A DNA stretch of 64,000 bases from Archaeoglobus sp. JdFR-37 (lineage in GTDB: Archaea > Halobacteriota > Archaeoglobi > Archaeoglobales > Archaeoglobaceae), in the NCBI GenBank assembly GCA_002010215.1, contig MTMY01000003.1, positions 62,001 to 126,000 on the forward strand, written 5' to 3'. A program made the position numbers and the translations under genes. This document shows, piece after piece, positions 1-64,000 of this stretch (its first letter is position 1; every line of letters starts with the position of its first letter). A model generated the notes under the pieces. That model ran no database searches and was not told the origin of the DNA. It saw only the letters and a list, made by a program, of their open reading frames with translations.

Positions 1-281
1 GCCCTTATGTTCAGTCTGCCCAGTTCTGTTAGAGAAAGAGGTTTACCGCCCAGATACTTGCCAGGAACGGCAATTCCCGCTATGATAATTGCTATATCTA
101 CCCTGTCGAAATAGGCTTTCGCCTCTCTGCTCCTCCTGAAGTGGTCTATAGTGGTGTAGTATGCAGGAATGCCGAGGTCTTTCAGCATCCCGTAGATGTA
201 GCGCGGATAAGGGGAGATGTAGGGAGGAACGCCCAGACACGAGGGTTCATCAACGTAGCCATCCAAGATTGCCGCCTTCAT
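1..281 (-). CDS. Radical SAM protein, COG1031-type (N-terminal part, runs off the window edge)
   Basis: Not in the ORF track. Minus strand from ATG at 281 reads MKAAILDGYVDEPSCLGVPPYISPYPRYIYG...AGIAVPGKYLGGKP, the characteristic N-terminus of this family. Open to the window edge. Confidence 0.75.
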   Translation of the reverse strand, partial: MKAAILDGYVDEPSCLGVPPYISPYPRYIYGMLKDLGIPAYYTTIDHFRRSREAKAYFDRVDIAIIIAGIAVPGKYLGGKPLSLTELGRLNIR

Positions 282-306
282 TTTGGTAGGTTATGGAATG
301 TTACCA

Positions 307-1308
307 CTATTCCCCGCGCTGAATCTTTGCGTGCCCACCGATAATGGAGCTGTTCAGCTCCAGATTCCTGATTTCGCACCGCTCATCAATTATGCTTCTC
401 CACATCTTCACCTTCTTCAGCACAACCTCATCAAAGATGACTGAATCGCTTATGTCTGAATTTTCTATGACGCAGTCTCTGCCCATGTAAACATAGGGGC
501 CGATAAGGCACCTCCCCTTTATCTGACAGCCTTCCTCAATAACCACCGGTTCGATTATCTTGGATGTGCGGTCAATCTGGATGCCATCTGCAACGCTGTG
601 CTGGATGTAAAAGCGAAAAGCTTCCAAGTACGAATCGGGATTTCCAACGTCATACCAGTTCCCGTTTTCGAAGCGATAGCCGTAAACCTCGACCCTGCTG
701 CACAGCCAGCTCAGGAAATCGCCTAAATTGTCTCTTTTCTCCTCACTCTCGCCATATTCCACGAGGAGTCTTGTTGCCTCTTTTGTAAGGGCGTAGATGC
801 CTATACCCACCAGAGTGGATGGTGGCTTCTCCGGCTTCTCATGGAACTTCAGAATCCTCTCTCCATTCAATTCAGCAACACCGTAACGCTTAGCAAGCTC
901 ATAATCTCCTACATCATACAATGCAGTAACAACAGCCTTCCTACTTCTGTAATACTCCATAAAGCCGTCAAGGTTGAAGGAGAATAGATTATCTCCAGCG
1001 AGAACAAGTAATTCATCATCCAAGGTTCTAGCTATGTCTGAAAGGGCCTTCACAGCTCCGGGCTTCTCTTCTTCCTTTGTAGAGTCTTCAACAATGATTT
1101 CCACATCCTTTTCCTCTGCCCACCTCTTAAAATCTTCCTCAAAGCGTTTGTTAGTGGAAAGAACGATGGGAAAACCAAAATTGACGACTTTATCATAAAT
1201 ATAATCTACTATCTTCTTTTTGCCCACCGGCAGCAAGGGCTTGGCCTTTGTTTTGGTAATGGGCCAGAGTCTTGTGGCGTAACCCCCAGCCATTATCACG
1301 ATCTTCAT
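307..1308 (-). CDS. Sugar-phosphate nucleotidyltransferase (NDP-sugar synthase)
   Basis: MAGGYATRLWP...KPLLPVG signature, WYDVG motif, C-terminal hexapeptide-like beta-helix region. Confidence 0.9.
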   Translation of the reverse strand: MKIVIMAGGYATRLWPITKTKAKPLLPVGKKKIVDYIYDKVVNFGFPIVLSTNKRFEEDFKRWAEEKDVEIIVEDSTKEEEKPGAVKALSDIARTLDDELLVLAGDNLFSFNLDGFMEYYRSRKAVVTALYDVGDYELAKRYGVAELNGERILKFHEKPEKPPSTLVGIGIYALTKEATRLLVEYGESEEKRDNLGDFLSWLCSRVEVYGYRFENGNWYDVGNPDSYLEAFRFYIQHSVADGIQIDRTSKIIEPVVIEEGCQIKGRCLIGPYVYMGRDCVIENSDISDSVIFDEVVLKKVKMWRSIIDERCEIRNLELNSSIIGGHAKIQRGE

Positions 1309-1666
1309 TAAATCACCAATCAGGATTTTTCATCTCCATTTTAAACTTTTTTGGATGGCTGAAGTGATTGTATTCCCTAGAAATACCCCCCTACCTCAAT
1401 ACTCTTGGGATGGGGGCCGTACCTTGATTTAATCTTACAGATGCACACGGCTATAACTGTCAATTTTAATTATTTTCAGGCCTACCACCCAGCCCACCAT
1501 CCCTATATCCCAATGGTTTTGAATAGCCAATTCTTAAAGCTGCAATTCGATTACTGAGAAAATCAAATCAATGACACCTTACAGGAAATCAACAAGAGAG
1601 CCACAAACTGGAAACCGGGATAAAAAATTTAAATGCTTACTAGTAATTTCTGCTAAAGGTGGTAAA

Positions 1667-2158
1667 ATGGACGAAAAAGCTCTGGAAATTCTCAAGATAC
1701 TTGAAGGGAATTCGAAGCTCACACCTTCAGAAATCTCCGAAATGACAGGTATATTGAGAGAAGATGTTGAGGATATCATTAAGAAGCTTGAAGATGATGG
1801 CATAATTTTGAAGTACAAGACAATTGTAGACTGGGAAAAAGCAGGAGTGGAGGAAGTTTATGCTATAATTGATGTGAGGGTCTCCCTCACCCGTGAGAAG
1901 GGGTATGATGATATTGCAAAAAGGATTGCCAAGTTTCCTGAGGTTCACGCCATCAGGCTTGTCAGCGGAGAGTACGATTTTCAGGTAGTTGTGAAAGGCA
2001 AAACGCTAAAAGACGTTGCCTTCTTCGTAGCGGAAAAAATATCAACCATTCCAGAAGTTCGAGATACCGTTACTCACTTCGTTCTGAGAACATACAAGGA
2101 GGAGGGTGTGCTTCTTTTTGCTGATGAGGAGGATAGGAGGCTCGCAATTGTCCCGTGA
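1667..2158 (+). CDS. Lrp/AsnC family transcriptional regulator
   Basis: N-terminal HTH plus RAM domain (VSGEYDF). Start moved to ATG 1667 after the GGTGG RBS. Confidence 0.9.
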   Translation: MDEKALEILKILEGNSKLTPSEISEMTGILREDVEDIIKKLEDDGIILKYKTIVDWEKAGVEEVYAIIDVRVSLTREKGYDDIAKRIAKFPEVHAIRLVSGEYDFQVVVKGKTLKDVAFFVAEKISTIPEVRDTVTHFVLRTYKEEGVLLFADEEDRRLAIVP

Positions 2159-3305
2159 ACCTTCCAGAATTTCAAAAAAAGTTCTGGAAATAAAACCCTC
2201 CGGAATAAGGAGGTTCTTCGACCTGATCATAGGGAGAGACGACGTCATCAGTCTCGGAGTTGGCGAACCAGACTTTCCGGTTCCCTGGAGGATAAGGGAG
2301 GAGATGATTTACAGCCTTGAGAAGGGCATAACCAGCTACACTTCTAACCAAGGCCTGCCACAGCTTAGAGAGGCGATAGTTGAGTATTACAAGAAATTTG
2401 GCGTTGAAAGCCATCCCAATAATGTTGTTATAACCACCGGTGTGAGTGAGGGGGTTGACATTGCCCTGAGGGCCCTTGTGGAGGAAGGGGATGGAGTAAT
2501 AGTTCCCGAACCCGCTTACGTCTCCTACAAACCCCTCGCATACCTTGCCGGAGCTGAAGTGGCTGAAATCCCAACAACTCCCGACTTCAAGCTTAGTTAC
2601 GAAGACCTCGTTAGAGCAAGAAAGAGCATGAGAGTTAAGGCCATCATATTGTGCTACCCTAACAACCCCACTGGTGTCAGTTTCTCGAGAAAGGAGCTTG
2701 AAGAGATAGCAGATGCTGCAATAGAAATGGATGCAGTTGTACTGTCAGATGAAATCTACGCAGAATTGACTTATGAAGGTACCCACATCTCCATTGCATC
2801 CCTCAACGGAATGGAGGACAGAACGGTCATCCTGAGCGGCTTCTCCAAAGCCTTTGCCATGACAGGGCTGAGGGTTGGGTACATTATAGCCCCTGACGAT
2901 ATTCTTGATGCAGTTTTGAAAATTCACCAGTACTGTATGCTCTGTGCCCCAGTCACAGCCCAAATAGGGGCTATAGAGGCTTTGAAAAATGGAGAAGACG
3001 AGATGGAGCGGATGAGGGCAGAGTACCTGCGGAGGAGGAACTTCTTCGTGAGGAGGCTCTCAAAGATTCTGGATGTCAGAATGCCAGAAGGAGCTTTCTA
3101 CGTTTTCCCCAGCATAAAAGAGACGGGATTGAGCAGTGAGGAATTTGCAGAGAGATTGCTTTTCGAGAAAAATGTGGCAGTCGTGCCGGGCAATGCCTTT
3201 GGGGACTGCGGAGAGGGATATATAAGGTGCGCTTATGCAGTCCACATGGAGAAGCTCAGAGAGGCTGCTGACAGGATTGAAGATTTTGTAAATTCTTTGA
3301 AGTAA
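2148..3305 (+). CDS. PLP-dependent class I/II aminotransferase
   Basis: GEPDF, PNNPTG, DEIY and SKAFAMTGLRVG (PLP lysine) motifs. Likely TTG start at 2148 after GGAGG, overlapping the Lrp gene end. Confidence 0.9.
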   Translation: MSREPSRISKKVLEIKPSGIRRFFDLIIGRDDVISLGVGEPDFPVPWRIREEMIYSLEKGITSYTSNQGLPQLREAIVEYYKKFGVESHPNNVVITTGVSEGVDIALRALVEEGDGVIVPEPAYVSYKPLAYLAGAEVAEIPTTPDFKLSYEDLVRARKSMRVKAIILCYPNNPTGVSFSRKELEEIADAAIEMDAVVLSDEIYAELTYEGTHISIASLNGMEDRTVILSGFSKAFAMTGLRVGYIIAPDDILDAVLKIHQYCMLCAPVTAQIGAIEALKNGEDEMERMRAEYLRRRNFFVRRLSKILDVRMPEGAFYVFPSIKETGLSSEEFAERLLFEKNVAVVPGNAFGDCGEGYIRCAYAVHMEKLREAADRIEDFVNSLK

Positions 3306-3383
3306 TCTTTTCCATGTTTTTTACTCTCACTCACGGAATACGAAAGATAAGAAAAGAGAGAAATATAAAATAGAAATAGAAAA

Positions 3384-4208
3384 TTAGACTTTGGGGTGCT
3401 CCTCAATCTGAGTTACGTCGTGGCAGCTCTCGCAGGACATCTTACCCCTGGTGTTCTCCAGTGGGCTTCCTTTTGTATGGCACCCTCTGCATGAAGCCGT
3501 TCTCTCGTCCAGTGGATAGGCGGCAACAAAAGTCCCATCTGCTTTGGCATTAAGCAGCTCAACAAGCTTCTTTGCTACATCTGCCGTCAACCTCCCACAT
3601 CTTTCTGATCTCTCTGCTGAAAAGGCTTTGTAGCCGCTGACCTCACACCAGTTGGTGACTGAAGCGTGACAGAGGGGAGAGTTTGCCACTGACTTTGGAA
3701 ATGGGCTTAAGTCAGCTTTTTTAGCCTTTTTTGGAACGTATTCTGGCAATTCTGTATACTCGTACCATGAGTACAGCTCGTTAATAACTTCATCCGCATC
3801 TTTTTCCGGCAACACGAGGTATGCTGCCATGGCTGCACCGTTCAATGCACCGCAAAGCGTCGCCCATCCTACAACGCCACCCTTACCGTAGACTGCAAGA
3901 TGTGTGGGGAACTCTGAGTAAGGGAAGCCAACTTTTTCTTCAAGGGCTACAACCACCGCATTGAAAACCCCATACATGCAGTGAGCCTCCATGTATCCTT
4001 CATAGCCAAGGTCTGCAACGTGGTCTGGGTCGAGCTTTTCGTACTTCCATGGGAGCTCTGGCAGGTGCACATATTCTTTTTCAGATGTAACTGACGGTGC
4101 TGGTGTTTGCATTGTAGTTTGTACTCCTTCTTTTCCTGTACATGCCATACCAAGGGCAGTTGCGAAGATAGCACCAGTCAAACCCAAGAAACTCCTTCTA
4201 GTTATCAT
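3384..4208 (-). CDS. Tat-exported lipoprotein, C-GCAxxG-C-C family / split-Soret cytochrome c-like, two CxxCH
   Basis: TRRSFL twin-arginine motif, GMAC lipobox, CGALNG motif, C-terminal CRGCH and CESCH. Confidence 0.8.
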   Translation of the reverse strand: MITRRSFLGLTGAIFATALGMACTGKEGVQTTMQTPAPSVTSEKEYVHLPELPWKYEKLDPDHVADLGYEGYMEAHCMYGVFNAVVVALEEKVGFPYSEFPTHLAVYGKGGVVGWATLCGALNGAAMAAYLVLPEKDADEVINELYSWYEYTELPEYVPKKAKKADLSPFPKSVANSPLCHASVTNWCEVSGYKAFSAERSERCGRLTADVAKKLVELLNAKADGTFVAAYPLDERTASCRGCHTKGSPLENTRGKMSCESCHDVTQIEEHPKV

Positions 4209-4489
4209 GCATTTCACCCAATTACATTATTACTATAATAATACAAAAGCATATGGCGATATTTCAAGGGGTAAAAAGCTTTTAAACTACTCTTTTCATT
4301 AATTATAAATTTATACCATTTTTTAAATAACAGGCATTTTGACCAATTTTTCAATTAACGAAATATTCCATTTCATAGATTTCAACCCAAAGCGAATCGT
4401 GATGAATAACCACACAAGATTTATATAACTTGTTCTTTTTTTAATTATAAAACATTGCTATTTTATTTTTATACTAAATATTATAAAAT

Positions 4490-4966
4490 CTATATCTTCC
4501 TCACCATTCTTATCCACTTACCCCATTTGTCTGCTTCCTTAAAACCTAGACTTCTGTAAAATTCCTTGGCTTTTTCGTTTCTGTCCCCAACCCACAGCTC
4601 GCAAATTTGTCTGCCTTGCTGTTTTGAGTACTCTATACCCTTTTCCACCAGTTTCTTACCAATCCCTCTCCCTCTAAATCTTGGATGGACAATTATCTCG
4701 TGGATTTCTCCAACCTCTACACCTTCTACATGGCTTATCCATCTAGTATCGCATGCCAGAAATCCAACAATCCTTTCCCCAATCATGGCTTTGAAGAACC
4801 CGTTTCTATCGCGCTTGAGAAGCCACCGGAAATAACTCTTTATGTCCCTGGTGGTTGTGTATGCGTACTCTTCCAGCCCTTTATAAGCTAGGCGATAGAT
4901 CTCAACAAATTCCTGAAGATCAGACGCATCGACGTTGGCTATTTCGACTGTCTCAACTGCACCCAC
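4490..4966 (-). CDS. GNAT family N-acetyltransferase
   Basis: VHPRFRGRGIGK acetyl-CoA motif, N..A..FY..LGF. Start trimmed to GTG 4966 to remove the overlap with the divergent gene. Confidence 0.85.
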   Translation of the reverse strand: MGAVETVEIANVDASDLQEFVEIYRLAYKGLEEYAYTTTRDIKSYFRWLLKRDRNGFFKAMIGERIVGFLACDTRWISHVEGVEVGEIHEIIVHPRFRGRGIGKKLVEKGIEYSKQQGRQICELWVGDRNEKAKEFYRSLGFKEADKWGKWIRMVRKI

Positions 4967-5006
4967 AAGGTTAAGTTTTATATTCGGTGTTTTTAAACCC
5001 TGTGTC

Positions 5007-6008
5007 ATGTATTCGCCCGATCTGATTGAACTTCTTAGTAAGCTGGTGGAGACCCCCTCTCCCTCAGGGAAGGAGGACAAGCTCATCTCTCTTATTTCTG
5101 ACCATTTAAATGAGACTGGAGTGAAATATAAAATTAAGGGCAGAGAAGTTCAGAACCTGATAATTGAAGGTAAAACAGATTTCTGGGTGGTAACACATCT
5201 TGACACCTTTCCCAGTAATCATGCTTTCAGATTTGATGGAGTTTATGCCTATGGTACAGGTGTTTGCGATGCTAAAGCATCAATTGCAGCTATTATGGCG
5301 GCTCTGGAGGAGATAGACCACCTGAATCTCGGAATAGCTCTACTTTCGGATGAAGAAGAGGGTGGAAAGGGCAGCCAAGAGTTTTCCAGTCAATATAATG
5401 GAAGGGCAGTAGTAATGGAGCCCACCGACATGAAAATAGCCATCAGCCATTATGGATGCATCGAATTTGTTGTGAGAGTGAAAGGAAAGGCTGCCCACGG
5501 TTCATATCCAGAATATGGACTGAATGCAATAGACAGAGCCTTTGAGATGGTGGAGAGGCTGAGAAACCTTCAGCTCCCGGGAAAAATCGTTCTCATGGAG
5601 ATGAAGGGTGGAGATAATAGACACGTAATACCGGATGAATGCTACCTCCGTCTGGATTTCACCATACCTTCCTCACTGAAAGTTGAAAAAGTACTGGAGG
5701 CGGCTGAATCCATCTTGAAGGAATATGGAGAATATGAAGCCAGAGAGGTATATAATGGTTTTGAGGAGGAGTCGTTCCAGACTTTTGAAAAAGCCCTTCA
5801 GTTAAGTGGTGTCAAGGTGGAATACGGGGAGATGCACTCCTGGACAGATGCAATAAACCTGAAAAGAGCTGGCTGGAAGGCAGTAGTATGGGGCCCTGGC
5901 AGCCTTCACAGCTGCCACACTTCTCTTGAGAGAGTAAAAGTGGAAGATGTTGCTAAAGCTGCAAGAGTGCTTGTGAAACTCAATGAGCTTCTCGGGGGTG
6001 AAAGTTGA
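5007..6008 (+). CDS. M20 family metallo-hydrolase (ArgE/DapE-like deacylase)
   Basis: HLDT, GTGVCDAK, DEEEGG, EPT and AHGS..GLNAI motifs. Start trimmed to ATG 5007. Confidence 0.85.
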   Translation: MYSPDLIELLSKLVETPSPSGKEDKLISLISDHLNETGVKYKIKGREVQNLIIEGKTDFWVVTHLDTFPSNHAFRFDGVYAYGTGVCDAKASIAAIMAALEEIDHLNLGIALLSDEEEGGKGSQEFSSQYNGRAVVMEPTDMKIAISHYGCIEFVVRVKGKAAHGSYPEYGLNAIDRAFEMVERLRNLQLPGKIVLMEMKGGDNRHVIPDECYLRLDFTIPSSLKVEKVLEAAESILKEYGEYEAREVYNGFEEESFQTFEKALQLSGVKVEYGEMHSWTDAINLKRAGWKAVVWGPGSLHSCHTSLERVKVEDVAKAARVLVKLNELLGGES

Positions 6009-6017
6009 CGTTAAAGG

Positions 6018-6482
6018 CTACCATTTCCGCCTGAACCAGATGAAAAGTATGATGAGAATTGCACCGACTGCCATGAGGGCGTAAGCCGGTTCAACAGCCG
6101 GTTTTACTACCTCGAACTCGGGTTTAACAGGGGCTTTAACAGGAGCTCTGGCAACTTCAGGTAATGCCTCTCTCTGCAACCTTGTGATGAGCATTCCAAT
6201 GCCCGACAGAAATGTCACGCTGCCGATGGCCAGCATAATCTTAGCAACGCTATCGTATCTTATTGCTCTCCTGCCTTTCTCCGTGAGCTGATAATATATC
6301 CATTTCCTCTCATTCTCGATTCTCTCCACCATTCCTGCATTGCTCAGTTTCTCTAAATGATAAAGGATAGAGCTTTTTGAGTAACCCGTTAATTTTGCCA
6401 GTTCCGAAACAGTATAGGGGCGTGAATCCAGCATTTTAAGCAACTGGATTCTGGAAGATGTGAATATGTTTCGTATATTCAT
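6018..6482 (-). CDS. ArsR-like winged-HTH regulator with two C-terminal transmembrane helices
   Basis: HTH (TVSELAKLTGYSKSSILYHLEKL) followed by two hydrophobic segments separated by a Pro/Val/Lys-rich loop. Confidence 0.8.
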   Translation of the reverse strand: MNIRNIFTSSRIQLLKMLDSRPYTVSELAKLTGYSKSSILYHLEKLSNAGMVERIENERKWIYYQLTEKGRRAIRYDSVAKIMLAIGSVTFLSGIGMLITRLQREALPEVARAPVKAPVKPEFEVVKPAVEPAYALMAVGAILIILFIWFRRKW

Positions 6483-6662
6483 GCATTCCCAACCCTTTCC
6501 AGCTTTAACAAATGGTTTTTGTTTTAGTTAGAATAAATATGAAGCGATTAATTATTTTTGCTAGAACAGGAGTGAAGTGGTGGAGATTGATTAACCGACA
6601 AACCATCAGCCGGGTGAACAGGTTAACCAAACTTTTAAATCAGTTCAACATTCAGATTAATC

Positions 6663-8219
6663 ATGAAGGATTTGCCGGAATTTGAATACCTCTGGCAGTA
6701 CTTGGATTACTGGGCGAATAAAGATGAGGGTTACACGGCAATAAAGTATGGAAGTGAAGAAATAACATACGGAGAGTTCAAAAGGAGTGTCGATTCTCTT
6801 GCTGGAGCCCTCCTAGAAATGGGTGTTAGCAGTGGGGATAGAATTGCGACCGTTCTCCCCATGCGGCCTGAGTACGCCTACACTTATCTCGCATCCAGCA
6901 AAATAGGGTCCATAACCGTTCCAATGGACGTGAGGTACAGAAAAGCAGAGCTCAGCAGATTTTTGAGCCACGCAGAGCCAGAAGTAGTGATAGCTATTGA
7001 CAGCTTTGCGGATAATAATATAAAATCCACCCTGAATGAAGTGAAGGCAGACATAGGCAACCCAGAATTCGTCTTCCTGAACTCTGAACCATATTTCAAT
7101 GAGCTGCTTAAGCATGAGCCTATTGAAAGGCCCTTGAGCAAGTCGCCTGATGAGGACATCCTGATAATATTTACCGGCGGAACAACTGGTGTGCCAAAGG
7201 CAACGCTACTGTCACACAAAAATGTCATATCCATGTGTATTGGGGAGCTTAGCAGCATACTGGCATACTTCGGTAAATTTGAAAGATATCCGACCCTCGT
7301 ACACCTTCCTCCAAGCCACGTTGGGGGCACAACAGAGCTGCTTTCGATAGGGGTACTCAATGGCTCAAAAATGATATTCATCGACCACTGGAGGCCAGAT
7401 GTTGTGCTGAAAGCGATTCAAGATGAGAGAATTCCGTATTTTGGGGCAGTTCCAACAATGTTTGCCATGATTCTTTCCATGAAGGGCCTTGAAGACTATG
7501 ATCTGTCTTCTCTGGAGCTTTTGGTAACTGCAGGGGAAAGGCTGAATCCTGAGCTGATAAAGAGGATGCAGAAGCTGTGCCAGAAAATAGCCGTTGGATA
7601 TGGCTCTACAGAGACGACAGGATTCGCAACGTTTTCAAGACCTGACGATGACATCATGAAATTCGCAGAAGGCTATGTTGGCGTGCCCTTTGAGGGAGTT
7701 GAGATAAAGATAGTTGACGATTCTGGAAAAGAGCTTGGCGAGGGGGATGTTGGAGAGATACTGGTAAAGGGGCCAATGGTAAGCAAGGGATACTTCAGGC
7801 AGCCTGGGGAGACTGAGAAAGGATTTACTGACGGTTTCTGGGTGAGCGGGGATCTAGGATACCTGAAAGGTGATGAGCTATACATAATTGGACGGAAGAA
7901 GGAGATAATTAGGGTTGGAAGCTATACAGTCCTCCCTATGGAAGTTGAGGAGATTATAATGAAAGACCAGCGAATTGCGGCTGCTGCAGTCATAGGGATG
8001 CCCCATGAAATATACGGCGAGGTCGTCTGGGCTGTGGTTGTTCCAAAACCCGGTGAGACGGTTTCCGAGGAGGAGATAATTGAATCATGCAAAAAAGAGC
8101 TTGCAGACTTCAAGGTGCCCAGGAAAGTAATAGTGAGGGAGAGCATACCCATGACCAGGCTGGGCAAGGCAGACAGAATAAGGCTCAAAGATGAAATTAT
8201 GAAGGAGATTTCTGAATGA
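6663..8219 (+). CDS. Acyl-CoA synthetase (long-chain fatty acid--CoA ligase family)
   Basis: FTGGTTGVPK AMP-binding loop, GYGSTE, SGDLG, GK catalytic lysine region. Confidence 0.9.
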   Translation: MKDLPEFEYLWQYLDYWANKDEGYTAIKYGSEEITYGEFKRSVDSLAGALLEMGVSSGDRIATVLPMRPEYAYTYLASSKIGSITVPMDVRYRKAELSRFLSHAEPEVVIAIDSFADNNIKSTLNEVKADIGNPEFVFLNSEPYFNELLKHEPIERPLSKSPDEDILIIFTGGTTGVPKATLLSHKNVISMCIGELSSILAYFGKFERYPTLVHLPPSHVGGTTELLSIGVLNGSKMIFIDHWRPDVVLKAIQDERIPYFGAVPTMFAMILSMKGLEDYDLSSLELLVTAGERLNPELIKRMQKLCQKIAVGYGSTETTGFATFSRPDDDIMKFAEGYVGVPFEGVEIKIVDDSGKELGEGDVGEILVKGPMVSKGYFRQPGETEKGFTDGFWVSGDLGYLKGDELYIIGRKKEIIRVGSYTVLPMEVEEIIMKDQRIAAAAVIGMPHEIYGEVVWAVVVPKPGETVSEEEIIESCKKELADFKVPRKVIVRESIPMTRLGKADRIRLKDEIMKEISE

Positions 8220-8655
8220 GGGCACTGTACTCCGCTGTAAGAACAACATCATCTCTCTGATTTGTGACCGTCAGGCGATAGGTGACGACTCCAGACCTCT
8301 TATCTTTCTCTTTTTTATCAACAACTTCCGCCCTCGCTTTAATAGTGTCTCCAATTTTTACTGCCGAGAGAAATCTGACATCCCTTATGCCGTAAAAAGC
8401 CACAACTGAACTCACATCGTATTTTGATAGGATAACCTGGTCTATCATGCCAAGAGCTACTGAAAGAACAAGCATTCCCTGAGCAATCCTCTCACCAAAA
8501 ACAGTCCTTTTTGCGAATTCCACATCGGTGTGAAGCGGGAAAAAATCTGCAGTGAGGTATGCAAACAGCCAGATGTCCGTTTCAGTTATAGTTCGAGGTA
8601 TGGATTCGACGGCATCGCCAATCTGGATGCTATCAAAAAACAGCTTCTCTCTCAT
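8197..8655 (-). CDS. MaoC family (hotdog-fold) dehydratase
   Basis: RTITETD...ADFFPLHTD...FGERIAQG motif. Confidence 0.9.
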   Translation of the reverse strand: MREKLFFDSIQIGDAVESIPRTITETDIWLFAYLTADFFPLHTDVEFAKRTVFGERIAQGMLVLSVALGMIDQVILSKYDVSSVVAFYGIRDVRFLSAVKIGDTIKARAEVVDKKEKDKRSGVVTYRLTVTNQRDDVVLTAEYSALIQKSPS

Positions 8656-8715
8656 GTTCTCTACTCTACGCCTATATCTATTAACTTTTTGATTTGGTCT
8701 GAGGTTGATTTACTC

Positions 8716-11037
8716 TCAGCTCACGATCTCCTTCGTCACCTTTTCTATCTCCATCCGAGACACATACCTTATCCCGGGCAGGAGAGATAGCAGGAGTATG
8801 GCGAATGTTGTTAGGATGGTAAAGGCGTAAGTCCTGCCGTAAATTATGAAGGGCATGTAATACAGCTCGCTCTGGAATGATTCGAAGAAGAGCTTTGCAC
8901 TCATATAGCCCAAAGGTACTCCAATTACTATGCCTATAATCCCGATGATAACTGTTTCCACCAGAAGGCTGTAGGCAATTTCCTTCGTTGTATAGCCCAG
9001 CATTCTAAGGGTTGCAATCTCCCTTCTCCTCTCCAGAATGTTCACCGTTGTAGTGTTGAATATCGACGCAAAGCCGAGAGAGGCGCCAAAGAGAAGGGTG
9101 AAGGATATAAAGACGTAGAAGAAAGTCATGAGTTCATCTATGTATTCCTTTAAATCGTCGATTGAGTCGGCTCTTATGCCTTTAATGTCCAGAATTCTGT
9201 TCTTCCCCTGATTTTCCATTCCCGGCTTGAATTTTACAATTATAGCGTTAAAATCAACCCCAGTTTTCTTTGAAAAGTAGAATATATCTGCATAACATGT
9301 CGGGGTAAGAGGCTGGTTGTATATCTCGGCAATAATCACTTTCTGTCTTCCAAATTCCGTGAGAATTTCCACCTTCTCCCCCTGTGCAACCTTTAATTTT
9401 GAGGTGAGGATTTCTGGCAGGACGATGCCTTTAGGCGGAGGGTGACGCTGTCTCCCACTTATATCGTATATATTGAGCATGTTCTGATTGTGCCCTATGG
9501 CGTACAGAATGGACGATTTCGTCACCCCATCCCTCTCAATAACTACCCACGTTTCGATGATAGGGGCAGCCTCCAAAACTTCAGGCATGTTCTTCACAGC
9601 TCTGTAAATTTCCGGGTTTGATGTTGTGATTTTCATGTCGAATGTAGTTATCTTGTCGAATTGCATGGAAATGGCGAAGTCATTTGCATCCAGAAAGACC
9701 ATGGATGTGAGAATGAGGACGACACTAGCTACAACGCCAAAAAGAGAGTAAATTGTTCTTCTCGGACTTCTGAAAAGATTCCTCAAAGCCAGACGGGTTA
9801 ACATCGAGACCCTTTTTAAGAAGAAGAGTATCTCATCAACCCTTACTTTCTTAACCTCAACCTCCACGCCCCTCATGGCTATAGCAGGCTCTATTCGTGA
9901 GGCAGCGTAGGCCGTTGAAATGCCAGCAAGGAGAGGTGTGATTGTGCCTATCGCTAAGCCCTGAGCGATTATATCAGGATGGACGACTGCGATATAATAC
10001 GGAACGTTGAGAAGCTTCGTGTATTCTGCTGTCATCAGTACCGAAAATGCATAACCTCCGATTGCTCCGATGACTGAACCGATGACCCCGATAACGATGG
10101 AATGTGACAGATAATGCAGAAGAACGTCCTTCCTGCTATATCCTAAGGCCCTAAGTATTGCTATGCTGCCTGTCTGCTCTCTCACAACTCTTGAAAGCAG
10201 CACGTAAACCATCAGGGCTGAGATGAAAAGGAAAAAGCTCGGAAACATGAATGAGAGCTCTTTAAATCCATCCAGATCCATCTTAACGAGTTTGTTACTT
10301 GGCTGATCCTCCCTCTTGTAGATCTCAACGATGCCGTAGTCGGCGAATATGTCTTTAGCCCTGTTCAGAATTTCCTCCACCCTGTCCTCATCGTAAATGG
10401 TGATGTGTGCCTCGCTGATAATACCTGCTGTCCCTAGAATCTCCTCCAGCGTTTGTTGTGGGATGTAAGCAATACCGAAGGTTTTTGGAGTTGTAATCCA
10501 GCTTCCAGATTCAACAATCCATATGAATTCTGGCGAGAACGCAAGCCCGGAAACTTTCAGACTTACTCTCTTCTCATTTATATCTACCGAGATGACTTCT
10601 CCAACTTTAATGTCATGGTAGTCGGCAAATTTCTTCAGAAGCACAACAGCTCTTTCACCAGGCTCGGGATACCTGCCATCAACAATTACCAGCTTATTAA
10701 CCTTTAACTCTTCGGGAATTGATAGGAGCTTCAGAGTGACCTTGTTACCCTCCCTTTCGAAGGTTCCGTAGGCCGACAGCCTGCCATAAACTTCCTCAAC
10801 TCCATCAATTTTGCGAACCTCTGAAAGTAGCTCTTCTGGAGCAGGATTAAATGTTACAGCAAGGTCTTCAAAGTTTGTTTTCTCGTAAAATGTATCGTAG
10901 GTTTTGCTGAGGTTCAAATATGACATGTAGAAAGATGTGTAGAGTGCAACGCCCAGGAAGACGAGGAATATGACTGCTATGAATTGCCACTTCTGGGATT
11001 TAAGGTCCCTAAAAACCTTCAGATTTAAAGCTTTCAT
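8716..11037 (-). CDS. ABC transporter permease, FtsX/MacB type (duplicated)
   Basis: Two repeats with IAILRALGY / IATLRMLGY motifs and large extracytoplasmic loops. Confidence 0.9.
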   Translation of the reverse strand: MKALNLKVFRDLKSQKWQFIAVIFLVFLGVALYTSFYMSYLNLSKTYDTFYEKTNFEDLAVTFNPAPEELLSEVRKIDGVEEVYGRLSAYGTFEREGNKVTLKLLSIPEELKVNKLVIVDGRYPEPGERAVVLLKKFADYHDIKVGEVISVDINEKRVSLKVSGLAFSPEFIWIVESGSWITTPKTFGIAYIPQQTLEEILGTAGIISEAHITIYDEDRVEEILNRAKDIFADYGIVEIYKREDQPSNKLVKMDLDGFKELSFMFPSFFLFISALMVYVLLSRVVREQTGSIAILRALGYSRKDVLLHYLSHSIVIGVIGSVIGAIGGYAFSVLMTAEYTKLLNVPYYIAVVHPDIIAQGLAIGTITPLLAGISTAYAASRIEPAIAMRGVEVEVKKVRVDEILFFLKRVSMLTRLALRNLFRSPRRTIYSLFGVVASVVLILTSMVFLDANDFAISMQFDKITTFDMKITTSNPEIYRAVKNMPEVLEAAPIIETWVVIERDGVTKSSILYAIGHNQNMLNIYDISGRQRHPPPKGIVLPEILTSKLKVAQGEKVEILTEFGRQKVIIAEIYNQPLTPTCYADIFYFSKKTGVDFNAIIVKFKPGMENQGKNRILDIKGIRADSIDDLKEYIDELMTFFYVFISFTLLFGASLGFASIFNTTTVNILERRREIATLRMLGYTTKEIAYSLLVETVIIGIIGIVIGVPLGYMSAKLFFESFQSELYYMPFIIYGRTYAFTILTTFAILLLSLLPGIRYVSRMEIEKVTKEIVS

Positions 11038-11040
11038 AAT

Positions 11041-11745
11041 TCACCACGAAAGCTCCTCAGGCTCTGCTGGTTCTTCATTGACGATTATTTTTGCAACCCT
11101 GCCATCTCTCAGGTGAACAACCCTGTCAGCCATGGTGGCGATGACCGAGTTATGGGTGACAAGAATAAAGGTCACACCTTCATTTCTGTTTATATCTCTC
11201 ATAACCCTTAGGACCATCTTTCCAGTTTCGAAGTCCAGACTTCCTGTAGGCTCATCTGCCAAAATCAATGGTGGGCTTTTCACGAGAGCTCTTGCTATCG
11301 CAACCCTCTGCTGCTCTCCACCGCTCAGCTCAGATGGAAAGTGGTCGGCTCTGTCCTTCAGACCCACGATCTCCAGCACTTCATCAGCATCTCTCGGATT
11401 CTCCACAAGCTCCGCAGCGAGCAGTACATTCTCTCTTGCGGTAAGAGTCGGGATCAAATTGAAAAACTGGAAGATGAAGCCAACGTTTCTTCTACGGTGA
11501 AGTGTCAGCTCTGCTTCGTCAAGCGAGGAAACGTTGATGCTGTTGAAGAGTATGTCTCCTTTTGTTGGTGTGTCGATTCCTCCAACAAGATTGAGTAGAG
11601 TTGTCTTGCCTGAACCTGACGGCCCAAGAACGACTATGAACTCTCCACTCTTCACTTCCAAGTCTATCCCACGAAGTGCGTGGACATCTACAGCACCCAT
11701 CCTGTAGGTTTTCCAGACGTCAATGAGCTTCAGAAGCTCATTCAT
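11041..11745 (-). CDS. ABC transporter ATP-binding protein (LolD/MacB-like)
   Basis: GPSGSGKT, LSGGEQQRVAIARA and ADEPTG motifs. Confidence 0.95.
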   Translation of the reverse strand: MNELLKLIDVWKTYRMGAVDVHALRGIDLEVKSGEFIVVLGPSGSGKTTLLNLVGGIDTPTKGDILFNSINVSSLDEAELTLHRRRNVGFIFQFFNLIPTLTARENVLLAAELVENPRDADEVLEIVGLKDRADHFPSELSGGEQQRVAIARALVKSPPLILADEPTGSLDFETGKMVLRVMRDINRNEGVTFILVTHNSVIATMADRVVHLRDGRVAKIIVNEEPAEPEELSW

Positions 11746-13211
11746 TTAGCTTTCCGCCTCCAGAGGTAACCTCCAACAGCTATCAAAATTAAGGCAGCTA
11801 CACCCACAATTGCGGCTGTGTGCCCCTCTCCTGGGAAGACGTAGATTGTAAACTCTTTCTCGACGCTATACTTCTCCATTCTTGAATCCAGATAGGTTAT
11901 TACAGCCTTAACCTTGTATTCTCCCTCCTCTGGAGGTGCGATGAGGTCGAAGGTTGATGTAGCAGAATCTCCGCTTTCAAGCGTTCCTATGAAGTACTGG
12001 TTTTTGCCTTCAAATTCCTCTGGGAGCAGAAGTTTGACAGCAACAGCCTTCGCATCCTGTTTTCCAGAATTCTCAATCTGAAGTGACAGTGTAAAGTCTT
12101 CTGAAGGTGTCACCTTTCTGGGTGAGAGGTAGAGCCCTGCAATTTCGAGGTTGATGTCGCCGAGAGTGTCGACAAAGAGCGAGAATTCAAAACTCTTTTC
12201 CTTAAGTTCTTCCCCGTCGAGATATTTGGCCGTAAGCTTAAAGGGATAGGCTCTGCTCTCAGCTTTTCTGTCAGCCCTAAGCTTGAACTCAGCGTTCGTA
12301 GCTTCACTTCTCTTCAGAGTTCCAATGAACGCTTCACTTTCTCCAGAAAACGCATCAGGATAGTTAAGGGTCAGCATGACTTCTTTCGCATCGTCCTTGC
12401 CCGTATTTTCAAGAGTTAAAGAGAGAGTGAAATCGGTGTCTGAATAAATTCTTTCCGGAGTAGTCGAAAAACCGGAAAAGACAATTTCAGGATGGCCTTC
12501 AACTATGATTGCAAACTCGCTCTCTTCCTGATATACATTCCCCAATCTATCTGTGTAACTGAAGACAAGCTTTGCCGGATAAATACCTGTCAGGACATCT
12601 TTGTTCCCAGAGATGTTGAAAACAAGGGTTTTTCTCTCTCCGCTTTTCCAGCTATCGAAGTTCACTCTTGAAGTTTCAGCAACGAAGCCATCTAGCGTGA
12701 CAAGCAGAATTTCTACGTTCTTCGCTTCCCCTCCAGAGTTCAGCACCTCAAAAACGGCTTTTCCTGAACTATCTGGCTCAAGCACCGGTTGAGATATCTT
12801 TTCAATGATTATAGAGGGTTTATCAAGCACGATAATCGGGATGACTTCCTCAAAGCTTTCTGTTCCATAATTGTACCTGAGCTTTACTTTTAGCTGAAAT
12901 GTCCCTTCTTTATCTGCTCTCAGCTTGACTGTCGTTGAGGCTGAGCCAGTAATGTCACCAATGTTAACCGTCAGGTAAGATACCTCGTTATCTCCAGAGA
13001 TTATCACCAGTTCGTCTTCGCTTTCGGAAACTGTCAGCTTTAAGTCCTTCACAGCATATCCAGAGTTTACGATGTTTATTTGCAGTGCAAAAATGTCTCC
13101 TGGGGTGGGCGTTTCAGGGATTGTTTGATATGTTATAGACAGCACAGGGCCTTGAGCTGATACCAAGCTGGTACAGACAAGCAGTACGAGAACGACCAAA
13201 AACATTCTCAC
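11742..13211 (-). CDS. COG1361 S-layer-domain surface protein
   Basis: Signal peptide, repeated Ig-like units (LTLENTGKDDAKEV / LQIENSGKQDAKAV), C-terminal TM and basic tail. Confidence 0.8.
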   Translation of the reverse strand: MRMFLVVLVLLVCTSLVSAQGPVLSITYQTIPETPTPGDIFALQINIVNSGYAVKDLKLTVSESEDELVIISGDNEVSYLTVNIGDITGSASTTVKLRADKEGTFQLKVKLRYNYGTESFEEVIPIIVLDKPSIIIEKISQPVLEPDSSGKAVFEVLNSGGEAKNVEILLVTLDGFVAETSRVNFDSWKSGERKTLVFNISGNKDVLTGIYPAKLVFSYTDRLGNVYQEESEFAIIVEGHPEIVFSGFSTTPERIYSDTDFTLSLTLENTGKDDAKEVMLTLNYPDAFSGESEAFIGTLKRSEATNAEFKLRADRKAESRAYPFKLTAKYLDGEELKEKSFEFSLFVDTLGDINLEIAGLYLSPRKVTPSEDFTLSLQIENSGKQDAKAVAVKLLLPEEFEGKNQYFIGTLESGDSATSTFDLIAPPEEGEYKVKAVITYLDSRMEKYSVEKEFTIYVFPGEGHTAAIVGVAALILIAVGGYLWRRKAK

Positions 13212-13738
13212 CTTTTACACCTCCCTTTCACAAATTCAAGAATTAGATTTCCAATTTCATCAACATCAAGTTCTGGAATAAAGAGGGAGTAAATGGATAT
13301 CCCGTCAAGCATGGCCATGAGAATTATGGCAGTCTGTTCTGGCTTATCTATACCCATATCTTCCAACAGCAATGTAAGAAATTCTAACATCTCGTCGTAA
13401 AGCTGGCGTGCAAACTGTGTGTTTCCGGAAAAAATCTCTTTTTCGAAGACGTAATACCAGAACATGGTAAGTCTGGGATTGTCCTTTGCAATTTTCAGGG
13501 CTTTCCTTACTATTTTTTCTAATGTCTTGCAATCTCTTGGTTCACCATATATCCACGAAAAGTATTTTTCAATCGAATACGAGAGGAGTTCGCTCTCCAG
13601 ATTATTCTTATTTTTGAAATAATAGAAGATTGTGCCCTTAGAAACTCCTGCGTTCTTTGCAATCTCTTCCATGCTTATACTTTGCGGTGGCTTTGATGTA
13701 TACAGCCGAAGTGCTGATTCCAGTATCTTTTCCCTCAT
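13208..13738 (-). CDS. TetR/AcrR family transcriptional regulator
   Basis: SMEEIAKNAGVSKGTIFYYFKNK HTH. First gene of the ABC operon. Confidence 0.9.
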   Translation of the reverse strand: MREKILESALRLYTSKPPQSISMEEIAKNAGVSKGTIFYYFKNKNNLESELLSYSIEKYFSWIYGEPRDCKTLEKIVRKALKIAKDNPRLTMFWYYVFEKEIFSGNTQFARQLYDEMLEFLTLLLEDMGIDKPEQTAIILMAMLDGISIYSLFIPELDVDEIGNLILEFVKGRCKR

Positions 13739-13739
13739 C

Positions 13740-13761
13740 TTTGACTGACCAGTCAGTCAAA
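13740..13761. promoter_or_regulatory. Palindromic operator, probably bound by the adjacent TetR
   Basis: TTTGACTGAC-CA-GTCAGTCAAA, a perfect 10-bp inverted repeat between the TATA-like element (about 13762-13770) and the TetR start codon. Confidence 0.8.
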
Positions 13762-13917
13762 ATATATAATTTTTTCTGTAAATCTTTAATTGGACAAAAT
13801 TGGATAATAGCCTTATTCACTTGAATTATTTCAAGTTATTAAAATAATAATTCATCCACTTAGATAAGTAGAACTATATCTAAAATCAACTGAAATATTT
13901 ATATTTGGTTAAAAGCA

Positions 13918-14001
13918 TGCGGGGGGCGGGATTTGAACCCGCGGACCCCTTCGGGACAGGGTCTTAAGCCCTGCGCCTTTTCCTGGCTCGGCAACCCCCG
14001 C
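13918..14001 (-). tRNA. tRNA-Leu (anticodon UAA)
   Basis: Reverse complement GCGGGGGTTGCCGAGCCAGGAAAAGGCGCAGGGCTTAAGACCCTGTCCCGAAGGGGTCCGCGGGTTCAAATCCCGCCCCCCGCA. Anticodon stem CAGGG/CCCTG around CT-TAA-GA, long variable arm, no intron, CCA not encoded. Confidence 0.97.
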
Positions 14002-14164
14002 TTGATATGAACCCGGCATGCATACATTAAAATGTTGTGGTCATTGATTCGTCCTGAGTTGTTCTGAACCTTATGTCAAATTTTGCTGTCTATATTGTCT
14101 CTGTATTTCACCTGTTATGGAGAAAAAAGATAAATCTGATACTGTGTTAATTAGAGGGCGATAA

Positions 14165-14377
14165 ATGGTATCCACCACAACAAAAGATTTCTGGAGATGC
14201 ATAAGATGCGGTTCTGGCAATCTGGAAGAATGGGAGCTTAAAGAAGGAGACGTCAGAATCATTTACGTCTGTCTGGAATGCGGATATCCCTTCAAAAACT
14301 TAGATGAGATGAATAGACATGAAAAAGAGATATGTTTAAGAAAATCAAAAATTGGTGGTGGCGGGGTTATTATCTAA
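14165..14377 (+). CDS. Small putative zinc-ribbon protein
   Basis: CIRC...CLEC pairs in 70 aa, with a GAGGG RBS-like element upstream. Confidence 0.55.
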   Translation: MVSTTTKDFWRCIRCGSGNLEEWELKEGDVRIIYVCLECGYPFKNLDEMNRHEKEICLRKSKIGGGGVII

Positions 14378-14432
14378 TTATCCGAAGTTATTGGAATTAT
14401 TCTGAATGTTTATACTTTTGAACGCTTAAACC

Positions 14433-14729
14433 TCACCAGCATCTGTAATCTTTACACTGCTCAGGTTTCGTCTCATGTATTCTGCAGTACACCCTACCAT
14501 CCCTTTCTTCTATAAACGGGCACTTTTCCAGTCTGTTTCCGTATTCATCAAACCATACCTCCCCGCCCTCTATTTTCTCCCCTTCCATGAGATCATAGTA
14601 AGTATAAACCAAAACGTGTCTGAGAATATCCTCTCTTTCCTCCTCCAACCACCTCTTGACGTCATCTGGTGTAGCATATATCTTGGCACCCATCTCCAAG
14701 CAGCATCTGCCGCAGTTTTTGCAGCTCAT
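14433..14729 (-). CDS. YkgJ/UPF0153 family cysteine-cluster protein
   Basis: CKNCGRCC...CPF...CRIHETKPEQC pattern. Confidence 0.85.
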   Translation of the reverse strand: MSCKNCGRCCLEMGAKIYATPDDVKRWLEEEREDILRHVLVYTYYDLMEGEKIEGGEVWFDEYGNRLEKCPFIEERDGRVYCRIHETKPEQCKDYRCW

Positions 14730-14742
14730 ATTTTTCTATGCT

Positions 14743-15498
14743 CTAACCTCTAAGCTCTTTAACTTTCTCAAGGATCTTTTTCATGGTGGGAGCAGCTTTA
14801 TCATGTATCACCACATCGAAAAGGTAATCCTTGTCGGTGGGTTCAGCATTAATCAGTATCAGCTTCGCCCCATGGTCTTTGGCCATAAATGGGAGGTGTG
14901 CGGCGGGATACACTACCAGAGACGTTCCAATTGCGATAAAGACATCGCATTTCCTTGACTCCTCCATAGCTTCGCTCAGAATTCCTGAAGGGAGAGGTTC
15001 GCCGAAAAATACAACTCTCGGCTTCAGTAACTCACTCCCGCAGTTCTTGCATGCAGGGTTGTCTATAATTTTCTCTATGTCTTCCCAGACGTAAATAGCA
15101 CCGCACTTCAAACAGTCAACATAGCTCATGGAGCCGTGAAGCTCAAGAACTTTCTTGCTTCCAGCTCTCTGATGCAGCATGTCCACATTCTGGGTTATGA
15201 CAGCCTTAACAATCCCCATCTCTTCCAGCTCGGCTATCGCCTTATGTGCATCATTGGGCTCAGCCTTAACCTTAACCAGCAGGTCTTTCGAGAACTCCCA
15301 GAATGCTCGGGGGTTCCTCATGAAGCCTGAAATGGATGCGACCTCCTCAGGATCGTACTTCTCCCACAGACCTCCTTTCCCTCTGAAGGTGGGGATACCA
15401 CTCTCAGCAGAAATTCCTGCTCCTGTAAAAACCACAGCATGCTTCGCTTTGGCAATGATCTCCGCTGCCTTCCTAATCCGGTCGCTAATTCGGTCCAT
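14743..15498 (-). CDS. cobB: Sir2 family NAD-dependent protein deacylase
   Basis: GAGISAESGIPTFRG, TQNVDMLH, ELHGS, Zn-binding CxxC pairs, GTSLVVYPA. Confidence 0.95.
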   Translation of the reverse strand: MDRISDRIRKAAEIIAKAKHAVVFTGAGISAESGIPTFRGKGGLWEKYDPEEVASISGFMRNPRAFWEFSKDLLVKVKAEPNDAHKAIAELEEMGIVKAVITQNVDMLHQRAGSKKVLELHGSMSYVDCLKCGAIYVWEDIEKIIDNPACKNCGSELLKPRVVFFGEPLPSGILSEAMEESRKCDVFIAIGTSLVVYPAAHLPFMAKDHGAKLILINAEPTDKDYLFDVVIHDKAAPTMKKILEKVKELRG

Positions 15499-15573
15499 GC
15501 AGATATGACAACTTCCACCAACAAAAAGTTTATTAATTGACTCGCATTTGGCTGAGCTTAGGGAGGGATAAAC

Positions 15574-16206
15574 ACGGCAAGAAAAAGACAGGTAAGGGTA
15601 AAGGATAAGTGGACTCTCAAGAAGTGGTTCACCCTCATCGCTCCTGAATACTTTGGAATGGCAGAGCTGGGCGTAACGCCTGCCGACGATGCGGAGAAAG
15701 TAGTCAATAGAACCGTTGAGATAACTTTGGCGGAGCTGGCAAACGATTACTCAAACCAGAACCCTTACAAGAAACTTATCTTCAAGGTTTACAGGGTTGC
15801 GGGCGATAATGCATACACCAAGTTCCACATGTACGAGCTTACAAGAGACTACCTGAACAGTCTTACAAGGCGCAGAACTAGCAAGATCGAGGATGTTGTG
15901 GACGTTATAACAGCAGATGGCTACGTGCTGAGGGTCAAGCCAGTTGCATTCACAGTTAAGAGGTGTAAGACCTCACAGAGAAGAGCAATTAGAGCAGTGA
16001 TGAGGCAGATTGTTGAAGAGACGGCCAAGAAAGAGAACTTCGTCCAGTTCCTCCAAGAATGCGTCCTTGGTAAGATCCCCAGTGAGATTTACAAGAATGC
16101 CAAGAAGATCTACCCGCTTAGAAGGGTGGAAATCAGAAAGATAGAGGTTCTGAAGGAGCCCAAACCTGTCGAAGTTGAAAAACCAGTGGCAGAGGCAGTG
16201 GCTTAA
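15574..16206 (+). CDS. rps3ae: 30S ribosomal protein S3ae (eS1), probable non-AUG start
   Basis: eS1 sequence (LTRDYLNSLTRRRTSKI, KIYPLRRVEIRK). The conserved KDKWxxKxW lies upstream of the first ATG (15658), in frame back to ACG at 15574. Confidence 0.92.
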   Translation, partial: TARKRQVRVKDKWTLKKWFTLIAPEYFGMAELGVTPADDAEKVVNRTVEITLAELANDYSNQNPYKKLIFKVYRVAGDNAYTKFHMYELTRDYLNSLTRRRTSKIEDVVDVITADGYVLRVKPVAFTVKRCKTSQRRAIRAVMRQIVEETAKKENFVQFLQECVLGKIPSEIYKNAKKIYPLRRVEIRKIEVLKEPKPVEVEKPVAEAVA

Positions 16207-16238
16207 ATGCTTAAATGAATTAACATTGATGGCGGCGT

Positions 16239-17072
16239 ATGCTATCTTTTCTTGCTATTCTTTCTGTAATGGTAATATGGGCAGGTAGCTTCATCTTTAT
16301 CAAGTTCGGCATTTCTGACATCACCCCACTAAGCCTATCTTTCTGGAGATTTATTATTGCTACGCCACTTCTAATCCCCTTCATCTCGAAACGACCGTCT
16401 CTAAGGGAAATTCCCGGCTTCATAGTTCTGGGAATTTCAGGGGTTTCGTTGCTTTACTACCTTCAATTTACCGCTCTCCTTTACACCACTCCCACAAACG
16501 CATCCATACTCATCAACACCGCTGTAATATTCATTGCCGCTTTTTCAGCTATATTCTTCAACGAAAGGCTGAAATTGCAGCAGTATCTTGGAATTTTAGT
16601 CGCCTTTGCTGGCATCGTTCTCGTAATTTCAGAGGGTAAGCTGAGCATATCCAGCACCTCTATTAAAGGCGACCTTATGATGATTGCCAACGGCCTACTC
16701 TGGGCAATTTACACTGTATATGGGAAGAAATTCATGGAGAAGTATTCGGCCATTGAACTTGTATTCTGGTCCTTTGTATTCGGAGTTATTACGCTGACAC
16801 CCTTTGTTGCTATTAATGGCCTCGACTTTCCGTCAGTTTCCCTTACCTGGGTTTCTATACTCTATCTCTCAGTTCTCTGCTCCGGCTTTGCCTATGTGGT
16901 CTGGTATCACGCTGTTGAAAGACTGGGAGCAGCAAAGACATCGGTCTTCATCTATCTGATACCCCTTTTCACTGCTATGTTCTCAGCTACAATTCTGGGA
17001 GAAGTTATAACAGCATTCAAAGCAATAGGAGGATTTCTGACAATTGTGGGGCTTTACATGGCTGAAAAATGA
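16239..17072 (+). CDS. DMT/EamA family transporter
   Basis: About 10 hydrophobic helices in two EamA repeats. Confidence 0.9.
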   Translation: MLSFLAILSVMVIWAGSFIFIKFGISDITPLSLSFWRFIIATPLLIPFISKRPSLREIPGFIVLGISGVSLLYYLQFTALLYTTPTNASILINTAVIFIAAFSAIFFNERLKLQQYLGILVAFAGIVLVISEGKLSISSTSIKGDLMMIANGLLWAIYTVYGKKFMEKYSAIELVFWSFVFGVITLTPFVAINGLDFPSVSLTWVSILYLSVLCSGFAYVVWYHAVERLGAAKTSVFIYLIPLFTAMFSATILGEVITAFKAIGGFLTIVGLYMAEK

Positions 17073-17252
17073 GGGGATTGTCGATTGATAGGCCGATAGC
17101 GTTACTAAGGTTTACTTACTAAAGTTAAAAATCTGCTGACAGGCTGAACTTTAGAGTATTTGAGAAGAGTTAACAAATGAGTAACAACGTTCATCGGGCC
17201 AGTCTTTTAATAAGCGAAAAATAATATATCTCATGAAGGCTTTTGATAGAAT

Positions 17253-18509
17253 ATGGGATTTGAGTGGTATCTTGATTTTGTGGATAAGAGTTACAAACCA
17301 TCAGATGAGCTGATCTGCGTTTTCAAGGTTGAACCTGATGGAATAAGCATAGAAGAGGCTGCAGGCAGAATTGCCTCGGAGAGCAGCGTTGGAACCTGGA
17401 CTACGCTCTCCAAACTCCCTGAAAGGATTAAGAGATTGATGGCCAAAGCCTTTGAAATCGATGGAAATGTTGTAAAGGTCGCCTATCCTCTGGACCTCTT
17501 TGAAGAGGGTAACATTCCCCAGTTGCTCAGCAGCATTGCTGGCAACATCTTTGGTATGAGAGCTTTGAAAAGTCTGAGGCTGGAAGATTTACACTTCCCC
17601 CCAGAATATTTGAAGCATTTCAAAGGCCCTCAATTCGGAATTGAGGGAGTTAGAGAGCTCCTGGGCATCTATGACCGCCCTCTTACAGCGACTGTTCCGA
17701 AGCCCAAAGTTGGATATGATGTAGATGAGTACGCTGAGGTTGCCTATGAAGCGCTGAGCGGCGGCATAGACATCCTGAAGGATGATGAAAACCTCACCAG
17801 CCAGCCCTTCATAAGGTTCGAGAAGAGGCTAGAGAAAGTTATGAAAGTAATCGAAAAAGTTGAGGCAGAGACAGGAGAGAAGAAGACATATCTGTGCAAC
17901 ATAACTGCAGAGACAGAAGAAATGCGAAAAAGGGCAGAACTCATAGCGGATTACGGTAATGAGTACGTTATGGTGGACATCCTGACCGCTGGCTGGGGTG
18001 CTGTACAGACAGTGAGAGACTTTTGCGAAGAATTGAGTTTAGCAATACATGCTCATAGAGCAATGCATGGAGCATTTACGAGAAAGGAGGATCACGGAAT
18101 AAGTCTGGGAGTGATAACCAAGCTGGCAAGAATTGCTGGAGTTGACAACATGCACGTGGGCACAGGTGTTGGAAAAATGGCTGGTGAAGTACCAGAAGTT
18201 GTTAAGCTCAAAGAAATATGCACATCTCAGTGTAAAGAAGCAGAACATATCAAAAGAGTGTTTCCCGTCTCAAGTGGCGGCCTGCATCCAGGACTGATTC
18301 CAGATGTCATGAGGCTTTTCGGTATGGATGTTATAATACAGGTGGGTGGCGGTGTCCACGGGCATCCAAATGGCACGAAAGCTGGAGCAAAAGCTCTGAG
18401 GGATGCGATAGATGCCGTTATAGAGAAAGTCTCTCTGGAAGAAAAGGCTGAGCAAAGCAAGGAGCTGAAAGAGGCTCTAGAAAAATGGGGATATATAAGC
18501 CCCAAATAG
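17253..18509 (+). CDS. rbcL: Form III ribulose-bisphosphate carboxylase
   Basis: ESSVGTW, GIDILKDDE catalytic motif, HRAMH, SGGLHPG, GGGVHGHP. Confidence 0.95.
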   Translation: MGFEWYLDFVDKSYKPSDELICVFKVEPDGISIEEAAGRIASESSVGTWTTLSKLPERIKRLMAKAFEIDGNVVKVAYPLDLFEEGNIPQLLSSIAGNIFGMRALKSLRLEDLHFPPEYLKHFKGPQFGIEGVRELLGIYDRPLTATVPKPKVGYDVDEYAEVAYEALSGGIDILKDDENLTSQPFIRFEKRLEKVMKVIEKVEAETGEKKTYLCNITAETEEMRKRAELIADYGNEYVMVDILTAGWGAVQTVRDFCEELSLAIHAHRAMHGAFTRKEDHGISLGVITKLARIAGVDNMHVGTGVGKMAGEVPEVVKLKEICTSQCKEAEHIKRVFPVSSGGLHPGLIPDVMRLFGMDVIIQVGGGVHGHPNGTKAGAKALRDAIDAVIEKVSLEEKAEQSKELKEALEKWGYISPK

Positions 18510-18518
18510 CTGGAAAAT

Positions 18519-19796
18519 TTAAAATTTTATTTTTACTTTCCCAAAACAAACACTCCCTGTGACGGTGTTTTCAATCTGCCTGATGTCTTCAGCTATGTAT
18601 TCAATTTTTCTCAGGAATTCGTAGATGTTCCCGTAGATCATCCCACCTCTTATTCCCCTCCCGTCAAGAAATCCTACATTTATCTCGACGCTGAAATCAC
18701 CGCTTATCGGGTTCGAGGTGTGGGCACCTATAAGTGAGTGGGCATAGAGGCAACTTTCATCCCATTCATCCACTTCAGGATGTATGAGAACCACGTTGGT
18801 CGGAGAGGGTTGTGGATACTCAGTTATCTCCTCTCTGAACCCGTTGCCGGTAACTTCAATGCCAAGCTCGGCGGCGAAGCGGAAGTCAGTGATGTAGCCC
18901 TCAAGTACACCATCATCTACCATTACCGTCGTCTGGGTTTCAACCCCCTCATCGTCAAATGAGACCGTGTTAAGTCCATAACTGAGCTTTCCATCATCGT
19001 AGATCGTCAGCTCTCCAAACATCTCTTCTCCTATTCTACCTGCAAGAACGCTCCGCTGTCTGGCAACATTATCAGCCCTGAATGCCGGATAAAGTGAGAA
19101 GCTGAGAAGCTGCTGGGTTGCTATGGGTGATAGGACGAGCTCATAATTGTCTGAATCAGGTTTTACAGACTTATCGGCCATCTTTGCCAGCTCTCCAGCT
19201 CTTCTCCCTATAAACTCAAAGTCGGTCGTATCAAAAAACCTCGTTTCATCCATTTCGTAGGCACTACTTTCCTTATATACCGCCTCAAGGAAACCGCTGG
19301 AGTAAGTCTCTTCCTCAGAAACCTGAATTCCAGAGGAGTTGACAACACTCCTTTCAACCCATCCAAGCTCCACAGCCCCAAAAGCCGGATTGGATCCTGT
19401 TTCAAGACAGGAGTTGATAATAAGAGTTAAAGCTTCTTTAACATGAGACGCATTAGGCATTTTGAGATACGAATCGAAAATACCTTCAGCATAGTTTCTT
19501 ACTCTTTCTGACGGGAACTCTCCCATCCTCTCCTCTGATATCTTAGCTACCTTAATTGCAGCCTCAACAAGGGATTCAGAGGTCCGTCCGGAGGCGAAGC
19601 CAACTTTCCCATCAACTATAACCCTTATAGCTGCTGTTTCTTCCCTTTCCTGCTTTATGCCCTTAATTTTCCCCTTTTCTACAATACCTGAGGCTGTGCT
19701 GTACCTTTCCAAGTATATCTCCCAGTCATCTGCTCTCCTGTCCAGTTCTGAGGTAAGCCTCTCAATGTCCGTTTGATTTCCCATTTGATTTTTCAT
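18519..19796 (-). CDS. TldD/PmbA family protein (PmbA-like)
   Basis: FDDEG, TGNG and HTSNPISGDFS motifs, no HExxH, downstream of TldD. Confidence 0.85.
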   Translation of the reverse strand: MKNQMGNQTDIERLTSELDRRADDWEIYLERYSTASGIVEKGKIKGIKQEREETAAIRVIVDGKVGFASGRTSESLVEAAIKVAKISEERMGEFPSERVRNYAEGIFDSYLKMPNASHVKEALTLIINSCLETGSNPAFGAVELGWVERSVVNSSGIQVSEEETYSSGFLEAVYKESSAYEMDETRFFDTTDFEFIGRRAGELAKMADKSVKPDSDNYELVLSPIATQQLLSFSLYPAFRADNVARQRSVLAGRIGEEMFGELTIYDDGKLSYGLNTVSFDDEGVETQTTVMVDDGVLEGYITDFRFAAELGIEVTGNGFREEITEYPQPSPTNVVLIHPEVDEWDESCLYAHSLIGAHTSNPISGDFSVEINVGFLDGRGIRGGMIYGNIYEFLRKIEYIAEDIRQIENTVTGSVCFGKVKIKF

Positions 19797-19852
19797 TTTC
19801 ATCACCTTTTCACATATCCTTGCACAATTCTTTCAATCATTTCGCTCATCTA

Positions 19853-21154
19853 TCACATCCCGCCTACCAGCGCCTTCACCAAAGTTGGCGGAGCACCATC
19901 GCTGACTGGAACAAGTTGCCCTGCTTTCCCGCAAAAGCCCGGATTGAACTCCAGCCCTCTCCCAACCTTCATTGAATGCAGGATTTCCAGCGTGTTTCCG
20001 GAGATTGAAACGTCCCTTATCATTTCCTGTATCTCCCCTTTCCTCACCATAAAACCGTACTGGGCGTTGAAGTGGAAGTAGCCTGTGGCAGGATTTGTCT
20101 CACCACCCCTTGAGCCTATAAGATATACTCCCTCTTTCATCTCCGCCAAAAGCTCTTCCAAGCTGAGCTCGCCCTCATTGATGAAGGTGTTGCTCATTCT
20201 GACTATTGGAACATCCACCCCCTGTGCTCTCGCATTCCCCGGCTGCCCATTGAGCTTTGCAGCAGTCTCACGGGAGTGAAGGTAGGACTTGAGGACACCG
20301 TTCTCTATGATGGCTTTTCTGTTTGCTTGAATGCCTTCATCATCAAAGGGGAAAAACCCGAATTCTTCTATGCTAGGATCGTCGTAAACATTTACACCCT
20401 CTGCTCCAACTTTTTGCCCTATTCTTCCTGCAACGATGCTGGCTCCCTGCAAGATGTGGTCTGCTTCAACGGCATGACCAAAAGCTTCATGGATGAAAAC
20501 ACCACCCAGAGAAGAATCCATGAGGACATTCATTTTCCCAGAAGGTGGTGGAGAGGCGTTTATAAGCTCCTTTAGAACCTCCAGTATGTGTGAGCCGATC
20601 TTCTTTCCTTCTGCAGCCTCCTTGGCAACCTCAAAGCCCCCTGCCCGCATATATCTTTTTGAATAGAACTGAAGGGTTTTTCCTTTTCCAACTGCCTGAG
20701 CAACAACCCCACTTCGAGGAACTTCATAATACACCTCAACGCCACTTGAATTCCTATAGTGGAATCTCCTGATTATCTCCATATATGCAACTCTGGTGTT
20801 TACCACAAAATCTGCATTCATTTCTCCCTCAATATCTCTCAAAATCTCCACCTTCTCCTCGAAATGGATATCTTCGAGTTTTATTTTCTCTTTGAAGAAA
20901 TAATCTCTGGGACTTGTTTTATCGGCATCATCCACGTAAACGGCGGAATCGCTTTCAAAAACACAGTTTTCAGCAGCGAGCTTTAGCCCTTCAGAATCAT
21001 CTACATTGCCAGAAAAATATCCCCAAAATCCATTTTTCAGAACCCTGAAAGCTTTGCTTCTATCTATGTGGATTCTGGGTCTCTCAACTCTTCCATCCTC
21101 CAGAATCAGCGTGAGAGATACATTTTCTATCTCTCTTATATCATAAAACTCCAT
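19853..21154 (-). CDS. tldD: TldD family metalloprotease
   Basis: HEAFGHAVEAD, DDEG, RMSNT and CGKAGQ motifs. Start trimmed to ATG 21154. Confidence 0.9.
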   Translation of the reverse strand: MEFYDIREIENVSLTLILEDGRVERPRIHIDRSKAFRVLKNGFWGYFSGNVDDSEGLKLAAENCVFESDSAVYVDDADKTSPRDYFFKEKIKLEDIHFEEKVEILRDIEGEMNADFVVNTRVAYMEIIRRFHYRNSSGVEVYYEVPRSGVVAQAVGKGKTLQFYSKRYMRAGGFEVAKEAAEGKKIGSHILEVLKELINASPPPSGKMNVLMDSSLGGVFIHEAFGHAVEADHILQGASIVAGRIGQKVGAEGVNVYDDPSIEEFGFFPFDDEGIQANRKAIIENGVLKSYLHSRETAAKLNGQPGNARAQGVDVPIVRMSNTFINEGELSLEELLAEMKEGVYLIGSRGGETNPATGYFHFNAQYGFMVRKGEIQEMIRDVSISGNTLEILHSMKVGRGLEFNPGFCGKAGQLVPVSDGAPPTLVKALVGGM

Positions 21155-21215
21155 GAAGGGGAAAAGAGAGTTGAAATTAAAAATCTTTTGAGCTTTAAAT
21201 TGAAACAATCCGATT

Positions 21216-23090
21216 CTAAACCTCGGCGTATGCTAAAGCTCTGAGCTTCCCTATAAGTCTATCCCGCTCCTCTGATGGCACCAAGGCGTGTTCAAGCACT
21301 TCGTCAATTCTCGACACCGGGATGATTTCGATTCTGCCTTCGTGCTCGGCATCCAGCAGAACGTCATCTATGTTGTCCTTGGGGATTATCACCCTCTTTA
21401 TCCCTGCTTGAATGGCTGCTTCTATCTTCTGGGTTACTCCGCCAACTGGGAGCACCTCACCTTTCACAGAAAGGCTACCGGTCATAGCAACGCCCTGATC
21501 AACTGGGATGCCCTCGATGGCACTTATAACTGCTGTTGCTATACTTATACTGGCTGAATCACCCTCAACTCCCTCATACGTCCCAACAAACTGGATGTGA
21601 ACGTCAAAGTTGGATATGTCTCTTCCCATTATCTTTTTGACGATTGCAGACACGTTCATGACTGCTTCTCTGGCAATTTCCTGCAATCTTCCGGTGGCGA
21701 TTACCTTACCCTCTTCTTTGCTCAAAGCTGGCGTCACTTCGGCGATTATTGGAAGCACTATTCCCGCTGCTTCACCAATTACTGCCAAGCCGTTTACTCT
21801 GCCAACATCAGCACCCTCATTCATGAAGAGCCTATAGTCCTTTCTTCTCTCGATGTACTTGTCTGCCAGCTGCTCCTCAATCGTTTTGGCGATCTTCTTC
21901 GCTTTCAATACATGCTCAACTCTTACGAGCTCGCTGCCTTCACCTTTGGCTATGTCTCCTGCCATCCTCACTATGCCTCCCAGTTCTCTGAGTCGAAGCG
22001 TCAGGTGCTTCCTCCTTCCAGCCCTCCTCTTTGCCTCCCTGATTATCTCGGCAACCGCATACTTATCGAAATGGGGGATTTTACCGTCCCTTATAATCTC
22101 CTGAGCCACAAATCTGACCAGCTTTCTTCGATTCTCTGGCGTATCCTCGATGGTATCGTTCATGTAAAGTTCATAACCATAGCCTCTAATCCTGCTTCTC
22201 AGAGCCGGATGCATTCCCATCAACGCATCCAAGTTTCCGGCAGCAACAAGGATGAAGTCACACGGCACCGGCTCCGTCCTCACCATGGCTCCGCTGCTTC
22301 TTTCAGACTGTCCTGTAATTGGAAACTTCTTCTCCTGCAAAGCTGTCAGTATTTTCTGCTGGGATTCGATAGTCATGGTGTTGATTTCGTCAATGTAGAG
22401 AACTCCTCTGTGGGCCCTGTGAATGGCTCCAGCTTCTACCCTCTCGTGGGCAGGAGTTTCAAGTCCACCGCTCTGGAAAGGGTCATGGCGGACGTCACCA
22501 AAGAGTGCTCCGGCATGAGCACCTGTAGCATCTTCGAAGGGAGCAGATTCTCTGCCTGCGTTGTTGACGAGAAGCTTGGGAACGTTCTTTTCCTCTCTCG
22601 GCAGTATGTACCGTGAAACAAGGAACAGCATCGCTGCAGCGATAATTCCCCAGAGCATCTGACCTTCTAAGGCAGCGTAACCTATTATGAAGAAAATTAG
22701 CATGAAGAGGAAGAAGTTCCTTGCCTGGGCTCTTTTCATGGCCTCCTGCTTGTAAGCCTCAACTATCTCCCTACCTTTTCCGGCAGGAACAGTTCTTATC
22801 CTAGGTTGGTTGGGGTCTTCAGGATTTGGATAGACGAGGATATCTTCCAGCTCTTCCTTGGGCAGAAGCTCAGCCATTGCCTTTGCAAGCATTGATTTGC
22901 CCGTTCCAGGCGATCCGATGAGCATTACGTGCCTTTTCTGGATTGCAGCCTTTTTTATGGCTTCAACAGCATGATCCTGACCTATAACCTGATCTATGAG
23001 CTTCTTGGGTACTTCAATCTCTGCCGTAGTCTCAAATTCCATTCCACCAAGCAGTTCTTCTATCGTTTCCTCGTAATTTTCTGGGGGCAT
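21216..23090 (-). CDS. lonB: Membrane-bound ATP-dependent protease LonB
   Basis: GSPGTGKS Walker A, TM insertion, EGDSAS catalytic Ser, K in GGVTQK. No intein. Confidence 0.95.
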   Translation of the reverse strand: MPPENYEETIEELLGGMEFETTAEIEVPKKLIDQVIGQDHAVEAIKKAAIQKRHVMLIGSPGTGKSMLAKAMAELLPKEELEDILVYPNPEDPNQPRIRTVPAGKGREIVEAYKQEAMKRAQARNFFLFMLIFFIIGYAALEGQMLWGIIAAAMLFLVSRYILPREEKNVPKLLVNNAGRESAPFEDATGAHAGALFGDVRHDPFQSGGLETPAHERVEAGAIHRAHRGVLYIDEINTMTIESQQKILTALQEKKFPITGQSERSSGAMVRTEPVPCDFILVAAGNLDALMGMHPALRSRIRGYGYELYMNDTIEDTPENRRKLVRFVAQEIIRDGKIPHFDKYAVAEIIREAKRRAGRRKHLTLRLRELGGIVRMAGDIAKGEGSELVRVEHVLKAKKIAKTIEEQLADKYIERRKDYRLFMNEGADVGRVNGLAVIGEAAGIVLPIIAEVTPALSKEEGKVIATGRLQEIAREAVMNVSAIVKKIMGRDISNFDVHIQFVGTYEGVEGDSASISIATAVISAIEGIPVDQGVAMTGSLSVKGEVLPVGGVTQKIEAAIQAGIKRVIIPKDNIDDVLLDAEHEGRIEIIPVSRIDEVLEHALVPSEERDRLIGKLRALAYAEV

Positions 23091-23124
23091 CTTAAATCAA
23101 CTTGGTTAAATTTGCTTAAATAAA

Positions 23125-25383
23125 TTATCCACACTTGGTGTAACCGCACATTCTACATGTCATGCATCCCTCACCATACTCAAGGATGTTGCCACATTCC
23201 GGACAGACACCACCGATAAGTTTCGTTCTCACCTTTTCTTCTCCTTCAGCTTCTTCCGTGAACTCCGTAAGGGGTATTATTCCCGAAACATCCACCTTTA
23301 TGCGCTTGTACTCACCTTTGAGGTATTTGTCCAAGATCTTAGCAACACCATCGGCACAGCTGGTAACGATCTCTCCATTGTCGAAGCCGATAGACGGGCA
23401 TCTTATCCCTTTGAGCTGCCTTATCAGCGCCTCAGGATTCACCCAGCTCCGCAGCGCTATGCTGAGGAGCCTGCCAATCGCTTCGGTTTGCGAAGCTGCA
23501 CAACCACCGCTCTTGCCCAGCTGCACGAAAACCTCAGCAATCCCGTGCTCGTCCTCGTTGATGGTGACGTAGAGGGAACCGCAGCCGGTTCTGGTTTCAA
23601 TGGTTCTGCCCGTGGTTATCTTAGGCCTGGACCTTGGCTCGATGTACTTCTCGGGTTTCCTGAGAACCCTCTCTTCCCTCTTCTTCTCGGTCTTCTTAGT
23701 CTTCAGAACCTGCTCTTCCCTGCTCCCATCTCTGTAAACCGTCAACCCCTTGCACCCCAGCTCATAGGCCAGCAGCAGAGCATTCTCAACGTCTTTTCTG
23801 GTTGCGTGATTCGGCATGTTTATGGTCTTGCTGACAGCATTGTCGGTGTACTTCTGAAAAGCTGCCTGCATCCTGACGTGCCATTCCGGAGCTATATCCA
23901 AAGCGCACTTGAACACCTTTCGTATTTCTTCTGGGATCTCGGTAATATTCTGGATGCTTCCTTCTTCGGTAACCTTCTCAAGAATGTCGTTTCTCAGCAG
24001 GTTCAGGGCTTTCAGGGCGTTCTCGAAAATGGGGTTTACCTCGAAGAATTCTTCGCCGTCAAGTACATTTGTTCTCTTGTATGCGAGGGCATAGACCGGT
24101 TCGATGCCGCTTGAGCAGCCAGCTATGATGCTTATGGTGCCTGTGGGAGCGATAGTAGTGGTGGTGGCGTTTCTGATCTTTATCCCCTTTCCCTCCCACA
24201 CGCTCCCCTTCCAGTTGGGGAATACGCCACGCTCCTCTGCAAGGTGTTGCGACGCTTTATGGCTCTCCTCCTGAATGAACTTCATCAGCTTTTCAGCAAG
24301 CTGTATGGCTTCATCGCTGTCGTAAGGGATGCCAAGCTTGAAAAGCAGATCAGCCCATCCCATTACACCAAGGCCTATCTTTCTGTTTGCTTTTGTCATC
24401 TCCTCTATCTCGGGAATGGGATAGTTGTTCACGTCTATGACGTTATCAAGGAACCTCACGGCTATCCAGACAACCTCTCTAAGCCTGTCCCAATCAATGC
24501 TGCCATCTTTCACGAAGGCCGAGACATTTATGCTTCCTAGGTTGCAGGATTCGTAGGGGAGTAGCGGCTGTTCACCGCAAGGATTGGTGGCCTCTATCTG
24601 CCCCACATGGGGCGTCGGGTTGTGCTTATTGACTTCGTCGATGAAAATAACGCCCGGCTCACCGTTTCGCCAGGCTCCCTCCACAATCAGATTGAAGATC
24701 TTTCTAGCGGAAATCTTCCTCACAACTTCTCCGGTTCTGGGGTTGATGAGCTCATAATCAGAATCGTTCTTCAAAGCTTCCATAAAATCGTCGGTGACGG
24801 CTACACTTATGTTGAAGTTTCTAAGCACACCTTCCTCCCACTTGGCAGTTATAAACTCCTCGATGTCGGGGTGATGGACGTTAAGCACGCCCATGTTGGC
24901 TCCACGCCTTTTACCGCCCTGCTTTATCTGCTCCGTTGCAGCATCGAAAATCTTCATGAAGCTTATAGGACCAGAAGCGACGCCCATGGTTGATTTAACT
25001 AAATCACCTTTTGGCCTCAATCGGGAGAAGCTGAATCCAGTTCCACCTCCACTCTTCTGAACCCTCGCCATATCCCAGAGAGCTTTGAAGATGCCGTCTA
25101 TGCTGTCTTCAACAGGTATGACGAAGCAGGCTGAAAGCTGATTAAGCTCAGTTCCAGCGTTCATAAGGGTCGGCGAGTTGGGCAGGAAAAGCTGCTGATC
25201 CATTATCTCGAAAAACTTCTTTGCCCACTCCTCAACATCATTTCCGTAGTTCTCCTCAGCCTTTGCTATGGCCCTCGCAACCCTCCAGAGCATCTCCTCT
25301 GGGGTTTCGACGGGCTCGCCTTTCTCATTCTTCAGCAGGTATCTTTTTCTCAGAACGACTTCAGCAGTTTTGTTTAGCATCAT
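23125..25383 (-). CDS. nrdJ: Class II (adenosylcobalamin-dependent) ribonucleotide reductase with C-terminal TSCPD-like and zinc-ribbon domains
   Basis: PNSPTLMNAG, SACFV, TNPCGEQ, APTGTIS, TSCADG, C-terminal CPEC/CRMC. No ATP-cone and no intein seen. Confidence 0.92.
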   Translation of the reverse strand: MMLNKTAEVVLRKRYLLKNEKGEPVETPEEMLWRVARAIAKAEENYGNDVEEWAKKFFEIMDQQLFLPNSPTLMNAGTELNQLSACFVIPVEDSIDGIFKALWDMARVQKSGGGTGFSFSRLRPKGDLVKSTMGVASGPISFMKIFDAATEQIKQGGKRRGANMGVLNVHHPDIEEFITAKWEEGVLRNFNISVAVTDDFMEALKNDSDYELINPRTGEVVRKISARKIFNLIVEGAWRNGEPGVIFIDEVNKHNPTPHVGQIEATNPCGEQPLLPYESCNLGSINVSAFVKDGSIDWDRLREVVWIAVRFLDNVIDVNNYPIPEIEEMTKANRKIGLGVMGWADLLFKLGIPYDSDEAIQLAEKLMKFIQEESHKASQHLAEERGVFPNWKGSVWEGKGIKIRNATTTTIAPTGTISIIAGCSSGIEPVYALAYKRTNVLDGEEFFEVNPIFENALKALNLLRNDILEKVTEEGSIQNITEIPEEIRKVFKCALDIAPEWHVRMQAAFQKYTDNAVSKTINMPNHATRKDVENALLLAYELGCKGLTVYRDGSREEQVLKTKKTEKKREERVLRKPEKYIEPRSRPKITTGRTIETRTGCGSLYVTINEDEHGIAEVFVQLGKSGGCAASQTEAIGRLLSIALRSWVNPEALIRQLKGIRCPSIGFDNGEIVTSCADGVAKILDKYLKGEYKRIKVDVSGIIPLTEFTEEAEGEEKVRTKLIGGVCPECGNILEYGEGCMTCRMCGYTKCG

Positions 25384-25533
25384 ATTTTATCCCACCATTT
25401 TAATGCTGCTGGATATTTAACTCTGTTTCAGTCGATGCATAGGAAAGCTTCGACTGGGGTGAAAGTAATTTTTATGATTTGGAAGAATCCTGTAATAATT
25501 AGTTAGATTAACAATTTGAAAAAGGTGGTAGTA

Positions 25534-26667
25534 ATGTACGATGTTGCTATAATCGGAGCTGGATTTGCAGGGGCCAACTTAGCATCAAAGCTCGAAAATC
25601 TCGACGTAATAGTAATCGACAGATCTCCAGGCAGTAAAGATGTATCTGCTGTCACATTTATAGATGTCGTTGAAGGTAATTCCTCAGCTGCAGCTGATGG
25701 AGTCATAAAGTCAACTTATTCAAAATTTACGCTTTTCAATACTCTCGGAGACATAATAGAATACTCTTTTGATCAGGAAATTTTCTGCCTTGTTGATTAC
25801 TCAAAACTTTGCAAAAATATTTGGAATGATGTGGTTAATGCTGAAGTTATTTCATACAGTGGAAACCTCGTTGTAACTAAGGATGAAAAGATAAAAGCCA
25901 GAGTAATTGCAGACTGTTCTGGGATTGGTGGGGAGAGTCTTAGAGCTGCAAATAAAATACAACTTCCACCTGTCATCAATGCCCTAGCCTTCCAGCAGCT
26001 TAAGAATCCCGAAGTGAATAAAGACTCATTCTATCTCATAATGGGTTTTGCCAATTTTGGAGGATGGATATACCCCCATGGTAGAGGAGGAGAATTTGGA
26101 ATGGCCAACAGGTTCAAAAGAGGTGCCGAGCTGACGTTCCCGGATTTACAGATGGCCAAAGAGCTGGAGGCTGTAAAGAGGTTCACTGGAAGTGAGGAAG
26201 GTGGAGAAGTTCTGAAAGTCACATACCCCTATGGATTTGTGAAAAAGGTGGTTTACGGAAATACTGTTTTACTGGGCGATTCAGCAGGCCTGACGCATCC
26301 AGTGTATGGAATGAGTCTTCATTACATATCCCATATGTCTGCAATTCTTGCTACCATCATCGAGGAATACATAAAAAGCACCACAAAGCTCAGCGATTAT
26401 CAAAGATACTGGAGGAACTTTATCAGTGGAATTAGAACCATGGTCTGTAGAGGATATGCGATATGGGACATGCCTTTAGAGATTCAGGAAAATCTGGTGA
26501 GGTTGCAGAAAAGAATGGACATCTCGCCCAGATCTATACTAGAAGATATTCGTGGTTTGAGAAAATATGATGTGTATGCGAAAAATCCACCCAGCATAAC
26601 TGACTACCCTGTGAAACTGCTTTTGAAGGTCCTGTTCTACTGGTTTAAATCCCTGTTCTGGATTTGA
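25534..26667 (+). CDS. FAD-dependent oxidoreductase (geranylgeranyl reductase/lycopene cyclase superfamily, divergent)
   Basis: YDVAIIGAGFAG Rossmann motif, ADCSG, GGWIYP (cf. YxWxFP), GDSAG...P..G. ATG 25534 follows AGGTGG. Confidence 0.8.
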   Translation: MYDVAIIGAGFAGANLASKLENLDVIVIDRSPGSKDVSAVTFIDVVEGNSSAAADGVIKSTYSKFTLFNTLGDIIEYSFDQEIFCLVDYSKLCKNIWNDVVNAEVISYSGNLVVTKDEKIKARVIADCSGIGGESLRAANKIQLPPVINALAFQQLKNPEVNKDSFYLIMGFANFGGWIYPHGRGGEFGMANRFKRGAELTFPDLQMAKELEAVKRFTGSEEGGEVLKVTYPYGFVKKVVYGNTVLLGDSAGLTHPVYGMSLHYISHMSAILATIIEEYIKSTTKLSDYQRYWRNFISGIRTMVCRGYAIWDMPLEIQENLVRLQKRMDISPRSILEDIRGLRKYDVYAKNPPSITDYPVKLLLKVLFYWFKSLFWI

Positions 26668-26711
26668 ATTGATTCACATTCCTAGAATCGGAAGCTTTTT
26701 CAAATTTGATG

Positions 26712-26796
26712 CCTAGACTATTGACCTAGATTATTGAGTTTGAAAAGTTGAAAATCATGATGAGGTAACCATGATGATTATTATATGATGATTATT
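26712..26796. repeat. Cluster of short tandem direct repeats
   Basis: CCTAGA(C/T)TATTGA x2 (26712-26737), TTGAAAA x2 (26740-26754), and ATGATGA at 26757, 26771 and 26785 (14-bp period). Confidence 0.75.
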
Positions 26797-26877
26797 TTAT
26801 ATTAAGATACTTGCCACCTCAGTATGTAATAGTAAACGATAAATATTTTTAATCAGTAATAAGTATCCGGTGATGCG

Positions 26878-27012
26878 ATGAGTTCGGTACTTCCGTTTAA
26901 GAGAACCAAAACGTCTGATTGCCGAGTTATATCAGCTTCATTTTGTCTGAACACTTCAGGGGAAAAGTATTTTAAGGAGAAAAGGAATAGATATTTGAAT
27001 AAACATTTTTGA
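26878..27012 (+). CDS. Possible small protein, 44 aa
   Basis: GGTGA RBS at 26869-26873, then MSSVLPFKRTKTSDCRVISASFCLNTSGEKYFKEKRNRYLNKHF*. Below the ORF-track cutoff. Confidence 0.3.
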   Translation: MSSVLPFKRTKTSDCRVISASFCLNTSGEKYFKEKRNRYLNKHF

Positions 27013-27106
27013 ATAATAATTTTGTTTACATAATTCTAACAATGACAAACATAAAAATGAAAAAATTAATTTACACTATGCCTTTAACACAATATCGGTG
27101 ATGACA

Positions 27107-27169
27107 ATGAGGAAGGAGGAAAAGGTTGAGGAGACATTTAAGAGGGTCAGGCTGTATTTTACTGCCTAA
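27107..27169 (+). CDS. Small peptide, 20 aa (candidate prenylated-peptide precursor)
   Basis: GGTGA RBS at 27097-27101 with 5-nt spacing. Reads MRKEEKVEETFKRVRLYFTA*. Purine-rich, gene-like codons within AT-rich spacer DNA, 55 nt upstream of the UbiA gene. Confidence 0.6.
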   Translation: MRKEEKVEETFKRVRLYFTA

Positions 27170-27224
27170 TATTAATCCACAAAATCATTAAATTTAAATT
27201 AAATAATTTTGATTTCTATTCTGT

Positions 27225-28103
27225 ATGTGGTTAAAAGAAATTGTAAAGGCTTCAGCAACACCACCTACCATAATTTATCCCCTCTTTCTCACCCCTCTTG
27301 CAATTTTCTCCCTCGAACCCTCAAATTCCCTGAAGCTTATAGAAGTTATTCTCTTCAGCGCCTCTTTTCAGTCTGCAGTAAACCTCTGGAATCACGTCAA
27401 CGACATTGAAGAAGACAGTCTTGCCGGCAGGGAGTGGATTATCGTTAGAGATGAGAATGTGAGAAAGGTTTCTGCACTTTTGGCTGCTGGACTCTACTTG
27501 GCGTCAGGATTGATGGTTTACTTCTGGCAGGTCTGGAATATTGGTATCGTATTCTTTTTCTCCGCTCTGATTGCCACATGGCTTTATTCGGATAGATTGA
27601 TTTTGGGCAGATTTATAAGGAGGTTGAAGGAACATTATGTGACCGAAATTCTAACATACTTGATTGCCATCCCCTCCTATGTTCTCACGGTCTGGAGCAT
27701 GTTATCCACTGATTTGAGTAAGGGTGCTGCAATCTCACTGATCTTCCTTTTCTTGATGCTCTCTGCAACCCTTCTGAAAGACCTGAAGGATATTTCAGCA
27801 GACAGAAAAGCGGGGCTTCTTACCTTAGGTGTTGTATTTCACTACAAAACACTACTGAAATCATCTTACCTATTTATATTCTTGTATTACACCTCAATCG
27901 CCTTCTTTGCTTTCTCTGGATTTTTTCCGCAAATTTCTAGTATTTCGATTGTGCCAGCAATCGTTTTAATCTATTCCACATGGAACATGGAGAGAAGGGG
28001 ATGGGACGTTAATGAGGACTCTGTGAAATTTCTAAAACTCATGGTATATTCTACGTTACTATCCCTCGTATTATTTGCTTTTGTGAATATTACTTTCGCA
28101 TGA
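27225..28103 (+). CDS. UbiA family membrane prenyltransferase
   Basis: NHVNDIEED and KDLKDISADRKAG Asp-rich motifs, about 8-9 TM helices. Confidence 0.9.
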   Translation: MWLKEIVKASATPPTIIYPLFLTPLAIFSLEPSNSLKLIEVILFSASFQSAVNLWNHVNDIEEDSLAGREWIIVRDENVRKVSALLAAGLYLASGLMVYFWQVWNIGIVFFFSALIATWLYSDRLILGRFIRRLKEHYVTEILTYLIAIPSYVLTVWSMLSTDLSKGAAISLIFLFLMLSATLLKDLKDISADRKAGLLTLGVVFHYKTLLKSSYLFIFLYYTSIAFFAFSGFFPQISSISIVPAIVLIYSTWNMERRGWDVNEDSVKFLKLMVYSTLLSLVLFAFVNITFA

Positions 28104-29448
28104 ATTCAATCAGGACTGTACTGCCTGCTGCAAAGTAATGGATACCCTTTTCGATTTCGGACATGAAATTACTTGGTTTAGGATTATAGAATGGCGGAGA
28201 TTGTAACATTATGCCAAAATAATTTCTACTATACAGTTTGATTACATCGAAAATCTGAAAAAGACTCCGCCCAAAAGAAAATATGGATTGACTATCAATA
28301 ATGAAGAAATGAAACTCTGAATCTTCCTTAGCATTTTCAAAAGTCCTGACGAGTTGTTTAACGCCACCTTTATAGTGCTCACCACAGAAAATACCTTCAT
28401 CGTGAAAATAATCAAGCTCAAAAAGAACAGGATAAAAATTGATGGGATATGGATATAATCCAATAACTGTAAACCCAAATGTCTTCTCACTCACAAACCC
28501 AACTCCATAAGGCGTGAAGGTCTGCAGCTTTCCCTCATCAAGCAACTTCTTGAGCTCCTCCTCACTGAGTTGCTCATAACCTTTGACTTTTTCCAAGAGA
28601 AAATCCACGGGCTTGATACCATTAATCTCCCCTATGACTAAACCTTTTTTCGTAACCCTCACATCCTCCACATTTGCAAGCCTGCCCTTGATTATCTCCA
28701 AGGTCTCCTCGTAACTCTTCCCCCTCTCTGGAAATATATCGCTGTAATAGGCGTTAATTCTCCCTTTGAAGCATAAGGCAGCAGCACCAGGGCTTACAAA
28801 CCTGTAATTTGCCAGAATGAAGGGTGTTGATGTTGCAGCCTGAAGTGGGAGAAGGTTTAACCCCACAATTGGCGTATCTCCTCCGGTTTTTCTAGCCAGA
28901 ATCCTAAGTGTTCTATTCATGGGATAAACTGAGTTTGTCCGATCAAGATACTCTGAATATTTCTCCATTATTTTCATTCTTTCGGTTTCATTAACCTTTT
29001 GAAATTTACCGTAAAATCTACGGTCATTAAAGAAAGTTATCCCTAACCTGAGCTTTCCAGGGAAATAAATAGCCGGAAAAGCAAGAACTATGAGGTCCCA
29101 CCCTCTGCCTATTTTACTCCCAAGATTTTCTGCAGTCTTCGTGGCACCTTTCCCCTTTTCATGAAAAACCCTCACATCTCCATCGTACTCCATCAGCAGG
29201 ATGCATACGCCTCGGGTGTGGATGGTTCTGGTTAGCACATAGCCTTCTATCACAATTCCCAGCATCTGCGCCTCCGGGAACCTCTTTTGAAGTAATTCAT
29301 TGAAAGCTTTCCAGAACATCCAAGTACTCTCTGTCAGAAAAAGCATAACAACATTTGGTTTGAAATCTACTAAATCCAATTTTTCTCTAATCTCAGCGTA
29401 ACACTTCCTGATGTTGATCTCAGATGAGTGAACAACGCTGACCCTCAT
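28090..29448 (-). CDS. FIST-domain-like sensory protein (divergent)
   Basis: N-terminal PNVVMLFL...RFPEAQMLGIVIEG...GVCILL and later VIGEINGIKPVDFL resemble the FIST_N/FIST_C consensus. No obvious TM segments. Confidence 0.6.
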   Translation of the reverse strand: MRVSVVHSSEINIRKCYAEIREKLDLVDFKPNVVMLFLTESTWMFWKAFNELLQKRFPEAQMLGIVIEGYVLTRTIHTRGVCILLMEYDGDVRVFHEKGKGATKTAENLGSKIGRGWDLIVLAFPAIYFPGKLRLGITFFNDRRFYGKFQKVNETERMKIMEKYSEYLDRTNSVYPMNRTLRILARKTGGDTPIVGLNLLPLQAATSTPFILANYRFVSPGAAALCFKGRINAYYSDIFPERGKSYEETLEIIKGRLANVEDVRVTKKGLVIGEINGIKPVDFLLEKVKGYEQLSEEELKKLLDEGKLQTFTPYGVGFVSEKTFGFTVIGLYPYPINFYPVLFELDYFHDEGIFCGEHYKGGVKQLVRTFENAKEDSEFHFFIIDSQSIFSFGRSLFQIFDVIKLYSRNYFGIMLQSPPFYNPKPSNFMSEIEKGIHYFAAGSTVLIEFMRK

Positions 29449-29810
29449 ACAACCACGAGGTTGTTAATTTCTCTGCATGCTGATTCTAAGTCTAGGTCCA
29501 GCTTGTAAAGCGGGGTCTCATCTCTCGCAATTATACTGAGAACAAGCGTCTTAGAAACGGGATACATTCTAACAATCATGTCCTGAAATTTGAAGCTTGC
29601 CTCGCTTAGGTTTCTGGTGAATATGTAATAAAGCACTTCCTTAATCTGCCCCTCAAGCCAGTAAAGGAGTGTCGTCAGCTTTACTTTTTTATCTCTTTTT
29701 GCCTTCACATAAATAGGCACACCATCTATTCTGTGGAGAACTACCATATATATGCCAGGGTCGGATGAAAAGGGCTCCAGAAGCTCTGAAATCCTCAACA
29801 AGAGGCTCAT
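29445..29810 (-). CDS. Roadblock/LC7-like small protein
   Basis: 121 aa; helix, then GIYMVVLHRIDGVPIY beta-hairpin, helix, beta strands and a terminal helix, which fits the roadblock/longin topology. Confidence 0.6.
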   Translation of the reverse strand: MSLLLRISELLEPFSSDPGIYMVVLHRIDGVPIYVKAKRDKKVKLTTLLYWLEGQIKEVLYYIFTRNLSEASFKFQDMIVRMYPVSKTLVLSIIARDETPLYKLDLDLESACREINNLVVV

Positions 29811-30637
29811 TTGAGACTCCTCAGGATAGTTTTTATAGCTTCCTCGGTTCCAGCCACGCCTGCGTCACACATCTTCTTTAGTTTTTTGTAAAGGTCCTGG
29901 GGCACCTTTACCCCCATCTTTCTGATGAGAGAATCTATGTCAACTTTCTCTCTTCTTACCTCGATATAATCAACACCCTCAACAACTATACCAACACCAT
30001 CCAGAATGCGATAGGGAAAAACGCCCTCAGCATGCCAGCTACCGCGGTGCTTTATTATCCTCAGGGTTCTGTTGAATGCCTCCCCATATCCTATATTCTT
30101 CAACTGTAGAACTGTATCGCCAAGGAAAAGTGGGATTGTTACAGAAGGCTCATCCAGATTTCCGCTAAGGGGCTCTTCCAGCGTGATAACAGTTGTTCCA
30201 AGACTTCTGAGCTTATAGAAAAACCAGTTAACATCATTTCTCATCTCATAGCTGAGTGACGAGACAAGGGGGGTGAAAGAGTCGATGACTATTCTGGAAT
30301 TTCCGTCGCTTCCACTCATAATAAAACTCATAAGCTCGTTATTCAGATAAGAAACATTCTCAGCAAAAAACCTCCTAACCTTCAGCCTTTCCTCTTCTAT
30401 GTAGTCTTTCACTTCTTCCCAGCCTAAACTAAGGGCTGTATCCAGCACACCTTTTTCATCCATATCAAATGATACATAAACTCCATTTTCACCTTTTTCA
30501 AGACCCTTCATGAGAAATTGAAGGGTGAAAATGGTTTTTCCAGTTCCTGTTGAACCGAGAATCACTGTAACTGTGTTTTTTCTTAGACCCCCTCCAAGAA
30601 GGGAGTCGAGACCAAAGACTCCTGTTTCAACCCTCAT
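29807..30637 (-). CDS. KaiC-like (RAD55/GvpD family) single-domain ATPase
   Basis: RVETGVFGLDSLLGGG, GSTGTGKT, RIVIDS and RTLRIIKHRGSWH motifs. Confidence 0.88.
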   Translation of the reverse strand: MRVETGVFGLDSLLGGGLRKNTVTVILGSTGTGKTIFTLQFLMKGLEKGENGVYVSFDMDEKGVLDTALSLGWEEVKDYIEEERLKVRRFFAENVSYLNNELMSFIMSGSDGNSRIVIDSFTPLVSSLSYEMRNDVNWFFYKLRSLGTTVITLEEPLSGNLDEPSVTIPLFLGDTVLQLKNIGYGEAFNRTLRIIKHRGSWHAEGVFPYRILDGVGIVVEGVDYIEVRREKVDIDSLIRKMGVKVPQDLYKKLKKMCDAGVAGTEEAIKTILRSLK

Positions 30638-30712
30638 TACCTTCACCTTAATGTAGTGCTGTAAAGAAATAGAATTCCTCGTATAAATTTCTTCCGATAG
30701 ACTTCTGGAAAA

Positions 30713-31762
30713 TTACTTGTCCTCAATGCCCCTCTCTGTCACCTTGAATACAGCTTCACTTTCCGGCAGGTGTGGTGAATCAATAAGCCTGGCAACTCTG
30801 AGCTCTCCTTTGCTTTTTCTCAGGTATATTCTGAAGGTTGCTGTATGGGCAACTATATGGCCGCCGACAGGCTTTGTGGGGTCGCCAAAGAAGGTATCAG
30901 GTTTCGCCATCACCTGATTCGTAACGACGATTGCAGCATTGAAAATCTCACCAAACCTCATGAGGTCGTGAAGATGTCTGTTCAACTTCTGCTGCCTATC
31001 AGCAAGCGTACCTCTGCCAACGTATTCTGCCCTGAAATGAGCCATCAGGGAGTCAACGATCAGGAGCTTAACGTTTTTACCTTCCTTCTTCAGCTTATTT
31101 GCAAGTTCCTTGGCATTGTCAACAAGAAGCATCTGATGGTTGGAGTTGTAGGCCTGGGCAACGTATATGTTTTTGAGGACCTCCTCTCCATCTAACCCCT
31201 TTGCCTCTGCCATCTGAATGATCCTCTCCGGCCTGAAGGTGTTCTCGGTGTCTATGACTATAACTGCTCCCTCCAGACCTCCGGCATCTCTGGGAAGCTG
31301 CACGTTGACGGCAAGCTGATGGCATATTTGCGTTTTTCCCGAACCAAACTCCCCGAAGAGCTCCGTTATAGCCTGAGTCTCCACACCCCCACCAAGGAGG
31401 TTATCCAGAGCAATGCTGCCAGTTGTTATCTTGCCAACTTTCCTTCTCCTTTCCAGTATTTTCTCTCCGCTTTCAAACCCTCCGATGTCAGCAAGTTTTC
31501 TGGCGGCAGAAACGATCTTTGCTGCTGTTGACTCGCCAATTTCTGCTGCAGCACTGAGTTCAGCTGGTGAAGCGACAGCGACAGCCTCAATAGTGGAAAA
31601 ACCAGCCTCTCTCAACTTCTCTGCAATCGCCGGCCCCACATTGGGTAGATCTTCTAGATCCAGAATTTTTTCGAATTCCTCAGCAACCTCTCCAGGGTTT
31701 TCTTTCCCGCCCTTCTCCGCAATAGCATTTTTTTCCTCAGTATCATTCTTTTTTCTCGCCAT
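30713..31762 (-). CDS. radA: DNA repair and recombination protein RadA
   Basis: N-terminal Hh[33 protein letters not shown]. Confidence 0.97.
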
Positions 31763-31934
31763 TATCAATCCCTTTTAGAGCATAGATTTAAACATTTAAT
31801 GTTTTTCGAGTGGAGTGAAAGTGTAAAAGTGTAAATATGGTTAAGTAGATATTTAGCCCTCCACGCGAGTGCCTGTTAAAGCAAATTAGGAGGCAAAGTA
31901 AGGAATATATACTATTAAACAAAGATAATACCTT

Positions 31935-31994
31935 GCTCCGCTGTCCACGCCCGGGTGAGAAACATGATCCCGGGTCGGTTAGCGGAGCTACAAC
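31935..31994 (+). ncRNA. Single-hairpin H/ACA pseudouridylation guide RNA with K-loop
   Basis: Lower stem GCTCCGCT/AGCGGAGC, pocket GTCCAC/CGGTT, upper stem GCCCGGG/CCCGGGT, K-loop TGA..ATGAT, ACA at 31990-31992. TATATA at 31906-31911 upstream and a T-run downstream. Confidence 0.85.
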
Positions 31995-32022
31995 TTTTGA
32001 ATTCCTAAAATTCCTGAATTTT

Positions 32023-33228
32023 CTAGAGGAAAGGCATCAGTGCAAAGGTTTTTGCATCCTCAATTATGTTCCTTAAAACTGCGTACTCATTGGGCATGTG
32101 GGCTACTCCGTCAACTGTGGACCAAACAGCCGTCTCTATACCAGCCTTTCTGAAGAAAGCTCCGCAGGTGTTTCCACCTATACCGTAAACCTTTGCATCA
32201 ATATTTCGAGATATCTTTAATGCCCTTTTTAGGAGCTGAACAACCTCACTTTTCTCAGGAGTGGGTGGAGAAGATTCCCTCTGAACGATGTCCACATCTA
32301 TTCTGTAGCCATCTGCAAGCTCATATTCTCTCTTAAATTCCGTGATAAATTTCAGAATGTCTTCGATATCGTAATCGGGAATTATTCTGCAATCCATGTA
32401 GCTAACATCCAGCCCGGGAATGGTGTTGATGTTATCCACATTTTTTTCCCTTTTTGTGGGTTCAAAGGTTGAATTGGGAGGAGTGAAGAGTTCATTCTCT
32501 TTATCAAATTTTGCATGCAGAGCTTTATCCAGATCACGTAGAAATTTTATCGCCCTCCTGAATGCATTGTATGATGTATCAGGTCTGCTGGCATGCCCCT
32601 GCTTCCCGTAAACCATGAATTTCAGCCAGAGGATGCTCTTCTCGGCTATTTCAATCATGCTACCATCTGGTGAGCCAGCATCTGGCACGACAACTAAGTC
32701 ATCCTGATTAAAAACACCCTCTTTCAGGAGGTGCTGTATTCCGTATTTGCTTCCTGTCTCCTCATCTGAGACGAAGGCAAGAGCAAGACTATATTTCGGC
32801 TTCAACCCCAGATCAAGAATAGCTTTTGCCGCAATAAGGGATGAAACTATACCCTGACCATTATCCTCGCTGCCCCTTCCGTAGATCTTATCGCCAGCAA
32901 CTGTAGCTTTGAAAGGCTCTGTGTGCCAGAGAGTTCTGTCCCCCTCCGGCACAACATCTAAATGGCTGACGATCCACAGTGTCCTGTCGTTTTCACCTTT
33001 TATTCTTGCAACCACATTTGGTCTGATGTTCTCTTTAGCCCTTTCATCCTCAACATCATACCTTTCAACCTTAAAGCCATCGAGGTGCTGCATCAGCAGT
33101 TCTGCCTTATCGAACTCACCCATACCACCATTATCTGGAGATATAGCCACTGTTTCTATCATCTGAGAAAGGAGAGAAAGGGCATAATCCCTATATTCCT
33201 CAATTTTGTCAAGGAGTTCTACCATCAT
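32023..33228 (-). CDS. M20 family metallo-hydrolase (DapE/ArgE-like)
   Basis: SHLDVVP, GRGSEDNG, DEETGS, GHAS and AHMPNEY motifs. Confidence 0.9.
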   Translation of the reverse strand: MMVELLDKIEEYRDYALSLLSQMIETVAISPDNGGMGEFDKAELLMQHLDGFKVERYDVEDERAKENIRPNVVARIKGENDRTLWIVSHLDVVPEGDRTLWHTEPFKATVAGDKIYGRGSEDNGQGIVSSLIAAKAILDLGLKPKYSLALAFVSDEETGSKYGIQHLLKEGVFNQDDLVVVPDAGSPDGSMIEIAEKSILWLKFMVYGKQGHASRPDTSYNAFRRAIKFLRDLDKALHAKFDKENELFTPPNSTFEPTKREKNVDNINTIPGLDVSYMDCRIIPDYDIEDILKFITEFKREYELADGYRIDVDIVQRESSPPTPEKSEVVQLLKRALKISRNIDAKVYGIGGNTCGAFFRKAGIETAVWSTVDGVAHMPNEYAVLRNIIEDAKTFALMPFL

Positions 33229-33695
33229 CCCATCAGTTCCTCCACTTTCTTGATGAGTTTGTTCACTTCCTCAATGATTTCTTCATCCTCTGTCTCACTT
33301 GCTATCTTCTCCAGCTCGAGTTTGACTGGTATAAGTTTTCTCAACTTCTCGTCACCCTCAACTCCATTAACCTCATCAATCACACTCTTAAGTGTGAACA
33401 GCTTCTTTCTGGAAACAAAGTCCTTTCTCAACTCGTTTCTCAACTGCCTCAGAAGCTCTGCAATCTTCCTGCCGTCTTCGGTGAAGCGAACCACCCTGAT
33501 CCTACCCTTGAACTCGCTTTCAATCAAAGCATTTGCCTCGAACTCACTCAGCACTTTGGATATGTAGCTGTACGGGGAGCCTATTTCCTTGGATATTCCC
33601 AGGGGGTACGGCTCTTCGCCATTTTCTTCCGCTTCCAGAATTTTAACCAATATCTCCACCGTTTTCTCATGCAGAAACATCTTTTCCAGATTCAA
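33225..33695 (-). CDS. Winged-helix (MarR-like) regulator
   Basis: ISKEIGSPYSYISKVLSEF...GRIRVVRFTEDG. Confidence 0.75.
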   Translation of the reverse strand: MNLEKMFLHEKTVEILVKILEAEENGEEPYPLGISKEIGSPYSYISKVLSEFEANALIESEFKGRIRVVRFTEDGRKIAELLRQLRNELRKDFVSRKKLFTLKSVIDEVNGVEGDEKLRKLIPVKLELEKIASETEDEEIIEEVNKLIKKVEELMG

Positions 33696-34533
33696 TCTTC
33701 ACACCTCCTTCAGCGAAATGAACTACACGCTGGGGGAAGGGGATAGTGATTCCCGCCTTCTCCAGCTCCACCTTTATCTTCCAGAGCAGGTCCATCTTCA
33801 CGTCATACCACACCGTTGATGGTGCCCAGACTTTAACGACTATATTAACACTACTGTCTCCAAGGCTGTCTACGAATATTGCAGGGGGTGGGTTACGAAG
33901 GGCGAAAGGATGTGCTTCAACAACCCTTCTGATGACCTCAACGGCCTTTCCGGCATCGTCGGAGTAGCTTATGCCTATCGTGTACTCGAACCTTCTGGCG
34001 ACATTGGCAACAAAATTAGTTATGCTGGATGAGAAAACTTTTTCGTTGGGTATTCTCACATATACCCCATCATAGGTTCTGACGATTGTTGAGAGGACAT
34101 GTATGTCCTCAACAAAACCCGAAACACCTTCCACATTTATCTGGTCTCCAATCTTCACGGGCCTCTCAAAAATCAGAAAGAGCCCTGAGATGAGGTTTGC
34201 CACGACACTCTGGCTGGCAAAACCGATCACCAGCCCCACAATGCCTCCAGCCACAAGCAATCCAGTGAGGTTAACACCTATTTGAGGGAGAGCGCTGATG
34301 ACTCCTATCGTTATCACGATATAATATACTAGCTTTTCGATGACGTTGAGCAAGTCTCCAGCAATTCTATCTTTCAAGGTCCTCCTCAGGTTCGTCCTGA
34401 GAATTCTGGCGATGATTACGGCTGCAGATATCACAAATGTGAAAATAAGAACATCGTAGAGAGACGTGTCACCATAAATTTTGAATGCCAGCACGTCAGC
34501 TATATCTGTTACGGGATCGATCATAACCCCCAC
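33667..34533 (-). CDS. mscS: Small-conductance mechanosensitive channel
   Basis: GFASQSVVANLISG..FERPVKIGD, IPN, IPFPQR. Confidence 0.92.
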   Translation of the reverse strand: MGVMIDPVTDIADVLAFKIYGDTSLYDVLIFTFVISAAVIIARILRTNLRRTLKDRIAGDLLNVIEKLVYYIVITIGVISALPQIGVNLTGLLVAGGIVGLVIGFASQSVVANLISGLFLIFERPVKIGDQINVEGVSGFVEDIHVLSTIVRTYDGVYVRIPNEKVFSSSITNFVANVARRFEYTIGISYSDDAGKAVEVIRRVVEAHPFALRNPPPAIFVDSLGDSSVNIVVKVWAPSTVWYDVKMDLLWKIKVELEKAGITIPFPQRVVHFAEGGVKIESGKDVSA

Positions 34534-35222
34534 TCCATCACAAACGCCTTTCTCATCACAGGAAGTTTTCTAAGGCTGAAGAGCTCAACTGCTTTCTTCA
34601 TACCATCCATAATTGGCCTCTCAATAAATGACGTTTCCGCCACCTTGGTGTTGATGACCTTTACAGCCGCATGCATGGATGCAAAGTCTCCATAGTATAT
34701 CTTCATGTGATATGCGTCGAAAACCAGGTTTTTCACTTCTACCCAGTCGTCACAGATGTTTTTGACGTTCACTTTCATTATGCCCTCCAAATAAGGATCA
34801 ATTTCTGGAATTTGTCTATGAACATAGCTCCCCCACCATCTGCATATGACTCCATCTTTTGGCGTGCCGTAGAGGGTGTATTTCGGGCTAGTGAGTGTGA
34901 AGGAATCTAAAAGCTCCACATTCTTTCTTCCGGCAACATAGACGCCGAATTCTACTGGGAAAGTTATGTAAAAAGTCAACTCATCGTTGGGTGCAATAAA
35001 AACCGGTTCCTGCAACTCAATGAGGAGGTAATGAGTAACTTCTTTAGGAAGCCTTACAGGTTCTGAAGGGTTGACAAGAAGGCGCGAGGCAAAGGAAATG
35101 ACCTTTCTGACTTCTTGAGTTTCAGACCGCCTGTGATAAACGTAAAAACCATCTTCTTTGTATGTCTCAATTTTAATACCATCTATATTTAACGTAACAC
35201 CGAATTCATAGGAGCCAAACAT
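34521..35222 (-). CDS. DUF432 family protein
   Basis: P.EPVRLP, FPVEFGV and KYTLYGTP.DGVICR motifs, in the usual position upstream of MscS. Confidence 0.75.
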   Translation of the reverse strand: MFGSYEFGVTLNIDGIKIETYKEDGFYVYHRRSETQEVRKVISFASRLLVNPSEPVRLPKEVTHYLLIELQEPVFIAPNDELTFYITFPVEFGVYVAGRKNVELLDSFTLTSPKYTLYGTPKDGVICRWWGSYVHRQIPEIDPYLEGIMKVNVKNICDDWVEVKNLVFDAYHMKIYYGDFASMHAAVKVINTKVAETSFIERPIMDGMKKAVELFSLRKLPVMRKAFVMEWGL

Positions 35223-35351
35223 TGAGATATTCTACCCCCGGCAATATATAAAGTTTACACGGTAATATTTAAAATGCTGGTATTACCTTGGTGGTGGAGT
35301 TAGTCATCATGAGTTCTTGGATTCTTGAGGTACACTCATGTTGAAAAGATG

Positions 35352-36548
35352 CTAAAAGGGGAGAAGCGGGATTAGAGGGAGCATAAACCTAGATAACCTG
35401 AGCTTGAGTGGAATCTGGCTTCTCAAGATCTTCCACATGTCTTTGTTACTGGCCAAACTGAGAACCCTGTTTATCCTTTCATCTCTCTCTCCAATAACGT
35501 CCCATACTCTTTTTATGAAGTAGCTCCGCTCCATGGCCGGAAGCAGTCTTTTTCTCCACTCTTCCTCGAACCTCTCAAGGGGCTTTCCATTCAGGCAGTA
35601 TTGAGATGCGATTTCTCCCGCCACCTTTCCAGCGATCATAGATGTGGGGATGCCAGCACCAACATGGCTTATCACCATGCTTGCCGCATCTCCAACCAGC
35701 ATCACGTTATCGTAAACCGTCTTTTTGAGGGGTAGGTCAACAGGCACAACTGCTCCGATTTTTGAGACAATTTCGGCGTTCTTCAGCATGGGGGAGCTGT
35801 GGGGGTATTCTTTCACGAATTTATCCAGGGCTTTGTGGATGTTATCTCCCAGCCTTGCAAACTCCTTTCTGAAGCCAACACCGACGTTGGCCACTCCATT
35901 GCCTTTGGGTATTATCCATGCATAGCCGCCTGCTGCTATCTCCTTCCCAACGTACATGTAAATCGTATTTTCATCACATTCAACGCCCTCCATGACATAT
36001 TGCTTCGCCGGAACCACATCGTATTTCCATACTCCAAGATCCTTGGCAATTCTGGAGTTAGCCCCATCAGCAGCAATAACAACCCTACTTTTGATTTCTT
36101 CTCCACTATCCAACTTCAGGTTGCCGTTGTTAAGGGAAACAATCCTCCGCTTAAGTATGAGCTTCTTTCCCGATTCCTCAGCAACCGTCTGTATCATCTC
36201 GTCTCTCTTAACAACATGCATCTCGAATTCAACATCGAATGATTTCCCGTTTGGGAGGACAAAGCAGAAGTATTTGGTTCTGTTACTTTCAAAACGCTTT
36301 GGAATGTCAAAAATGGAGTAATCATCCAGCTCATCCACTTCGGGGAGTAAAAGCTTCATCTCGCTCTTTGTCGGGACAATCTCACCGCATTCCACAGGAT
36401 GTCCTGGTTTCTCTCTCTTATCGATTCCAACAACTTCAAGCTCATCGAAAATAGAGGATAGGGCGAAGCTTCCTGCAACTCCAATTCCCGCCACCACTAT
36501 GTCCAGTGTATCCATCGCTTGTATATCCATCGCTTCGCCTCTCACCAT
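35352..36548 (-). CDS. Geranylgeranyl reductase family FAD oxidoreductase
   Basis: PVECGE, ADGANS, GGYAWIIPKG and GDAA...GAGI motifs. Confidence 0.85.
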   Translation of the reverse strand: MVRGEAMDIQAMDTLDIVVAGIGVAGSFALSSIFDELEVVGIDKREKPGHPVECGEIVPTKSEMKLLLPEVDELDDYSIFDIPKRFESNRTKYFCFVLPNGKSFDVEFEMHVVKRDEMIQTVAEESGKKLILKRRIVSLNNGNLKLDSGEEIKSRVVIAADGANSRIAKDLGVWKYDVVPAKQYVMEGVECDENTIYMYVGKEIAAGGYAWIIPKGNGVANVGVGFRKEFARLGDNIHKALDKFVKEYPHSSPMLKNAEIVSKIGAVVPVDLPLKKTVYDNVMLVGDAASMVISHVGAGIPTSMIAGKVAGEIASQYCLNGKPLERFEEEWRKRLLPAMERSYFIKRVWDVIGERDERINRVLSLASNKDMWKILRSQIPLKLRLSRFMLPLIPLLPF

Positions 36549-36589
36549 ACATTTTTTAAATTTTTAGCAAAGTAAGGTTGGGGGCCGAA

Positions 36590-36886
36590 ATGCACGAAGC
36601 ATGCAGAAAAATCATAGAGTCCTTTGAGGGCCTTAAGAAAATTCTTGAGGGGAGAGCAGTCTTCAACGACGAAACCATCATTATTCCTGATCCACCCTTT
36701 GAAATAAGGATCTTGAAAAAGGAGGAACTGGTGGAGTTTCTGTGTGATGGTGAAGAAGTTGCCCTACTAACGAAGAAAGGTCTCCAGGTGAAGGATGAAG
36801 CCATCAAAGATGAAGTTGAGATGTGGATAGTTGCTCTGAGCAACCTAAGCTTCAGAAGATATAGATTCACCAAATTGAGGGATTAA
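36590..36886 (+). CDS. Hypothetical protein
   Basis: 98-aa ORF with normal codon usage filling an intergenic gap. Confidence 0.6.
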   Translation: MHEACRKIIESFEGLKKILEGRAVFNDETIIIPDPPFEIRILKKEELVEFLCDGEEVALLTKKGLQVKDEAIKDEVEMWIVALSNLSFRRYRFTKLRD

Positions 36887-37038
36887 ATTTTAAGAATTAA
36901 GATGTTTTGCTTTATCTGGACTCAAATTCTAATTCGGGCAGGATGGGGGGTTTATAAGGCTATTAAACCTGATGTTGAATTCTAATTAACTTTTAGCCCA
37001 CCAGGCCAGTACTTCAAATTAAGATTAAACAATAACAC

Positions 37039-37329
37039 TCAAACAAACCCTATGCCACCAGCAACCGGTGGAAAGACAGCTATGACATCTCCATCCTTTA
37101 TTTCAGTCTCAAAACCCCTGAGATGGTGAACATCTCTGCCGTTCACGAAGACCTTGTAAAAATCTTTGATCCTGTCATCCTCCATGATCCTCTCCCTCAA
37201 AGTCGGATATGCTGAAAAAAGAGCCTCAAATGCATCTTTCAAAGTTGAGCCTTTGAATTCCACATCAACCTCCTTTCCTGCTTCCTGAAGTGTGGCAAAA
37301 AATTTGAATTTAACTTTTTTAACCTTCAT
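37039..37329 (-). CDS. MoaD/ThiS/SAMP ubiquitin-like protein with a 4-residue extension after GG
   Basis: VKFKFFA..., VFVNGR..., IAVFPPVAGG-IGFV*. Confidence 0.88.
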   Translation of the reverse strand: MKVKKVKFKFFATLQEAGKEVDVEFKGSTLKDAFEALFSAYPTLRERIMEDDRIKDFYKVFVNGRDVHHLRGFETEIKDGDVIAVFPPVAGGIGFV

Positions 37330-37339
37330 TTAAAAAATA

Positions 37340-39133
37340 TTAGGGAATCTCTAGCTCTTTAAGCTTTTCTTCTGTGGGCCTTCCATTAACCCAACCTCTA
37401 ATCCTGTAGTACTCCTCCAGCATCTGTTTCAGCTCAACTACATGTCCCTTCGCAGCCCCTTCAGGCATGGGCTCCTCCAGCAGCCTCTTTGGCAGTGTAT
37501 CATCCTTTCCGTCAAAGCCCTCTCTGTTTATGTAGAGCCTCTCTAAGTTGTATATTCTCTCTCCGGCCTTCATTATGTCGTCAGCAGTCCAGTCCCAGCC
37601 TGTAATTGGGTTGGTTACACTAACGAACTCTTCTGCTCCAATAGCGAAAGTGGAGAACTTGCACACCACCATGGAGTCCACAACGCAGAACAGGTCCTGG
37701 AAAATCCTCACCCACTCAGCTTTACCTTCAGGCGTAAGTGGATCAAGCTTTTCAGGAATTCCCAGCACCTCAGGAGCAATCATGTAGGCTCTGAGATGGC
37801 ACCCTCCTCTGTTGGAAGTAGCATATCCAAGGCCGTGCCCCTTGTAGGCTCTCGGATCGTAGGCTGGAAGCTCAAGTCCTTTGACATCCATGCTGAGCTC
37901 GGGCATGCCGTATTTTGCCGCAAGCCTCTTTGCACCCATGGCAATCTCATCCCCGAACCCATCTCTGTATGCAGTCCTCCAGGCCAGCTCCACCACAGTC
38001 TGTGGGTTGCCCCACTCAAGGGTCATTCCGCCAAGCTTCTCCTCAGGAATCTTTCCTTTCTCGTACAGCTCCATAGCGCACGCAACGGTGGAGCCGAAGC
38101 TTATCGGATCCATGCCCAGATCATCACAGATGTTATGGGCCTTTACAACGGCATTGAGGTCGTTGATGCCGCACATGGCTCCAAGACTCCAGGCAGTCTC
38201 GTATTCTGGTCCCTCCCCGTCCACCTGATATGGAGGTGTCTTTACCCTGCTGACCCTTCCGCATGCAACGATACATCCCCAGCATGCCTTCTTTTTAACC
38301 AGGACAGTCTCTGCAATCCTCTCACCGCTTATGTCTGCGGCCTTCTCAAACACCCCTGTCTTGAAGTTTCTAGTTGGAAAGCCGCCGGTCTCGTTTATTA
38401 TGTTTACAAGCACCGCTGTTCCATATTTTGGCAGCGACTCACCAGTAACTGGATTCTCTCTAACAATTTTCCTGATGTTTTCAACGGCCTCCTTCAGCTT
38501 GGCTTCATCCTGAATCTCCGGCTTTCTATTACCCTTAACTGCTATAGCCTTCAGGTTCTTAGAACCCATAACTGCTCCAACACCCGTTCTTCCAGCTGCC
38601 CTGTGCTTGTCGTTTATTATAGCAGCCTGCATAACCCTGTTCTCTCCGGCCGGCCCGATACTGGCGATGTTGACATCTTTACCAACTTCTTCCCTTATCA
38701 TGTCCTCCGTCGTCCATGTTCCCTTACCCCACATCCTGCTTGCATCCTTCAGCTCAGCATGTCCGTCTTCGATGTAAAGATAGACGGGCTCATCTGCTCT
38801 TCCCTGGAAAATTATTCCTTCATAACCGGCAAACCTCAGCTTGGGCCCGAACTGGCCGCCGCAGTTGCTGTCTCCAATTCCGCCGGTCAGCGGAGACTTG
38901 GTAATCACGTGAAATCGTCCGCTAAGGGGTACTGGTGTACCGGTTGCATAACCTGTCATGAAGATAAGCCGGTTCTCTGGATCGAAGGCATCGATTCCGG
39001 CCTTTGTTTCGTCATACAGAATTTTTACTCCAAGCCCTCTCCCGCCGAGAAACTTCTGGATTGTTTTCTCACCAATTTTCTCTTCAGTGATTTTGTCTTT
39101 ACCCAAATCCACTCTCAAAACAGTGTACTCCAT
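37340..39133 (-). CDS. aor: Tungsten-containing aldehyde:ferredoxin oxidoreductase
   Basis: LGGRGLG, KSPLTG, IGPAGE, CWGCIVAC, EYET and DDTLPKR motifs. Confidence 0.93.
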   Translation of the reverse strand: MEYTVLRVDLGKDKITEEKIGEKTIQKFLGGRGLGVKILYDETKAGIDAFDPENRLIFMTGYATGTPVPLSGRFHVITKSPLTGGIGDSNCGGQFGPKLRFAGYEGIIFQGRADEPVYLYIEDGHAELKDASRMWGKGTWTTEDMIREEVGKDVNIASIGPAGENRVMQAAIINDKHRAAGRTGVGAVMGSKNLKAIAVKGNRKPEIQDEAKLKEAVENIRKIVRENPVTGESLPKYGTAVLVNIINETGGFPTRNFKTGVFEKAADISGERIAETVLVKKKACWGCIVACGRVSRVKTPPYQVDGEGPEYETAWSLGAMCGINDLNAVVKAHNICDDLGMDPISFGSTVACAMELYEKGKIPEEKLGGMTLEWGNPQTVVELAWRTAYRDGFGDEIAMGAKRLAAKYGMPELSMDVKGLELPAYDPRAYKGHGLGYATSNRGGCHLRAYMIAPEVLGIPEKLDPLTPEGKAEWVRIFQDLFCVVDSMVVCKFSTFAIGAEEFVSVTNPITGWDWTADDIMKAGERIYNLERLYINREGFDGKDDTLPKRLLEEPMPEGAAKGHVVELKQMLEEYYRIRGWVNGRPTEEKLKELEIP

Positions 39134-39261
39134 ATTTAAAAATTAATTCAGGATATTTAAAACATTCGTTATGAATAATCATGCATAATGGGCTAAACTG
39201 TTAGGGGAAATACTAATGTTACCCTTGGTATATTTACATAAATAAGTTAGGATGGATAAAA

Positions 39262-40374
39262 ATGATAGATAAGATGAGCAGGATGGATGTTACCAGAGAG
39301 TACCTGGCGACAAGAATAAACGGAGGGTATGTGCTCCTGGAGAAGAAATTGGATCTTAGGAGACTTTATGTGGAGATTACAAATCGTTGTAACCTATCAT
39401 GCAGAATGTGTTTCAGGAGCAGCTGGGAGGAAAAAGATGGAGACATGAGCCTTGAGCTATTTAGAGAACTGATGAGTCAGGCTGGGAAATTCCCCATGAT
39501 GGAGGAAGTGTTTTTTGGAGGGATTGGGGAGCCCACGATTCATCCAGAATTTATTGACCTGGTGGAGGAGGCGTCGAAGAGATACAGAGTGTCCTTTTCA
39601 ACCAACGGAATCCTCATGGATAAAATTGCTGAGGAAATTGTAAGGCTTGGGGTTGACAGGGTTTACTTCTCTCTGGACTGCATGCCCCCAGCCTTCAGCG
39701 AAATTGGGCATGCTGATTCACAGCAAATAATTGACGCCATAACTCTGCTGGATGGAGTTAAGGAAGAAATGAAATCCAAAAAGCCCACAATAGGTGTGGA
39801 GTTTGTGGTTACAAGGGAGAACGTCTCACACCTCCCACATCTGCCTGAACTCAGGAAGATAGGGGTGGCAGAAGTGATAATCTCTAACATCATACCAACA
39901 TCTAAAGAAACTGATAATACAGCCATATATGGAGAGGGTGAAAACGGTTACGTGGATGAATTCATAAGAAAGTGTTTTAAAGGCCCAAAATACGTCCTCC
40001 CTGAATTCAGAATTAGAACTGAAAGGAGATGCGAGTTTGTAAAGAGGAGGAGTGCTGTTGTCAGATGGGATGGGAGCGTTGCCCCCTGTTACAGGCTGCT
40101 TCACTCCTACAAAGAATACATCCTGGGAAGAGAAGTGAAGGTTGAATCTCACTCATTTGGTAACATAGAGGAGGAAAATCTTGAGAAAATCTGGCTTAAA
40201 GATGAATACGTGCTTTTTAGATATGTTGTAGAAAACTCCCTGTATGCATCCTGTATTGACTGTAAGCTTGCAGATGGATGTTACTTTTCCGCTACAACCC
40301 ACTCTGACTGCTTCGGAAATTCGCCCAGTTGTGGTGATTGTTTGTGGTCCAGGAAAATTGCCATATGTCCCTGA
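39262..40374 (+). CDS. Radical SAM/SPASM protein, probable tungsten-cofactor oxidoreductase maturase
   Basis: CNLSCRMC, GIGEP, C-terminal SPASM cysteines ending CGDCLW...CP. Divergent from aor. Confidence 0.8.
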   Translation: MIDKMSRMDVTREYLATRINGGYVLLEKKLDLRRLYVEITNRCNLSCRMCFRSSWEEKDGDMSLELFRELMSQAGKFPMMEEVFFGGIGEPTIHPEFIDLVEEASKRYRVSFSTNGILMDKIAEEIVRLGVDRVYFSLDCMPPAFSEIGHADSQQIIDAITLLDGVKEEMKSKKPTIGVEFVVTRENVSHLPHLPELRKIGVAEVIISNIIPTSKETDNTAIYGEGENGYVDEFIRKCFKGPKYVLPEFRIRTERRCEFVKRRSAVVRWDGSVAPCYRLLHSYKEYILGREVKVESHSFGNIEEENLEKIWLKDEYVLFRYVVENSLYASCIDCKLADGCYFSATTHSDCFGNSPSCGDCLWSRKIAICP

Positions 40375-40449
40375 ATTGCCGGTGACAGAGATTAATTTTT
40401 ACCCGACTTCCCCAATGAATTTAAATACTCAATAGAAGGTTGGCAGTTC

Positions 40450-41223
40450 ATGGAATTGGTCATACTGGCTGTCCCCTTCATGCTTCTTTTTACCTTCACA
40501 GGGTTCAGATTGTTATCACTTATAGGGTGGTTGATTTTTGGAATTTCTTGGCTTCTCAAGCTTCCTTACTACTTATCCATATCCGATTACTTCAATTCAT
40601 TACTGATGGTGGCAGCATTTGCTCTGTTCACTGCAATTTCAATCGCCTCATACAGGGATGTGGAAAACATACAGACATACAGAGAGGTCACCGCATTCTC
40701 CTCTCTAGCGTCCCTTTTTTATTTCCCCTTTGCATTAAACAGATCTCTTGGGATGTCCCTCATTGAAACGGTTACCCTGCAAACCGCCATCCTAGCAAAT
40801 TTTCTTGGGATTCCAATCCAAGTCTATGACTGGAATATTCTGACTCTCGGAGGACGGTTTGTGGAAATAATCCTAGCATGTACAGGTATAGAGAGCATGT
40901 CCCTGTTTGCCGGAGCAATACTGGGTGTGAAAGCTGATGCTCGAAGGAAGGTGAAGGCCTTGTTAGTTTCAGTTCCAGTCATCTATGTGCTAAATCTTTT
41001 CAGGAATACGTTCATTATCGCAATCTATGGATACTCTATTTTTGGAGACCCTGACACGAGCTTTTTCATCGCCCACAATATAGTAAGCAAGTTTGGTGCC
41101 ACCCTTGCACTGATAGCGATATCTTTGGCTGTATTCAGAATACTACCGGAACTTGCAGATCTGATATTCAGACTTTATGATGCCCTGAAGTCCTTCTGGG
41201 GGGTCAGAATTGCTTCTGCGTGA
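40450..41223 (+). CDS. artA: Archaeosortase A
   Basis: Multi-TM; VEIILACTGIESM catalytic Cys, NLFRN Arg, HN motif. Confidence 0.88.
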   Translation: MELVILAVPFMLLFTFTGFRLLSLIGWLIFGISWLLKLPYYLSISDYFNSLLMVAAFALFTAISIASYRDVENIQTYREVTAFSSLASLFYFPFALNRSLGMSLIETVTLQTAILANFLGIPIQVYDWNILTLGGRFVEIILACTGIESMSLFAGAILGVKADARRKVKALLVSVPVIYVLNLFRNTFIIAIYGYSIFGDPDTSFFIAHNIVSKFGATLALIAISLAVFRILPELADLIFRLYDALKSFWGVRIASA

Positions 41224-41794
41224 AGGATTTATTCCAATTATGGTGACACTGCTGCTCATAATGCTCTTTGTAAGTTATGGCAGCTGGAATCTCGTAGCAG
41301 CATCATTGGCCCTTTTTGCATTTTTCGCCTTCTTTTTCCGAGATCCTGATCGGGAAATTGGTGAAGGAATTGTGTCCCCATCAGATGGCAGGATAGATTA
41401 TATGGAGAGTAACCGGATGGAGATCTTTCTCGGCCCGTTAGACTGCCATGTGATTCGCTCACCCATTGAAGGCGTTGTGGAGAGAGTTGTTTATAAGAAA
41501 GGAAAATTCAGGCCAGCTTTCTGGAGAGCCGAAGGAAATGGGGAAAATGAAAGGAATGAGATATATATCAGGAATGAGAAAGGACTTTTCAAGGTGGTCC
41601 AGATTGCTGGCATATTTGCCAGAAGGATAATCTGCAGGGTTAAAGAGGGTGATAGAGTCGAGAAAGGGGAAAGAATTGGGGCCATAATTTTCGGCTCAAG
41701 GGTCGTCCTTGAGGTGCCGGAAGGTGTGGTGTTCGTGAAAAAAACCGGAGACAAAATTAAGGCTGGAGAGACTGTTGCGTATGAGGTTGGCTGA
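41210..41794 (+). CDS. psd: Phosphatidylserine (archaetidylserine) decarboxylase
   Basis: FFRDPDR, SPSDG, NERN, QIAG.FARRI, FGSRV self-cleavage site. Confidence 0.92.
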   Translation: MLLREGFIPIMVTLLLIMLFVSYGSWNLVAASLALFAFFAFFFRDPDREIGEGIVSPSDGRIDYMESNRMEIFLGPLDCHVIRSPIEGVVERVVYKKGKFRPAFWRAEGNGENERNEIYIRNEKGLFKVVQIAGIFARRIICRVKEGDRVEKGERIGAIIFGSRVVLEVPEGVVFVKKTGDKIKAGETVAYEVG

Positions 41795-42389
41795 TGTTTT
41801 CTCATTCCTCAACCTCTCTTTCGGACTTGCTGGCCTGAGTTACGTGTTTAGCGATGTTGGAAAGGCTGCCCTTTTCGTTTATCTAGCAGCTTTAATGGAT
41901 GGAGCTGATGGCTACATAGCCACTAGAAAGGGGAATTCGGACTTTGGAAGAGAACTAGATTCTTTGGCTGATCTGGTAAGCTTTGGGGTACTTCCAGCCA
42001 TGATGCTGTGGAGCATGTCAGAAACTCTTTTCCCCATTGCCCTAGCATATCTAATTGCAGGTGCTTTCAGGCTTGCCAGGTTCAACGTTACAGGCAGCAA
42101 CGATTTCGTCGGAATGCCCATAACAGCGTCAGCCCTCCTTCTGTCTTCAGTCATCCATCTCTCCTACTTCCAATTCGCTCCTTTCTTGGCCATTCTGCTC
42201 TCACTTCTTATGGTCAGCAGGTGGAGGTACGTAAAAATAAAGGATATGTCTCTCCTCTCCCTTTTTGCGGCAGTCTTGATAGTTTCAATCTTCGTTAGGG
42301 ATGCCTCATACGCCCTCATATTCTTCACAGCTGCATACGCAGCCTATCCGCTAGTTGAGGTGGTAAGAAATGTCAAGAAAAGCCTCTGA
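41781..42389 (+). CDS. pssA: CDP-alcohol phosphatidyltransferase, archaetidylserine synthase
   Basis: DGADGYIA...FGRELDSLADLVSFGVLPA, RLARFN, FVGMP. Confidence 0.9.
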   Translation: MRLADVFSFLNLSFGLAGLSYVFSDVGKAALFVYLAALMDGADGYIATRKGNSDFGRELDSLADLVSFGVLPAMMLWSMSETLFPIALAYLIAGAFRLARFNVTGSNDFVGMPITASALLLSSVIHLSYFQFAPFLAILLSLLMVSRWRYVKIKDMSLLSLFAAVLIVSIFVRDASYALIFFTAAYAAYPLVEVVRNVKKSL

Positions 42390-42708
42390 AAAGGCGACCT
42401 TTGAAGCCGGAATAAAGCTTGGTGCTCTTTTTCACCAATTTATTGGAGCTCCTGTGAGCTTAGAGAATGCTGAAGTTCTTGAAAAAGCCATTGAAAGCTG
42501 CGTTAAACTTCAGCCCTATGTTGTGGAGGCCCAAGTGAGAATTAGGAGGAATGCGCTTAGGGAGAAGTTGTCAGCTTTCAGCTACACCTCCTTGGACGGT
42601 TCAATGATAGAGGCACGTGTTGTGGTTGAAGTGGAGGGTGAAAGAGCTGAAGCAGTGCTGGAATGGAACGAAGAGTTGAAATATCCGCTGATGAGGCTGG
42701 TGGACTAG
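42370..42708 (+). CDS. mptD: Archaeal dihydroneopterin aldolase (MptD family)
   Basis: FEAGIKLGALFHQF.G.P and LKYPLM motifs. Confidence 0.85.
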   Translation: MSRKASEKATFEAGIKLGALFHQFIGAPVSLENAEVLEKAIESCVKLQPYVVEAQVRIRRNALREKLSAFSYTSLDGSMIEARVVVEVEGERAEAVLEWNEELKYPLMRLVD

Positions 42709-42764
42709 AGTGAATTAGCCGTTATCCAGATTTTTATGCAGGGATGACTAAATAATTAAATAAT

Positions 42765-43667
42765 TTAAATAACTCCTTCAATTTCATCCTTTGACGGAAA
42801 GTTTCGCGCTCCAACCCTCTGAATGCAGTAAGCAGCGGCAAAATTTCCCATTTTAAGGCATCTCTCAATTTCATACCCGTTTATGTAGCCATAGAGGAAG
42901 CCTGCCGCAAAAGCATCACCAGCTCCGGTGGTGTCAACTGCCTTAACCTCATAAGCTGGCCTGAAGTGTCTGCCTTCTCTGGTTACTGCAACGCTCCCAC
43001 TTCTTCCCAAAGTGATTATCAGTATATTCACGTACCTGAGCATTTCAGCCTCACTCACACTAAGCATGGAGAATTCCGGCTGGGAGAGGATGAGTATGTC
43101 AACATGCTGCAATAATTCCTTCAACACTCCAAAACCCAGAGAAGTGTAAGGATAGCCAGGATTGAGTATGACCGTGCAATCATACTCCTTCGCCCTCTCT
43201 GCTACTTCCAGATGGACGTCGAAGCTCAGATGGGATGGAAATGGGTCGAGGTAGAAGAAGCTGTTAACCTGAAAATCCTCACTTCTCATCCGTAATTCAG
43301 GCTTACCCGCAGCATTTGGATGAACGAAGAACGTTCTTTCTCCTCCTGAATCCACATACACATCCACTCTTCCGGTTCTGGCATCTGTAATGTTGAGCAC
43401 CAGCTTTACTCCAACTTCTTCCATGCTCTTCCGGAAAAGCTCGGCATCTTCATCCTTCCCGATGGTGGAATAAAAATAGCATGTAATGCCCAGCTTTGAT
43501 AGTCCATATATCACGTTTGCTGCTGCGCCTCCAGCAATTCTATGGGTTTCTTTCACAACAGCATGACCTCCAGGCTGGGGGAAGGAGTCGATGAGATGTA
43601 TGTAATCTATCAGCGCAGGTCCAATTCCCGCTACTCCCGGAGCAGCTCCAGTAATCCCATCAACCAT
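42765..43667 (-). CDS. PfkB/ribokinase family carbohydrate kinase
   Basis: GGAAANV and VDTTGAGDAF motifs. Start trimmed to ATG 43667. Confidence 0.9.
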   Translation of the reverse strand: MVDGITGAAPGVAGIGPALIDYIHLIDSFPQPGGHAVVKETHRIAGGAAANVIYGLSKLGITCYFYSTIGKDEDAELFRKSMEEVGVKLVLNITDARTGRVDVYVDSGGERTFFVHPNAAGKPELRMRSEDFQVNSFFYLDPFPSHLSFDVHLEVAERAKEYDCTVILNPGYPYTSLGFGVLKELLQHVDILILSQPEFSMLSVSEAEMLRYVNILIITLGRSGSVAVTREGRHFRPAYEVKAVDTTGAGDAFAAGFLYGYINGYEIERCLKMGNFAAAYCIQRVGARNFPSKDEIEGVI

Positions 43668-43711
43668 CGAAAAAAGTAAAGCTTTTAGAGTATTAAAACG
43701 CATCCCCTCTG

Positions 43712-43993
43712 ATGATCCTTGAAGATGAGAGAATAGACCTAGACCTATATCTTGCAGAGGTGCCAAGGAGGCTGGATGTGCTCAGGGTTCTGAGCTATGA
43801 AGAGAGGATAAGCGTTGAAGACCTTGCCAGAAAGCTCAATCTCGACGTGGAGACCACGAAAAACCTGTTGAGGGACGTTGAGGCCATGGGTCTGGTAGAT
43901 ACAAGAGAGGAGCTTGATAGGGGGAGAATAACACTGAAAACCCGGTTGAGTTACCGGGGAGTCAGGTACCTCCGCACCAAGGGACTGCTCTGA
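43712..43993 (+). CDS. Small winged-HTH protein
   Basis: ISVEDLARKLNLD...LLRDVEAMGLV...LSYRG. Confidence 0.7.
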   Translation: MILEDERIDLDLYLAEVPRRLDVLRVLSYEERISVEDLARKLNLDVETTKNLLRDVEAMGLVDTREELDRGRITLKTRLSYRGVRYLRTKGLL

Positions 43994-44038
43994 AATCTTT
44001 TTATACACAATCTGTCATTATTTTTACAGGGTGATGGA

Positions 44039-45364
44039 TTGAAGGTAGTAGTCATTGGCGGCGGCGCAGCGGGGATGGCAGCAGCATCTCGCATAAAGAG
44101 GTTGCAGCCAAAGTGGGATGTTACGGTTTTTGAGGCAAGCAAATACGTGAGTCACGCTCCATGCGGCATCCCTTTTCATGTGGCAGGATATGTTGAAAGC
44201 CTAGATGACCTCTGTGCTTACGATGTGTCCTTTTTCATAGAAAACAGGGGTATAGACGTCAGAATAGGCTCAAGAGTGATTGAGGCTGGTGATGGCTACG
44301 TTATAGTGGAGAGGAAGGGGGAAGTAGAAGAGCACGGCTGGGATTACCTGCTTATAGCAACAGGTACAAGACCTGCTGCGTTGAATGTTGGATGCCGGGA
44401 GCTGGAAGGAGTAATGTGCGTCGGCAGCATTGAGGACAGCGTTTACATAAAGGAGAGGGCAAAGAAGGCGAAAAATGTTGTCATCGTTGGCAGTGGCTAC
44501 CTTGGCATTGAGATGGCGGATGCCATGCTCAGACTTCACAAAAAGGTGACTGTCATTGAAATGGGGTCACATCCACTTCCTGAATATGATGTTGAGATTG
44601 GAGAGCTTCTTAGAAGAAATATGGAAAAGCTGGTGGAGTTCAGATCCAATGAGAAAGTTTTGGAAATTGAGGGCAAGGACAAGGTAGAGAGGGTGGTGAC
44701 AGACAAGGGAGCATACAAAGCGGACCTCGTCATCCTCTGCATCGGTGTTGAGCCAAATGTAGAACTGGCAACGCAGCTTGGAGCTAAAATTGGAGACAGT
44801 GGAGCTATATGGACCGACAAATACCTGCGAACAAGTGTTGATGGAGTTTTTGCAGCAGGAGACTGTGCAGAAACAACAAACATCGTGACTGGTAGAAAAG
44901 ACTGGATTCCTCTGGCAGCCCCAGCCAACAAAATGGGTTATGTTGCCGGATCAAACATTGCCGGTGTGGATATCATGTATCCCGGCTCGCTGAAAAGCCA
45001 GCTAACGTCCTTCCTAGATCTGGAAATAGGTAAAGCGGGGCTCAGCGAGAAGGAAGCGGTCAAAGAAGGATATGATGTTGTTTCTGCAACAGTCATTTCA
45101 AGGGCAAGGGCCAAGTACATACCGGATGGAAAGAGTATAACCCTCAAGATGGTGGCAGAAAGTAATGGAAGGGTTCTTGGGGTTCAGGCAGCAGGAGTTG
45201 GTGTGTCCAAGAGAATATACGGTGCCTCAGCTCTTCTTTATAAAAGCGCAAATGTAGAGGATTTCTTTTTCACAGACTTTCCTTTCTACCCTCCAAAATC
45301 CCCTGTATGGGACCCTCTCGTAATCGCAGCAAGAAACCTCTTCAGAAAACTCGGAATAAACTAA
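44039..45364 (+). CDS. NAD(P)H oxidase / CoA-disulfide reductase family flavoprotein
   Basis: GGGAAG, SHAPCG single active-site Cys, GSGYLG, AAGDC, YPP..PVWDP. Confidence 0.9.
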   Translation: MKVVVIGGGAAGMAAASRIKRLQPKWDVTVFEASKYVSHAPCGIPFHVAGYVESLDDLCAYDVSFFIENRGIDVRIGSRVIEAGDGYVIVERKGEVEEHGWDYLLIATGTRPAALNVGCRELEGVMCVGSIEDSVYIKERAKKAKNVVIVGSGYLGIEMADAMLRLHKKVTVIEMGSHPLPEYDVEIGELLRRNMEKLVEFRSNEKVLEIEGKDKVERVVTDKGAYKADLVILCIGVEPNVELATQLGAKIGDSGAIWTDKYLRTSVDGVFAAGDCAETTNIVTGRKDWIPLAAPANKMGYVAGSNIAGVDIMYPGSLKSQLTSFLDLEIGKAGLSEKEAVKEGYDVVSATVISRARAKYIPDGKSITLKMVAESNGRVLGVQAAGVGVSKRIYGASALLYKSANVEDFFFTDFPFYPPKSPVWDPLVIAARNLFRKLGIN

Positions 45365-45398
45365 ATTACTAAACTATCAACTTATCAACTAATATCAG

Positions 45399-45917
45399 CT
45401 AAACTATCTCTCTGAGAAGTTCTTCAATTTTTTTCAGCTCCTCCCTCACCTTCTCAACTGCCAAAGTGTTATCCAGATACTCCAGCGGTGAAGAGCATCT
45501 GGGACATGTGAATCCCATTTCTATAGCTTGTTCGTAGGATATCTTTACACAGCCATTGATGCATATATAGTAGACTGTACTGTCTTCTTTCTCAATTTTT
45601 TCCTCCAGTTTCCTTTTTGTTTTCATAAGTTCCCTTCTCAGAACCTCTCTTTCCCTATCGTAATTTATCTTCCAGTAATATTCCATCCAGCCAGTATCCT
45701 CGTCTTTCTGTCTGCGATATTCAGCAAGACCAAGCTCATATAAAGCGAAAAGAGCTCTTCTAACGTCGTTAATCTCAATCCCAAGCCTCATGGCAATTTC
45801 TTCATCTGTGAATTCCCCATTGATGTTCAGAGCATAAATGATCAATCCTATATCACCAGCCACTCTTTCGATTAGCTCTCTAACAAGTTCTTCAGACTTT
45901 GCCACCACTGACTTCAC
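45399..45917 (-). CDS. tfe: Transcription factor E alpha
   Basis: TDEEIA, RRALFALYE, GWMEYYW and a zinc ribbon (CINGC, FTCPRC). Confidence 0.92.
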   Translation of the reverse strand: MKSVVAKSEELVRELIERVAGDIGLIIYALNINGEFTDEEIAMRLGIEINDVRRALFALYELGLAEYRRQKDEDTGWMEYYWKINYDREREVLRRELMKTKRKLEEKIEKEDSTVYYICINGCVKISYEQAIEMGFTCPRCSSPLEYLDNTLAVEKVREELKKIEELLREIV

Positions 45918-46138
45918 AGTAATTAAATCTGGGGGTTATCCTTATTTAATTTTACGATGGAACTAAATTGTGTACTCTTTCATATATTATTAAAATTGGT
46001 GATAGCATATTATTTACAAAGCTTGAGAAGTGTTGTGACTTGCAGGCTTCTGATAGTTTCTTATATATCCCCGTGAGTCATAAATATCGTAAATTCAATT
46101 ACGAAAAGTTAATATAGATTTTATTACCTCGAAAAACC

Positions 46139-46726
46139 ATGAGACTTGGTAGAATGGCAGTTTTGCTAGCTCTGGTTCTGATTGCAGTGTTTATCACCGG
46201 CTGCGCTCAGGAGGAGAAGCCGAAGGTTTCACCAACTCCTGAAAAGGAAACTCCAAAACCTACTCCAACTCCTGCAAAGAAGGAAACTCCAAAACCAGAG
46301 GCGCCCAAGCCTACTCCAACGCCTAAACCGAAAACAACGCCTAAAGCTGAAGCCAAAGAACAAGTAGTTAGGTGTGAGGCGTGCCACACTAAAGCTGTTA
46401 ACTATGCCGCCCATGTTACTGGAGGACAGAGATGTGCTAACTGCCATGGAAGTGATCCGCACAAGATTCACGTAGGGCCAGGAACCATCAACCTGCAATG
46501 CAGCACCTGTCATGGAGCCCCACCAAACGTGAAAGTTCCCAAACCAATAGAAGAAGGCAGGACGGTCTGTGAGAACTGCCACGCCTATCCAGACCCGACA
46601 AAGCCCAGCTATGGTAACCTGGTTAACATCCATATCCCAAGAGGTAAGTACTGTACCGTTTGCCATGGCTTGGACATTGCGTCCCTCCACAAGGCAGCCG
46701 ATACATTTGTGGAAACAACAACTTAA
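46139..46726 (+). CDS. Pentaheme c-type cytochrome lipoprotein
   Basis: ITGC lipobox, P/T/K-rich linker, five CxxCH (CEACH, CANCH, CSTCH, CENCH, CTVCH). Confidence 0.88.
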   Translation: MRLGRMAVLLALVLIAVFITGCAQEEKPKVSPTPEKETPKPTPTPAKKETPKPEAPKPTPTPKPKTTPKAEAKEQVVRCEACHTKAVNYAAHVTGGQRCANCHGSDPHKIHVGPGTINLQCSTCHGAPPNVKVPKPIEEGRTVCENCHAYPDPTKPSYGNLVNIHIPRGKYCTVCHGLDIASLHKAADTFVETTT

Positions 46727-46766
46727 GAAACAACCCAATTTACCAATTTTTTAACGGAGGGAGGGA

Positions 46767-47339
46767 ATGAAAAAAATCCTGGTGCTGTTATTTTTACTCT
46801 CGTTGCTCTTTATTGGGTGTGTTCAGGAACTTCAAAAGGCTGAGAAAGGCGAAAAAGTGGAAATGCCAACCCCCGGAGTTACACCCTCAGAGACTCCTAA
46901 ACCAACTCCAAAGCCAACTGTAACACCCGTAAGGCCAAAATACGTTGAAGCTACCGGAGCCATTTGCGAGAACTGCCACATAAATGAAAAAAGGCAGTAT
47001 GTTCCGCAAGCTAAGACAATTGCCGGACACGTTGATGGGAGCCAGTACTGTTTCTACTGTCATGCTGAAAATAAATCTGGAAATCTTGTGGAGGAAATAG
47101 CGAAACTCCACCACAGCAAGTATACGGATTGCAACCTCTGCCATAAGAGCTTCACCCTTACAGAGCTGGATTGCGGGAACTGCCATGCAGCTGATGACCC
47201 TTTCAAGCCCAGTGAAGCCAACCTTCTTGACATCCACATACCCCGGGGTGTTGACTGCCAGTCGTGTCACGGCGACGATTTCCTGAGAATACATGAGAAA
47301 AGGGAGATCTTCCCGGAAGAGTTTCCAATTCCGAGATAA
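46767..47339 (+). CDS. Pentaheme c-type cytochrome lipoprotein (paralog)
   Basis: FIGC lipobox, P/T-rich linker, five CxxCH (CENCH, CFYCH, CNLCH, CGNCH, CQSCH). Shares NLxxIHIPRG with the upstream gene. Confidence 0.88.
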   Translation: MKKILVLLFLLSLLFIGCVQELQKAEKGEKVEMPTPGVTPSETPKPTPKPTVTPVRPKYVEATGAICENCHINEKRQYVPQAKTIAGHVDGSQYCFYCHAENKSGNLVEEIAKLHHSKYTDCNLCHKSFTLTELDCGNCHAADDPFKPSEANLLDIHIPRGVDCQSCHGDDFLRIHEKREIFPEEFPIPR

Positions 47340-47349
47340 TTAACTGAGT

Positions 47350-48323
47350 TCTAAGATGCCGGATGAGTCATAACCTTAACTTCAACAACCTGTTTTTTTA
47401 AAAAAGATTGATAAAACTCTCATACACCATTACGTGACATCGAATTTCAGAAGAATCTCAAGGATTTCGAGCAAAAAGCAGAGTTCCCTGAATGGGTTTT
47501 TGGGTAAATATTAAGTCACAGGATGTTTGTCCTCGGTTGAACTGGTGATTGATGATTGAAGCAAATTTTAAATATATGAGGTTTTTATTTAAATTCATGT
47601 CAGATTTGCAATCCATCTATAAAGTGTTAGAAGATTCCAAAGCCGTTTACGGAACCACCAAAATTAAATCAAATTTTATTTTCCCAAATGCAAGAAGTGC
47701 TTTGATCTTTGGATTCCCGATACCAAGAGCAGTTCTTAAGTCTACAAAGCCTCTACACAATTACTGGAGAACTGCAAATCTTTTATACAGGCATCTCGAT
47801 ACTTTGGCAGTTAAAATTGCACTTATATTAGAGGAAGATAGTTACGACTCTTTACCGATATTTGGTTGCTTCCCGTTTCGGGTAACGGGAATGTATGAAT
47901 ATGCTGGATTTGTAGACCTCATTAGACTTGCAACTAAATGTGGACTTGGAAAAATCTCGAAAAGTTCAATGCTCATAAATCCAGAATACGGTACGAGATT
48001 AATTCTGGCAGGAGTCCTCACAGAAGCCAAATTAGAGGAGATTAAAAAATCGCCTGGGAATGGCTGCCCGGAAGATTGCTATGAATGTATTAACGCATGT
48101 CCAGCTAAAGCCCTTGAACCCTACAGTATTGATGTCAAAAGATGTATAAGGACGCAATCTTTCTCTCCTCTTTTTGTACACCTCCTAAAGTCAGAAAATA
48201 GAGAACTTTCACCCAGTGAAATTGAAATTCTCCAGCATGTTGCTGTTATTGATGACCATAATTGGTATATGTGCATTGAGTGTACAGCTAAATGCCCCAG
48301 GAATCTTTAAGCTCTAAGATGCC
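47350..48323. repeat. 11-bp direct repeat pair TCTAAGATGCC flanking an AT-rich gene
   Basis: Exact copies at 47350-47360 and 48313-48323. Confidence 0.65.
47597..48310 (+). CDS. Epoxyqueuosine reductase/reductive dehalogenase-like Fe-S protein (COG1600-like)
   Basis: GLGKISKSSMLINPEYGTRL..AGVLT, CPEDCYECINACP and CIECTAKCP motifs. Confidence 0.8.
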   Translation: MSDLQSIYKVLEDSKAVYGTTKIKSNFIFPNARSALIFGFPIPRAVLKSTKPLHNYWRTANLLYRHLDTLAVKIALILEEDSYDSLPIFGCFPFRVTGMYEYAGFVDLIRLATKCGLGKISKSSMLINPEYGTRLILAGVLTEAKLEEIKKSPGNGCPEDCYECINACPAKALEPYSIDVKRCIRTQSFSPLFVHLLKSENRELSPSEIEILQHVAVIDDHNWYMCIECTAKCPRNL

Positions 48324-48427
48324 ACGTATGACTACAAATAACTATTTATAATACCAGCACCCCTTTTTGATACGTAACCACCGACTCAGCGGTGAGCGAC
48401 AAAAAAAGCGAATATGGAGGGATGACA

Positions 48428-49645
48428 ATGAAAGCCCCCAGCGATACCACCAAGTATCTCATATACGCTGAGATAATTGCAGAAGGTGTCGTAGAACGTC
48501 CAGACGTTGTGGGAGCCATATTCGGGCAGACCGAAGGATTGCTCGGTGACGATCTGGATCTGAGAGAGCTTCAGAAAACAGGTAGAATAGGTAGAATAGA
48601 AGTTAAAATTGAGAGCAAGAGTGGAAAGAGCTACGGTGAGATCAGAGTACCTTCCAGCCTTGATAAGATTGAAACAGCCATTCTGGCGGCAGCATTGGAG
48701 ACCATAGAAAGGGTTGGGCCGTGTGCTGCCAAGATAAAGGTAAACAAAATAGAGGACGTTAGAGCCAGCAAGAGGAAGAAGATCATAGAGAGGGCGAAGG
48801 ACATACTGAGGGAGCTGTTTGAAGAGCCAGAAGTTGAGTCTGAGAAGATTGCAGACCTCGTCAGACAAGCAGTTAGAGCCGAGGAGATACTGGAGTATGG
48901 AGAGGACGGGCTGCCCGCCGGTCCTGCCATTGACGAGTCTGACGCCATAATCATTGTTGAGGGTAGAGCAGATGTTCTCAATCTCCTAAGACATGGAATC
49001 AAGAATGTTATAGCTGTTGAGGGGACAAACATACCCAGAACAATCGTGGATCTATCCAAGAGGAAGACCGTTACAGCATTCCTTGACGGAGACAGAGGTG
49101 GAGACTTGATACTGAAGGAGCTGCTTCAGGTTGCGGATATTGATTATGTGGCAAGAGCTCCCGAAGGCAAGGGAGTTGAAGACCTTACACAGAAAGAGAT
49201 TGTGAAGTCATTGAGAAACAAGGTTCCAGTTGAGCAAATTCACGTTCTGAGGGCGAAGGAAGACAGAAAAGAGACAAAGGAAGAAGTTCAGAAAGAGGGC
49301 AAGGAGAAGGAGATTAGGGAGATTAGGGAAGCCAGAGAGGCCAGTGAAAAGAGAGACTTCATTTCAGTTCTCAGAAGGCACAAAGAGGAGATTGAAGGGA
49401 AGCTTATAGCAAGGCTTCTCGATAGAAACGGCAATCTCATCAAGGAGGTGCCGGTGAGAGACCTTGTAAAGGTGCTAAAAACAAACAATACCAAGGCATC
49501 TAACCTGATTTTCGATGGAGTGATAACGCAGAGGGTAGTAGATCTGGCAGCCAAAAAGAACATACAGTATCTGGTAGGCGTCAGACTCGGTAACGTTGTT
49601 AAGGTTCCCACAAATGTTAGGGTTATTACTTTTGAAGATCTTTAA
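48428..49645 (+). CDS. dnaG: Archaeal DnaG (TOPRIM, exosome-associated)
   Basis: [34 protein letters not shown]. Confidence 0.95.
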
Positions 49646-49737
49646 TTTTTTATTTCATTTTTTATAAAATTTAAAAGCTCACAATACAATAGGGCAAAAG
49701 AAAATTAAATGATGCGGCTAACTAACCCAGACAGCAT

Positions 49738-50820
49738 ATGGACGACATGACTAAACTATATCTCCAGCGGAAATTTTCTGAGTATTACGCAGAGAACGAT
49801 CTCTTTATTCCGAGAAATATGGAGAAGAGAGAGTGGGCTTTCGTGGCAATTTCATCACTTCCGGACTTCGTGATGCAAAGACACATGGGTTTTGAAAGTA
49901 CCATGGAGTTAAGGGCCCAGATTCTTTCTAACCCTCCTGCTCACATCTATTACTCCTCTGCATTATATAACAATCCAAACGCTGAAAAAATGGAAGATAA
50001 AGGTTGGATTGGTGCGGAACTCATATTTGACATCGACGCAGACCACATCTCGGGGAGAGGTAATAAGTTGCAGAGGGCAAAAAAAGAGATCATGAAGCTT
50101 TATGATATACTGGAAAACAGATTTGGTGTGGAAAAGATGGAAATTGTATTCTCGGGGAGCAGGGGGTATCACATCCACGTTCTTGATGAGGGGTTCATGA
50201 AGCTTGGAAGCGCCGAGAGGAGGGAGATAGTTGAGTTTTTAACTCTCTCCGATTACAGAATCACCGGTTTCGACGGGAGGTTGGAAGAAGTATATGGGTG
50301 TATTGCTGAAGTGCTCAGGAAAGCTGTCAGGAGTGGAAAGCTGGAGGAGTTGCTAAGGCGCCATGGCATAGGGGGTAAGCAGAAAGCACGGATTATTGAG
50401 GCATTCTCAGATGAGGGTGTTTTCTATAGAATCAGGAATGGTGATTTTGCATTCCTCGGAAAAGGTAAGAGAGTGGAGAATTTCGTCAACTTCCTGATTA
50501 AAGCCTGTGCCAGAAAGATATCTGTGGAGGTTGATGCTCCCGTCACGGGGGATATAAAGAGGCTTATTCGGCTGCCAAATTCCTTGCACGGAAAAACCGG
50601 GTTTGTTGCAAAACTGCTGAGCTACGATGAGCTGGAAAGCTTCGACCCATTCAGCGATGCCTTAGCGTTTGGAGAAGAAGAGGTTAAGGTTATGGTGAAG
50701 AGAAAGGAAAAGTTCAAGATGAATGGAGAGGTTTATGAGCTGCTTCCCGGAAATGCTAAGTTGCCGGAATGTGCGGCGATATTCCTAATGTGCAGGGGAG
50801 CAGCCATCTACGGCCATTGA
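49738..50820 (+). CDS. priS: DNA primase small (catalytic) subunit
   Basis: ELIFDIDADH, FSGSRGYH and VTGDIKRLIRLPNSLHGK motifs, in the priS-GINS-rpl44e-rps27e context. Confidence 0.93.
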   Translation: MDDMTKLYLQRKFSEYYAENDLFIPRNMEKREWAFVAISSLPDFVMQRHMGFESTMELRAQILSNPPAHIYYSSALYNNPNAEKMEDKGWIGAELIFDIDADHISGRGNKLQRAKKEIMKLYDILENRFGVEKMEIVFSGSRGYHIHVLDEGFMKLGSAERREIVEFLTLSDYRITGFDGRLEEVYGCIAEVLRKAVRSGKLEELLRRHGIGGKQKARIIEAFSDEGVFYRIRNGDFAFLGKGKRVENFVNFLIKACARKISVEVDAPVTGDIKRLIRLPNSLHGKTGFVAKLLSYDELESFDPFSDALAFGEEEVKVMVKRKEKFKMNGEVYELLPGNAKLPECAAIFLMCRGAAIYGH

Positions 50821-50833
50821 ACTGGCTGCTGGG

Positions 50834-51388
50834 GTGAGGATTATGGATATTGAAGAGCTCCTGATAATTGTTGAAAAAAGCAGAGGAAGCAAAATTCAGA
50901 AGATTGATCCAGATTTTTATGAGATGCTAAGGAACAGAATAAAAGAGCTAGAGGAATTGAGAAAGGAATCAGAGGAAGTTGAGAGGATAAATGATGAGAT
51001 ACGAACAATCAGAAAAATTCAGAGGAGGATATTTGAGGCAAGAGTAAGCAAAATCGTGAGGGCTGCTTGGGCGGAGGTTTGCGAGACAGAAAGCGGAATA
51101 GAAGGCATGGAGAATCTAATTGATAAAGAGAGAGAACTTTTCAGAAAAGTAGCTGAAGTTCTGAGGGAATTCAGGCAATGGGTTTTTGAAGGCGAGGCGT
51201 TTAGGGAAGAGAAAAATGAGGAGAGGAGAAACTTTGTTGTGAGGGTCAAGCAGGATATTCCGGAGTTTGAGGGTGTTGATGGAAAAACATATAAATTGAG
51301 AAAGGGGGATGTTGTAACGCTTCCGTCCCTTAACGCTAATGTGCTGGTCAAAAGTGATGCAGTGGAAGTGATCGAGGTGAAAAGATGA
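50834..51388 (+). CDS. GINS complex subunit (Gins15/Gins51)
   Basis: Helical A-domain (DFY, RVSKIV) plus C-terminal B-domain (VRVKQDIPEFEGVDGKTYKLRKGDVVTLP), conserved gene order after priS. Confidence 0.85.
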   Translation: MRIMDIEELLIIVEKSRGSKIQKIDPDFYEMLRNRIKELEELRKESEEVERINDEIRTIRKIQRRIFEARVSKIVRAAWAEVCETESGIEGMENLIDKERELFRKVAEVLREFRQWVFEGEAFREEKNEERRNFVVRVKQDIPEFEGVDGKTYKLRKGDVVTLPSLNANVLVKSDAVEVIEVKR

Positions 51389-51663
51389 AGTATCCCAAGA
51401 AGATAAGGACGTATTGCAGGTACTGCAACAAGCACACCCTTCATGAGGTGGAGAAGGTAAGCAAGGGTAAGCAGAGTTCGCTGCGCTGGATTAACAGACA
51501 GAAGTGGAGAAGAGGTAAGGTTGGAAACCTCGGCAAGTTCAGCAAGGTACCTGGAGGAGACAAGCCCACCAAGAGAGTTAACATAAGGTTCCGCTGCACC
51601 GAGTGCAAGAAAGCCGAACACCGCCCCACCTGGAGGGCAAAAAGGTTTGAGCTCATAGAGTAA
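51385..51663 (+). CDS. rpl44e: 50S ribosomal protein L44e
   Basis: MKYPKKIRTYCRYCNKHTLH...KPTKR...CTECKK. Confidence 0.97.
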   Translation: MKYPKKIRTYCRYCNKHTLHEVEKVSKGKQSSLRWINRQKWRRGKVGNLGKFSKVPGGDKPTKRVNIRFRCTECKKAEHRPTWRAKRFELIE

Positions 51664-51693
51664 GCTGAAGGTTAGGTGAAGTTGGTGATTAGT

Positions 51694-51870
51694 ATGGGTG
51701 TGAAGAAAAGCAAGTTCGTCAGGGTAAAGTGCCCAGATTGCGAGAACATTCAGATCATCTTTGATCATCCCTCAACGGTCGTGAAATGCCTTGTATGTGG
51801 CAGAACTCTTGCCGAGCCAAGAGGGGGCAGAGGGGAGATAAAGGCTGAAATCGTCGCAGTCCTCGAATAA
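51694..51870 (+). CDS. rps27e: 30S ribosomal protein S27e
   Basis: [18 protein letters not shown]...CLVCG...P.GG. Confidence 0.97.
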
Positions 51871-52495
51871 CTCTTTTTTTGAACTTGTTGAAAAAGTTGA
51901 GAGAATTAAGCCAGCTATTGAGTCTGTAGTTAAAAGAAGGCTTCAAGAGTTTCTGTCAATGCGTGATAGAAGCAATGAGGAGTGGTTTTTTGAGCTCTGC
52001 TTTTGTATATTAACGGCAAATAGCTCTGCTGAAGCTGGCATTAAAGCCCAGAAATTTATCGGAAAAGGATTTTTGACGCTGAGCCAAGAAGAGCTGGCTG
52101 AAAAGCTGAAATCCACCGGTTACAGGTTTTACAATGTAAGAGCAAAGTATATTGTGGAAGCAAGGCGATTCGCTGGAATTAAGGACGTTGTCACGTCCTT
52201 CCCATCCACTTTCGAAGCCAGAGAATGGCTGGTAAAGAACGTCAAGGGGATAGGCTACAAGGAAGCGAGTCACTTTCTGAGAAACGTGGGATATTTCGAT
52301 GTGGCAATTCTGGACAAGCACATCCTGAGGATTTTCCACAACCATGGCATTGCTGAAATGCCAAAAAGCATGAACAGAATGAGATATCTGCAGATTGAGC
52401 AGCGATTCTTTGAATTGGCAAGACGATGTAGCATGATGCCGGGTGAGCTCGACCTTTACCTATGGTACATGGCTACAGGTAAAGTTTTGAAATGA
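51845..52495 (+). CDS. ogg: 8-oxoguanine DNA glycosylase/AP lyase (OGG2-type), start uncertain
   Basis: [45 protein letters not shown]. Coding-like frame extends upstream of ATG 51959, open from 51842. Confidence 0.88.
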
Positions 52496-52514
52496 ACTGA
52501 AGTGATTTTGCGGA

Positions 52515-53114
52515 TTATCCCTCCTCATCGGATTTTCCACCTGTCCAGCCCCTAACCATCAATAGCAGTGCTGAGAAAGTGGCAATACTCAAGGCAAACG
52601 TGAATATAGCTACGATCTCAATTCCGCTTTCCGGTATGTAGGGATGGAGGTCGTGGAAATAATCAACGTAGTCATTTCCCAGTACCCATATCAGAGCGAG
52701 GCCAAAGCTCCATCTGAGCTTTTTGATGGTGTACGCCAGAGGCAGAGCTTCAACAGCCATCAGGAAGTGGGTTATGAAAATCCCAGTGTACAGCAGATAT
52801 CGCTCTGGGGAGAAAAAGAATTCTCTGTGGAAGAGGAGTACAAAGCATGTCCATAGCCCGTACTTGATGAGGTTAGTAGAGGCAAAAAACGAGATAAAAT
52901 CATTTTTTTTATTCAGTTTGATCATAACCAAGGCAATGACGAAAAACAAGGTGGAGTTGGGACTATCCGTCACAAGAAACCACAGGTACGGAGGTGTTGA
53001 AAGGAGCTGGTAGCGGTAATAATACCAGCCGTAAATGGTGCCAGCAATGTTGGCCACGAGAGCAAGATGAATTATATTTCTGTTTTCAAGGAGTGAAAGA
53101 AATTTTCTGAACAT
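52515..53114 (-). CDS. DUF1405 family membrane protein
   Basis: [21 protein letters not shown] and ND..DY motifs. Confidence 0.8.
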
Positions 53115-53163
53115 GGGCAAAGGTATTTATATAGTTTATAAAGTGTTTGGATTGGGTGTTGTT

Positions 53164-53715
53164 ATGAAAGATTACAAGATTAAAATCGAGAATGTTGTCG
53201 CCTCAACTCAGATTGGTGAGAACATAGACCTTAACAAGATTGCCAGAGAGGTAAAGGATGCTGAGTATAAACCCAAACAATTTCCAGGGCTAGTTCTCAG
53301 AACAAAGGAGCCCAAGGCTGCAGCCCTCGTATTCAGAAGCGGTAAGGTTGTTTGCACAGGTTCAAAGAGTGTTGAGGATGCCAGAAGAGCAGTAAAGCAG
53401 GTTGTTAAGATCATAGGGGCACTTGGAATTCCCGTTATTGATGAACCAGATGTCAGGGTTCAGAACATAGTTGCTTCCGCCGATCTGGGGGTTGACCTGA
53501 ATCTGAATGCCATTGCTATAGGTCTCGGCTTAGAAAACATAGAATACGAGCCAGAGCAGTTTCCGGGCTTGGTTTATAGGCTGGACAATCCCAGAGTGGT
53601 GGTGCTGATTTTTGGTTCGGGCAAGATGGTGGTGACAGGCGGGAAGAACCCAGAGGATGCCAGAAGGGCTGTGGAGCGAATAGCTGAGGAACTATCAACC
53701 CTTGGCCTCATGTAG
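53164..53715 (+). CDS. tbp: TATA-box-binding protein
   Basis: Two repeats of NVVAS / YEPEQFPGL / LIFGSGK. Confidence 0.97.
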
Positions 53716-55129
53716 TCTTGGTGAGATAAACCATGAAATAGCCGGGTCTTATTTCGTAAACTCCATCCATTTTGTACCCCTTTTCTTCCACCTTTTCTGC
53801 AAGTCTTTCTGATGTTACAACAACATCATAACCGCTGTAATATTTGCTTGAAAAGGCCATGCTGATGTTCCTCAAATACCAAGGCAGAGGCCAGTAATCA
53901 TTCCCCTCTTCATACACAAGAACTCTTTTTCCCGCCTGCACATCCATCCTCAGCCTTTCTGCCAGCTCTACAGCTGATGGCTGAACCTGTATGTAGATGA
54001 GGTCTTCCCTTGCATCGTTATAGTTGATGTAGTTGATGTGAAGGCTCACAGCCAACATTGCTATGAAAACGATAAGGAGTGAAAGTCTGAATCCCCTATT
54101 CTCCCACGTGTCAAAGAGCTTTCCTGCATAGATGGAGCCAAACATGGCGAGAGGGGCTACGAGGTGCACCAAAAGCCAGGGCACCTTGTGGGAGAGGATG
54201 TGATAGGCGATGAGAGCAGTAACACTCCAGTAGGCTGCCAGATATTCAAGGCGGCTAGCACTTCTAATGCGCTTCCAGAACTGCGGAATTGCTGCTAGAG
54301 CAATCGCTAGAGTGAAGAACTCGTACCTGAGCAGGAGTTTTGCATAATAATAAATGGGCTTCCAGTGATCCTTTTGGCTGTGCATGGAGAACCAGTGTTC
54401 CACGCCACCAATCGTTGCACGGTAAACCCCATCCATGTCTGCAAAACCAGCAGAGTATAGAGGGACGAAGATGGAAGTGAAAATGATGGCTGAAGCGATG
54501 CAAATCCTGATTTTCTTCAAATCCCACTCCAAGAGTTTTCTCCTCAGATATGCGGTAAAACCCTCTGAAAATATGCCGTAGAGAAACGTGAAGGATAGGA
54601 ATGTTGCCAGATAAATATACCCGTTTTCCTTGCTGGACATAATTATAGCAAAGAAGAGTGTGGCGAGATACACGTAACGCTCTCTTTCACTCTCAACCCA
54701 TCTCAGATATGTGTAGATGGCCACCAGAAACGATGGCAGAACTATCATGTCGTTTCTGAAATAACGGGAGTAATAAAGGATTGATGGGGAGAAAATAAGA
54801 ATCAAAGCAAAAATCCATGCCCCCTTGCCCATCCACCTCTCCATTTTTATGGCCACATAAATCCCAATGAGGCTGAAAGCCACAACGAGGAGCCTTGTGA
54901 TAATTTCTGAATCACCAAAGAGTTTGAAGAGGGCAGCGGTGGCAAAGTATATAAAGGGACCATGAAAGGCAGGGTCGTAGCGATAGTAACCGTTTTTAAA
55001 GAGCTGGTATGTTAGATAGGCAACTACACCTTCATCGTGATCCATGGGTCTGGCATCCAAAATGACTACTCGGGTAAGGAGTGCCAAAAGCATCAATGCA
55101 ACGACACTTGGTGCAACGAAACGCCTCAT
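53708..55129 (-). CDS. GT-C fold membrane glycosyltransferase-like protein (TIGR03663/Agl23-like)
   Basis: HDEGV after TM1, [27 protein letters not shown]. Confidence 0.75.
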
Positions 55130-55191
55130 TGGAAAGCGGAGAGGAGCTCAATAAATAAACCCTTTGGTGATTGGGTTTGAAGGTCTGGAGG

Positions 55192-56061
55192 ATGTATGAG
55201 ATGTTTGAATTCCCTGATGACTCTGATAACTCTGATGAATTCCCCTATGAAATGAGGCCATCAACCCTTGAGGAGAGGGAAGAGTTCTACAGGAAAGAGT
55301 TCGACGTGGAAAAAGCTGAAAAGTGGTTGTGGAGAAGGGGGAGCTTTCGGGACATCCGTAACAATACTGTTTTTGCCGTCATAATCGGCAGACATTCCGA
55401 TATCTACTCACCAAAATTTGAGCCTATCAGGAGCAAGGTAGTAATTATTGATGAATACGAGAGCTGGAACGACATTGTGGACTACATACTCTACTACCTA
55501 CCTGAAGGAGTTTATTATGATCGAAATGTTTACACCAGCCTTGAGGAGTGCAGGAAGTGCGAGAAATGCTATAAAGAGTGCTGGGATTGTTCCTGTTACC
55601 TTGGACAGGAGCTAGCCTTTGACATAGATCCTGAAAATGTTCCCTGTCCCGTACACGGGATGCTGGAAGATAAGATGGAGAGGCAAGGTCTGAAGGGGTC
55701 AAGTTTCTGCATGATAGAGTTTGATGAGGTCAGAAAAGCAACTGTAAATCTTTATAAAGAGTTAGAAAAAGAATTTAGCGATATTGCCATTACCTTCAGC
55801 GGCAGAGGTTTTCACATTTACATCTTTGATGAGGAGGCGGTGAAGCTCAACTATGAGGAGAGAAAGGCTCTGGCCGAGAGATTCCAGAAGTACTACATTG
55901 ATGAGTGGGTTACGAGTGGCGGTATGAGACTTATCAGGTTGCCTTACTCTTTGAACGGTGTGACGTCACGTATAGTCATCCCTCTTAAGGTGGAGGAGGT
56001 TGCTGAGTTCGATCCCCGCTATGATAAAAAGTGTATGCCCGGTTTTTTAGAAGAGCTCTAA
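55192..56061 (+). CDS. Second PriS-like archaeo-eukaryotic primase-polymerase with Cys-rich insert
   Basis: ELAFDID, FSGRGFH and RLIRLPYSLNG catalytic motifs, plus CRKCEKCYKECWDCSC and CPVH...C. Confidence 0.8.
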   Translation: MYEMFEFPDDSDNSDEFPYEMRPSTLEEREEFYRKEFDVEKAEKWLWRRGSFRDIRNNTVFAVIIGRHSDIYSPKFEPIRSKVVIIDEYESWNDIVDYILYYLPEGVYYDRNVYTSLEECRKCEKCYKECWDCSCYLGQELAFDIDPENVPCPVHGMLEDKMERQGLKGSSFCMIEFDEVRKATVNLYKELEKEFSDIAITFSGRGFHIYIFDEEAVKLNYEERKALAERFQKYYIDEWVTSGGMRLIRLPYSLNGVTSRIVIPLKVEEVAEFDPRYDKKCMPGFLEEL

Positions 56062-56118
56062 AAGTGTTTTAGAAGTTTGATAGGGCCTAATTTTGATTAG
56101 TTTTGATTGATCTGGGAT

Positions 56119-57405
56119 CTAGTCTACGCTCAAAAACCTAGCGTCTGTACTACCTCTTAATATCCCAAGCTTAGCCCTCACAGTTGTAGTGCCAGTTATC
56201 TTGGACGTCAGACGAGCTTTTGCCGAAGCTCTGCCTGTTGGAATTCGAATGGGGCTCTCCACATCTCCAACAGTCGTTTCCAGAGTAACGAATACATCCT
56301 CAGGAACGGGAACCGGTCTTCCATCTCTGTCTTCTAACCGCACAGTTATAGTAGATTTCTGGCCTATCTGAATCTCATCTGGCTCAGTCCATATTTTTAG
56401 CTTCAGCCCCGGAATCTTTGTGAGGTTGCAGTGCACAGTCGTCACCTCTCCTGCTTTAACAAATGCTTCTTTCCTGCATTCAAGATATCCGAATTTTCTG
56501 AACGTCACCACATGAGCTCCAGCAGAGACACTTTCAACTTTCACCGGCGATCTGTCTTTGAATCCTCCGTTGACGTATACTAGCGCACCTTCCGGCTGGG
56601 AATTTGCGTAGATTGACCCTAGTTGCTCTTGTTGTTCAGATTCACTATCCTCCGCTTTACTCTTTCTTGCCCTCCATCTAATCGCCATGGTGGTCAGCAC
56701 TGCTGCCGATCCCAAGATAACTACCATATATTCCCAACTCCAACTGGCAGGATTTACCCCGAACTCCAGCTCAACCTCCTCTGACCAGATTCCATCATTG
56801 TCTAAGACTGCAAATCTGTAAATTCCTGGCAATACATCATCGGATTCAAGAACCAGCTCTAGAGTATCTCCCTCTACTGAAATCGTCCTGCCATCAGGGA
56901 AAGTCAGACGGCACTCCACCACTTCCCCATCTGCATCAATACCATAGCCTGAGAAAGTCACTCTCTCCCCTTCAGCTGCTGGATTTGGTGATATGACTAG
57001 ATAAGCCAATGGTGCCCTAATTTCAGAGAGTACACCTTCAGGGTATTCGAGCCTTACGTAACCTCCACCCTCACCATTTTTACTCTCAATCAGCAGCAGC
57101 CAACGTGTGCCACTTTCAATGTCTCTCGCCGTAACATCATACTTTAAAACCAATCTCCTGCCACTGCAATCCTGAACTTTTTTCTCTTCGCCATCCCCTG
57201 CACCAAGGAATACCAAGAAAACACACAGCTCTACACCGTCCTGCATGATTACTTCAGCATAAATTGTACCTTCTATCTCAACTGTAAACTCCAGTGAGTC
57301 AGATTTATTAGGTGAGACCCATACTTCCTTTTCCATAACTGCAGCGCTACCAACGGACAGCAGGATATAAATTGCAATCACTGAAACCGGCAAATGTTTG
57401 AGCAC
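56119..57405 (-). CDS. Single-pass membrane protein with PKD/Ig-like, PEGA and invasin-like domains
   Basis: N-terminal hydrophobic segment, SPNPA...D.DG..DNDG.WS (PKD-like), TM, NSQPEGALVYVNG (PEGA), LEDRDGRPV (Ig-like). Confidence 0.7.
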   Translation of the reverse strand: MLKHLPVSVIAIYILLSVGSAAVMEKEVWVSPNKSDSLEFTVEIEGTIYAEVIMQDGVELCVFLVFLGAGDGEEKKVQDCSGRRLVLKYDVTARDIESGTRWLLLIESKNGEGGGYVRLEYPEGVLSEIRAPLAYLVISPNPAAEGERVTFSGYGIDADGEVVECRLTFPDGRTISVEGDTLELVLESDDVLPGIYRFAVLDNDGIWSEEVELEFGVNPASWSWEYMVVILGSAAVLTTMAIRWRARKSKAEDSESEQQEQLGSIYANSQPEGALVYVNGGFKDRSPVKVESVSAGAHVVTFRKFGYLECRKEAFVKAGEVTTVHCNLTKIPGLKLKIWTEPDEIQIGQKSTITVRLEDRDGRPVPVPEDVFVTLETTVGDVESPIRIPTGRASAKARLTSKITGTTTVRAKLGILRGSTDARFLSVD

Positions 57406-57510
57406 TTAGAACACTTCCTGGGGTTAAAACTTGGACTAGTAACTATAAATAATCTTGCAATTTACTAAAATTTTGAGTGCACTGTTATAAATAACAAAAT
57501 AAAAATAAAA

Positions 57511-57873
<363 letters not shown>

Positions 57874-57885
57874 TTACACTCTGCC

Positions 57886-59025
57886 TCATGCATAGGCTGT
57901 TTCACCATGCTGGGAAACGTCCAGCCCTACGTACTCCTCTTCCTCGCTTACTCTCAATCCAATCAGAACATCCACGAACTTTGCTATGGCAAATGTCACA
58001 ATGAAGGCATAAGCAATGGATGTAACCACTGCTATCAGCTGAGACACTAGAAGATGCACATTTCCTGAAATTAGACCAGTCTCACCAAAAATTCCAAGAG
58101 CTATGCTACCCCAAGCTCCTCCAACACCATGTATTGCCCAAGCATCCAAGCTCTCATCAAGCCTTGCCTGTATCCTGAAGAGCATGGCCTTGTAGCATAT
58201 CAGTCCTGACACAACTCCTATTACAAGGGCTGAAGGAATGTCAACGAAGCCAGCTGCTGGCGTTATAGCGGCAAGACCTGCGATGGCCCCAGTTACTATG
58301 CTCAGCGATCCTGGCCTTCCATTGTGCCACGAAAGCACCATCCAGACAAAAGCTCCGGCTGCTGCTGCGGTATTGGTGACTATGATGGCCCTCACAGCCG
58401 TTTCGTTGACGGCTAAAGCACTTCCCCCATTGAATCCAAACCAGCCAAACCAGAGGAGAGCTGCTCCAAGCAACGTCATGGGTATGTTGTGAGGCTCTAT
58501 GCTATGCTCTCCGAAGCCCCTCCTTGCCCCCAGAGCAATTGCTAGGGCTAAGGCACCGAAGCCTGAGCTAACATGAACAACAATGCCTCCGGCGAAGTCC
58601 AAAGCCCCAAGCTTCGCCAGCCAGCCGTTGCCCCAAAGCCAGTGAGCGAAGGGGTCGTAAACGAGAGTCGTCCAGAGCAGTCCGAATACGACGAAGGCTG
58701 AGAGCTTCATTCTCTCTGCTGCAGCACTCGTTATGATTGCCAGCGTTATGGCTGCAAAGGTGAGCTGATAGATGGCAAAGATGTCTGTGGGCATCATTCC
58801 GCCGATGCCAATTATGCCGCCTACATCGTCACCAAAGGACAGGTTGTACCCTGCCAGAACCCACTGAAGGCTCACCAGTACGTAAGCGATGAATGAAAGC
58901 GTAATCATATAAATGGCATTCTTTTTTCTGACCATGCCTCCGTAAAACAATCCCACGCCGGGAGTCATCAGCATAACTAAGGCCGTTGCCACCATCAGCC
59001 ATGCTGTATCAACTTCACTCACCAT
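57886..59025 (-). CDS. amtB: Ammonium transporter
   Basis: [20 protein letters not shown] and AIHGVGG twin-His motifs, upstream of glnK. Confidence 0.96.
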
Positions 59026-59242
59026 TTAATCACCCAAAACTGGCCCAGAGAATCAATTTTTAAGGTTTTTTAATAAAATGTCATAAGATTTCATAAATTT
59101 TTCATGGTTTGGCCTATTACTTACAATTATTTTCAGTTTAAAATCAGGTTGATGAAAAACTTCTTAATAAATGAAAGTGTTTCTGTTAATTTTCCAAACA
59201 AAAGCAGATAACTTTAAGATTCTACCACGCATCCCACTCTTA

Positions 59243-59512
59243 ATGGTGAAGGTTAAGCTCTTCGCAAACTTCAGGGAAGTGACAGGTAATAGGGAGATTG
59301 ATGTTGATGCAGCGGATGTTGAAGACCTCCTCAAAAAGCTGAGTAGCATGTATGAGGGACTGAAAGAGCTCATTTACGATGAGAATGGGGAAGTGAAGGA
59401 TTACGTCCAGATCATGGTGAATGGAGTACATGTTAGAGGTCTGAACAGCCTGAGGACCAGGCTCAATGAGAATGACGTGGTTGCCATATTCCCTCCGGTT
59501 AGTGGTGGTTGA
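59243..59512 (+). CDS. MoaD/SAMP1-like sulfur carrier
   Basis: VKLFANFRE...FPPVSGG*. Start trimmed to ATG 59243. Confidence 0.9.
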   Translation: MVKVKLFANFREVTGNREIDVDAADVEDLLKKLSSMYEGLKELIYDENGEVKDYVQIMVNGVHVRGLNSLRTRLNENDVVAIFPPVSGG

Positions 59513-60697
59513 ATGAGGCTGTTCAAAGAGCTTTTGAGTGTAGATGAGGCAAAAAAAATTTTCCTGAGCAAAATAAAATCATTCGGAGAAACCGATAAGG
59601 ATGTGGAAAAAATAAGGATCTCTGAAGCTCTCTCCAGAGTAGCTGCATCTGATGTGGCATCATCAGTTGACATCCCCCACTACGACAGAGCTGCCATGGA
59701 TGGGTTTGCTGTTGTGTCAGAGGCGACAAAAGGTGCATCTCCATCCAATCCTGTTTTGATGAAGCTCGGAACCCATGTGGATGAAGAGACGTGTGTATGG
59801 GTACATACTGGAGATGCGATGCCAGAAGGCGGCGATGCAGTTGTTAAGGCTGAGGATGCCGAGGTGGTTGGGGAGTACGTTGAGGTATTCAGACCCGTAA
59901 GGAAGTACGAGAATGTCGGCAGGAGAGGGGAGGACGTTAAAAGGGGCGATGTACTCATCAGGAAAGGAGACATCATGAAGCCTGCCCACGTTGCTATCTT
60001 GAGAAGTGCAGGGATTGAGGAGGTTGAGGTTTTCAGAAAGCCATGCATCTTTGTTCTTCCAACCGGAGACGAGCTTTTACCTCCAGGCGAAGAGCTGAAG
60101 CCGGGGAAGGTTTACGAATCCAATGGAATAATGGTTTCCAGCTACGTCACCCAGTGGGGAGGTATTGCTGAGCTCCACCCGCTGGTAGGAGATGATGCGG
60201 ATGAGATTGCCGAGGTTATCGAGGAAGCCGGAGGGGATCTGATTATCACCACAGGCGGTACAAGTGTCGGCAAGCGTGACTACATGTTGGACGTGCTATC
60301 AAAACACGAACTCCTTTTTAGGGGCATCGCACTGAGGCCGGGAAAGCCGACTTTGGCAGGCATCGTAAATGAAAAGCCGGTTTTATCCCTGCCAGGATTT
60401 CCGACAGCATGTATAGCCGTCATGCACATATTGCTTAAACCTGCAATGGAAAAAATGCTTTCCACAAAGTTTGGTGTAAGTCTAAAAGTGAGACTGCTTG
60501 AAAATGTTACATCAAAAATTGGCTTTACATCCTTTGTCAGGGTAAAGATTGATTTTGAGGCCATGACTGCTTTGCCAATCGCCACCTCAGGTTCAGGAAT
60601 CCTCAGCAGCGTCACTGCTGCAGATGGTTACATCCTGATTCCGGAGAACGTAGAGGGGTTTGAAAGAGGTGAACGGGTTACAGCTTATCTTTTCTAA
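59513..60697 (+). CDS. moeA: Molybdopterin molybdotransferase
   Basis: RAAMDGFAV, TGDEL, TTGGTSVG, RPGKP. Confidence 0.93.
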   Translation: MRLFKELLSVDEAKKIFLSKIKSFGETDKDVEKIRISEALSRVAASDVASSVDIPHYDRAAMDGFAVVSEATKGASPSNPVLMKLGTHVDEETCVWVHTGDAMPEGGDAVVKAEDAEVVGEYVEVFRPVRKYENVGRRGEDVKRGDVLIRKGDIMKPAHVAILRSAGIEEVEVFRKPCIFVLPTGDELLPPGEELKPGKVYESNGIMVSSYVTQWGGIAELHPLVGDDADEIAEVIEEAGGDLIITTGGTSVGKRDYMLDVLSKHELLFRGIALRPGKPTLAGIVNEKPVLSLPGFPTACIAVMHILLKPAMEKMLSTKFGVSLKVRLLENVTSKIGFTSFVRVKIDFEAMTALPIATSGSGILSSVTAADGYILIPENVEGFERGERVTAYLF

Positions 60698-60824
60698 ATT
60701 TCTGGTTGGAAATTCATAGAATATCAAAATAAAATAAAAAAAGAAAAGCTTAAATACATATCTCGGTTAAACTCCCCAGAATTCCTTTGCGAGTCCCTAT
60801 CCTCATTTTAAGAGGTGTGTGTGC

Positions 60825-61154
60825 ATGGAGAAGGCAGAGATACTCAGAAAAATAAAAGAAATTGAACAGAAGGTCGAGGAAGAAATAAAAGCGGCAGAGG
60901 AGGAAGCTAAGAAGAAAGTTTTTGCTGCCAGAGAAACAGCAAGACAGATTGTTGAAGATGCCGAGAAGGAGGCGGAGAAAATCAAAGCAGACATCCTAGA
61001 AAAAACCAAGGCTGAGCTGGAGAAGGAGAAGGAGAAAATAAGAGAGACCAGATTGAAGGAGATCAACAGTATTGTTTCTAAGGGTCAGGAAAGGATTGAC
61101 GAAGCTGTTGATTATCTCTACAAGGAATTCGTGAGGATGATGGAATATGCTTAA
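60825..61154 (+). CDS. atpH: A-type ATP synthase subunit H (peripheral stalk)
   Basis: Charged coiled-coil ORF, first in the H-I-K-E-C operon. Confidence 0.85.
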   Translation: MEKAEILRKIKEIEQKVEEEIKAAEEEAKKKVFAARETARQIVEDAEKEAEKIKADILEKTKAELEKEKEKIRETRLKEINSIVSKGQERIDEAVDYLYKEFVRMMEYA

Positions 61155-63063
61155 GCCTGTGGAGATGGTAAAGGTCTGTATTGTGGGCCCAAAAGATTAC
61201 TTCAAATCCACAGCCGAGACTCTTCACAGGCTTAATGTGCTTCACATCGAGGATTACAGCGGAGAGGAAGGGTACTTCCAGATTGGTGCACCGCTTGATG
61301 AGGCATCAAAACTATCACGTTTCGTGGTCACGCTTCGCTCTCTGCTCAGTTACGTAAAGCTGGATGGAGTATACGAACCTAAAAAAGTTTACAGCGTTTC
61401 TGAACTCAGCCAAGTGGCTGAAAGCAAGGTTTCAGAACTTGAGAGTATGATAACCTCTAAAATTGACGAGATAAGAGATATCGAGGATAGACTGAGGAGA
61501 ATTGCCGATGAAAAACGCCTGATTGAGCCGCTGATTGCCCTTGGCTTGCCCCCTGAATTGCTTTCTGGATACAAAAACATAACTGTTTTTGTAGGTTTCA
61601 TAAGAAGCGATCCGCTGGAGAGGATAATGGATGTAACCAAGGATTTTGAGAGATTTATAGCTGAATTTGAAAGAGAATATGTTGTGGCTGTTTTTGTCAA
61701 AAATGAGGCTGCAAATGATGTTTTGAGAGTTCTCCAGGAATTGGGGTGGAGAGAAATCAGTGTCCCGATCAAAGAAGGCAGTTTTCAGGATAAGCTTGTA
61801 GAACTGGATAGAGAAGAAGTGGAGCTCAGAGAAAAGCTGGAAAAGCTCAGGGCTGAAATTGAAGCTCTAGAGATGGAAAACCTCGATCTGATGCTTGCCC
61901 TTGAGGAACACTTAAGCATTGAACTTGAGAAATGCGAGCTTCCGTTGAAAGCTGCCACCAGCAAGTATGCATTCATAATTGTTGGATACGTCCCGAAGGA
62001 GAAATTTGAGACATTCAAACAGGAGACTGAGAAGAACAAAGTAGTTGTTCTCGAAACAAAAGATGATGTATGGAAGCCGCCAACAGCTTTCAAGAATCCT
62101 TCTGTTGCCAAACCCTTTGAGTTGCTGACAACATCATTCTCAATTCCAAAATACACGGAAGTTGACCCCACAACCGTCATGGCATTCTTCTTCCCAATAT
62201 TCTTTGGATTCATGTTGGGCGACATTGGATACGGTGTAATCCTGATTGGCCTGTCTCTCTGGCTCTCAAGAATCTTCAAAACAGAGGGCTGGCAAAGCCT
62301 TTTGAGAATCCTTCTGTATTCCGGCATATCCACAGTTATATTCGGTCTGGGCTTTGGAGAGTTCTTTGGATTCGAGCTATTCGGACATGAGAGCATTCTT
62401 GGTGGGGAATTCGAGCACTGGGAGCCTATATTGGGCAACAGGCTTTACGATGCGCCAAAACTGCTTGTGGTAACTCTGGCGGTAGCAGTAATCCACATGA
62501 GTCTGGGCTTCATTTTCGGAATCAGAAATGTTGCCAAAGAGCACGGTTGGAAACATGCCATTGAAGAGAAATTTAACTGGTTCATGGCGCTTATAAGCAT
62601 AGCATTTATCATCACGGGCTTCATAATGAATACGCTCGCTGGAATTCCCGTGTTCTCTTTGAATTTCGCCTACATCGCAGCTGTACCCCTGATATTGGCC
62701 TGGGCGGTGCTTACGGTGATGGGAGAAGGGCCGATGTTTCTGATAGAGTACCTCACGTTACTCAGCAACACCATAAGTTACGCTCGATTGCTGGCTGTTG
62801 GCTTGGCGAGCGTTGGCTTTGCAATAGCTTTCAACAAAATAGCCTTTGAAATGCTAATGCCTGCTGGTATAGTGGGCTTGATAGCCGGGATTATCATACT
62901 TGCCTTAGGACATTTCATAAACATACTTCTTGGCATACTCGATCCCGGCCTTCAGAGTTTGCGACTCCACTATGTGGAGTTCTTTGTGAAGTTCTTTGAA
63001 GGGGGTGGCATACGCTACAACCCCTTTGGTAGGATTAGAAAATACACAAAGGAGGAGGTGTAA
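61147..63063 (+). CDS. atpI: A-type ATP synthase subunit I (a)
   Basis: FGFMLGDIGYG, ISYARLLAVG and LRLHYVEFF motifs. Confidence 0.95.
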   Translation: MLKPVEMVKVCIVGPKDYFKSTAETLHRLNVLHIEDYSGEEGYFQIGAPLDEASKLSRFVVTLRSLLSYVKLDGVYEPKKVYSVSELSQVAESKVSELESMITSKIDEIRDIEDRLRRIADEKRLIEPLIALGLPPELLSGYKNITVFVGFIRSDPLERIMDVTKDFERFIAEFEREYVVAVFVKNEAANDVLRVLQELGWREISVPIKEGSFQDKLVELDREEVELREKLEKLRAEIEALEMENLDLMLALEEHLSIELEKCELPLKAATSKYAFIIVGYVPKEKFETFKQETEKNKVVVLETKDDVWKPPTAFKNPSVAKPFELLTTSFSIPKYTEVDPTTVMAFFFPIFFGFMLGDIGYGVILIGLSLWLSRIFKTEGWQSLLRILLYSGISTVIFGLGFGEFFGFELFGHESILGGEFEHWEPILGNRLYDAPKLLVVTLAVAVIHMSLGFIFGIRNVAKEHGWKHAIEEKFNWFMALISIAFIITGFIMNTLAGIPVFSLNFAYIAAVPLILAWAVLTVMGEGPMFLIEYLTLLSNTISYARLLAVGLASVGFAIAFNKIAFEMLMPAGIVGLIAGIIILALGHFINILLGILDPGLQSLRLHYVEFFVKFFEGGGIRYNPFGRIRKYTKEEV

Positions 63064-63066
63064 AAA

Positions 63067-63282
63067 ATGCCTGTAGAAGGTTTGGTAGCAATTGGTGCTG
63101 GTCTGGCTGTAGGATTGGCTGGAATAGGTGCTGGATTGGGTGAACAAGCAATCGGTGCTGCTGCAGTAGGAGCAATGGCAGAGGATCCAGAATTCTTCGG
63201 TAAAGGTCTGCTGATGACCGTTATACCGGAAACCATCGTCATATTCGGATTGGTCGTAGCGTTCCTGCTGATGTTCATCTAA
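63067..63282 (+). CDS. atpK: A-type ATP synthase subunit K (c), single hairpin
   Basis: Gly-rich helix and IPETIVIFG with the ion-binding Glu. Confidence 0.95.
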   Translation: MPVEGLVAIGAGLAVGLAGIGAGLGEQAIGAAAVGAMAEDPEFFGKGLLMTVIPETIVIFGLVVAFLLMFI

Positions 63283-63311
63283 CTTCATTTTATATTAAAA
63301 GGGTGACAGGA

Positions 63312-63863
63312 ATGCCTTTGGAACCAATAATTGAAGAGATCACAAGAAAGGGACAGCTAAGAGTTTCAGAGATTCGCAGTGAGGCTGAGAAAGAGGCAAG
63401 TCAGATAATTGAAGAAGCAAAGGAGAAAGCTGAAGAGTTGCTGAAAAAAGCGAGAGAAGAGGCTGAAAGAGAGTCAGAGAGATTGAGAAAGCAGGAAATA
63501 GCTGCGGTGAACCTGGAGCTTAAAAGAGAAGAACTCAACAAAAGAAAGGAAGTGCTTGATGAAGTATACAGCAGACTCATAGAGAGATTGAGAAACATGG
63601 ATGCAGAAGAAAGAAAGAAGATCCTGAGCAAAATTATCGAGAAATATGGCATGGATGGCTACAGAATTTACTCCAATAAAGAAGATGAAGAGCTTGTGAA
63701 AAAACTCACGAATATGGAGTACGCTGGTAACATCAATTGTGTTGGTGGGGTAATAATCGAGAGCCCCGATGGCAGCTTCAGAATAAATATGACATTTGAT
63801 GAGCTTGTTAAGGGAATATACGAGGGCAAGATGAAAGAGATTTCAGATATGCTTTTCAGGTGA
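63312..63863 (+). CDS. atpE: A-type ATP synthase subunit E
   Basis: Coiled coil plus GGVIIES.DG...TFD. Confidence 0.92.
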   Translation: MPLEPIIEEITRKGQLRVSEIRSEAEKEASQIIEEAKEKAEELLKKAREEAERESERLRKQEIAAVNLELKREELNKRKEVLDEVYSRLIERLRNMDAEERKKILSKIIEKYGMDGYRIYSNKEDEELVKKLTNMEYAGNINCVGGVIIESPDGSFRINMTFDELVKGIYEGKMKEISDMLFR

Positions 63864-63869
63864 AATTCC

Positions 63870-64000
63870 ATGGCGTTGCTAAGAAGAATTAGTACAAAGC
63901 CAGCTGAATGGGCATATATCGTTGCCAGAGTAAGGGTAATGAGCAGGAAGCTCATACCCAGAGAAGACTACAACAAGCTTCTGAACATGGACATCCATGA
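63870..64000 (+). CDS. atpC: A-type ATP synthase subunit C (N-terminal part, runs off the window edge)
   Basis: [41 protein letters not shown] after a GGTGA RBS. Confidence 0.88.

Follow-up and report, generated by a model that had tools for sequence, protein, structure and literature searches.

The question raised by rps3ae, the gene for ribosomal protein eS1 in Archaeoglobus sp. JdFR-37, is which codon starts its translation, as the earliest ATG, GTG or TTG in its reading frame is an ATG at 15658, located 28 codons 3′ of an ACG that occupies the position of the start codon in related genes. Comparison with relatives strongly supports the ACG as the start, and an ACG start on this core ribosomal gene appears to be real, conserved and probably selected. 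The window referred to below is the whole stretch of DNA that was analysed, 64,000 nucleotides of contig MTMY01000003.1, and the features around the start site are the following.

14743..15498, − strand: divergent Sir2/CobB deacylase gene, which shares a short intergenic region with eS1 (context only)
15522..15536, + strand: BRE-like CAAAAAG (15522-15528) and TATA-like TTTATTAA (15529-15536), a predicted archaeal promoter, kept in most genomes of the order in the aligned upstream regions
15558..15560, + strand: predicted transcription start, placed from the TATA distance, for a leader some 14-16 nt long, which would be nearly all Shine-Dalgarno (SD) sequence and spacer
15559..15561, + strand: in-frame TAG, which shuts the frame 5′ of eS1
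15562..15569, + strand: strong SD sequence GGAGGGAT, identical at −12 to −5 in all nine ACG genomes
15568..15570, + strand: in-frame ATA overlapping the SD, a rival start and the choice expected from table-11 annotation
15574..15576, + strand: ACG, the probable eS1 start codon, at the ATG-homologous position and 7 nt past GGAGG
15574..16206, + strand: rps3ae/eS1 coding sequence, 210 aa and stop, identified by PRK04057, PF01015, archaeal eS1 chains in the PDB and strand 17-22 of an AlphaFold model
15658..15660, + strand: internal Met29 ATG without an SD, the start that ordinary gene finders assign, giving a shortened product of 182 aa

The BRE and TATA labels on 15522-15536 follow the archaeal consensus, and the segment presumably functions as a promoter. 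The Sir2/CobB-eS1 arrangement is also present in G001, G004, G020 and G032 (that is, in g1 and in all three g4 loci looked at), and on the 3′ side eS1 is followed by genes for a DMT-family transporter (16239-17072, + strand) and a type III RuBisCO (17253-18509, + strand).

The eS1 reading frame and its start signals

A profile search of the JdFR-37 genome (G000) returns a single eS1 match, and the gene is that of a full-length archaeal ribosomal protein eS1 (S3Ae). When started at the ACG, the protein matches the NCBIfam model PRK04057 (S3ae) over residues 2-207 of 210 with 279.6 bits, above the curated cut-off of 198, and covers profile positions 2-191 of Pfam PF01015; the solved archaeal eS1 chains in the PDB align with it from residue 2, and the first strand of its AlphaFold model (mean pLDDT 82) consists of residues 17-22. 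Re-reading the letters of the window confirms the arrangement given in a preliminary description of this DNA, with TAG at 15559-15561, GGAGGG at 15562-15567, six further nucleotides (ATAAAC) and ACG at 15574-15576 on the + strand, after which the eS1 frame reads ARKRQVRVKDKW and contains no ATG, GTG or TTG before 15658. Since the TAG closes the frame, a start further upstream would be unusable. The same description held that a start at 15658 would truncate the conserved N-terminus by 28 residues, which the profile and the alignment bear out. The Pfam match would then begin at profile position 27, with positions 2-26 lost, and the missing residues would include the invariant KDKW motif; in an alignment of 46 relatives the invariant columns are A2, K10, D11, K12, W13, K16, W18, L21, A23, P24, E25, Y26 and G28.

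The spacing between GGAGG and the start codon in the JdFR-37 genome has its mode at 7 nt (121 cases), with 84 cases at 8 nt, and the ACG is situated 7 nt and the ATA 1 nt past GGAGG. In a start-site matrix, for which 953 canonical starts served as the training set, the ACG has a score of +8.5, the ATA of −3.7 and the ATG at 15658 of −6.2. Calculated with the archaeal anti-SD consensus, the 16S 3′ end being absent from the assembly, the duplex of GGAGGGAT with the anti-SD has an energy of −12.5 kcal/mol, which is within the strongest 10% of the genes in this genome, and the ATG at 15658 has no SD and a duplex energy of −0.9 kcal/mol.

The TATA-like box is located 45 nt ahead of the ACG, and genes of the same genome that lack an SD peak at a TATA-to-start distance of 29-31 nt. 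The eS1 leader is accordingly predicted to be about 14-16 nt long in JdFR-37 and 11-16 nt across the nine genomes with an ACG. Such a short leader would leave the in-frame TTG codons that are present upstream of the ACG in G004 and G032, 5′ of the predicted transcription start, outside the transcript. Among genera, the eS1 mRNA seemingly alternates between a leaderless form, with 30-32 nt from TATA to ATG and no SD, and a short SD-led form, the promoter motif remaining unchanged, and many ATG genera appear to be leaderless at eS1. The leader folds no better than shuffled sequences in four of four folds (z −0.7 to +1.6) and has no Rfam match; control by a ribosomal leader (r-leader) was considered and rejected, given a predicted leader of about 14 nt with neither a conserved structure nor an Rfam match. 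A scan for sigma-70 promoters and terminators, with a model that does not cover archaeal promoters, gave counts at chance level.

Conservation of the start codon

A match to eS1 was found in 91 of the 94 genomes of the order Archaeoglobales, of which two without the 5′ end were excluded and 89 compared. In the alignment of rps3ae 5′ regions that the preliminary description had suggested, the homologous start position, directly before the A-[RK]-[RK] motif, is occupied by ATG in 74 genomes, TTG in 6 and ACG in 9. The ACG carriers span three genera, g1 (2 of 2 genomes), g4 (6 of 6) and g18 (1 of 1), and Archaeoglobus sp. UBA234, JdFR-32 and JdFR-27 are among the named records. The codon is also seen in 8 of 17 metagenome eS1 loci, part of them duplicates of the order genomes, and three more proteins of the g1+g4 clade (P0002, P0022 and P0076) have Thr at the start site, while the sister genus g17 has TTG (four genomes) and ATG (one) behind the same SD. 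Judged by these comparisons, a near-cognate codon stands at the start-homologous position with no usable canonical start; in G071, an in-frame GTG is found 8 codons downstream of the ACG.

The SD varies together with the start codon. GGAGG precedes the eS1 start in all nine ACG genomes, in each case at the modal distance of 7 nt, in six of six TTG genomes and in two of 73 ATG genomes (one having been dropped for its short contig), and the median duplex energies of the three sets are −12.6, −11.8 and −4.7 kcal/mol, respectively. In the eS1 trees g1 and g4 form a clade (support 97/87 and 92/83), the placement of G018 not being settled, and while the eS1 tree needs two changes to ACG, the AU test (p = 0.31) does not reject a single ACG clade; if all nine genomes share one origin, there may have been reversions to ATG in between. 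The nine ACG genomes are kin (the g1+g4 clade and G018). Outside the order, the start codons of eS1 in a non-random subset of 67 genomes, read by eye, are ATG in 37, TTG in 23, CTG in 4 and GTG in 3, with no ACG. A CTG start, three codons past an in-frame TGA, is found in four of five sampled genomes of the family f12 (L344, L345, L346 and L349), and in two of these four no canonical codon is available ahead of the KDKW motif. With ACG in Archaeoglobales and CTG in f12, the near-cognate eS1 start would therefore have arisen at least twice.

The ACG is kept more strictly than the synonymous sites of the gene. The codon is found in nine of nine genes and is never ACA, ACC or ACT. At four-fold sites of the first 135 codons, a restriction made because an unaligned one-residue indel depresses the pairwise identities of G069-G071, the third base is fixed in 1 of 32 columns and the median identity is 0.365. 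The third base also varies in all six conserved Thr columns of the nine-gene alignment. With synonymous sites near saturation, the codon therefore appears to behave as a start and not as a Thr codon, and the pattern argues for selection keeping ACG. Constraint extends to other bases around the start, codon 2 being GCG in eight of the nine genes, so that the four-fold comparison overstates the constraint on the ACG somewhat.

Taken together, it is highly probable that the ACG marks the start position of eS1, a small chance of editing included, and very likely that translation begins at this codon, which is outside the listed prokaryotic starts and absent from the start list of genetic-code table 11. 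The preliminary description had named the ACG or the adjacent ATA as the initiation codon. The first part of this claim is well supported by the conservation, by the distance from the SD and by the absence of any other start that could be used, and the second is disfavoured by the spacing, the matrix score and the overlap with the SD. That the true start is an ATA, ATT or ATC two codons 5′, with the ACG an ordinary Thr codon, is very improbable: such a codon is in frame in all nine ACG genomes and permitted by table 11, and NCBI annotates two proteins of relatives, P0105 and P0107, from the corresponding Ile codon, but it is located 1 nt past GGAGG with its AT paired in the SD duplex, scores −3.7 against +8.5 for the ACG, has the same AT out of frame or ahead of TTG and ATG starts in relatives, and is followed by a codon that varies (Asn, Ser, Lys, Glu) while the ACG stays fixed. 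There is likewise only a slight chance that C-to-U editing makes an AUG from the ACG in the mRNA, the same chemistry turning the CUG of aIF1A into UUG. A single C-to-U change would turn either conserved near-cognate start, ACG or CTG, into a canonical codon, and chloroplasts provide a precedent (PMC9845219). However, editing of this kind could not rescue the ATA and ATC starts of the same genome, and a motif scan of the JdFR-37 genome gave two matches, labelled by eye as a dCMP-deaminase-like ORF and a chance match resembling a tRNA synthetase. No mRNA editing of the ACG-to-AUG type is known from archaea.

An assembly error or a true start at Met29 is barely credible. Although the public gene calls for this DNA hold the 182-aa form, Met29 has no SD and the 28 codons upstream of it are under strong protein constraint. 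As for the letter C15575, for which the preliminary description had advised a check of read support, the contigs (not raw reads) of four of four runs from three studies show no other letter there, those of X3 and X4 differing at five other places and those of X1 and X2 possibly being the source of the window's DNA itself. Since eight other genomes also share the ACG, an assembly error at 15574 is very unlikely.

Near-cognate starts in other genes

Among the ribosomal protein genes compared, the near-cognate start is specific to eS1. In 30 genomes, chosen mostly for a non-ATG eS1 start, the control genes eS6, eS19, eL15 and eS8 have a near-cognate start in none of 120 gene-genome pairs and a non-ATG start in 14, and in the other eight ACG genomes these four genes start with ATG in 31 of 32 cases. 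Within the JdFR-37 genome, 59 of the 2061 predicted genes have an orphan strong SD, behind which near-cognate codons number 14 against 9.0 expected, CTG accounting for 4 against 0.8 in what is a noisy scan. Genome-wide relaxed initiation in JdFR-37 was rejected, near-cognate codons having no broad enrichment behind the orphan SDs.

A CTG start is found in the gene for aIF1A, which in JdFR-37 is located at C5:4804-5094 on the − strand (L168; compared loci L178-L257), with the CTG behind a GGTG-type SD. Among 51 genomes of the order that were examined, out of 90 with a match, aIF1A starts with CTG in 43 (42 by script and G004 reassigned by eye), TTG in 7 and ATG in 1, and beyond the order 21 of 30 loci have CTG as well. 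The codon immediately ahead of the CTG is a stop in G017, in G037 and in one G042 copy. The gene for aIF1 (PF01253), in turn, was not found in the contigs of JdFR-37, but its flanking genes are missing from this 94.5% complete genome too, which indicates an assembly gap. Of the 94 genomes of the order, 88 have the aIF1 gene, the other eight ACG genomes among them, and ATG is its start at all loci whose 5′ end is intact. Loss of aIF1 as a cause of the ACG start was therefore rejected, its absence from JdFR-37 being a likely assembly gap.

Several other genes of JdFR-37 have near-cognate codons at the start position. A CbiG-like gene (G000:C22:5825, + strand; L173, L278-L280) has ATA where G032 has ATG, and the ATA is found in four of six genomes (G000, G001, G018 and G007), 8 nt past GGAGG. 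The gene for topoisomerase VI-A (C18:33715, + strand, L169) has CTG in g1, that is, in JdFR-37 and also in G001, and a canonical start in relatives. ATA is seen in the ZPR1 gene (C16:24303, − strand, L174), ATC in the gene for an HD protein (C41:4193, + strand, L172) and CTG in an HMG-CoA-synthase-like gene (C5:50300, + strand, L170), all of which begin with ATG, GTG or TTG in relatives and are near-cognate in JdFR-37 only, among the genomes compared. The gene for RaSEA, the archaeosine radical SAM protein (G000:C9:31503-32501, − strand, L175), has no in-frame canonical start where G001 has ATG; its 5′ end may contain a frameshift or an odd start, and with no clear near-cognate codon on inspection it was dropped as a candidate.

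Possible roles of the ACG start

The best explanation of the conserved ACG, to which an even chance is given, is that selection keeps a weak codon behind a strong SD to hold the output of eS1 down. The codon would offset a strong promoter-like site as well as the very strong SD. The mRNA made from the TATA promoter would then have a leader about 14 nt long, almost all of it SD and spacer, and pairing of the SD with the 16S 3′ end would bring the ACG to the P site for Met-tRNAi to read with one middle-base mismatch, so that the protein would begin Met-Ala-Arg-Lys as in relatives. The strong SD, common to TTG- and ATG-starting relatives, is likely older than the ACG, and its prior presence would have made the weak codon tolerable. 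An ATG revertant would have the best codon behind a very strong SD and would overproduce this one protein, and reversion would therefore likely be selected against; the change from ACG to ATG is a single transition, and ATG is unseen in eight of eight g1+g4 genomes. The output of eS1 would also track the policing of start codons by aIF1 and aIF1A, as a side effect and not as the selected purpose. Against the proposed lowering of output, such an effect is counter-intuitive for an abundant ribosomal protein, PMC5622118 describes selection towards AUG in highly expressed genes, the nine ACG genomes are close kin to a large extent, the g1+g4 clade making up eight of them, and the near-cognate codons at the start of unrelated JdFR-37 genes fit simple tolerance.

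Such tolerance is the content of an alternative in which the ACG is the start but nearly neutral, having been fixed by drift behind the strong SD without any selected role. The near-cognate ZPR1 (ATA), HD protein (ATC) and HMG-CoA-synthase-like (CTG) genes of JdFR-37, with their canonical relatives, are in line with it, as is the alternation of TTG (four genomes) and ATG (one) behind the same SD in g17. It is nevertheless improbable, as the ACG is held in all eight g1+g4 genomes and in P0002, P0022 and P0076 despite near-saturated synonymous sites, and the 14 near-cognate codons behind orphan SDs against 9.0 expected amount to no broad enrichment. Rather unlikely, too, is a feedback sensor, an extension of the fidelity-sensor idea of the preliminary description, in which initiation at the ACG rises with laxer start stringency or with 30S subunits that lack eS1 and which, together with the CTG-started aIF1A, would be an archaeal counterpart of infC- and eIF1-like autoregulation. 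In structures of the Pyrococcus initiation complex, eS1 is next to the SD helix (PMC7531240, PMC9932298) and lines the chamber in which the SD duplex is housed (PMC7531240), although PMC7005279 calls the neighbour of the SD helix eS3, and aIF1 has been reported to discriminate against AUU in Sulfolobus (PMC4705826) and to reject non-AUG complexes (PMC6237735, PMC4705826). A sensor would also fit the CTG start of aIF1A within the order (43 of 51 genomes) and beyond it (21 of 30 loci), the second, independent near-cognate eS1 start in f12 (CTG, four of five) and the absence of near-cognate starts from the control ribosomal genes (0 of 120). On the other hand, aIF1 itself is ATG-started wherever its 5′ end is intact, non-translation genes in JdFR-37 are also near-cognate at the start position, and neither a conserved leader structure nor an Rfam match is seen; with 74 of 89 order genomes having ATG at eS1 and many apparently leaderless, any sensor loop would therefore be dispensable. 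eS1 is not known as a fidelity factor, and no such role was found in the parts of the literature consulted on initiation. The retention of the ACG against reversion, the position of eS1 at the chamber of the SD duplex and the conserved CTG of aIF1A speak for some regulatory logic. The weak start across a wider lineage that marks infC- and eIF1-type systems is not seen for eS1 (ATG in 74 of 89, ACG in 0 of 67 outside the order); aIF1A comes close to having it. Equally doubtful is a broader stringency circuit in the phylum, by which weak starts behind strong SDs would make aIF1A and eS1 in proportion to the looseness of the 30S subunit; it would take in the CUG of aIF1A in most of the phylum and, at eS1, the ACG of three Archaeoglobales genera, the CUG of another family and the UUG of many more.

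The proposed level-setting by a weak eS1 start has partial likenesses among known systems. As with the AUU start of bacterial infC (IF3) and the poor-context AUG of eukaryotic eIF1, both described as autoregulated (PMC4705826), a translation gene has a conserved sub-optimal start amid otherwise good signals; however, IF3 and eIF1 are fidelity factors, whereas eS1 is a structural ribosomal protein with an ACG in three genera, and the likeness is in form only. The combination of a weak codon with a stronger and more conserved SD is also known from the SD-compensated GUG and UUG switches of Belinky, Rogozin and Koonin (PMC5622118), although these cover GUG, UUG and rare CUG and AUU, "ACG" does not appear in the main text of that study, and in eS1 the non-AUG codon is retained. 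Eukaryotic and viral ACG initiation shares with eS1 the codon, the initiator tRNA and the mismatch at the middle position; PMC4705826 lists ACG with the strongest non-AUG start codons of yeast, and Sendai virus P/C is a case of ACG initiation according to the title of a reference in PMC9845219. There, in contrast, ribosomes come to the codon by scanning, and it mostly serves as a minor alternative start, whereas the ACG of eS1 would be positioned by the SD and is apparently the sole start. Plastid rpl2, psbL and ndhD, one of them a ribosomal protein gene, likewise have a genomic ACG at the start (PMC9845219) but need C-to-U editing machinery, and the eS1 case is known here from DNA.

Archaeal start codons named in the consulted part of the review PMC7531240 are AUG, GUG and UUG only. 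CTG starts are given for 5% of Methanosarcina small ORFs in PMC11456600, in the accessible text of which ACG does not occur, the portions seen of PMC8211752, PMC2718504 and PMC11698992 mention no archaeal ACG start, and the tables of PMC7247131, as far as available, contain rps3ae only as a gene downstream of S15 leaders in other classes. A literature search, judged on titles, abstract openings and selected passages, found no report of an archaeal ACG start or of a non-AUG start of eS1 or aIF1A, though supplements of archaeal Ribo-seq or proteomics studies may contain such cases. If true, the use of a conserved ACG to start a core ribosomal protein would widen the range of codons that archaeal ribosomes use in vivo. 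The occurrence of ATG, TTG and ACG behind the same SD would form a natural series for the stringency of aIF1 and aIF1A, and it bears on whether weak starts are selected in archaea, a question listed as open in PMC4705826. The public protein entries seen for the ACG genes all start elsewhere than at the ACG, being extended, ATT-started or cut at GTG or Met29. One entry, P0026, whose source name is Archaeoglobus sulfaticallidus PM70-1, has Thr at the start site, and a cultured carrier of the ACG is therefore probably available.
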